From Mobula hypostoma (taxonomy: Eukaryota), in assembly GCF_963921235.1 (NCBI RefSeq), contig NC_086102.1, positions 136,958,001-137,022,000 on the forward strand: DNA of 64,000 bases. The letters are read 5' to 3'. The notes beneath the pieces were generated by a model that ran no database searches, had not been told where the DNA came from, and was given only the letters and a program-made list of their open reading frames with translations. A program made the position numbers and the translations under genes. Below, one piece after another: positions 1 to 64,000 of the stretch (positions are counted from its first letter, which is position 1; each line of letters begins with the position of its first letter).

Positions 1-109
1 GCAGACAAAGGAGATACAAAGAGGCAGGCTGACTTGCGCATAATATCTAAATGAATTCTTAATGATCAGTGATATGCAAAACAAGTCTACAAGCAAATTC
101 ATGAATATC

Positions 110-115
110 TTTATT
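110..115 (-). terminator. Putative polyadenylation signal of copy A
   Basis: AATAAA on minus strand ~225 nt after the stop; AATAAA also near the equivalent position in B (27966-27971), C (49461-49466) and the remnant (22585-22590). Confidence 0.5.
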
Positions 116-338
116 ATCTTATTTTGATCCACAATATATTAAACAATCATATACAGAAATGACAGAACATTTACAAACAATCAAATCTCCCATTTACAAT
201 AAAATCCTCAGTCAGGAGCTCCAGGCCCCTCAGTCTTGTAATCAGTAGGTACAGTACAATTGTTAACATTTTATCTATTCTGAATGAGGTTTTCTTGTGT
301 TCACATTGAGTTCAGACTCTGTGGAGTTTCATTCGTGG

Positions 339-371
339 TTAGTGCTGGGCTCTTGAGTCTTCATTTTGTTC
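339..371 (-). CDS. spp2-like A exon 10 (terminal coding part)
   Basis: ctttccattccag acceptor; EQNEDSRAQH-TAA; stop position conserved in B and C. Confidence 0.78.
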   Translation of the reverse strand, partial: EQNEDSRAQH

Positions 372-3300
372 CTGGAATGGAAAGATGAGCAGATTTGTAA
401 TTTTCAGCTGGACTGAGCTCACTCTGATGTTAATATTTTGCCATTAGTTTTAAAGATGATCATGTAGATACAAATCCTCAGTTTACACTTACATTTGAAG
501 GTTCCTCCAATGATAATTCCATTGACTTGCTTTTCATCTGTTTTATGAGATAAATTATTGTAGCATTAGAAATCATCTCCAGGTGCAAGGTTTAAGTAGT
601 GTTTATTTGTAAATGGGTAAGTGAAATCACTTTAAATTCAGAATTGCAAGTCACCGAGAAATCCCAACAAACACTTCACTTCACAATCAATCAGCAAAAT
701 ATTAACATAATGGGCTCAAAGAAGATTTATAAGGGTGTTACTGAGAATAAGGAGTTTATAAGGAGATAAGTGAGGAGTTGTTTCTCTGGAGTGCAGGAAA
801 CTGAGGAAAAATGTAACAGAGGTTTATAGAATTATGACTGACATTGTTAAAACAAATAGCCAAAGTCTTTTCCCCAGGTTAAAGGATTCTAAAGCTAGAG
901 AGCATAGGATAAATGTGAGAGGGGAAAGAAATAAATGGGATCTGATAGCAACTTTTTCATACAGAGCTGGTGTGTTTATAGAATGATCTGCCCAAGGAAT
1001 TGGTAGAGCCGGGTACAATTATGACACTTAAAATTCATTTGGACAGCTCCATGGATAGAAAAATTTTCAAGGGACATGGGGCAAGTGCAGGGAAATGGGA
1101 TTAGCTCAGTTCGACAACTTGGTGAGCACAAATGAATTGAATCAAAATTCCTGTTTCTGCATTGTATGAATAGAAGACTATTAATCTAAGAGAGGCCACT
1201 TCTTCCATCAATTGGTCTTGACTCTACTGACTTCCCTGCAGCATACACTTCCAGTCCCAGAGCCAGTAATTATATTCAATTAAATGAGGGAAATGGAAAG
1301 AATGCTCCTTTCATGAAGCCACCAGTTATATCTGCCCACAGACCATGAACAGGAGAGTGTGTCCTTTCTAATTCTATTTATTTTTCTAGGTCAAATATGA
1401 TGGCAGAATATAGTATTAATGGTAAGACTCTTGGCAGTGTGGAGGATCAGAGGGATCTTGGACTCCGAGTCCATAGGACACTCAAAGCAGCTGCGCAGGT
1501 TGACTCTGCGGTTAAGAAGGCATATGGTGTATTGGCTTTCATCAATCGTGGAATTCAATTTAGGAGCCGAGAGGTAATGTTGCAGCTATATAGGACCCTG
1601 ATCAGACCCCACTTGGAGTACTGTGCTCAGTTCTGGTCACCTCACTACAGGAAGGATGTGGAAACCATAAAAAAGGTGCAGAGGAAATTTACAAGGATGT
1701 TGCCTGGATTGGGGAGCATGCCTTATGAAAACAGGTTGAGAGAACTTGGCCTTTTCTGCTTAGAGCGGCAGAGGATGAGAGGTGACCTGATAGAGGTGTA
1801 TAAGATGATGAGAGGCATTGATCGTGGGGATAGTCAGAGGCTTTTTCTCAGGGCTGAAATGGCTAGTATGAGAGGGCACAGGTTTAAGGTGCTTGGGAGT
1901 AGGTGCAGAGGAGATGTCGGGGTAAGTTTTTACGCAGAGAGTGGTGAGTGCGTGGAATGGGCTGCCGGCAACGGTGGACGAGGCAGAAACGATAGAGTCT
2001 TTTAAGAGGCTTTTGGATAGGTACATGGAGCTTAGAAATATAGAGCACTATGGATAACCCTAGGTAATTTCAAAGGTAAGGACATTTTCGCCCCAACTCT
2101 GTGGGCCGAAGGGCCTGTATTATGCTGTAGGTTTTCCATGTTTCTATGAAAATTAAGTGAAGAACAAATTTGTAGTCAGTTGGTCATGCTCTGAAAATGA
2201 ATAGAGAATGTGTGCATTAATATGCCCTTTGTTGCCCATCTCCAGAGGGTCATTTAATTAAGATTACTCAGATTAGATTTCGTCACTATATTATAGTTGA
2301 AAATCAATAGATAAACATTCCACGATTATACTTACATGAGAAGACTCCTCGACTGATGTCTCCTTTGACTTACTCTCTACCTGCATGAAAAGATCAATAT
2401 TTATATTGTCAGAATGTTAATCAATAAAAGTTTAAGGAGTAACCCTTGAACAAATCTTTAATGACTGAATTATAAATAACATTTGATATCATTTGTGTTC
2501 AATAATGCAGTGTAGAAGTGCTCGCCAAAACAACAATGTTTTGCAACAACGATCAACATAGCCTGGATAGAGTGAGGTGTGGGGATTGGTAGTTAATTTG
2601 GGAATAATGTCCTTCCATCTCAATTAATTGGCAATGGGTGTATGAAGCTGCTCTGCATCAACACCTGGACTCTGTTACTGCTGAGTGTTACAGTCAGTAT
2701 CCTCATGCCCAGCACCAATAATGTTGATATCAAGCTCAAGTTATCCTTGTAGGAGACTCCACATTGGAGTCAAATCAACAAACTGCCCCTCAGCTAAACA
2801 TCCCCACCGGAATCAATCATCAGAATCCCTTTCTCAATACACCGATCTACAAACGTAAAATAAATGGCCCTCTGTCCCTTTATTCTGACATGGTTGAATC
2901 CAAGCTTTTAAACATTTTTTACTTGGATTCAAGGTCAGAGAGATCATCAGAATTTTTTCCATTTATACTCACATTGGTTGAATCCTCAAGTGATGTGTCT
3001 TCTGATTTGTCTTTTTCCTGTATGGAAATAATATTTATATGTTTAGGACAGGATACTGAGGAATTTTGAAAATATATAAACTGAAAAATTACCAGCTTGT
3101 ACTAGTAATAAATATTGGAATCTAATGGAGTCTTTTTTCACTCTGGAAATTTCAGAGCAGTGATTCAGTAGCAAATGCAGAAGGCCATCAAGAAGGCAAA
3201 TTGCCTTTATTGCAAGAGGACCTGACAACAAGAATACTACAATTATATTGAGCATTGATGAGTATTGGGTAATTTTGGTCTGCTTATATCAGGAAGGAAA

Positions 3301-6068
3301 TACTTGAGAAGGAGAGGCAAGAAAGGAACTATCATCAGGGTAGTTCCCAAGTCTGTCACCTGAGGACTGATTATTTAGGATGGTATCTATAGGCTGGAAG
3401 AATGAAATGTGATTGCCTTACAATGATCAAAATTATGTTTGCCTGTTCGAATAGGTAGAATACTTCACCCATCTAACAGCTTGGGTCACAGTCTCAAAGT
3501 AAAAGGTAGACCAATTAGGAATGAGGTGAGTTGAAATTAGGTGGTAGAGCTTTGGAATTTGCTACCCGAGAGAGCTGTGGAGGCTGATTCAAAATTGGGA
3601 TTGTTGGATTGTTGGATCTTAAGGGAATCGAAACGTACAGTGTTACTACAGAAAAATGGATTGAGGTAGAAATTAATATTGAATATTCTCCCAGTCTACT
3701 CTCACCCATTGCCTGGAACAGGTCTATTATGAAGAAAGATCCTCGGACTCTATTCTGACAGATCAATCTAGGTTTCACATCTTATTGAGACTCTGAAGGT
3801 AGCAACTCCCAAATTAAACTTACATTCAGAGATTCTTCGTTCAGTGAAGTTTCTTCTGACTTGCTTTTCACCTGCATAAAATAATGAACATTTATAATAT
3901 TAGCACAAGGTATATTTATTAAAATAATGCATTAATAGATTACCTCTAACTAGTAGAGCAGGATACAGAATCAAAAAAGAGGAGATGTTGACATTTCAGT
4001 GATAATCCAATGATTTATCATTAGATTAGAGAAGCCTCAATAAAAAGACTCAAAAATTAAAAAAAAACGACACCAATACACAAAAGAATACCTTGCCTAG
4101 AATCTGGTTCAGAGTGAATGGATATTCCTACAATAGAGGGCAAAGGCATCAACTGCCATCTCTTTTATTGAATCCTTCGTGCCCCTCCAAGAAGGAATGG
4201 TACTTAATGATTCCCTTTGCTGAAAGTTTGGCAGACACTCTTCTGGAAGTCCTAACTTCAAATATTAGAGTCCTCTCCATGCACATCAGGATCACCCACT
4301 GTTGCTCACACTTCATTGCTAACAATTGAGATCACAAGAAGAAAATTATAAATTACTAATTAATACTCACATTAGAGGTTTCCTCAAGTGATGATTCTTT
4401 TGATTTGCTTTGCGACTGTAAGGTGAAAGATACTTATTTTTAGATCTTCTGCATATGACACCAGTGAAATATTCAGTAAATGATTTTGTGTTAGAAATTC
4501 CATTGTCCTGAATTGTATGAATGCAGTTACCTCAATACTGTTGTCATTTGTTTCTGTTGAGTCACTCTCGCTGTCAACTGTCGTCAGACCGTCACACTCC
4601 ACTTCAACATCAGCTACCTTATCAGCAAAAAATTCCACATGGCTTTTGCAAAACCCTTTCTCCTGTTAGAGTGAAGCATAATGTAAGGAAATTATTCATG
4701 ATTCCAAGCAAGACACAAAACCAACATGATTATGATCTAACTCAATTCTTAGTATTTACTTTGATATAACTACGTATGTAAGGTCATTTCCATCAAAAAA
4801 GTTGTTAATATAGCTCATGTTTTGATGCTAATACGTGCATGGACTTGCATGATCTAATATAACTCTGGACTCACCGCAATGTTTTTAGGGAGGAAGGAGC
4901 AGCTGGGATCATCAAATTCCTGTCCAGAATTCTTGGAGCAGACAGTTTCTTTCACAGAGAATGTTAAATCCACGCTGTGGGACAGTTTACCTGTACGGTA
5001 TGTCTGAAGAAAGGAAAAGGGATTATTGGTGAATTACTATCTCTGATGTTCTTCCTCTGGTCTGATAAAGCTCAGTGCTGCATAGGGCTTTATTTTCAGC
5101 AGATAATTATACTGGCAGAATCAGAGTCATCAACCAAACTGGCCCAAGAGGCTTAATTTACCCAATGCCAAAATGGCCACTTAAACCATCGTGATATGGA
5201 TATGCAGTATGCAAGAACCGTTAGTTATTGGTGGAAAAAAACAACAAATTTCAAGACATACAGTATGACGGTGATATTGAAACTGATTCTGATTCTGAAA
5301 TTGCAAACAAAATTGGAGAAGTTTTCAGGGACTTCCAAAATAATTGGTAGAACTTTCATCCCTAGTGCTGTAACTTTGGTCCAATCAGAGTTTCATGACT
5401 CTGATTGAGAATTTAAATTCCTGATCAGATATTCGTTGAAAACACAGTATAGAATGTAATACTCAGCTCCTGTTTAATGACTAAACTTTATCTCATCTTA
5501 ATGTATCCCTAAGACTTAGATTTATACAGATTAAGGCCATTCAGCCCATCAGCCCTATACAGTCTCAACAGAACAATTCCATCAATCCCACTCTCTTGCT
5601 CCTCAAATCCCCATAATGCTGCATTGATCTTCCTATCACATGTCATTATCTCCCCTTTGCTTTCCTTTTTGCTGTTTATCTGCTCTAAGTGTAAATTTCA
5701 GTAGCCAATTAACCTGCACTCAGACACACCCATAGACTGTGAAACACAGTTAGCCAAGGACACACTTACATTTGTCACTCCACTCCTGGAGATACCACAG
5801 AGGTTGGTGATCTCGGTGATTTCATTCAGCTTTACAACTGAGGCTCTCAGAGCTTCCTTGGTGCTTGGCACTCCTGCAGAAAGAGAGTAGAAGTTGTACA
5901 GTACATTCCAACAAACTTCAGTGAATTCTTCTTACACATAGGTGAAATATCACTGACTGAAGCTCATTACCAACAACTCATTGCTCTCTGGGGTCCCACT
6001 CTCCCCTGGTACCTACCTAAGCAGTGGAGGATCTGCACGGCAATGATGGTGAGCAGGAAGGATTTCAT
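339..6068 (-). CDS. spp2: Secreted phosphoprotein 24 (SPP2)-like, copy A; 10 coding exons, 225 aa, intact
   Basis: Exons 6017-6068, 5770-5873, 4875-5003, 4531-4662, 4371-4415, 3824-3871, 2973-3017, 2336-2380, 493-537, 339-371 (678 nt, all GT-AG). Protein MKSFLLTIIAVQILHCLG|VPSTKEALRASVVKLNEITEITNLCGISRSGVTN|TYRTGKLSHSVDLTFSVKETVCSKNSGQEFDDPSCSFLPKNIA|EKGFCKSHVEFFADKVADVEVECDGLTTVDSESDSTETNDNSIE|SQSKSKESSLEETSN|VKSKSEETSLNEESLN|EKDKSEDTSLEDSTN|VESKSKETSVEESSH|MKSKSMELSLEEPSN|EQNEDSRAQH*. EALRASVVKLN, LTFSVKETVC and the C-x17-C loop match recalled SPP2 motifs (DALSASVVKVN, LEFSIRETTC). Symbol denotes family; orthology not established. Confidence 0.85.
493..537 (-). CDS. spp2-like A exon 9 (45-nt mini-exon)
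   Basis: cag/gtaagt; MKSKSMELSLEEPSN. Confidence 0.8.
715..1180 (+). mobile_element. Old CR1 3' fragment in intron 8, shared by all units
   Basis: Degenerate CR1 RT C-terminus/3'UTR; homologous insertions at ~28580-29050, ~50090-50580 and ~24990-25390. Confidence 0.6.
1386..2148 (+). mobile_element. CR1 LINE 3' fragment specific to copy A intron 8
   Basis: ORF 1397-2005 with LYRTLIRPHLEYCAQFWSPHYRKD and RMRGDLIEVYK; TTCTATG-type tail; absent from B and C. Confidence 0.9.
2336..2380 (-). CDS. spp2-like A exon 8 (45-nt mini-exon)
   Basis: cag/gtaagt; VESKSKETSVEESSH. Confidence 0.8.
2973..3017 (-). CDS. spp2-like A exon 7 (45-nt mini-exon)
   Basis: cag/gtgagt; EKDKSEDTSLEDSTN. Confidence 0.8.
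3160..3670 (+). mobile_element. Old CR1-like fragment in intron 6, shared by A, B and C
   Basis: Degenerate CR1 3' sequence; homologs at ~30280-30790 and ~51870-52400. Confidence 0.5.
3824..3871 (-). CDS. spp2-like A exon 6 (48-nt mini-exon)
   Basis: cag/gtaagt; VKSKSEETSLNEESLN. Confidence 0.8.
4371..4415 (-). CDS. spp2-like A exon 5 (45-nt S-x-E mini-exon)
   Basis: cag/gtgagt; SQSKSKESSLEETSN; conserved in B and C. Confidence 0.8.
4531..4662 (-). CDS. spp2-like A exon 4 (second disulfide loop plus acidic Ser stretch)
   Basis: ctctaacag acceptor, gtaac donor; EKGFCKSHVEFFADKVADVEVEC...DSESDSTETNDNSIE. Confidence 0.88.
4875..5003 (-). CDS. spp2-like A exon 3 (cystatin, first disulfide)
   Basis: cttttcctttcttcag acceptor, gtgagt donor; FSVKETVC...C motif. 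Confidence 0.88.
5770..5873 (-). CDS. spp2-like A exon 2 (cystatin N-terminal helix)
   Basis: ctttctgcag acceptor, gtaagt donor; VPSTKEALRASVVKLNEITEITNLCGISRSGVTN. Confidence 0.88.
6017..6068 (-). CDS. spp2-like A exon 1 (signal peptide)
   Basis: ATG at 6068, MKSFLLTIIAVQILHCL-G, phase-1 donor gtaggt; same 52-nt exon in all three copies. Confidence 0.85.
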
Positions 6069-6160
6069 TCTGCCTTGTATGGAATCAGTTAGCTGGTTTC
6101 TCAGAGCGAAGGAGCTGCTTCTCTCTCTCTTGATATGCCTTCACCTTGCTGCCTTTGCTC

Positions 6161-6184
6161 TTTATATCCTGCACCCCCACCACA
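6161..6184 (-). promoter_or_regulatory. Core promoter of copy A (TATA box plus adjacent RUNX-type motif)
   Basis: TATAAA at 6166-6161, ~95 nt upstream of ATG; ACCACA/TGTGGT at 6179-6184; both retained in B and C. Confidence 0.6.
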
Positions 6185-6859
6185 TTCAAACACAGACTCG
6201 TGTTTGCTCAGCTTGCTGACCGTGGGCACCGGAACTAGATGAAAGGTGGGTTCTAGTTATGGGCAAAGCTTCCTCCTGGTATCGTCATCATGTTTAGATT
6301 TGCTGGGAAATTGAGTGAGATCATGTTTCATTCCTTGGAATATGAAATACTAAACTTAAAGAGGAGAAGAAACATTCAACTCAAATTGATATAAATTTTC
6401 ATTTTCTTTTCTTTTCTGTCAATCCTTCTGTGTAATTTTGATGCCATTATTAGACGTGAAGAAGCTTTGTGGGCAGTTGGAAGAGATTGCTTGATGACTT
6501 CTCCAGGAATATCTCCTTTCAGAGTAAGCATCTTCAAATTGATTGTGTAGTGATTGACTTTGGAAAGTCGAATTTGAAGGCAGAATACAGGGTTAATGGC
6601 AGGAATTAGTTGTGTAGCAGAAAAAAAGGGATCTTGGGTGCCATGCCCATAGATACCATATGCCACAAGTGTTTCCATAATTCCATAAGACATAGGATCA
6701 GAATTAGGCCATTCAGCCCATTGAGTCTACTCCACCACACTATTATGGCTGATTTATTATCCCTCTCAACCCCATTCTCCTGGTTTCTCCTCTTTGAAGC
6801 CCTTACTAATCAAGAACCGATCAACCTCCAGTTTAAATATACCCAATTACTTGACCTAT

Positions 6860-8660
6860 ATTTATGACTCTGAAGTTAAATACAGCTCCGATGTCATATT
6901 TAAGTTTGCTGACAACATTGTTGTTGTTTGCTGAATCAAAGGTGGTGACAAATCAGAATACAGGAGGGAGATCGAAAATATGGCTGAAAGGTGCCACAAC
7001 AGCAACCTCTCACTCAACATCAGTAAAATCAAAGAACTGACCATTGACCACAGGGGGAGGAAACCAGAGATCCATGAGCCAGTCCTCATCAGGGGATCAG
7101 AGTGTCAGCAGCTTCGGTGTTATCAGTTCAGAGGATCTGTCCTGGGTGCAGCATGCAAATGCCATCACAAAGAAAGCACAGTTGTGCCTCTACTTTCTTA
7201 GAAGTTTGCGAAGATCCGGCATGTCATCCAAAACTTTGACAGACCACTATAGATGCACGGAGGAGAATAGACTGCCAGAAATGTCAAAGCTTGGTATGGA
7301 AGCACCAGCGTCCTTGACAGAAAAGGCCTAGAAAAAGTAATAGATACCGCCCAGTCTATCACAGGAAAAGCCCTCCCCACCATTGAACACATCTACAAGG
7401 AGCACTGTAGCAGGAAAGCAGCATACACCATCAAGGGCGCTCACCATCCAAGTCATACTCTCTTCTCACTGCTACCATCAACAAGGAGGTGCTAAAGCAT
7501 TAGGTCCTACACCTTTGAGTCCCCTCCTTTACTCCCTGTACATCCATGACTGTGTCATCACCCACAGCTCTAATCTGCTAATTAAATTTGTTGATGACAC
7601 TACATCGATTGGCCTTATCTCAAACAATATTGAGGTGGCCTACAGGGAAGAAGTCATCTCTCTGACACAGTGATGTCAGGAAAACAACCTCTCCCTCAAT
7701 GTCACAAAAACAAAATAGGTGGTTGTGGACCACAGGAGGAATGGAGGCAGGCTAACACCTATAGCCATCAATCGATCTGGGGTTGAGGAAGTTTGGTATG
7801 GGCCCCCAAATCCTAAGAACTTTCTACAGAGGCACAATTGAGAGCATCCTGACTGGCTGCATCACTGCCAGGTATGGGAACTGTACCTCCCTTAATCACA
7901 GGATTCTGCAGAGAGTGGTGCGGACAGCCCAGCGCATCTGTAGTTGTGAACTTCCCATGATTCAGGACATTTACAAAGACAGGTTTGTAAAAAGGGCCAG
8001 AAAGATCACTGGGGACTCAAGTCACCCCAACCACAATCTATTCCAGCTGCTACCATCCGGGAAACAGTACTGCAGCATAAAAGCCAGGACCAACAAGCTC
8101 TGGGATAACTTCTTCCACCAGGCCACCAGGCTGATTAACTCACGCTAATTTGAGTGTATTTCAATGTTACATTGACTGTTCTATTTATTAAAGTTATTAT
8201 AAATTACTATGATTGCACATTGCACATTTAGACAGAGACATAACGTAAAGATTTTTACTCCTCGTGTATGTGAAGGATGTAAGAAATAAAGTCAATTCAA
8301 TTCACATGGTTCAGGAGCAGTTATCACCCCTCAACCATCAGCCACCTGAACCAGAGTGAATAACTTCACTCAGCCCAACACTGAAATGATTCCACAATCT
8401 ATGAACTCACTTTTAAGGAGTCTACAGTTTACATCATCAATATTTACTGTTTCTTATTTATTTTTATTATTATTTTGTTTTTCTTTTCTGTATTTACACA
8501 GTTTGCTATCATTTGCACATTGATTGTCTGTCTTTGTCTGCAGCTTTTCATTGGATTTGTATTTCTTTGTATCAACTGTGAATGCCCTCAAGAAAACAAA
8601 CCTCAGGGTAGTATATGGTAACATACTCGGACTTTGATAATAAATCTACTTTGAACTTTA
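6860..8660 (+). mobile_element. Nested Rex/Babar-like LINE RT fragments
   Basis: KF(A/V)DDT-like motifs, LYFLRSLRRSGMSSKTL, TFYRGTIESILTGCIT (ORFs 7044-7331, 7383-7673, 7783-8148); aataaagtcaattcaattc tail. Confidence 0.75.
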
Positions 8661-8669
8661 ATGTTTGAA

Positions 8670-10090
8670 CATATGTCTGTAACAATGAATTTCACAGTTT
8701 CACTATTCTCTGGCTAGAGGAATTCCTCCTTATCTCTGTTCTAAATGGACATCCTTCTATTCTGAAACTGTACACAATGGTCCTGGCCTACCCCGTTGTG
8801 AGAAACATCCTTTCCATCTTCACTCTACTGGGCCTTTCAATATCTGATAGGTTTCAATGAGCTACCACCTCATTCTGCTAAACACCAGAGAGTACAGGCT
8901 TAGAGCCATCAAATGTTTCTCACACATTAACCCTTTCATTCGCTGGTTCTTTCTCGTGAATTTCCTCTGAACCCTCTCCAATGTCAGCACATCCTTTCTT
9001 AGATAAGGAGCACAAAAATGCTCACAATATTCCAAGTGTGGGCTGACTAATTTCTTACAAAGGCTCAGCATTACATCCTTGTTTTTATATTCTCGTCCTC
9101 TCGAAATGAATGCTAACGTTACATTTGCCTTTCTTATTATTGACTCAAACTGCAATTTAACCCTTAATGGATCTTGCACAAAGAATCCCAGGTCCCTTTG
9201 CACCTCTGATTTCTGAATTTTCTCCCATTTAGAGAGCAGCCTATGCCTTTATTCCTTTTACCAAAGTGCATGACTATGCACTTCCCTACACTATATTCCC
9301 TGCCACTTCTTTGTTCATTCTCTCAATCTGTCTCAGTCCTTCTGCATACTCCCTGCTTCCTCAACACTACCTGCCTCTCCACCTATCATCATATCATCTG
9401 CAAACTTGGCTGCAAATCCATCCATTCCAACATCCAAATCATTGACATATAACATAAAAAGAAGTCGTGTCCACTCTCACCCCTGAGAAACATCGGCAGT
9501 CACCGGCAGCCAATGAGAAAAGGCCCCTTTATTCAAACTCTTTCCTTCCTGTCAGTCAGCTAATCTTTGATCCATGCTAGTATCTTTACTGAAATACCAT
9601 GGGACTTGCCTTGTTTAGCAGCATCATGTTCAGCACCTTGCTTAAGAGCTTCTGAAAATCCAACATCCACTGACTCTTTTGTTTATCCTGCTGGATATTT
9701 CTTCAAAGAATTCCAACTGATTTGTCAGGTAAGATTTCCCCTTAAGGAAACCATGCTGACTTTGGTCTACGTTACCATGAGCCTCCAGTACCTTGAAATC
9801 TCATCCTTAATAACGGACTCTAACATCTTGCCAACCATGGAAGTCAGACTAAACAGCCTATAATTTCTTATCTTTTGCCTCCCTCCATTCTTAAAGACTG
9901 GAATGACATTAGTAGTTTTCCAGTCCTTGGAACCATTTCAAAATCTAGTGATCTTTGAAAGATCAACATAAATGTCTCTTCAGCTATAGTTTTCAGAATC
10001 CTGAAGTGTAGTCCATTTTGTCCAGGTGACTTGTATACATTCAGAACTTTCAGTTATCCAAGCATCTTCTCCTTAGTAATTAAAACTGCA
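8670..10090 (-). mobile_element. CR1 LINE ORF2 fragment
   Basis: ORF 8862-9203 with LVSPHLEYCEHF...LERVQRKFT. Confidence 0.8.
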
Positions 10091-10414
10091 CTCACTTGCT
10101 ATATTTACCAAGGAGTTGTTTGGAAAGCAGGAAAGTCTGAAAGGTATGGTTTATTAGCCTTCATTAGTCAGGGCATTGAGTTCAAGGGCCGCTAGGTGAT
10201 GTCGTAGCTCCATAAAACCTTGGCCAGACCACAATTGGAGTATTGTGCTAAGGTCTGGTTGCACCTTTATAGATTCAAATAGGCTTAAGTTTATTTATCA
10301 CATGCACATCAAAGCATGCAGTGAAATGCGTCATTTGCATTAGCAGCCAACACGCTTAAGGCTGTGTTGGGGGAAACCCATAAGTATTGCCACGCATTCC
10401 ACACCAACAGAGCC

Positions 10415-11050
10415 AGAATCAGAATCAGGTTTAATATCACTGGTATATGTAGTGAAATGTGGTGTTTTGTGGCAGCAGTACAGTACATCACAATACCTAA
10501 TTTTTAAAAAAACCTATAAATCACAATAAGAAATATATACAGAAAATTAAATTAATAAGTAGTACAAAAAGAGAGAAATAAAAGAAAAAAAGATAGTGAA
10601 GTAGCATACACGGGTTCATTGTCCATTCTGAAATCTGATGGCAATCTGTTCCTAAAGCATTGAGTGTGTGCCTTCAGGTTCCTGTACCTCCTGCTTGATG
10701 ATAGCAATGAGAAGAAGGCACGTCCTACGTGATGGGGTCCTTAATGACAGATGCTGCCTTTTTAAAGCATCATGTTTTGAAGATGTCCTCGACGCTGGTG
10801 AGGCCAGTGGCCATGATGAAACTGGTTGAGGATGCAACTTTCTGAAGCTTTTTCCTGTGCAGTGGACCCTCCATACCAGACAGTGATACAACCAGTTAGA
10901 ATGCATTTCACAGTACAGTTTGCTGTCTTTGGTCACCTACCAAATCTCCTTAAAGTCCTAATGAAATATAGCCACTGTCACACCTTCTTTGTAATTGCAT
11001 CAATATGTTGAGCTCAGGATAGGTCTTCGTAGATGTTCACACCCAGGCTC
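10415..11050 (-). mobile_element. Rex/Babar-like LINE 3' fragment
   Basis: agaatc-repeat tail and degenerate RT C-terminus similar to other copies in the window. Confidence 0.55.
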
Positions 11051-13034
11051 CTTGTCCTGGAGTATGTCCACAATGCTTGGCAGAACAACAACAGAACACA
11101 ACAAGCAACAAATAACAATGGTAAAACCAAGCTCCATTCCTCCTTTCCTACCCAGGCACATACACAGTTTTCTCACCCCTGGAGGGACAACAGGCTTCAA
11201 GTTCCCCTGCGGACTTACAGAAGTTTGTACACTTGGCCTTGAGAAACAAACTTTGACTTCTGGACTTCTGATTCAACCTCGTGCCTTGATCGTTGGCATC
11301 AATCCCGCTGTTCACCAAACACCAGGTCTTGAAATCCCAGATCTCCAATAGTAGGACCCTGAATGCTAGGCCTCAGACTCCGGTCTTACTGATTCACAAA
11401 CCTGGGGCGGGGGGTGGTCAAGAAAACTTATTCCTATTGACAGCATGGAACTCTGATTCCAGAATCTCCTAACATCCTGCTGTCTTGCGGTGAATTCTCG
11501 TCCACTCTCTGTAAGTTCAACATTTGATATCTGACATCTGACCACAGATGTCCCACGTCCGTGTCACTTGTTTCAAACACATAGTGGAGATTTAGACTCC
11601 AGCCTGTTCTCTAATTCCCCCACATCCCTGTTCCCTAGCCATATCCTGATCCCTAAATGCCCTCTATGACCCAAAAACCATCGCTACAAACATAAAAAAA
11701 CAATTACAATTAAACAATTAAATATTTGAGAGACAGAGAGAGAAAGACCCTTCCTCAGAGCTGTTCCGATCAACTAGTCAAAAACCCAAAATATCAACTG
11801 TTTCTCCACAGATGCTGCCTGACGCACACATTTTTTCCCCAGCATTCTGTGTTTTCATTTCACACTCACCCTATTGGTGACATATTAAATCAATGGGCCT
11901 CATGACTTGCTCTTCATTCTGAGGAAATAACCTCCATTGCCCATAAGAAATTCTGAATTGTTCTGTTAAATTCCTAATAAACTAATCCTTCCCTGCACCA
12001 ATGGAAACTGTCTTGGTATCTCAAATTTCCGAACTGCAGTTTCTAGTCATTCCTAACAGGTATTAACTCCATCCTGTCCACACTTTGTGGGTTTAACTTC
12101 CTTTCTCCCACTCTGGTAGATTGATTCCTTGGTACCAGCAGAGCCAAACACAGGGTGTTACTGGAGCCAGTGACACGTGGCTAGCTCGATAGGTTTATTA
12201 CAGTTGAGATCATTCTTGGCGTCACTAATGTTGCGCTTACTTGGTCACCAACCAGTAGGCAATGTCAAGGGGAATGTTGGAGAGAAGGGCACAAACCTGA
12301 AACAACATCATTCAGCTCCACCATTCCCAAGGTACTGACGCAAGGGCATTTGGCTTGTGGTGTGCTGCAAGTCTCTAAGCACCGCCAAGCTTTTCCAGGC
12401 GTCATTCCAGTCGCCTTAACTCATTCATTTTCAGTGGGTGAAACGGAGAAAACAGGCAGTGTTTGGTTAATCTGGTCTGTCAACACATGCTGACAATTTC
12501 ACACAGTTGAGCATTTCTGAGCAGAGCTGGCCATTCAGGTGATCTCCTGTGCTGTGTGTGGGTGTACCTGTTCACTCGTGCACTGGGAGCAGTAGGCACC
12601 CGTTGGCAACATCCAAGGTGGTTTCGTGGGTGGCCTCTGACTGACTGCTTCTCTGTCTGCTGGCCAAGTTTGTGTGGGACACATTCCCCAGATCACTCCT
12701 AAGGCTCCTCATCACAGTTTGCTAATATATTAATTACCAATCGTGCAGATAAACTTCTGGCAAGGAATATGAATAATCCAGCATCCAGAAATTAAAGCAT
12801 TCACACTGTGACAGACAAAACAAGATGTTGACAACAAGATGTTGCAAAGCCCCAGTGTGATCTGTGAGAAAGTTATATCAGAACGTGTTGTTTTGTTCAA
12901 CTTACCTTGTATCAAGGTTAGCAATAGTTCAGTAAATACCTGACATGCTCATGACCTGGTGTTCAGATTTACGCCACTGTTAATGAAAAGAGGATTGAAT
13001 AATAGGTTCTTGGGACAGTTTTTTAGATTATGAG

Positions 13035-13705
13035 AACACTCAGTCCTCTTTTATTGTCATTTAGAAATGCATACATGCATTAAGAAATGATACAATGTTT
13101 CTCCGGAGTGATATCGCAGAAAACAGGACAGATCAAAGACTAACAATAACAGAACCACATAATTATAACATATAGTTACAGCAGTGCAAAGCAATATCAT
13201 AATTTGATGAAGAACAGACCATGGGCACAGTAAACAAAAAGTCTCAAAGTCCCGAGTCAATCGACTCCTGAGTCCCCGATAGCAGCGGCAAAAGGGAGAA
13301 ACTTCCTGCCATAAACCTCCAGGCACCGTCAACTTGCCGATACCTTGGAAGCAGCTGACCACAGCTGACACTGAGTTCATCCGTCCGAAAACTTCGAGCC
13401 TCTGACCAGCCTCTCCGATACAGCCTCCCGAGCACCATCCTCTGCCGAGCGCCTTCGACCTCTCCCCGGCCGCTGAAACACGCAAAGCCGAGGATTTCGG
13501 GGCCTTCAGCTCCGGAGATTCCGGTTACCACACAGTAGCAGCAGCAGCGAAGTGGGCATTTCAGAAGTTTTCCAAATGTTCCTCTGTGTTCTCACGTCTG
13601 TCCCCATCAAATCAGAATTGTGCACGGTCCCCACTTGACAGGTAACAGGTATTCATCACTGAAGTGGCCGCGTGCACTGCCGTCACGCTGCCATCTTCTC
13701 CCCCC
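13035..13705 (-). repeat. Unclassified GC-rich interspersed repeat
   Basis: CpG-rich block interrupting the unit flank and absent at the homologous position in unit B (~39150); family not identified. Confidence 0.45.
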
Positions 13706-14159
13706 TCCCGGGAGGTTTAGACCATGATCATAGATTGCTCCTCACTGTGTTGTGAAGAACGTCCATTTACTCAAACCTCTATATGCATTGAACTCATGTT
13801 ATTGCAGCATTAAAGCAGAGGATTGTCAGAATAAAAGATCAGCCCTATTACAAAGCTTTCTCTGCAGCTTGTTCCTGATAACTGTAACCGTTTAGCTCTC
13901 TAAGCATGGGTGCTTCACCCAGGGCTATGTTTTAAACTGGGATTTGATGACAGTGGTACTGAAACCTGTGGTCAGGCTTCCTGGCTCCTGGGCTGCACGC
14001 TGGCCCCAGAGTTCGAATGGGAGGGGAAGTAGAGAGTGAAAATGAGAACATCAAAACAAATAGTGGAGGTAAATAGGTCAAGAAAAGGATGACTGCCAGG
14101 GGAATGAGGTGTCAACATCTGCACAAAAATAGCAATCATATTTTGAACAAGAATTAAAG

Positions 14160-17140
14160 TTCAAAGTTCAAAATAAATTTATTATTGAAGTACATATTTG
14201 TCACCTTATACAACTCTGAGATTTGTTTTTATTGTGGGCATACACAGTAAATCCAAGAAACATAATAGAATTGATGAAAAACCACACCCAACAGGACAGA
14301 AAAATCAATATGCAAAAGACAACAAAGGAAGCAAATTAAAAAGAAAAAAAGAAATAAAAATAATAAGTAAATAAGCAAGAAATATTGAGAATGAGAAGAA
14401 GAGTCCTTGAAAGTGAGCCAATAGATTGTGGAAACAGTTCAGTGTTGGTGTGAATGAAATTGATCACAGTTGACTTAAGTTATCCCCACTGGTTCAAAAG
14501 CCTGATGGTTGAAAAGTAATAACTATTTCTGGACCTGTTGATGTGAGTTGGTGTGTGGCTTCTGTATCTACTTCCAGATGGCAGAATCAGGATGAGAGCA
14601 TGGCCTGGATGGTGGGAGTCTTGTGATGTTGGATGCTGCTTTCCTGCGACATCACTTCACATAAGTATGCTTTGTACTCAATGGTTCTGAGGGCTTTACC
14701 CCTGATGGACTGAGCCATCTCCACTACTTTTTGTAGGATTTTCCATTCAAGGGCATTGGTGTTCCCATACCAGGCCATTATGTAACTGGCCAATATACTC
14801 TCCACCACATATCTATAGAACTTTGTCAAAATTGTAGATGTCATGCCAAATCTTCGCAAGCTCCTAAGTAGATGCAACTCTGTGTCGTGCTTTCTTTCAT
14901 AGTTGCACTAATGCGCTGGGCACCAGGACAGATGTTCCAAAATGATAACACTAATGAATTTAAAGTTGCTGACCTCCTCCATCTCTGATCCGTTGATGAG
15001 GACAGGCTCATGGGCCTCTGGTTTCCTCCTCCTACAGTCAATCATCAGCTCTTTGGTTTTGCTGACATTGAGTGAGAGGTTATTATTGTGGCACCACTCA
15101 GCCGGATTTTCAATTTCCCTCCCATATGCTGATTTATCACCACCTTTGATTCAGTCAATGACAGTGGTGTAATCAACAGACTTAAATATAGTGTTGGAGT
15201 TGTGCTTAGCCTCAGAATCATGAGTATAAAGCAAGTAGAGCAGGGGGCTAAGCACAAGACCTTGTGGAGCACCTGTGCTGTTGGAGGCTGTGGAGGAGAT
15301 ACTACCAGTCTGAAACGTCTGAGATCCATTTGCACAAGGAGATATTGAGGCCAAGGTCTTGAAGCTTATTGTTAGTTTTGAAGGGGTGATAGTATTGAAA
15401 GCCAAGTTGTAGTCAATGAAGAGCATCCTGATGAATGCATCTTTGCTGTCCAGGTGTTCAATAGTATTGAGTGAAGAGACAGTGAAATGACACCTGTTGT
15501 GCTGGTAGGCAAATTGGAGTGGATTCATGTCGCTTTTCAGACAGGAGTTGATATGTCTCATCACTAACCTCTCAAAGCACTTCATCATTGTGGATGTAAG
15601 TATCACTGGACAATAGTAATTGACGCGGGTTACCATGTTCTTCTAGGGCACCAGTATAATTGAAGCAAGTGGGACCCTCTGACTGCCAAAGTGAGAAGTT
15701 AAAGATATTGGTGAACGTGCCAGCCAATTGATCAGCACAGGTCTTTATTACTCAGCCAGGTACTAAACTGGGCCGGATGCTTTCCAAGGGTTCAGCCTCC
15801 CCTCACATCGGGAAGTAAGGGAAGGATAGCCAAGTAATCAGATTTCCCAAAGTGCGGACTGGGCATGAAACAGTAAGGTTTCCTTGGTGTAGTATAGCAG
15901 TGGTGTACTGTGTTGGGACCCCTGGTGCTAGAGGTTACATGCTAATTGTAGTTGGGCAGAGATTTCTTCGAAGAAGCTTGACTGATGTCCTTGACTATGA
16001 TTTGAAATGTGTTGGTGTGGGCTGTTTCATGTTTGGTAATGGCAGCATTCAACATCTTGAGTGCCTGATTCCCGTCAGCTTTTGGCCATATGTAAACAGG
16101 TCAGGATCATGGAGGAGAACTCCCTGGTAAGTGAAATGATTGGCACTTAATTGTTAGATGTTCCAGGTCAGGAGAACAATAGTGCCACAAGACCATTGTG
16201 TCCGAGCACTACAAGGAGTTTATCATGAAACACAGACCCCCACTTTTTCAAAGTTGCTGGTGAACGCAGGAGGCCAGGCAGCATCTCTAGGAAGAGGTAG
16301 AGTCGACGCTTCGGGCCGAGACAGTTAGTCCTGATGAAGGGTCTCGGCTCAAAACTTGGACTGTACCTCTTCCCAGAGATGCTGCCTGGCCTGCTGCGTT
16401 CACCAGCAACTTTGACGTGTGTTGCTTGAATTTCCAGCATCTGTAGATTTCGTAGTGTTTGCCCCCACTTTTTGCCTTCTCTAAATCACATGGCTCATCC
16501 AGGGTTTCTGGTTGGGAAACACTGAATGACTTTGTGGGGTCATACTTGTCCACAGCTGTTTTTATGAAGTCCTTAACAACCATGCCATCTTCATTCAGAT
16601 CCTCCAAATCCTTGAACACAGCACAGTAGACCAACTCGAAGCAATCCTGTAATTGTTTTCTGCCTCCTGCAAACACCTCTCAGGTGTTTTTATGTTTGTA
16701 GCTTTGCCGTTATGCAGGCCGGAGGAGGATAACCAAATGATCATATTTCCCAAAATGCAGTCTAGGCATGGAACGGTAGGCACTCCTAATGGTAGTATAG
16801 CAGTGGCCGAGTGTGTTGGGACCCCTGGTACTGCAGGTTATATATTGATGATAATTGGGCAAAGATTTCTTGAAACAAGCCTGAGTTCCCTGAGAATGAT
16901 TTGAAAGGTGTCAGGGTAAGCTGTTTCTTGTTTGCAAATGGTAGCACTCAATATATCGAGTGCCTGTTTAATGTTAGCCTTTGGCGGTATGTAAACTGCG
17001 GTCAAGCTCATGGAGGAGAACTCTCTTGGTAGATAGAATGGTCAGCACTTAATCATTAGATGTTCCAGGTCTAGGGGAAATGAATATGACAAAATCACCA
17101 CATCCGAGCACCGCAGTCAGTTTACCATGAGACACCATCT
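14160..17140 (-). mobile_element. Rearranged Rex/Babar-like LINE (RT plus APE remnants)
   Basis: ORF 15151-15636 (MKCFERLV, PLQFAY, RMLFIDY, GAPQG.VLSPLLY); two TRGPNT-type endonuclease remnants at ~15840-16230 and ~16750-17140. Confidence 0.75.
16245..16452. repeat. Inverted pair of Penelope-type terminal repeats with degenerate hammerhead
   Basis: gatgctgcctggcctgctgcgttcaccagcaac in both orientations around agtcctgatgaagggtctcggctcaaaac. Confidence 0.7.
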
Positions 17141-17248
17141 TTTTCCTAATCTGAATCCACAGTTTGGTCCATTCTGTGTGTTGAGAAGCCTTCAGTTTTA
17201 ATTGCCAAATCTAGCATGGTCAGAGTGAGCCATGTCTCCATGAAACAC

Positions 17249-19882
17249 TGTCTGTCTGTCTAGGTACCATATCCGATGCGGACTTTGGTGACCATGGTTT
17301 TCCATATAGATCTATCCTTCGTTTTTTGGATGACTTCCATTTCCTCGATGTGTAGACACCTGGCTATGCTTTTGATGTACATAAGCCGAGGTCTTCCTCT
17401 AGGTTTGCTCCCCTCAATCTTTCCAGAGAGTATGAGTTTTTCTAGTTCATCTTTCCGCATGATGTGTCCTAGGAACCTGAGTTGTCTTTCTCTTATTGTT
17501 GGTATGAATGATCGAACTGCTTAGGCTCTTCTGAGAACTCCTTCATTTGATGTGTGTGTGTGGTCCATGATATTTTTAACATTCTCCTGTAGAACCATAA
17601 TTCAGCTGCTTCTCGTCTCTTTTCCATTTCTGGAGAAATGGTCCAGCATTCACTTCCATAAGTCAGGATAGAATGAATGTAGAACTGCAGTATTCTGTTT
17701 TTAGTGTACGTGCTCATCTTTCTGTCTGTTAATATGGTCTTCATTTTTTGGAAAGCTTCTTTCGCCATTGCTATTCTGTATTTGATATCTGTGTCGCACC
17801 TGCCATCACTTGTTATTAGGCTGCCGAGATATTTGAATTTGTTGACTTGTTTGATGTTTGTATTTCCGATCTTGATCACACATTGTGGGATGTTTGTCTT
17901 TCTGGAGATGACCATGCTTTCTGTCTTCTTGGTGTTGATTGAGAGGCCTCTGCGATTACTTTCTGCTGCCACTATAGTAGCAGTTCTTGAAGTTTTGTTT
18001 CTGAGTCAGCTACTAGTACGATGTCATCAGCATATCTGATGTTATTTATATTATGGCCTCCAATTGTGAATCCTTTGTCTTTGATACTTCTCAAGATATT
18101 TTCACTATACAAGTTGAATAAATCTGGCGAAAAGACACAACCTTGCCTGACTCCTGCAATGATATTCACATACTCACTCACTTCTCCTTCTATTCTGATG
18201 GATGCTGTCTGGTCCCAGTATACGTTTCTTAAGAAACGTATATCTTTCCCATCTATGTCAAGATCTTGAAGCAATTCCAGAAGATCTTGCTGTCTGACAG
18301 TGTCAAAAGCTTTTGTATAGTCAGTGAAACACAGGTAGATGTCCTTTTGTACCTGGTTGTCTCGTTCACAGATCATCCGTAGCATGAAAATTGCATTTCT
18401 GGTTCCAGTGGTTTCCACAAAGCTGCATTGTTCTTTACTGATTTCTGGTTTTACGCAGTGTCTTGCTCTCATCATGGTTACTCTGAGAATAATTTTTGCC
18501 ACGTGGCTCATCAGGCTTATTGTATGATGTAACTCACATTCTGTTGCTCCCTCTTTCTTTGGAAGTGTGATGAACACTGATTTACTTAAATCATCAGGTA
18601 TCTCCCCACGATCATAGATTTCATTTGCTATTTCTGTCGTTTTCTCTATTCCAAAATCTTCTAAGGCCAGTATCATTTCAACAGCGATGTTGTCTGGACC
18701 AGTTGCTCCGTTATGTTTTGTTTTATTTACGGCTGCTCAAATTTCTGATTTTATAATGCTAGGTCCTTCAAGATTCATCTTTGCGTTCGGCTTTTTTCCT
18801 CTTTGATCTTCAAAAAGGTTCTTTTATATATTCTGTCCATCTGTGTAGGATTTCCCTTTTGTTCGTAATTAAGCTGCCATCTTTTGCCTTGATGCATCCA
18901 CTTACTGAGCAAGGTAATTTCCCCGTTAGTTCTTTAATCTTATTGTGCATCAACTTTGTTCCAGGGTTATGGGTTTGTAGCATTTCTATCTCTGAGCATT
19001 TCTCAATTTGCCATCTGTCTTCAGCTTCTCTGCATTTTCTTTTTATTGTCTTATCAAGTTGTTTGTATTCTTAGCTGTCTCTTAATTTGACGGTCTTTTT
19101 TTGTTGCATCAATTGTATTATATCTTCAGTTATCCATTTATTCTTACTTTTCTGTTCTTTTTGTGGGATGGTTTCTTTTGCAGCTACAACCATGGATTCC
19201 TTCAGTATGTTCCAGGAAGATTTGCCTCCTTCATCCTGCAGCAATCGGAAATGGTTTTTCACCTTGATTGTGTATTCTGTTTTCAGATGAAGGTTGTTTT
19301 GTAGTTGTTGATAATCCAGTGGTTCTGATCTTTTGGTTTCTTTAATTTTCTCATCTTTATTTTCATTTTGCAAATGACTGGTATGTAGTCGTTTCCACGG
19401 TCTGCTCCAGGGTAGCTTTTAGATTGAGTTATCGAGTTTTTGAATCTGTTATTGCTTGTTATGTAGTCGATTTGATTTTTGTTGTTCCCATCTGGGCTTT
19501 TCCATGTCCATTTCCTTTTTGGATGTTGTTTAAAACAAGTGTTGGTGATTATCTGATTGTTTGTTTTATACCATGATATAAGCTTTTCTCCTCTTTCATT
19601 TCTTTCTCCCAGTCCCTGGTCTCCAACAATATGGTCTTCTCTTCCCTCACCAACTTTTGCATTGAAGTCACCCATGACTATGATGGCTTCTTGTGATTTG
19701 CATTCTTCTAGTGCTTTGTCTAGGGAGTGGTAGAAGGCATCAGTTTCTTCCTCTGAGCTTCCCATTGTGGGTGCATATCCTTGGGTGATAGAGATGTTGT
19801 TTTGTTGTCCTTTTAGTTTGATTAGCATCATTCTGTCTGAGATATGCCAGTATCCTAGCAGGTTCTTGGATGTTTCTTTGTT
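17249..19882 (-). mobile_element. RTE-clade LINE, 5'-truncated, frameshifted
   Basis: APE (GYAPT, IIVMGDFNAKVG, NQIDYI) and RT (DYTKAFD, GVRQGCVFSP, IRYADD) in ORFs 19283-19924, 17972-18676, 17493-17972; GACA-repeat tail; 12-bp TSD tccatgaaacac at 17237-17248 and 19883-19894. Confidence 0.9.
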
Positions 19883-22616
19883 TCCATGAAACACAGAACA
19901 CTGTAATTCCTCATTTCCCTCCAATACTGCAATCTTGCCCTTAGGTCCTCAGTCTTGTTTTCCAGTGACTGGTTAACAAGATGCTGGGTAGAGGGGGGTT
20001 ACAATCTTTGCTTTTCAGCCTGGCTTGGAGTCCATCTCTCCTCCTTCTCTTCCAGCCAGCATTTACCCTCATCGGTGTAAAGCTGCCATACCTGCACACT
20101 TGTGAGTTAAGTTGCTGAGTCCTTCAGAAGATCGTGAAACTGCTAGTTCATTAAGATAGTTCAAAAGTATGTTGCTTAAAGGAAAATTTCATAAAGCCTT
20201 AAGTTGCTCCATCAGTTTCAGTCTTCAGAGCAAGGCATCTCCAGTTGCAGTAACATTTGAAAAATTGCTGTTGATTGGCTTCCATGATGGCAAACTTCCC
20301 CCATGTTTTTATATCTTCATAAAATGAGCTGTTTCTCTCCTCAATCATATTACTGCATTGTTTTAATTGTCCGTGAACCCCATTAAGATTGTTCATCCAT
20401 TTTCTATATCCAGAATAGCACAAGACATCTTTTCTGTATTGAGAGGTACATGAGCAGCTTTTCCTGGACTTGCAAAAGCACTGCTTTCCAGGCAAACATC
20501 CTGTTCAATGAAACTTCGTCCTGGAAAGGCTGGGTGAAATGGGTTGCGGGCAATTTGATGCAAAATATTCCTGTTACCTCAGTCCGTTTTCATGAAAGAT
20601 ACTTTGGTATGCCTGTTTCCCTACCCTGTTTATGGATGTTTGGCCAGTGTTTACTTCTCTGCACCACACACCTGTAATTTACATTGGGCAGTTAACCTGT
20701 GAGTCTTTGGGACATGGGAGAAATCTGGAGGACCTGGAGGGAAACCTATGCCACCACAACAAGCAGACTCCACACAGGCTCCCTGAAAATCGGGATCAAA
20801 ATGCAATCTCTATCAGGGTGAGGTAGTAGTTCTACCTGTTGTGCCACTCTGCTGCCCAAAGCGATAAGACTACAGAATTATAACTGAGCATAAATTAAAT
20901 TTGTTCGCTGTTCCCATAATGAGATTCTGGCCTTCCAGGTATATTATTGTCTTTACTTATGTGTCTCTCTCATGTTTAGCCCTGAAAATTAAAAGCAACT
21001 TTGAATTCAGTAAATCTAAGTTCAGACACAGAATATTGTGGCTTTGTCCATTCTGAGTAGAAACTTTCACTTCTTGATATATATCTTACTTAGAGGCCCA
21101 AACCGTTTCATAGTTAAAATCTGGCTGGAAATCTGAGAGTAGTGCTAGGAATGGATTTGGATCTGTTTGGTGATAAGGCACCAGTGAAGTCCCATACTGC
21201 TAGGTTCATTGCTCTTTACAGGAACACACAGCTTCTTGTAAATTGAGGAATTCCTGTAGTCACTTCAGGTCAGCCATGGAGGGATTTGAACACAGGTCAC
21301 TGGATTAACGTTCTAGCATTCTGGATAGCAGAAGAGGAACTTAATCAGAGTGCTAAACACACCCAACATATTGTTCTCATTTGAGACTTTGGGCAGAACT
21401 CACTTGTTGTGGGTTTTTGAGGATGTGGAAATGGTGCAGAGGTTACCAGACCACTGCCCGGTTTATAGAATCTGGGCTGTCAAGGTAGGCTGAAAAAGCA
21501 GGTACATGCTACATTAGAAAAGTGTAGAAAAACTGATTTCCACTGGGTTCCCGCTGAGTTCCTCCAGTGGATTGTCTGTTGCCTTACTGACCACAGGAGC
21601 TGGGTCTGAGTAATAGTTTTGATCGAGCCCAATCTGGCCCACTTTCTGTTACATTGTGAAATACATAAGTCACAACAGCAGCTTTCAGAGTTCGCATACA
21701 TGCCCTCAAAAGTAGAAACATGAAGTTCCCAGCCAAAGTTCCACATCAACCCCATATACTGTAACTATGTGTTCCTCAGTTCACTTGGCTTTGATATCAA
21801 TGTAAGGACAGGAAGTCAAACAGCAGCAACCATCAATCTCCCACTTACTCTACACCTGCACTGCCCCTATTGCCTTCCCTTCATCAATTCCTCCAGTCTC
21901 CTCCGCTCACCTACGTATGAGGGGCATATACAGTAGTACATTACCACTGCACCTGTTGACCTGTATGTCCTTGAGATGCAAGAAGAAACCCATACCAAGA
22001 AACCCACAAGGAGAACTTGTAAACTCCATCTAAGCAGCACTGAAAGTCGGGATCAAAGCCGGGTCCCTGGGGATGTGAGACAGAACTTCAACACTGACAC
22101 TGTTGGATATTTACCCACGGAACAAGGGAGAAAATATTTGAGCTGCTGTAAAGAGGCAGATGTTCATTTCAATAATATCTCCTTCCTATTAAAGTCTAAA
22201 CAAGCTCATGAGCCCCAAAGTCAAATTCCTTCAAAATATAATTATTGATATTAAACAAAACTTTAAAAAATGCTAAAGGCAGATTTTATCAACCAAAGAC
22301 TCTATCCTTCCTACAGTTGAAATAAGCAGTCCAAGATGCAGAGTAACTCATCCGCTGTCTGACCTTAAGTTTAAAGCAGCAAATTGCCCAACATGTTAGG
22401 AGATTTCAGCAGACAAAGAAGATACACCACCGGGTGATTACTCATCTGAACAACCCACCAGACAAAGCAGATAAGCAATTAGTCAGATACAGGCTGACCT
22501 AAACATAATAACTGGATAAACGACCGGAGATCAATGACATGCAAAATAACTTCTAGAAGCAAATCTGTGAATATCTATAATTTTTTTATTTTGATCCACA
22601 ATGTATTACAAAATAA

Positions 22617-24895
22617 GACCATAAGACCATAAGAAATAGGACAGAATTAGGCCATTTGGCCCATCCAGTCTGCTCTGCCATTTCATCATGGCTGATCCAA
22701 TTTTTCTCTCAGCCCCAATCTCCTGCTTTCTCCTTGTATCCCTTCATGTCTTGACCAATCAAGAATCTATTAATCTCCACCTTAAATATACATAAAGACT
22801 TGATTTCCACAGCTGCCCATGGCGAAGAATTCCACAGATTCACCATTCTCTGGCTGAAAAAAAAATCCTCCTCATCTTCATTCTAAAAGGACTCCCTTTT
22901 ATTCTGAGGCTGTGTCCTTTGGCCTTAGACTCAACCCACTATAGGAAACATTCTCTCCACAGCCACTCTATCAAGGCCTTTCACCATTCAATTGGTTTCA
23001 AGGAGGTCAACTGTCATTCTTCTGAATTCCAGTGAATACAGGACCAGAGCCATCAAATGCTCTTCATATGACAAGCCATTCAATCCTGGAATCATTTTTG
23101 TGAACCTCCTTTGAGCCCTCTCCAGTTTCAGGACATCCTTTCTAAGCTAAGGGGCTCAAACATGCTCACAAGCCTCCAAATGTGGCTTCACAAGTGTTTT
23201 ATAAAGTTTCAACATTACATCCTTGCTTTTATATTCTAATCCTCTAAAAATAAATATTAACATTGCATTTTCCTTCCTCACCACAGACTCAACCTACAAA
23301 TTAACCTTTAGGGAATCCTGCACAAGGATTCCTAAGTTCCCTTGCCCCTCATTTTTTTTTTGAATTTTCTGTCCATTTAGAAAATAGTCAATCCTTTCAT
23401 TTCTTCTATCAAAGTGCATGACTATATACTTTCCGACATTATTCCATCTGCATTTATTTGTCCATTTCCTTAATCTGTCTAAGCCCTTCTGTAACATCTT
23501 TACTTCCTCAGAACTTCCTGCCCCTCCACCTATCTTCAGATCATCTGCAAACTTTGCAACAAAGCCATCAATTGCATCATCCAAGCCATTGACATATGTA
23601 TCTCTCGCTTTGGCTAGCAGCTTAATATAGGGGATGATAGCCTCCAGCCTGGCCAAATTTAAGAAATCTCGTTTGGGTGGATGCTGCGTGATGTGTCCCC
23701 TGTTACAAATCAGTACCCCAAAATAACAAACAGTACACAATATGCGATTAAATGATTAAGTTTTATAATTCTTACTTTGACTATATGGTTAGTAAAGAAA
23801 CGAAAAAAAGAAAAAAAGGGCCCAATCTTATTAAACAGTCTGTTGCGCAACGTTGGAGCTCACTGATAAGTCAATCATCTACCCTCGACCTCCTCCGATT
23901 GTCGCTGCCCTTCGGACCCTCTCTCCAAGTCCACCCTGTCTGGCAGTCTAGCAACTCTCTCCATTCGTGTCTTCTCTCCTCATCCCTCCCCGTCAAAAGA
24001 CCGCGAAAATCTCTCTTCCAGCTCACAAGAAAGAACAACAGCATTTCAAACCCCATTATCTCTAGTCATAACCCAAACATTGCTGCTACAATGAAACCAT
24101 TACATTATCAGCGAAACCTTACAGCATGGTACACTGCAGTGAATTCCTACAGCATGTTACACATATAACATAAAAAGAATCGGTCCCAACACAGATCCCA
24201 GTGGAACACCATTAGTCACAGGCAGCCAGTCTGAAAAGGCTCCCATTGTTCCCATTCTTTACCTCCTGCCAATCAGTCACTGCTTTGTCCATACTAGAAT
24301 CTTTCCCATAATACAAGCTCAACAAGCTTGTAGCTTGTTGAGCTGCCTCATGTGTGGCACCTTGTCAAAAGCCTTCTGAAAATCCTAGTACACTACGTCA
24401 ACTGATTTTTCTTTGTCTATCCTGCTTGTTACTTTTTCAAAAAATTCTAATAGAATTCTCAGGCAAGATTTTTCCTTGAGGAAAGCATGCTGACTTCAGC
24501 CTATTTTATCATGTGCCTCCAAGTACCCTGAGGCCTCATTCTTAATAATCAACTCCAACATCTTCCAAACCACTGAAATCAGACTAACTGGCCTATAGTT
24601 TCCTTTCTTCTGCCTCTCTCCTTTCTTGAAGAGTGGAATGACATTTGCAATTTTCCCGTCTTCTGGAACCATTCCAGAATCTAGTAATACCCTAAAGATC
24701 ATTATTAATGCCTCCACAATCTCATCAGCCACCTCTTGCAGAACCCTGGGGTGTACACCATCTGGTCCAGGTGACTTATCTATCTTCAGACCTTTCAGTT
24801 TCCCAAGAACCTTCTCTCTAGTTATGATAACTTCACACACTTCATGCCCACTGACACATGGAACTTCTATAATACTGCCGGTGTCTTCCATCATG
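22617..24895 (-). mobile_element. CR1 LINE ORF2 fragment inserted in the remnant 3'UTR
   Basis: ORFs 24496-24924 (KSPGPDGVHPRVL, GNYRPVSL) and 23294-23740 (KFADD); cataag-repeat tail. Confidence 0.88.
23597..24161. mobile_element. Solo LTR nested in CR1
   Basis: TG...CA ends, perfect 4-bp TSD CATA; CR1 sequence resumes across it; homologous to 42049-42633. Confidence 0.8.
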
Positions 24896-27029
24896 AAAAT
24901 AACGTACAGCAAAGGACAGAACATTTACAAACAATCAGATCTCCCAGTTACAGTAAAACATACAGTCGAGAATTCCAGATCCCTCAGTCTGAGCGATAAG
25001 AAGAGGTTGGATAGGCTAGGAGTTGTTTCCATTGAGCATAAGAAGTTGAGGGAGAAGTAATGAAGTTTATAAAATGATGAGGGGTATAGATAAGGTGAAG
25101 AGCCAGAATATTTTCCCCGGTGTAGGGGAGTATAAAACTAGACAGCATAGTTTTAAAGTGAGAGGGGTAAGATATAAAAAGGATCTGAGGGATAACCTTT
25201 TCACACAGAGTTGGCATGTTTATGGAATGAAGTGCCAGAGGAATTGCTAGAGACGGGTATGACATTTAAAATGCATTTGGACAGTTCCATGGATAGGAAA
25301 AGTTCCAGGGATAGGAGCCAAATGTAGGTAAATGGGATTAGCTCAGTTAGGCAACATGATCAGAACAGATGAATTGAATCAAAGGCCCTGACATACTCAG
25401 GGCCCTGTGTACACAATTACCACTGTTAATGCTCAGAGGTTGAGTCGCAGGTCCTTGGGGCTGTTTAGACCACAGTCATGGATTGATACTTACTTTGCTC
25501 ATACAGATGTTCCTTTTGTTCATACCTCTACACACAATAAGCTCGGGTAATTGCAACATTTCAGCACAGTAGAGTCTGAATGAAATATCAGCCCCATTAC
25601 AAAGCTTTCTCTGCAATAGCTTCCTGATAACAGTAGGGGAAAGTGGTGTCAACTTCTGCACAAAAATATCATTTCTATTTTGAACAAGAACTAGTTTATC
25701 ATCTCTTTAATATAAACAAATTGCAAGGTGTTTTAGAAGTAGGAAAATTCAAAACCAGTTGCCCTGTGAGAATTGCTTCTGTCACTAACGTTTGCTGTGC
25801 AGTGCATTTGAGTTAATAATTTTCAAGATAAAATTCATTAGCTGGGGCTGCTGTCCCTTCTTCATGTTGCTCATTGAAAGAAGGCTTTAATCAATAATGC
25901 AGCTGTTTGAGGTGCAGCAGATTCTTCTTTCAATGGGAATGGGATGTTGAGATTGGCATTGGCAGAAGAAACAAAGTGTGACCAAGTTTACACTCTATAA
26001 TATTACAAGTGTGGATTGGGTCTGGAGGAACACCAGAATAGGTCTTGATTATTCAGTAATAATTTGGCTGATCTGTGCCATTTAATCACTTGATCCTGCC
26101 ACCTTTAGATAACAGCATCATAGATACCCATCTACACCCTTCATAAAGCTTCAAAAGGGTATCAATATGTTGCCTCTGTGTTTCATTTTGTCAGATAAAG
26201 ACACTACGTCATATCTACCTGCTGCCTTTACACACATTGAGTTCATCTTATTGTAGGATTACTACAGATTAGTGTCTGAATAAAGGATCAACCCATTATA
26301 AGGATTTCACTGCAATTTGTTCCTGATGACAGAAGCTGTTTAGTACTCTGAGCATGGGTACTTCACCCAGGGCTTTGTTTTTGGACTGGGAGTTATTGAC
26401 AGTGGTCATGAAAGCTGTGGTCAGGGTTCCTGGCTCCTGGGCTGCATGCTGACATCAGAGTTCATGTGGGAAGGGAAGGAGAGAGTGAAAGAGAAAACAC
26501 TAAATCAATTAGTGCAGGTAAACAGCTCAGGAAAAGGAAACAAGTTAACAAGCAGATGCCTGGAAAACACGTGCCAATATTTGCATGAAAATATCAATCA
26601 TATTTTGAACAGAACCAGGCTTTCATCTTTTCAACATAAAGATTTTGGCTGATCTGTGCCACTTAATCACTTGATTCTGTCACCTTTAGATAACAACTTC
26701 ACAGAAATCCATCTGCACCCTTCATAAAGCCTTAAATTGCTCCATCACTTTCTGTCTTCCAGCAAAGAGTTCCAGGCTCCAGCAACTTTGAAGAATTTGC
26801 CTCTTGACTGATCCCCACAATGACCAGACTTTACTCATGCTTTTATATCTTCACAAAATGAACTGTTTCTCTCCTCAACAATATTGCAACCTTATTTTAA
26901 CTCATTCAAATTGTTCATCCATTCTCTATATCCAAAAAAACACAGAACACCTATTCAGTACTTAAGAACATGAGCATCTTTTCTTGGACTTGCAAAAGCA
27001 GTCCTTTCCACTCAAATATTGTCCTAAGT

Positions 27030-27810
27030 GCTGCATAACCCAATGTTGATCTCCCAGATCACTGCATAATCCTACTTTGGTCTCCCAGATCACTGCATCC
27101 AGGGCTCCCGATGCGACCTTCTATATATTAGCGAGACCCGACGCAGGCTGGGAGACCGTTTCGCTGAACACCTATGCTCTGTCAAAGTAGGATCTCCCAG
27201 TGGCCACACATTTTAATTCCACGTCCCATTCCCATTCTGATATATCTATCCACGGCCTCCTCTACTGTAAAGATGAAGCCACACTCAGGTTGGAGGAACA
27301 ACACCTTATATTCCGTCTGGGTAGCCTCCAACCTGATGGTATGAACATTGACTTCTCAAACTTCCGCTAATGCCCCACCTCTCCCCCGCACCCCATCCGT
27401 TATTGATTGATTTATTTATTTATATACACACACTCTTTTTCTCTCTCTCCTTTTTCTCCCTCTGTCCCTCTCACTATACCCCTTGCTCATCCTTTGGGTT
27501 TCCCCCCCTCCCCCCTTCTTTCTCCCTGGGCCTCCAGTCCCATGATCCTCTCATATCCCTTTTGCCAATCACCTGTCCAACTCTTGGCTCCATCCCTCCC
27601 CCTCCTGTCTTCTCCTATCATTTCGGATCTCCTCCTCCCCCTCCCACTTTCAAATCTCTTACTAGCTCTTCTTTCAGTTAGTCCTGACGAAGGGTCTCGG
27701 CCCGAAACGTCGACTGTACCTCTTCCTAGAGATGCTGCCTGGCCTGCTGCATTCACCAGCAACTTTTATGTGTGTTGCTTGAAATTCCAGCATCTGCAGA
27801 TTTCCTCGTG
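27030..27810 (+). mobile_element. Penelope-like element 3' end (GIY-YIG C-terminus plus terminal repeat)
   Basis: Translates as LYISETRRRLGDRFAEHL...PVATHFNS...EEQHLIFRLGSLQPDGMNIDFSNFR* (stop 27368-27370), followed by a pyrimidine tract and hammerhead-bearing repeat. Confidence 0.85.
27680..27715 (+). ncRNA. Minimal type I hammerhead ribozyme motif (Penelope-associated)
   Basis: agtc-CTGACGA-a-ggg(tctcgg)ccc-GAAAC-GTC-gact: core, stem I agtc/gact, stem II ggg/ccc, palindromic ACGT stem III. Confidence 0.7.
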
Positions 27811-30800
27811 ATTGAGGAGATTGTACATCTGGCTGTCCACTAGACAAAGGAGATACATTATCGGTGAGGGACAGGTTGACTTGAGTATAATACCTGGATA
27901 AACTCCTGTAGATCAGTGACATGCAAAAGAACTTCACAAAGCAAATCCATGAATAATGTTATTACTTTATTTGAACCACAATGTATTACACAATGATATG
28001 CAGCAAAGCACAGAACATTACAAACAATCAAATGTCCCAGTTACAGTAAAATATAGTGAGGAGCTCCAGGCCCCTCAGCTTTGTATTTCAGTAAGTACAG
28101 TACAATTATTAACATCTTGTATATTCTGAATGAGGTCTTCTTGTGTTCACACTGAACTCAGACTCTGTGGAGTTTCATTCATGGTTAGTGATGGGATCTC
28201 GAGTCCTCATTTTGTTCCTGGAATGGAAAGATGAGCAGATTTGTAATTTTCAGCTGGACTGAGCTCACTCTAATGTCAATGTTTTCTCATTAGTTTTGAA
28301 TATGATCACATCAGACACAAAACGTAGTTTAAACTTACGTTTGATGACTCCTCCAGTGACAATTCTGTTGACTTGCTTTTCATCTGTTTTACAAGATAAA
28401 TTTTTGCAGCATTAAAAATCACCTTCAGACACCGAGTTTAAATAGTTTTAGTTTGCCAATGATTAAGTGAAATCAATTTAAATTCAGTATTGCAAGTCAC
28501 CGAAAAATCCACAACAAACACACTACTTCACAATCAATCTGAATTTCAGCAAAATATTAATGTAATAGATTGATTGCTACAAAGGATGGCATTAAATTGG
28601 AGAGGGGACACAAGAGATTTATGAGATGTTACTGGGACTGGAGGGCTTGGGTTACAAGGACAGGTTGGATAGTTGAGGAGCTGCTTCTGTGCAGCTCAGG
28701 AAACTGGGGGAAGATGTGATAGAGGATTATAAAATAATGAAGGGCATAGTTAAAATGAATAGCCAAAGTCTAGCATAGGTTTAGAGGGAGAGGAGAAAGA
28801 GATAAAAGGTATCTGGGAGGCAATATTTTCACGAGGAGATGGTGGGTTTATGGAATGATCTACCTGAGGAATTGGTAGAGATGGATACAAATATGGCACT
28901 TTAAAATACATTTGGTCAGTTCCATGGAGTGGAAATGTTTCTGGGGATATGGGCCAAATGCAGGGAAATGGGATTGGCTCATTTCGGGAACCTGGTCAGC
29001 AAAGATGAATTGAATGGAAGGACCTGCCCCTGTATTGTATAACTCCAGGACTCTATTAATCCGAGAGAGATGATTCTTTCACCAATTGGTCTTGACTGCT
29101 GAAATCTCCCTGCACAGTATACTTCAGCCCCATCCCCAGTAATTATAAATAGTTAAATGAGGAAAATGCAATGAATGCTCCTTTAATGAAAGCACAGTTA
29201 TATCTGCCCACAAACTATGATTGCCCCTAGGAGAGAGTGTCTTTTCTAATTCTTTAGGTGAAGAACAAACTCATACTCAGGCTGACATTGGTCATGTTCA
29301 GAAAATGAATACAGAATTTTCTAGAGAATTTGTGCATTAATATTCCCTCCTCTGCCTAGCACTTAATTAGGTAGTCATTTAATTAAGATTGCTCATATTA
29401 GATGTCAGCACTTTACATATTATGGTTAAATCAATAAATAGATCAGACTTACATGAGAAGACTCCTCAGCTGATGTCTCTTTTGACTTGCTTTCTACCTA
29501 CAAGAATAGATGAATATTTATACACTCAACAAATTAGTTAATGAATAGTTATGGAATAGCCTTTAAATACAATGTTTAATGATTTAAACATAAATAACCT
29601 TAGATATATCATGATTTGTGATTCATTACTGCAGTGGACAAATGCTCACCAAAACAATTAGGTTCTGCAATAACTATCAACATAATCTAGATAAGCTGAG
29701 GTGTGAGGCTCAGTAGAAAACTTGAGGATCAAAGCCACATGCAATCAATTAATTCGCAATAGGTATATTGAAACTGCTCTGCACCAACGTTTCATCTTTG
29801 TTACTGGTGAGTGTTACAGATGTTGCCCTCATGTCTAGCACCCGATCCTGTTGATGCCAGGCTTGCATTATCCTTGAGGGGAGCAAATTAATCCTCAGAT
29901 TGTTGGAATTTACTCAACATCAGCCCCTCAGCATAACATCTCCACAGTAATCAAACATTCCTTCCTCAATACACTGATCTAAAGTAAATGGCTCTTCCTC
30001 CCTCTGTTCTAAAATGGTTGAATTAATGATGCTAAACATTTTTACTTGGAGTCAAGATCAGAAAGACCATCTGAACTTTTTTTCAATTTATACTCACATT
30101 GGCTCGATTCTCGAATGATAGTTCCTTTGATCTGTCTTCTTCCTGTACAGAAATAATATTTATGTATTTAATTCCAGACTGAAGAATTTAAAAAATATAT
30201 ACTAAAAAATGACCAGTGTACACAAGTAATAAATATTGAATTATAATGGCGTCTTTGTTTACTCTGGGCATTTCAGCAGCAACTGCAGCAGGCCATTAGG
30301 AAGGCAAATTGCCTTATTGCAAGAAGGCTTGAGAACAAGAGTACTGCAGTTGTATCGATCCCTAGTGAGTATTGTGTAGTTTTGGTCTGTTGACGTAAAG
30401 AAAGAGGATGAGGCATAGTTCCACCTGGATAAAGTCCGGGATGGTGCATATGGCACAAGAGGAATAATCTCTATTATTTACAGCTTTGAAGAAAAGAGTG
30501 CTGCCTTACAGTGAACAAAATTCAGAGAGGTCTTGGCTGGTTAGAAAGAAGGGATGTTTCGTCCAAGAAGCTGAGAGCTTGAGTTGCAGTTTCAGAATAA
30601 GGGATTTGCCAATTAGAAATGCAGTAAAATGCAATCTCTTCACTCAGATGGTGAATTTTTGCAACTCATTACCCTAGAGAGCTGTTAAGGCTCATTTAGT
30701 GAGTTCATTCAAATCAAGGATTGGTGGATTGTTGGATATTAAGGGAATCTAGGCTTATGGCGTTCCTGAAGGAAACTGGTTTGAGATAGAAGATAATATT

Positions 30801-31111
30801 CAATGTTCACCTTGTTTTCTCTCACCCACTGTCTGGAACAGGCGTATTATGAAGTCAGATCCTCAGCATCTATTCTGACAGATCAATCTATGTAGATTTC
30901 TCATCTTATTGAGAATCTGAAGATAACTCCAAAATTAAACTTACATTTGGAGATTCTTCCACTGGTTTCTTTTGACTTGCTTTTCACCTATATAAAAGTA
31001 CAAAGATTTATAACGTTAGTACAAGATATATTTATTAATAGAAAGCATTAGCAGATTACCTTCAAATAGTAGATCTGATACTAAAATTATAAAAGGGAAG
31101 CTATTAATCCT

Positions 31112-31332
31112 AAACAACACACACAAAATGCTGGAGGAACTAAGCAAGTCAGTCAATATCTATGGAAATGAATGAACAGTCAACATTTCAATCCTGATGA
31201 AAGGTCTCAGCCCAAAATGTCAACAGTTTATTCATTCATTTCCACAGATGCTGTCTGACCTGCTGAGTTCCTCCAGCAATTTGAGTGTGTTGCTTTGGAT
31301 TTCCAGCATCTTCAGACTTTCCAGTGTTTATG
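31112..31332. repeat. Older Penelope-type inverted terminal repeat pair in intron 5 of copy B
   Basis: aaaatgctggaggaact...agttcctccagca inverted arms around degenerate cctgatgaaaggtctcagcccaaaatgtc. Confidence 0.55.
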
Positions 31333-32436
31333 ATTAGCTCTTAATCCTGACATTTCTGAATGATGATCCCATGACTTAGCATTAAATTGCAGAAGTCTCA
31401 ATAAAAAGTATCACTCTCCACAGTACACCAATGTTCGGAAACATGCCTGGCTAAGAGTGTGGTGTACGGTTAATGGATATTCCTACCGCAGGTGAAACAG
31501 GCATCATTACCATCTGTTTTTTGAATCCATGGAAGGATTGGTACTTAATAACTTTCAGTGATAAGAGTTTGTCAGACACTTCTCCTGTAGTCCTGTTCTG
31601 CTGATGCTCAGCTCATCTTCAGCAGAGAACAAACTCATCATGCACTGAAATCTAATATTAGGATCCCCTCCCTACACATCAGACTGGGACACATGCTGTC
31701 TCGTCCACTATTCCTAACGGAGAACTTAACATTTTCTTGCTAACGATTATAATCACCTCAGCACAAACAATTGAGATCAACAAGAAAAATATCTGATAAA
31801 TTACTGATTAATACTCACATGTGAGGTTTCCTCAAGTGGTGTTTCTTTTGACTTGCTTTGTTCCTGTAAGATAAAGATAGTTATTTTTAGATCTTCAACA
31901 CACATAAACAGTGAAATGCTCAGTAAATGATCTTCTGTTAGAAATTCCATTGGCCTGAATTGTATGAATACAGTTACCTCAATACTGTTTTCACTTGTTT
32001 CTGTTGAGTCACTTTTGCTGTCAACCGTCGTCAGACCGTCACACTCCACTTCAACATCAGCTGCCTTATCAGCAAAAAAATTCCACATAGCTTTTGCAAA
32101 ACCCTTTCTCCTGTTAGAATGAAGCATAATGTAAGCGTAATTTCAAGCAAGACATGAAATCAACATGATTATGATCTAATTCAATTCTTAGCCTTTACTT
32201 TGATATAGCTACACATGTATAGTTCGTGTTTAATCCTAAAACATACATGGGTTTGTATGATCTGACATATAACTCCGGACTCACCGCAGGGTGAAAGGAG
32301 CAGTTGGGATCATCAAATTCCTGTCCAGAATTCTTGGAGCAGACTGTTTCTTTTACGGAGAACGTTAAATCCATGCTGTAGGACAGTTTACCTGTACGAT
32401 ATGTCTGCAGAAAGGAAAAGAGGTTATTAGTGCATT

Positions 32437-32537
32437 AGTCCTGACGAAGGGTCTCGGCCTGAAACGTCGACTGCACCTCTTCCTAGGGATGCTGCCTGGC
32501 CTGCTGCGTTCACCAGCAACTTTTATGTGTGTTGCTT
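32437..32537 (+). mobile_element. Short Penelope terminal-repeat insertion with hammerhead motif in intron 2 of copy B
   Basis: agtcCTGACGAagggtctcggcctGAAACGTCgact at 32437-32472; flanked by direct repeat gttattagtgcatt; absent in A and C. Confidence 0.8.
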
Positions 32538-33444
32538 GTTATTAGTGCATTGTTATATCTGGTGTTCTTCCACTGGTCTGACAAAGAGCAGAGCAACACA
32601 GGGCTTTATTTACAGCTGATGGTTACACTAGGTTAGTCAAAATAGAGAAGATAATTAATTTGTTCAATGGTAAAATTGCCACTTAAACTGTCATGATAAG
32701 GATACTCAGTTTGCAGGAACCCTTAATTATGGCAGGAAATTAGCAAACAAAATTTGGGAAAACTTTCAGTGATTTCCAAATCAAGGACTGGAAGAACTTC
32801 CAACCTTAATTCCAAAACTTTGTCCCAATCAGAGTTCCACACCTCAGATATTGATTGAGAATTCAAAGCACTGATCTGATATACATGGAAAACTCTTTAT
32901 ATAATATCATGTTCTGCAAGTTATTCTCCCTATCACATAACATCCTCTCCCACTTGATTTTTTTTCTCGTTAACCTACTCTCAAGGTAAGTTTCAGTAGC
33001 CAATTAACCTGCACTCAGACGCATCCATAGTTTGTGAAGCACGATTAGCCAAGGACACACTTACATTTGTCACTCCTCTCCTGGTGATACCACAGAGGCT
33101 GGTGATCTTGGTAATTTCATTCAGCTTTATAACTGAGGCTCTCAGAGCTTCCTTGGTGCTTGGCACTCCTGCAGAAAAAGAGGGAAAGTTGTAGAACAGA
33201 TTCCAATGAACCTAAGTGAATTCTGCTTACACATGGATGACATATCATTGACTAAAGCACAGAACCAACAACTTACTGCTTTCTGAGGTCTCTGTCTCCC
33301 CAGTACCTACCTGAGCAGTGCAGGATCTGCACGGCAGCGAGAGTGAGCAAGAAGGATTTCATTCTGCCTTGTGTGGGATGGACCAGCTGGTTTCTCAGAG
33401 TGAACAAGTTACTTCTCTTTGCCTTCACCTCACTGCCTTTGGTC

Positions 33445-33468
33445 TTTATATAATGCCCCTCCACCACA
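33445..33468 (-). promoter_or_regulatory. Core promoter of copy B
   Basis: TATAAA at 33450-33445; ACCACA at 33463-33468. Confidence 0.55.
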
Positions 33469-33731
33469 TTCGAACATTGACTCATATTTGCTCAGCATGC
33501 TAACCGTAGGCACTGGAACCAGATGAAGGTGTGCTCAACTTATGGACAGAGCTTCCTACTAGTTTCATCATCATGTATAGATTTAGTGGAAAATTGAGTC
33601 TGTTCATGTTTTATTCCTTGGAATATAAGAACATAAGAAATAGGTGCAGGAGTAGGCCATCTGGCCCATCGTGCCTGCTCCGCCATTCAATAAGCTCATG
33701 GCTGATCTGACCATGGACTTATCTCCACCTA

Positions 33732-35519
33732 CAGTGGCATGCAAAAGTTTGGACACTCCTGGTCAAAATTACTGTTACTGTGACCCTATCTAAAGATTGG
33801 AGGTGTAGTAGACAGTGAGGAAGGTTTTCAGAGCCTGCAGAGGGACTTGGACCAGCTGGAAAAATGGGCTGAAAAATGGCAGATGGAGTTTAATACTGAC
33901 AAGTGTGAGGTATTGCATGTTGGAAGGACACACCAACGTAGAACATACAGGGTTAATGATAAGGCACTGAGGAGTGCAGTGGAACAGAGGGATCTGGGAA
34001 TACAGATACAAAATTCCCTAAAAGTGTCATCACAGGTAGATAGGGTCGTAAACAGAGCTTTTGGTACATTGGCCTTTATTAATCGAAGTATTGAGTATAA
34101 GAGCTGGAATGTTATGATGAGGTTGTATAAGGCATTGGTGAGGCCGAATCTGGAGTATTATGTTCAGTTTTGGTCACCAAATTACAGGAAGTATTTAAAT
34201 AAGGTTGAAAGAGTGCAGAGAAGGTTTACAAGGATGTTGCCGGGACTTGAGAAACTCAGTTACAGAGAAAGGTTGAATAGGTTAGGACTTTATTTTCTGG
34301 AGCGTAGAAGAATGAGGGGAGATTTGATAGAGGTATATAAAATTATGATGGGTATAGATAGAGTGAATGCAAGCAGGCTTTTCCACTGAGGCAAGGGGAG
34401 AAAAAAACCCAGAGGACATGGGTTAAGGGTGAGGGGGGAAAAGTTTAAAGGGAACATTTTGGGGGGCTTCTTCACACAGAGAGTGGTGGGAGTATGGAAT
34501 GAGCTGCTAGACGAGGTGGTAAATGCGGGTTCTTTTTTAACATTTAAGAATAAATTGGACAGATACATGGATGGGAGGTGTATGGAGGGATATGGTCCAT
34601 GTGCAGGTCAGTGGGACTAGGCAGAAAATGGTTCGGCACAGCCAAGAAGGGCCAAAGGGCCTGTTTCTGTGCTGTAGTTTCTATGGTTCTATGGTTCTAT
34701 GTGTATAGCTAAGTGAGTAAAAGATGAACTGATATCCAAAAGGCATAAAGTTAAAGATGACACATTTCTTTAATATTTTAAGCAAGAACATTTTTTTATT
34801 TCCATCTTTTACAGTTTCAAAATAACAGAAAAGGAAAAGGGCCCAAAGCAAAAGTTTGGGCACCCTGCATGGCAGTACTTAGTAACACCCTCTTTGGCAA
34901 GTATCACAGCTTGTAAAAGCTTTTTGTAGCCAGCTAAGAGTCTTTCAATTCTTGTTTGGGGGATTTTCACCCATTCTTCATTGCAAAAGGCTTCTAGTTC
35001 TGTGAGATTCTTGGGCGGTCTTGCATGCGCTGCTCTTTTGAGGTCTATCCACAGATTCTTGATGATGTTTAGGTCAGGGGACTGTGAGGGTCATGGCAAA
35101 ACCTTCACCTTGCGCTCTTGAGGTAGTCCACTGTGAATTTTGAGGTGTGTTTAGGTTCATTATCCTGTTGTAGAAGCCATCCTCTTTTCATCTTCAGCTT
35201 TTTTACAGATGGTGTGATGTTTGCTTCCAGAATTAGCTGGTATTTAATTGGATTCATTCTTCCCTCTACCAGTAAATGTTCCCCGTGCCACTGGCTGCAA
35301 CACAAGCCCAAAGCATGATCGATCCACCCCTGTGCTTAACAGTTGGAGAGGGGTTCTTTTCATGAAATTCTGCACCCTTTTTTCTCCAAACATACCTTTG
35401 CTCATTTGCAGCCAATAAGTTCTATTCAAAAGGTTCAAAGGAATATCTCAACAAGCCTGATGCATTTTGGAAACAAGTCCTGTGGACTGATGAAGTTAAA
35501 ATAGAACTTTTTGGTCACT
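33732..35519 (-). mobile_element. Tc1-like transposon remnant (IR/DR-type end), interrupted by CR1
   Basis: TA|CAGTGGCATGCAAAAGTTTGG terminus with inner repeat caaaagtttgggcac at ~34850; transposase LQQDNEPKH (ORF 35105-35311); inverted piece FWKQVLWTDEVKIELFG at ~35437-35519. Confidence 0.8.
33787..34700 (+). mobile_element. CR1 LINE 3' fragment nested in the Tc1 end
   Basis: ORF 33847-34389 WAEKWQMEFN...LYKALVRPNLEY; ttctatgg-repeat tail. Confidence 0.9.
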
Positions 35520-35544
35520 ATCTGCCCTTGCTCCAACTTTAATT

Positions 35545-35935
35545 ATCTTACTATTTCCAACTTGTCTTGAAACTTCTTTTTTAAGTGTGATATTCTTTCA
35601 TTATGGCTGGAAGGAGTGCTAGAGGTACTAGAAAGGATGATCTCCCTACCTCTTTGGTTTCTATTATGGAATTGCTGCAAAGTCATACACAAGAAGCCTC
35701 TGAGAAGTTTCAACAATTCAGCTCTGAATTTAAACAAATAGATGGTAAATTCGATTCTATTCAACAAACTATTAGTGAACACGATAAACGTATTAAAAGT
35801 AATGAGGAAAATTTGTCAGCTCTGGAAACGGAAGTGGATGAATTGCAGAAGCTTTGTGAAAAGCAATCGAAGTCCATTGAAAAGTTAAGACAGAAGGTTA
35901 TCGACTTAGAAAATAGAAGTAGAAGGAAAAGTTCA
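35545..35935 (+). mobile_element. L1-clade ORF1 N-terminal fragment
   Basis: Coiled coil ending KVIDLENRSRR, typical of L1 ORF1p; truncated immediately after. Confidence 0.7.
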
Positions 35936-36659
35936 GCCCGTATTGTGTTGTAATGTCTCACTGTATGTTCTAATTCTGCAGATGGTAGAAATCTGGAGTA
36001 ACACACAAAGGCGTTAGAGAAACTCTGCAGGTCAGACAGCATCTATGGTGGGAGGTGGACAGGCAACGTTTCGGTTTCAGTCACTTCGTCCAGGCTGGAA
36101 ATAAAGAAGAAATTTAGTTAGTATAAAATGTTAGAGAGAAGGGGTGGAACAAGAGGTGACAGGGTACAACACTGTTAGCTGGTTTAATCATTATTAGAAT
36201 TACTTCTTTTGCTTTATTGCTTTTATAACCTTCCTTTAAAGTGTACAGATAGAAGGGCAAGGATATTCTAGCTGCTCCACATGAAGTGCCTCCAGTCCTC
36301 AGTTCACACAAGATGGAAGCTAAAACATTTTATTTTATTTTATTTAGAGATACAACACAGAATAGGCCCTTCTGGACCTTTGAGCCATGCTGCCCAGCAA
36401 CCCAGACAACCCCAATTTAACCTAAATCTAATCGTGGGACAATGTACAGTAACCAATTAACCTACCTGGTACATTGTGGGAGGAAATCAGAACACCCGGA
36501 GAAAACCTACACATTCCATAGGAAGGACGTACCGAGTCTCCTTACCGAGGATGCTGGGATTGAACTACAAACTGTGATGTACCAAGCTGTAATAGCGTGT
36601 TCTTTCTCCTATGCTACCATGGCTCCCCAATATCTGCAGGCACTGGAGATCTGAAATAT

Positions 36660-37810
36660 GATTTCAGTGGCTAATCAGCAAATGAAGGCGGAGAAGGCAT
36701 AGCTCACTCAGGTTTGCCAGTTGAGTACATAAGGCATCGATTTGTGGCGGCTTTGTGTATTGAGCAGCGGACAATCAGCAAACAGGCTCGATTGGCAAGA
36801 ACAAATTAAAATAAGGCAGTTGCAAGCAGAGTGGCCATTGTCGAAGTGTGCAGTGTTAGAGTGGTTATTTAAGGCTTCAGCTCTTCGAGGCTTCAGTGAA
36901 GAGGGGCTTGTATGAGAGAAGATGAAAAAGCTGTTGGTAGATTCTTTTCCCCCAGTTTATTGCTTTCCTTCTTTATATTTGCATGGTTAGAGCAGTAGGG
37001 ATGTCAGACAGAACAGTTGAATGTTCCTCTTGCAGGATGTGGGAAAGCAGGGAGACCTCCACTGTCCCTGACGACTTCACCTGTGAGAAGTGCATCCAGC
37101 TGCAGCTTCTAACACTCCGCATTAAGGAATCGGAGCTGGAACTGGATGAACTCTGGATCATTAGAGAGGCTGAGTGTGTGATAAATAGGATATAGAGAGA
37201 GGTAGTTACACTCAAGGTGCGGAAACCAGGGAAATGGGTGAGTCAGGAAGGGGAAAGGGGTTAAAGTACAGTACCCCTATGGCCAACCCCCTCAACAACA
37301 GGTGCACTTTGGATACTGTTTTGGGGGGGGGGCGCGGGGGAATGACCTAGCCCAGGAAAGTCACAGTGGTCAGGTCTTTGGCACTGAGTCAGGTTCTGTC
37401 ACCCAGAAGGGAAGGAGGGAGAAGAGGTGAATCATTAGTTTGGGGAACAGAAAGAAGGTTCTGTGGACGAGAACAAGATTCCTGGATGGCATGCTGCCCC
37501 TCAGGTGCCAGGATCTCAGATCAAGCCCTCAGCAGCAGAGCTCGTGGTCCATTTAGGTACTCATGAGACAGGTAGGAAGAGTCATGATTTTCTGCAATGT
37601 TCATGGAGTTAGGTGCTAAGTTAAAGGACAGGACCTCCAAGGTTGTGATCTCAGGATTGCTACCCAGGCCATGTGCAAGTGAGGCCAGAAATAGGAAGAT
37701 CATACTGTTTAACAGGCGCAGGTCAATGGGAATAGGTATTTCAAAAGGTTTGGCACAGACTAGATGGGTCAAAGGGCCTATTTCTGTGCTGTAATTTTCT
37801 GTGATTCTCT
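36660..37810 (+). mobile_element. Internally deleted CR1 (5'UTR, ORF1 remnants, 3' tail)
   Basis: VECSSCRMWE...FTCEKCIQLQLL zinc finger/zipper; ELGAKLKDRTSKVVISGLLP esterase-like remnant; joined to CR1 3' end at ~37710. Confidence 0.75.
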
Positions 37811-39879
37811 GACTCAAAAGAAAGTCTGTATGCCTTTGGGGAGAGAGAGAGAGTGAGATAGAAAGAGAAAGGAACTGCTGATGTTGCAGATTGATGACCC
37901 GTCCACAGAACTGTTCTGATGGAGGATCATTAACCTGAAATGTTAATTCTTTCTCTATGGTTGATGCCAGACCTGCTAACTTTTTTTCCAGCATTTTCTG
38001 CTTTCACTTCACTCTTGCTCTCTTGGGGACAAGTTTAAATTAATAAACTTCACAACCTGCTCTTCATTCTTAGGAGTTGATCATCTCAATTGACCACAAC
38101 AAAACCCTGAACCATTCTATTAAGTTCCTATTAAATTAGAATCAGAATCAGAAATTTCCTAACTGCAGTTTCTTATCAATCCTAACGTGCCAATAACTGC
38201 ATCCTATCCACTTTTTTTTTGTGATTTTAACATCATTTCTCCTACTCTGGCAGTTCAATTCCTTGGTGCCAGCTGCACCTAACACAGGATGTTACAGGAG
38301 CCATTGAAAACTGGCTGGTTCAATATGTTTATTGTTGATAAGACTGTTTCTTGGCATCACCAGTCCAACACTTATTTGGTCACCTACGAGTAGGTCACTT
38401 TAAGCGTGGCGTTGGAGAGAAGGACACAAAACCGAAGCGCTCCACCTTTCTCAAGATACTGATGTAAGGCATTCAGAAACAGCGGCTGCACAGATTATCC
38501 TGTGGTGCGCTGCGCATCTCTCAGCCCTGCCAAGATTTCCCAGGCATCATTCCAGTAACGTTAACCTTAACTCATTCATTTTCAGTGGGTGAAACAGGCA
38601 GTGTTTAGTTAATCTGGTCTGTAAATACATGCTGATGATTTCACACAGCTGAGCATTAGTGAGCAGAGCTGACCATTCAGGTGATCCACTGTGCTGTGTG
38701 TGGGTGTAACAGTCCAGTCATTCACTGGGAGCAGAGGGATCATGTTCAACACACCCAAGAAGGTTTGTGGGTAGCTCGTGAACAGACGGCCTCTTTATAT
38801 GCTGGCCAATTTTGTGTGTGGTACTTTCCCCAGTTCACTCTGAAGTATGCATCGTCACAGTTTGCGGATATATAAATTATCGAACGTGCAGTTGAACTGA
38901 TGGCAAGGATTAGGACTAATCCAGCACCCAGGAACTGAAGCATTCACACTGCAACAGGCAAACAAGATTCCGGGAACAAGATGTTGCAAAGCCCCAGTGT
39001 GATCTCTGAGAAAGTTATATCAGAATGTGTTGCTTTGTTCAAGTCATCTTGTGCCAAATCAATTAGTAGTGTGGTAAGCACCTGACGTGTTCACTGCCAT
39101 ATACTCACACTTACCACAGTGTTACTGCTCAGATATTTGACTGGCGGGTCCCTGGGACAGTCTGCCCCATGGTTATGGATTGACCCTCACTGTGATGTGC
39201 AGATTGTCCATTTGCTCATACCCCCACATACAATAAATACGATTGTTGCAGCATTTACAACAGAGGAGAGTCTAAATAAACTCTCAGCCCCATTTCAAAG
39301 CTTTCTCTACAACATGCTCCCAATAACAGAAACTATAGAACACTCCAATCATGGATGCTTCACTCAGGGATTTGTTTTGGATGAGAAATTGTTGATGGTG
39401 GTGCTGAACCTATAGGCAGGCCTTATATCTCCTGGGCTGCATGCTGTTTGTGGGGAGTGAGTAGAGACCAAAAGTGAGAATGTCAAAATAATTAGTTTAG
39501 AGAAAAATGGCTGCCTATAGCAGATGTCAACATCTGCACAAAAATATCAATTGTATTTTGAACAAGAACTAGGTTGTCATCTTTCAATGTTAGTGAATTG
39601 CAATTTGTTTTAGAAGGAGGAAGATTTGAATCCAGTTACCTTGTGAGAAGTTTTTGCTGTGCAGTGCATTTGAGTTAATCATTTTCATGACAAAATTCAA
39701 TAGTTGTGGCTGATTTTTCCTCATCATGATTCTGATTGAAGCAAAATTTCAGTTAATATTGTAGCTATATGAGGTTCTGCAGACTCTTCTTCCAAAAGGA
39801 ATGGGATGTCAAGATTGCATTGGCAACGTCATCAACTTTACAATCTATACATTTTTAAAAGGTGAATTGAATCTGCAGT

Positions 39880-40690
39880 ACCACCAGAACACCACCTATA
39901 AATTTGACAATGTCACAAATGTTGTTTGCAGAATCTTGGGTGGTGATGAACAGCCGTACAGGAGGGAGGTGTTGGCTGGTTAAGTGGTGTCGCGACAACA
40001 ATCTTGCATCCAGTGTTAGTAAGGCCAAGGAACTGATTGTGGTTTTCAGGAAGCGCAAAGTTGGGGGAGCACATGCTAGTTCTCTTTGAGGGGTCATCAG
40101 TGGAAAAGGTGAGCAGTTTCTAGGTCCAAGGTCTGAAATTATCTGAAGTTCTATTGATGCAGTTATGAAGAAGGCACACCAGTGGCTACATTTCATTAGG
40201 ATTTTGAGAAGATTTGGTATGGAACCAAAGACTCTCGCAAATTTCTACAGATGCACCGTGGAAAACATTCTGACATTACCATCTGATATGGAGGTGCCAA
40301 TGCACAGGATCAGAAAAAAACTGCACAGGGTTGTAAGCTCAGAAAGCTCCATCATGGATACTAGCTTCCCCACCATTGAGGATATCTTCAAAAGGCGATG
40401 ACTCAAGGAGGCGGCATCCATCATTAAATATCTTCAGCATCTACGACATGTTTTCCTCTTATTGGCACCGTAGGGAGGAGGTACAAGAGCCTGAAGGCAC
40501 AAACTCAACATCTTAGGATTAGCTTCTTTCCCTCTGCTATCAGATTTCAGAAGAGACCATGAACCTATGAACACTAGCTCACATTTACCTTTCTTTTTGC
40601 AATACCTATTCTTAAAATATTTTTTATTGTAACTTATAGATTTTTCATGTTTTGCACATACTGCCATTGCAAACCAACACATTTCACAAC
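39880..40690 (+). mobile_element. Rex/Babar-like LINE RT fragment
   Basis: KWCRDNNL...KAKELIVVFRK; LHFIRILRRFGM.PKTLANFYRC. Confidence 0.7.
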
Positions 40691-40692
40691 AA

Positions 40693-40883
40693 CACACATA
40701 AAAGTTGCTGGTGAACACAGCAGGCCAGGCAGCATCTCTAGGAAGAGGTACAGTCGACGTTTCGGGCGAAGACCCTTCGTCAGGACTACCTCTTCCTAGA
40801 GATGCTGCCTGGCCTGCTGCGTTCACCAGCAACTTTAATGTGTGTTGCTTGAAATTCCAGCATCTGCAGATTTCCTCATGTTT
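40693..40883. mobile_element. Penelope-type inverted terminal-repeat insertion with intact hammerhead motif
   Basis: Minus-strand agtcCTGACGAagggtcttcgcccGAAACGTCgact at 40752-40787; flanking direct repeat acatttcacaacaa. Confidence 0.8.
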
Positions 40884-42048
40884 ACATTTCACAACAATTT
40901 CTGTGATAATAAACTTGATTCTGAATGGGCTTTGACTATTCAGAAGTATTGTGGCTGGTCTGTGCCATTTAATCATGTGACCCTGAAACCTGTCGGTAAT
41001 ATTGCCACAGAAATCCATTTGCCCACCCTCATAAAGCCTTAAGTTGCTCCATCAACTCCAGTCTTCTAAGCAAGGCAGTTCCAGGTTCCAGCAACTTTTG
41101 GGAAATTGTCGTTTGATTGGTCTCTGCAATAGCTAAGTTTTACCATATGCCTTTATATCTTCATGAATGTTTCTCTCCTCAACAATATCGTTGCATTGTT
41201 TTAATTTGGTGAATACCATGTAAACAGCTCATACATTTTCTGTATTCAAGACAACATAGGACATCTCTTTTGTATTTAACAGACACTTGGGAAGCTTTTC
41301 CTGGACTTGCCAAAACAGTGCTTTCCAGGCAAACATCTGTATAGATGCTACCTGACCTGCTGAGTTCCTCCATCACTTAGTGTCCCCAGAATTATTAATC
41401 ATTCAGGTGGATGAATAAAGTAAACCCAGCACTGACTGTGAGAGACAAATTACCTTTGATCAATGATTGAGACGTTTCATCAATCAGTTCGAGGCGCTGT
41501 CCTTGAACTTTCAAAGAGTGCTTGATAAAGTGGCTCGAGCAAGCCTGTTAACAGAACTGAAGCCGCAGAATGAAAGCAGTAGAAAGAGCCTGAGTGAGAA
41601 CAGGATCAGAGAGTCAGGGGGAGCAGTGTTTGTTGGGTAGATAGAAGGCGTAGAGTGATATTCCCCAAAGGTCTCCACAGATCATCTGCAGTCCCTTCTC
41701 ATACAACAGCCAATCTCTGTCTCCTAACCACCATCCAAACACCACACAGTCCTTCTACCCAGAGCAGCATTTAACCTGTATTTGTTCAACTTACCCCCAT
41801 CTCCCTCTATTGAGTACCTCAGTCACTGTGCTACACTGTAAACTCCTTAAACCACTTTTTATAATGATGTTTATGTTGTAAATACATGCTGGTATTTGTG
41901 CACATTTTATTACATATTTGTTCTTGAACCTCTGTTTATATTTCATATAGTTCTTTATATTTTATAATTGCTAAATGTTGTTTTTTTGTTGCACATCATA
42001 CTAAAAGCCAACAGCAAAGAGCAAACTCCTAATACCTGTAAATGTTTA

Positions 42049-42633
42049 TGTAACCCTTAGGTTCGGCCAGCAGTATGAGTCTAGGGAAGACAGTCCTTGG
42101 CTCTGCCAAATGAGTGAAATCTGAGGTGCAAAACCTGCTGTTTGTGAGGATGCTGCGTGATGTGTTACCCTGTTACAAATCAGTACCACAAAGTAACAGA
42201 CGGTACACCATATGCAATTGAATGATTTAGCTTTATAATTCTTAATTTGACTAGAAGGTTGGTAAAGAAAAACAAAAAGAAAAGGACCCATTTTAATGAA
42301 ATAGTCTCACGTGCACCTTGGAGCTCATGGTTTCCCTTCTGGTGGTCCTCCGTTGATTTCCACTGGGCTTCATCGACTCCCAGTCCCTCTCCAAGTCCAC
42401 TCCTTTCAGGCATCTTCTCTCTTCATCTTCAGCCGAACAAAAGACTCAGATCACCTCGTTCTCAGGCACACAGCGGGAAAAAAAACTCCCTTCATTGGAT
42501 GGTGCGCATTCCAATGCCCTCGTCATCTCTAGTCATAACCCAAACACTGCTGCTACAGAAAACCCATTGCATTAGCAGTGCTTCTACAGAAAAACCATTA
42601 CATTAACAATGAAACCTTTGCCAGGGTGTTACA
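42049..42633. mobile_element. Solo LTR (same family as 23597-24161)
   Basis: TGTAAC...GTTACA termini; near-perfect 4-bp TSD ttta/tata. Confidence 0.78.
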
Positions 42634-43539
42634 TATATGGCAGACAAGGATGGTCTTGATGATCCATGAGGCTTAATTATCCATTTTTCCAGTCAATGCC
42701 CTGCAATCTCTTCTCAGGACTTGTTCTGCTCTGCAACACACAGATCAATGAAGGGATCATTATCCCAGTGCAAAGCCAAAATTCCAGTTTCTTCATTTCC
42801 TGACTTTCTCACCCTCTGACCTCATATCTTGAATGTAAGTCTGAGGTACAACATAATATCTTCTCACTCGGTGTTGCATGAAATCAGGTCCATGGATTCA
42901 GTGAGTGGGGACAGAAGAGACTCACTGCCGGCAGTAAATTAACCATTTACAAGACAAGACAGACACTAAACATTCAGTAAACCCTTCAAGCTAAACTCAG
43001 TTATCGATACTTATCTAAACGGAGTACCTGAAGTGTCAGGACAAAACAGACACTAAACATAAACGCAATGGCAAATGCTTATCTAAAGAGTGCACCCGGG
43101 CCCTCTTTACTGCAGCACACCCCCACCTTTACTGTTACAATGGCACCCTTGACTACCTGGTCCAGAGTGACCGAGAGAGAGTGTATGTTAGATTTAAACT
43201 CTACCAGCACCATGACGTCATCAACTAAACGTGCACACAGTGTCTAATGATTACCTAAAGTGTGCGCCTGGGCCCTCTTTACTGCAGTACACCTCCGCTC
43301 TTTACCATTTCCTTGATACCTTCGACTATCTGGTTTAAGGTAACCCGGAGAGTGAAAAAAAGACTGTGTGGTTACTGTGCGCTAGATTTAAACTCCACTG
43401 GCGCTGTGACATCACCAGCTAAATAGAAGCTAGTGGGTGGGTGCTGCAATGTTCCTGACATGGGCCAATCTCCACTTCCCATGGGTGAGTGGCTTTTGAT
43501 GAGCACATAAGATAGACACTTCAACGTATCACCCCTTGA

Positions 43540-44700
43540 AAGACACAATGCCATGACGCTCGGCTCGCAGACTAGTATAACCCCCCATGAATGTCCCGCC
43601 AAACTGCATACAAAGCATAACACAATAATACTCAGAGTTATCAGCTCACCAGTTGCTACCCAATGTATTACAGTAGTCCACCAGCCTCCCAACGCCCCGG
43701 AAGACCACCACCTTTCCCCTGGGGTGTAGTAGTTATGGATTCGACCCCCTACTTTCCTGATCTTAGTTACTGACTGTTGGGTATGATCAGCCAGGTGAGG
43801 AATGTTCCCAGACTCGTTGGGTACGTAGGTGCAGCACTTCTGACCAATCACAGCACAGGTGCCACCTTTCTCCATTAGCAGGTAGTCTAAGGCCATCCAA
43901 TTCTACAAGGCAACCATTCGAATAGCCATCATCTCAGCTGGCACTGTTGGTCTTGATGACCAACCGTGATGTACCATACAGGGGAAAGGCTATCATCCAG
44001 AACCTTTCTGCCTTGGTGATATGCCCCTTACTGTGCTACCCCACCTTGGGCAGGTTGTCAAGGTGGTATATCTATGGCACCGCTTACCCCAGATAGCAGC
44101 AGCTGTGCCATCCTGCAGGCAGCCATGGGCAGGCCTGGGTAGCGCATATCTAGTACATAACATTTGGCGTTGAGGGAGTGCCCATCTTCACAGTACCAAT
44201 CAGTGTCGACACAGTCATCCAAAGATACTGCTTCCCCTCACTGTCGTTGTGCCCCGCTGACTGTTTGGACCTGAGCTCATCGTACCACCTGCGCCATCCA
44301 TCTTCCCCTTCCCTGTTGGCCAAGGGATCACTCTCTGAGAAATCATATGTCAGGAAGTACCAGTCCTGAAAACACTGACTCCACCGGGAACTACTGAGAT
44401 TCAAGTTCTTTAAGGCCATTCCCATAATATGGGGTGAGGTTGGCTGGAAGGGGCTGCCCCCTCCCAATTTCCCCAAAGCAGAATACCAAAACCTGAGAAG
44501 CTAGACAAGTTTCTCCTGCAGTCTTGTTCTTCTTCATTAAAGGGTATCGGTATTAGCAGCACCCTTTCTGCAGCGTGGAATGGCACCCTCATGCAGACTC
44601 AACAGTGTGAAGGAGTGTTGTGGATTGCACACTTGTATGCCATGGTAGAAATTTTTTTTAGGATCTCACACCCACCACCCCGTCAACATCTACGGCTTTG
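43540..44700 (-). pseudogene. env: Retroviral env (gamma-type), disrupted
   Basis: Immunosuppressive-domain-like VAL*NWMALDYLLMEKGGTC, CX6CC, hydrophobic membrane span LITLSIIVLCFVC; SU CxxC as HC*VC near 44595; stops and frameshifts. Confidence 0.85.
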
Positions 44701-46795
44701 CCATTCTGTAATGCAAGGAGACAAAAAAACTTACTCCCTCCTGGTTAGTTGCCGGGTACTTAGGCAGACTAGCCCCCTTTCCCCGGGTAATGCTACCTAT
44801 CTCGTACTCCTTGGTTCCCCTGCCACAATCTCCCCATGCCTTGGGTATCTCTGCGGATGATGCACCCAAACCTTCTCTGATTCCTCCTGCAACTCGACCT
44901 CTCCTATCTTTGGAGGATTCCACACCGCCAAGAGCCAGGACATCGGGAACTCTCCTGGGCCCACTGGCTGGGAATTCAGGTTATCCACCACCTGCTACAT
45001 CACACTCAGCTGCCCCGGAAAGTTGCGGGGTGGGGGTTAAAAACTTAATCTGCTGTTTCAACAGCCCGATCATTCACTCGATCAGACCCCCACCCGCCGC
45101 CTATGAGTAGTAGGGGACGTGGAACACCCACAGAATGCCGGACTCCGCAGCCCACCCCTGGACTTCGACCCCTGCAAGATGTGAGCCATTGTCTGAGCAG
45201 GCATGTGGGCTCCCACCACCCATTCACCCAACACCTGCTGCCACTGATGATCCAATGGTGCCTTTTTCAGAGTTTCCAGTACGGGATATAAAGAACTCTG
45301 AATGGAATGCAAGGAATTCTGGGAGGGCAGAAGGAGCCCTCATTGGGGGAGGGCTTGGAGATTGACCCTTCTCCCTTAAAGGTCTCTTTGCCTCTCTTCT
45401 GCTGGTAATGCTCCCTCATCATGGTGTAGAGGGTGGGATTGGGAACCACAGTTACCTGCTCCTTAGAGACGTTGACACTGAGCAACACAAGAAACATTTC
45501 CTTGTGGGTTACGCAGGGTCCTCTACCCCCAGGCTGCGGTACCCCTTATCACCAGTACCCATAAGGGCAGCACCACTCCCTTTAGACCGTGAGCTGCTGC
45601 TTTAACTAAGTACCCAGCCATGGTCAAGGTTAAGCTATGACCCTCCAGTAGGATCACAGTGTCCGGAGCCCATTGGTAAAGGGCTCCGGTCTCTTCCTCC
45701 ACTGTATCCCACTGCAAATCCCGCTCGAAGAGTGAGGAATAACTGATCTTCACGGCCACTATCATTCTGCCCCATAGCAATTCCTCACCCCCTTGGGAAG
45801 CAGGTGGCACTCTCAGGACATTGTTAATTACATGGTGAGATGATAGACTACCCCCAAGCCACCTTGCTCCCTGTTGGATAAGCCCACTCCAGCAAGTCCA
45901 CATCCCTGATCCTCAGAGGCTCCCCTGGCTGTACATGTCTTCCAACTCTGCCAGCTCTTTAGTGGAGAACTCCTTGCTGGTAGTTGTCTCAGTGAGGCCA
46001 ACAGAGTTACCCTCCCCAGGACCCTCTCCCTCATACTGATCCTCTCCCCCAGAATGGCTGTTCTTCCTCACCTTGTTCCATGGAGGCCAGAGGGGATATG
46101 GGCCAGTGGCCTCTTTTCTGGGTCTGGGACCATGTGACCACCAGTCTGGCTTGTACTAGTGCAGCCGCACAGGAGCAGCAAAGGGCACTCACTTAGAGGA
46201 GGAGCCCCGATGCTCTCTTTTAACCTTTCACCCCCACCTCACCTTCTAACCAAACATCTCCATCCCACATCCATGTGTATGGTCGCCTCCCCACAACATC
46301 AGAGCTTAGCCCTTAATGGGGTTCAGTTGCCAGTAGGCCCTGCGAGTAGACTTTAACTGCTGCAACTTTACTAGCCCACAGGGCCTCTCTGTATTTTTAT
46401 CCTCTAGCTCTTTAGACCAAGTCTATGCTGACGGAGCAGCCTCCCCAATCCATGGTAACTCATCTCTGGTTTAGCACTTCCACTTCTCCTGCTATGAAAT
46501 TGTCTCGTACTGTGGCTTCCGATATCCAGGAAGCACCTCTTTACCTCTTCTTCCTCTTACGGATCCCTCACTTAGTACAGACACGATGTGATATCCCATT
46601 TTCACCCCACAGGAGTAAAACTTTTTGACCAATCTACCGGTCATAGTCCAGCAGTAAGTTGGCGGGACTCCCAAGTCCAGCACTGTTGTCAATCTACCCC
46701 AGGGCTCGACATTCCTCACACAGAGGTGGGGTGGAGGGATGGTTCTGTCTCTTATTTTTCCTTTTAAAGATATTCATCTTCCGTTCAATGAACAA

Positions 46796-46813
46796 ACCCT
46801 GTTCACTGTGCCA
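46796..46813 (-). other. Primer binding site, tRNA-Ser-like
   Basis: TGGCACAGTGAACAGGGT, 2 nt after the 5' LTR; 15/18 to recalled tRNA-Ser(UGA) complement TGGCGCAGCGAGCAGGGT, all differences transitions. Confidence 0.65.
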
Positions 46814-47926
46814 ATTGTGTGAAGTCAAGTTCACGTGTTCGGTAAGTGAGGACAGAAGAGACTCACTACCGACAAATAGGTTTACAATTTATTTATAAGA
46901 CAAGGTAGACATTAAATATTCAGTAAACCTTTCAAGCTAAACTCATCTACAGATACTAAACTGAGCACCTGAAGTGTCAGGACAAAACAGACACTGAACG
47001 TACACACAGTGGCAAATACTTATCTAAAGTGTGCACCCGGGCCCTCTTTACTGCAGCGCACTCCCACCGCATACTGTTACTATGGCACCTCGACTACCTG
47101 GTCCAGGGTGACCTGGAGAGAGTGTATGCTAGATTTAAACTCTACCAGTGCCATGATGTCATCAACTAAACAGAAGCTATGCTCCTGAAACGAGCAAATC
47201 CCCACCAACCACGGGGGAGACAGTTACTTCCATATTGGGTCTTCCTGACTCAGCACTGCGGCCAACAATTTCAGTACTCAGCATTTCCGGCATGTTTAAT
47301 CCAAATTTCCAGAATCCCTTCCACATTTCTCTTGTACATTCAGACTTAACACACATCAATGCTGGAGGAACACCTATGTACAGCAGGTTAGGCAGCATCT
47401 ATGAACAGTCAAGACTGATAACAGGTCTCAGCCTTAAACATTGACTGTTCATTTCTCTCCGTGGATGCTGTCTGACCTGCTGAGTTCCTCTGTCATTTAG
47501 TGGGTGCTCCTCTGGATTTCCAGCACCTTCAGAATTTCTGTGTCTACATTCAATTTTCTTTTATTACTCTGTTTGTTTAACCGGCACCTTCTTTTTCCTT
47601 CAACTTTCACTCTTTTTATTCTTTATTTTCTACTGGCTTCCACTCTATCACTATTTCATTTGTTCTGCCCTCCTCTCCCACTTTTGTCTGCACCATATAA
47701 GTTGTTTCATCTATTCACAGCCTAAAACATTAGTGGATTACATCCCACTCAGACTACGGCGTGGTCTCATACACTATTTGCCTTACCCCAACCTATGGCT
47801 GCACTAATCTTTTGAGTCCTAAGATCTCCCAGCCTCAGTCATTGCATGACCAGGAGCCAGACTACACAGATGGTGGTAGGAAAAGCCCTGCTGATGGATT
47901 GTTCTGTCAAAAGCTCTTTGCAATAA

Positions 47927-48220
47927 CCTGGGCCGAAATGGTTGCCACAAGAGGACACAGGTTTAAGGTGCTGGGGAGTAGGTACAGAGGAGATGTCAGG
48001 GGTAAGTTTTTTTCTCAGAGAGTGGCAAGTGTGTGGAACGGTGGTGGAGGCAGATACGATAGGGTCTTTAAAGAGACTTTTGGACAAGTACATGGAGCTT
48101 AGAAAAATAGAGGGCTATGGGTAAGTCTAGCAATTTCTAAGGTAGGGACATGTTTGGCACAACTCTGTGGGCCGAAGGGCCTGTATTGTGCTGTAGGTTT
48201 TCTATGTTTCTATGTTTCTA
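47927..48220 (+). mobile_element. CR1 3' end fragment
   Basis: RGHRFKVLGSRYRGDVRGKFF; tttctatg-repeat tail; same subfamily as 1386-2148. Confidence 0.85.
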
Positions 48221-48224
48221 GATC

Positions 48225-48995
48225 AACTGGGTTAGTGATGTTGCAAAAACAACTCACACTCAATTTCAGCAGACCAAGGAAGTGATTGTTAACTTCAGGA
48301 AGCGAAAGTCAGGAGAACACACACCAGTCCTGGTAGAGAGGTCAGTGGTGGAAAAGGTGATAGTTTTAAGTCCTGGGCATCAACATCTTGGAGGATCTAC
48401 CATGGGCACACGTGTCTTATTTGTGATTACTGAGGTAATCACAGATAAGACACGCCAGAGTCTCTACTGATGGTGAATCTATGGAATTTATTGCCACGGG
48501 CGGCAGTGGAGGCCAAGTTATTGGGTGTATTTAAGGCAGAAATTGATAGGTATCTGAGTAGCCAGGGCATCAAAGGTTATGGTGAGAAGGTGGGGGAGTC
48601 GGACTAAATGGGAGAATGGATCAGCTCATGATAAAATGGCAGAGCAGACTCGATGGGCCAAATGGCCGACTTCTGCTCCTTTGTCTTATGGTCTTACTTC
48701 TGTAAGAGTTTGAGACGACAAATATTCTTTGTATGTCAACAAAGATTCTTGCAAATTTCTGAGATGTAGAGCAGAGATCATTCCAACTGGTTGCAGCATC
48801 ACCTAGTATAAAGATTCCAATGCACAGGATTGAGAGAAGGTTATAAACTCAGTCAGTTCCATCACAGGAACATCCCTCCCACCATCAGGAAGTAGTTCCT
48901 CAAGAAGGTCACATCAACTCTTTGAGGATCCTCTCCATTTGGGACATGCCATCTTCTTTATACTATCAATGGGGAGGAGGACAGGACCATGGAGA
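48225..48995 (+). mobile_element. Rex/Babar-like fragment with nested CR1 3' end (~48470-48697)
   Basis: TKEVIVNFRK..GEHTPV motif; CR1 tail ttgtcttatggtctta. Confidence 0.55.
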
Positions 48996-49692
48996 CCCAT
49001 CTTCAACTGTACACTGTTGAATATTCACCTACAGTACAAGGGAGACAATATTGGAGTTGCTGCAATGAAACAGATGATCATTTCAATGATATCTCATTCC
49101 TAATAATGTCTGAACAATCTCATGATTCCCCAAAGACTCATTCCTTCAAAATATCACTATTTCAGATTTTAAGCAAAGTTTAAAGAAAAAGCTGATGGCA
49201 AATTTGAACAACACAAAGGCTTCAGCCTTGCTGTAATTGAAATAAGCAGTCCAGGATGCATGGCAACCTTTCTAGTGTCTGATGTTAATTTTAAAGCAGC
49301 AAATTGCCCAACACGTCCGGAGAATACACCAGACAAAGGAGATATCACTCACAGTAAGGGACAAGCTGACCAGAGTATAATAACTGGATGAACCCCCGTC
49401 GATCAGTGACAACCACAATGACCTCTAGAAGCAGTTCCGTGAATAAACAGTACAGTATATTTTATTACTATAATTTGATCCATAATATATTAAACAATAA
49501 TATACAGCAAAGGACAGAACATTTACAAACAATCAAATCTCCCATTTTACAACATAATGTACAGTCAGGAGCTCCAGGCCCCTCAGACTTGGACATGAGT
49601 GAGTACAGTACAATTGTTAACATCTTGTAGATTCTGAATGAGGTCTTCTTGTGTTCACATTGAGTTCAGACTCTGTGGAGTTTCTTTCACCG

Positions 49693-49725
49693 TCAGTGCA
49701 GGGCTCTCGAGTCCTTATTTTGTTC
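49693..49725 (-). CDS. spp2-like C exon 10 (terminal coding part)
   Basis: EQNKDSRALH-TGA. Confidence 0.78.
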   Translation of the reverse strand, partial: EQNKDSRALH

Positions 49726-62979: not shown

Positions 62980-63921
62980 GCATAGAACATAGAAAACATA
63001 CAGCACAATACAGGCCCTTCGACCCACAAAGCTATGCTGAACATGTCCCTACCTTAGAACTACCTATGCTTTACCCATAGCCCTCTATTTTTCGAAGCTC
63101 CATGTAGCCATCCAGGAGTCTCTTAAAAGACCCTATCATTTCCGCCGCCACCGGCAGCCCATTCCACACACTTACCGCTCTCTGCGTTAAAAAGCTAACC
63201 CTGACATCTCCTCTGTACCTACTTCCAAGCACCTTAAAACTATACCCTCTCATGCTAGCCATTTCAGCCCTAGGGAAAAGCCTCTGAGTATCCACACGAT
63301 CAATGTCTCTCATTATCTTGTACACCTCTATCAGGTCACCTCTCATCCTCCGTAGCTCCAAGGAGAAAAGGCCAAGTTCACTCAACCTATTCTCGTAAAT
63401 CATGCTCCCCAATTCAGAAACATCCTTGTAAATCTCCTCTGCACCCCTTTCTATGGTTTCCACATCCTTCCTGTAGTGAGGCGACCAGAATTGAGCACAG
63501 TACGCCAAGTAGGATCTGACCAGGGTCCTATATAGCTGCAACATTACCTCTCGGCTCTTGAACTCAGTCCCACGATTGATGAAGGCCAATGCAGAGTCAA
63601 CCTGCATAGCAGCTTTGAGTGTCCTACGGACTTGGACCCCAAGATCCCTCTGATCCTCCACACTGCTATATTCTGCCATCATTTTTGACCTACCAAGATG
63701 AACCACCTCACACTTATCTGGGTTGAACTCCATCTGCTACTCTCAGCCCAGTTTTGCATCCTATCAATGTCCTGTTGTAACCTCTGACAGCCCTCCACAC
63801 TATCCGCAACACCCCCAACCTTTGTGTCATCAGAAAATTTACCCATCCCTCCACTTCCTCATCCAGGTCATTTATAAAAATCACAAAGAGTAGGGGTCCC
63901 AGAACAGATCCCTGAGGCACA
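62980..63921 (-). mobile_element. CR1 LINE 3' fragment
   Basis: ORFs 63714-63974 (VPQGSVLGPLLFVIFINDLD) and 63071-63733. Confidence 0.9.
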
Positions 63922-64000
63922 CTTAAATCTGATATATCTGTTTCTGACTCTGATTTTAATTTTCCAGGCATCATTCCAGTAACACTAACCTTAACTCTTC

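Follow-up and report, generated by a model that had tools for sequence, protein, structure and literature searches.

Human SPP2 is a gene of 8 exons that extends over 27 kb and encodes 211 aa (PMC3838770, PMC4602186). An expansion of Spp2 in the cartilaginous fish, together with an accumulation of S-x-E motifs, was described by Debiais-Thibaud et al. (2026, BMC Biol, PMC13188829), who used the Mobula hypostoma assembly, reported tandem duplicates at one locus, and gave the Spp2 synteny (sh3bp4/arl4c/nme9/vps8 locus) for this species. The catshark genes spp2.2/2.3 were found to be expressed in mineralising chondrocytes (PMC13188829). The gene family, the Mobula cluster and the accumulation of S-x-E are thus already published; the strings "exon", "intron" and "splic" have no occurrence in that paper, and construction of the tail by copying one 45-nt exon appears to be undescribed.

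The window considered here, the whole 64-kb stretch of DNA analysed from M. hypostoma (lesser devil ray), contains three tandem Spp2 copies (A, B and C), all on the minus strand, and otherwise only LINE fragments; a high-copy element lies at 1285-2270, and RNA runs X2, X3 and X6 mainly cover that element. NCBI models named "secreted phosphoprotein 24-like [Mobula hypostoma]" match copies A and B at 100% and copy C at 97-100% per exon. The mini-exons of copy A are, very probably, exons 5-9 of a 10-exon Spp2 (secreted phosphoprotein 24-like) gene, in which a cystatin/cathelin-like domain (exons 1-4) is followed by an intrinsically disordered acidic tail (exons 5-9) that was assembled by serial exon duplication and is proposed to be a phospho-tail. 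The features of the three copies are as follows.

6161..6166, minus strand: putative promoter element of copy A, a TATA box (TATAAA) some 95 nt before the ATG
6017..6068, minus strand: coding part of exon 1, signal peptide MKSFLLTIIAVQILHCLG; ends in phase 1; 100% identical with residues 1-18 of NCBI model P0065
5770..5873, minus strand: exon 2, N-terminal helix of the cystatin-like domain; AG/GT borders; RNA contig on 5770-5863; 100% match to P0065
4875..5003, minus strand: exon 3, core of the Spp-24 cystatin-like domain and first disulfide loop; Pfam Spp-24 E=2.7e-5; joined to exon 4 by an RNA contig
4531..4662, minus strand: exon 4, encoding the second disulfide loop and, after it, DSESDSTETNDNSIE, an acidic stretch that has 2 S-x-E; RNA-spliced to exon 3 (run X1)
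4371..4415, minus strand: mini-exon m5 (exon 5), 45 nt, SQSKSKESSLEETSN; AG/GT, phase 0; in NCBI model P0065
3824..3871, minus strand: mini-exon m6 (exon 6), 48 nt, VKSKSEETSLNEESLN; behaves as a cassette; RNA joint 3017/3824; absent from NCBI models P0065 and P0059
2973..3017, minus strand: mini-exon m7 (exon 7), 45 nt, EKDKSEDTSLEDSTN; RNA joints 2380/2973 and 3017/3824, GT-AG ends
2336..2380, minus strand: mini-exon m8 (exon 8), 45 nt, VESKSKETSVEESSH; RNA joints 537/2336 and 2380/2973
493..537, minus strand: mini-exon m9 (exon 9), 45 nt, MKSKSMELSLEEPSN; RNA joints 370/492 and 537/2336
339..371, minus strand: coding part of exon 10, EQNEDSRAQH and stop; joint 370/492 in two RNA contigs
110-115, minus strand: AATAAA signal of copy A, to which the 3' UTR extends
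28185..33362, minus strand: copy B, with the 10 exons of copy A; reading frame disrupted in both exon 4 (133 nt) and m6 (43 nt); exon 3 shorter by 9 nt, in frame
49693..55451, minus strand: copy C, with the 10 exons of copy A in intact form; product of 225 aa that has 12 S-x-E; NCBI model P0059

The first coding intron of copy A is in phase 1 (exon 1 contributes 52 coding nt) and every subsequent one in phase 0. Copy B is disrupted, the frame of its exon 4 being broken by one additional base in a run at 32074-32080.

Transcription of copy A was evident from RNA contigs of run X1, in which exon 10-m9-m8-m7-m6 and exon 3-exon 4 are joined at the predicted GT-AG sites. Mini-exon m6 is contained in an RNA contig, whereas it is missing from the NCBI models for copies A and C. 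In the one well-resolved contig, m6 is joined not to m5 but to a stretch of intron (4092-4219) that has in-frame stops, and no splice joint of m5 was present among the joints listed (15 of 48) from RNA contigs on the window. The joints of a second RNA contig (537/2339, 2380/3842 and 3868/4426) fall off the exon borders, and this contig was taken to be an imperfectly placed paralogue. Elsewhere among the rays and skates, the NCBI isoforms of a single gene of Amblyraja radiata (242/227/212 aa) differ by exactly whole units, as do those of a single gene of Hemitrygon akajei (224/209 aa).

The first-pass annotation had described the tail as five 45-48-nt phase-0 mini-exons of common consensus, and this description was borne out: each has an AG acceptor, a GT donor and phase 0 at both ends, and the units of copy A share x-K-S-K-S-x-E-T-S-L-E-E-S-S-N. 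Its count of 11 S-x-E from exon 4 onward proved exact for the 225-aa product of copy A, with 9 of these in the tail, and the S-K-S-x-E chains that it had pointed to number four. The same order of mini-exons was claimed for all three copies, and blastn recovered all five, collinear, in copy B (31819..28339) and copy C (53822..49848). As each unit is symmetric and in phase 0, any one of them could be skipped in frame, again as proposed. Each 45-nt exon corresponds to one 15-residue unit with a consensus pair of S-x-E motifs, S5-x-E7 and S9-x-E11; S3, upstream of S5, would become an S-x-pS site once S5 were phosphorylated. The tail of copy A carries a strong negative charge (19 E and 4 D, besides 23 S, among 86 residues), and its 9 S-x-E compare with 5.0 expected from tail composition (P=0.023); for copy C, 10 were observed versus 3.5 expected (P=0.0001).

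Conservation of the units is concentrated on these motifs. Of 98 distinct units, 100% have S5, 95% have E7, 95% have S9 and 97% have E11, while variation is seen at the x positions; the tail of copy A shares 92% identity with the tail of its Hemitrygon orthologue. As judged from such sequence comparisons, constraint acts on the motif and not on the whole unit. In an unlikely alternative, the tail would serve as a spacer, either generic and polyanionic or shed by proteolysis, and its Ser and Glu codons would be kept mainly as purine-rich GAA/AAG splicing enhancers and not for phosphorylation. Inclusion of 45-nt exons usually needs exonic enhancers, and AAG/GAA words abound in the units; mammalian Spp24 is heavily proteolysed (PMC4602186); a Lys at unit position 4, for which S-x-E recognition gives no reason, is retained in 87% of units; and nucleotide conservation between copies is no better in the mini-exons (0.80-0.85) than in the intron flanks (0.80-0.82). 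However, comparison of the mini-exons of copies A and C gave a dN/dS of 0.32, in which dS (0.39) is not reduced and dN (0.12) is low, and this indicates selection at the protein level. The enrichment of S-x-E beyond composition also stands against the spacer and enhancer explanation, as does the elephant shark, which keeps an S-x-E every five residues within one large exon where exon definition is not an issue.

For the preferred phospho-tail, a sequence of functional steps can be proposed by analogy with mammalian Spp24, Fam20C and the catshark orthologues. The Spp2 protein would be secreted by mineralising chondrocytes, with the serines of its S-x-E motifs phosphorylated in the Golgi by Fam20C; the resulting multivalent phospho-tail may then bind calcium phosphate and thereby tune how mineral nucleates or grows in calcified cartilage. 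Valency and charge would both be set by unit number, which would itself depend on exon gain and loss, cassette splicing and gene copy number. A Fam20C-type reading of S-x-E is the published interpretation as well, and its authors suggested that additional S-x-E could inhibit mineralisation instead of promoting it (PMC13188829).

Serial exon duplication that was completed before the gene duplications had been suggested from the sequence of the window, and the comparison of units between copies upheld it. The best cross-copy match of each mini-exon is its positional counterpart (80-89% versus 56-76% for the others), and four of the five positions have counterparts in skate. Given this positional orthology across A, B and C coupled with the four skate units, the exon duplication predates the A/B/C gene duplication, and largely predates the ray/skate split. 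Residual similarity also persists between the intron flanks of the mini-exons (0.41-0.43 versus 0.29-0.35 in controls), and Tandem Repeats Finder detected no repeats in 1-6300, as expected with introns separating the units. One ancestral exon of 45 nt, in phase 0, gave rise to the whole array by repeated duplication. An spp2.1-type gene has one 45-nt unit; separate 45-nt exons number 3 in the sevengill shark, 5 in skate and 6 in the whale shark, and a thorny-skate protein of 253 aa has seven units by sequence, counted at the protein level. Mini-exon counts in other species, which had been suggested as a check, thus run from 1 in an spp2.1-type gene to between three and seven in other elasmobranch copies, and unit number differs by whole exons both among paralogues and among annotated isoforms.

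Assignment to Spp2 is based on Pfam and structure; three protein searches returned chondrichthyan proteins only among the matches listed (in the last search, the best 120 of 134). Exon 3 of copy A alone scored 24.7 bits against Pfam Spp-24 (PF07448; E=2.7e-5), just below the cut-off of 26, while full-length close relatives scored 38.6-46.2 bits and model P0065 of copy A carries a precomputed PF07448 match. All of 40 family members retain the four cysteines of the two disulfide loops (C74, C87, C100 and C118). An AlphaFold model of the stingray orthologue has a cystatin fold of one helix and four strands (pLDDT 81-92) followed by an unstructured tail (pLDDT <50). With Foldseek, cathelin, cystatin and fetuin folds were matched, the best PDB matches being cathelin-like and cystatin domains, and the top 9 matches among the reviewed (Swiss-Prot) models of AlphaFold DB were all secreted phosphoprotein 24. 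A Ser-rich region directly after the cystatin domain, a feature of Spp2, is present as DSESDSTETNDNSIE at the end of exon 4 and the five units beyond it, all putatively phosphorylated. The Arg-rich C-terminal region of the osteichthyan and lamprey type of Spp2 is absent, the last exon encoding only EQNEDSRAQH; since catshark spp2.2/2.3 have undergone the same loss (PMC13188829), an Arg-rich C-terminus does not define the chondrichthyan Spp2 clades. The window copies belong to the many-copy clade of the published chondrichthyan expansion, most likely spp2.3. A quick tree set them apart from the spp2.1-type clade; this tree does not discriminate between spp2.2 and spp2.3, and it placed the long elephant-shark branch otherwise than in PMC13188829.

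It is very unlikely that the gene is of the cathelicidin host-defence type, in which a cathelin pro-domain precedes a released peptide. The arrangement of exons 1-4 recalls the four exons of cathelicidin genes, the cathelin-like domain of LL-37 ranks first among the PDB matches (TM by target 0.74), and there is a weak match to Pfam Cathelicidin (PF00666, E=0.018), but this Pfam score is lower than that of Spp-24, SPP24 entries are ahead by 3-5 orders of magnitude in AlphaFold DB, and the tail is anionic, not cationic, and extends over six further exons. Cathelicidin membership was consequently rejected on the number of exons (ten versus four), the charge of the tail and the lower Pfam score. 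Hardly credible is a true SCPP/SIBLING-type gene descended from a SPARC-like ancestor, close to the SCPP/casein framing of the first-pass annotation. In its favour, SCPP genes typically combine small symmetric phase-0 exons, S-x-E and exon duplication with a product that is acidic and disordered (PMC9122587). Against it, the domain encoded by exons 1-4 is cystatin-like, contains cysteines and is recognised by Pfam Spp-24; every one of the nearest reviewed structures is an SPP24; the intron after the signal-peptide exon is in phase 1, where SCPP genes have phase 0; and the sole SCPP gene reported in elasmobranchs is a partial sparc-L duplicate of different structure (PMC9122587). Membership of the SCPP family is refuted by the domain and intron-phase tests, and that framing was abandoned; the presence of S-x-E in five small duplicated exons (45-48 nt) is a likeness of architecture, not of descent.

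With the gene identified as Spp2, its family bears on the mineralisation of cartilage in cartilaginous fish that are without the bony-vertebrate SCPP set, a point already published. The exon-level reading provides a testable mechanism for the "accumulation of S-x-E motifs", namely the copying of one 45-nt symmetric exon with gain, loss and skipping of whole units, and the natural series of 1 to 7 units, together with the elephant-shark repeat, offers a way to ask how phosphate valency affects mineral binding. It is conceivable, and is put forward tentatively, that elasmobranchs, without the large SCPP repertoire of bony vertebrates, convergently rebuilt an SCPP architecture within the cystatin-family Spp2: symmetric phase-0 mini-exons, each with two predicted Fam20C sites, would have been duplicated and used as splicing cassettes, with valency tuned by exon number, inclusion and gene copy number, the holocephalan counterpart being a 45-nt repeat in one exon. 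The exon-level result is a refinement of a known system rather than a new system.

Of the known systems, the chondrichthyan spp2.2/spp2.3 clades of Debiais-Thibaud et al. (2026) comprise the same genes as the window copies; the 45-nt phase-0 unit and its serial duplication, the whole-unit isoforms, the broken copy B and the contrast with the elephant-shark intra-exon repeat are additional to that account (PMC13188829). Osteichthyan SPP2/Spp24 (human, bovine, chicken and salmonids) shares with the Mobula gene the Pfam Spp-24 domain, the cystatin fold with two disulfide loops, the top structural matches, a Ser-rich phosphorylated region after the domain (in Mobula predicted only) and a multi-exon organization with small tail exons. 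It differs in being present as one gene per genome that is mainly expressed in liver, in its Arg-rich C-terminus, reduced in Mobula to DSRAQH, and in being without the array of repeated S-x-E units. The SCPP/SIBLING genes (SPP1, DMP1 and caseins; elasmobranch scpp, Leurs et al. 2022, PMC9122587) resemble it at the gene level in their small symmetric phase-0 exons, exon duplication and S-x-E Fam20C motifs, and at the protein level in a disordered acidic secreted product whose sequence turns over fast while its motifs are kept; the density of S-x-E is approximately 10-12 per 100 aa in the Mobula tail versus the 1.7-5.1 quoted in PMC9122587. Their ancestry, however, is SPARC-L, while the Mobula gene belongs to the cystatin superfamily, with a folded, cysteine-containing N-terminal domain and a first intron in phase 1. 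Secreted phosphoprotein 24 of the elephant shark, Callorhinchus milii (P0011, locus L001), has exons 1-4 of identical codon lengths (18/34/43/44), a short last exon (DCSRARC) and a tail very rich in S-x-E. In contrast to Mobula, the entire tail resides in one 465-nt exon with a tandem repeat of 45-nt period (5.6 copies, 85% matches), made of 15-nt E-S-R-E-x subunits with their five-residue spacing of S-x-E, and this repeat indicates that amplification in the elephant shark took place inside an exon, not by exon copying.

Copy A of the three tandem Spp2 (secreted phosphoprotein 24) paralogues is a compact 10-exon gene on the minus strand, read from 6200 to 300, with five mini-exons (m5-m9, exons 5-9) encoding its tail:

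6161-6166, minus strand, TATA box (TATAAA)
6017-6068, minus strand, exon 1 coding part (ATG at 6068; signal peptide; 52 nt, phase-1 end)
5770-5873, minus strand, exon 2, cystatin-like domain
4875-5003, minus strand, exon 3, cystatin-like domain
4531-4662, minus strand, exon 4, cystatin-like domain, then acidic stretch
4371-4415, minus strand, m5 (45 nt)
3824-3871, minus strand, m6 (48 nt)
2973-3017, minus strand, m7 (45 nt)
2336-2380, minus strand, m8 (45 nt)
493-537, minus strand, m9 (45 nt)
339-371, minus strand, exon 10 coding part (EQNEDSRAQH and stop)
110-115, minus strand, poly(A) signal (AATAAA)

AG acceptors and GT donors flank all internal exons. The introns are in phase 0 except for the first. 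Translation predicts a product of 225 residues with 11 S-x-E sites, none of them before exon 4, and four S-K-S-x-E chains. The number of S-x-E sites equals that given in the first-pass annotation, whose observation is confirmed.

A Pfam search with exon 3 of copy A alone identified Spp-24 (E = 2.7e-5) and, far more weakly, Cathelicidin (E = 0.018). Full-length relatives found by phmmer with this exon score 38-46 bits on Pfam Spp-24 (cut-off, 26 bits), and relatives in rays, skates, sharks and the elephant shark carry the source name "secreted phosphoprotein 24-like". Three NCBI models of Mobula hypostoma map to the window: P0065 to copy A and P0005 to copy B, both at 100%, and P0059 to copy C, at 97-100% depending on the exon. 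An AlphaFold model of P0036, the copy A orthologue from Hemitrygon akajei (tails 92% identical), has a confident cystatin-like fold over residues 21-120 (pLDDT 81-92) and a tail (residues 128-215) with pLDDT <50 and without secondary structure. Foldseek matched this model in the PDB to the LL-37 cathelin-like domain, cystatins and fetuin-B; among the reviewed AlphaFold DB entries, the top nine were secreted phosphoprotein 24 from chicken to salmon (E 4.5e-10 to 7.5e-7), with kininogens and cathelicidins ranking after them. Given the Pfam match, the names of the relatives, the fold and the structural matches, the copy A gene is an Spp2 paralogue. A cathelicidin identity is ruled out, as Spp-24 outscores Cathelicidin in Pfam and SPP24 entries come first in the AlphaFold DB. 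Membership of the secretory calcium-binding phosphoproteins (SCPPs), proposed earlier, is likewise ruled out by the Spp-24 domain, the relatives and the fold; of that interpretation, the exon duplication, the modularity and the probable Fam20C sites stand, and the family was wrong.

Searches by blastn with the copy A exons located copies B (28185-33362) and C (49693-55451), and confirmed ten exons in identical order in all three. Copies A and C are intact (225 aa each). Copy B is broken, its frame being lost in exon 4, which is 133 nt long with a 7-base run at 32074-32080 (vs 6 bases at 4627-4632 in A and 54073-54078 in C), and in m6 (30945-30987), which is 43 nt; a loss of 9 nt from its exon 3 leaves the frame intact. 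Copy B is thus either a young pseudogene or the product of homopolymer error in the assembly. Its Mobula birostris counterpart, P0055, has an intact exon 4 and is without the m6 and m7 units. Model P0005 bypasses the breaks by a shifted frame at the cost of a conserved cysteine, skips the true last exon (28185-28217) and draws its final 43 residues from 21517-21645 (minus strand), approximately 6.7 kb past m9; it looks like a chimeric gene model.

The window also holds repeats. The m9-m8 intron of copy A contains an element of very high copy number (1285-2270), with a plus-strand ORF (1397-2005) without a Pfam match; it looks like the C-terminal portion of a LINE ORF2. Depth over it reached tens of thousands in all four runs with consistent mismatches to the window, so that these reads stem from many other copies. 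LINE fragments between copies A and B (17972-19924, minus strand) encode reverse transcriptase (RVT_1, E = 7e-24) and endonuclease (Exo_endo_phos_2, E = 2e-7) domains.

Identity is 58-73% among the mini-exons of copy A, vs 80-89% between positional counterparts across copies; the five-unit array is therefore older than the gene duplications, as had been proposed. Moreover, the skate Rhinoraja longicauda has a five-unit gene in which m5, m6, m7 and m9 each match the unit at the corresponding position (0.76-0.87), and thus the array was present in the batoid ancestor. Intron flanks of different mini-exons retain a similarity of 0.41-0.43, vs 0.29-0.35 for flanks of other exons, which fits copying of exon and flank together. 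Mapping of proteins onto fetched loci gave five units in skate, six in whale shark and three in sevengill shark, all of them AG/GT-flanked 45-nt exons of their own apart from the skate's fifth, which continues into the last exon; the thorny-skate protein P0032 has seven. In the sevengill shark, a gene of the spp2.1 type carries just one 45-nt mini-exon (VQITSEESSLEESLN) followed by the same 10-codon last exon, and hence one unit is likely the ancestral state.

Nucleotide conservation of the mini-exons between copies (0.80-0.85) is not above that of 150-nt intron flanks (0.80-0.82) and is lower than that of the cystatin exons (0.90-0.92). Changes between the mini-exons of A and C are mainly synonymous (dN 0.12, dS 0.39, ratio 0.32; cystatin exons, 0.41). 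Among 98 distinct family units, S5 is invariant and E7, S9 and E11 are kept in 95, 95 and 97%, respectively, with the x positions free to vary; these units were gathered with a profile from the window's own units, which favours look-alikes, but the difference between motif positions and the others remains informative. The Ser and Glu positions are thus more constrained than synonymous sites, and S-x-E exceeds the shuffled-tail expectation in A (P = 0.023) and C (P = 0.0001). Lys occupies position 4 in 87% of the 98 units (e.g., 4401-4403 in m5) and position 2 in 57%. Neither is required by S-x-E recognition, and they may serve as purine-rich splicing enhancers, protease sites, charge patterning or in another function.

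Contigs of RNA run X1 contain GT-AG joints on the minus strand at 370/492, 537/2336, 2380/2973 and 3017/3824, giving exon 10-m9-m8-m7-m6, and a separate contig links exon 4 with exon 3. Mini-exons m6-m9 are therefore present in RNA, contrary to any view that transcripts never include them; no m5 joint is among the 15 listed of 48. The X1 contig that reaches m6 goes on from it into intronic 4092-4219 (minus strand; GT donor 4090-4091), bypassing m5. This segment carries in-frame stops and may be a poison exon, an alternative 5' end or part of an unfinished transcript; the form is probably non-productive or partly processed. Contigs of X3 and X6 (4428-4633) extend from exon 4 into intron 4, diverging beyond 4428, and P0100, the NCBI model of another M. 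hypostoma copy, also passes the exon 4 donor unspliced (…SIEVTAFIQFRTMEFLA); tail-less read-through forms may exist. The NCBI models of both A and C lack m6, that of A also reading through past m7. Annotation models of single genes in Amblyraja radiata (242, 227 and 212 aa) and H. akajei (224 and 209 aa) differ by whole units, the one missing in H. akajei being the m6 counterpart.

The gene is hence transcribed and spliced, and encodes a secreted protein of the cystatin family, whose disordered tail consists of 15-residue units made by exon duplication, with purifying selection on their S-x-E positions. Fam20C phosphorylates serine in S-x-E/pS. Based on this specificity, mammalian Spp24 biology and expression in catshark (PMC13188829), each unit would have as many as two or three serines phosphorylated in the Golgi, the phosphorylated tail would bind calcium phosphate, and valency might be tuned by exon number, exon inclusion and gene copy number. 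Additional S-x-E sites could either promote or inhibit mineralisation, as the authors of PMC13188829 also note.

The gene system itself is already published: Spp2 expanded in cartilaginous fish into the clades spp2.1, 2.2, 2.3 and spp2.Like at one locus, the M. hypostoma assembly served for phylogeny and synteny, and mineralising catshark chondrocytes express spp2.2/2.3 (Debiais-Thibaud et al. 2026, PMC13188829). The strings "exon", "intron" and "splic" have zero occurrences in its text, and the mini-exon mechanism, together with the contrast to elephant shark (Callorhinchus milii), is apparently an undescribed, modest refinement. Exons 1-4 of elephant shark Spp2 are the same as those of the copy A gene, whereas its tail is encoded by one 465-nt exon instead of the separate mini-exons of elasmobranchs. 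This exon 5 contains (at 6226-6478 of the fetched locus, L001) a tandem repeat with a 45-nt period (5.6 copies, 85% matches) composed of 15-nt E-S-R-E-x subunits. The 45-nt period common to this repeat and the elasmobranch mini-exon is either a coincidence or the mark of a shared 45-nt ancestor unit. With mini-exons in one lineage and an intra-exon repeat in the other, S-x-E was thus multiplied in one gene by different routes.
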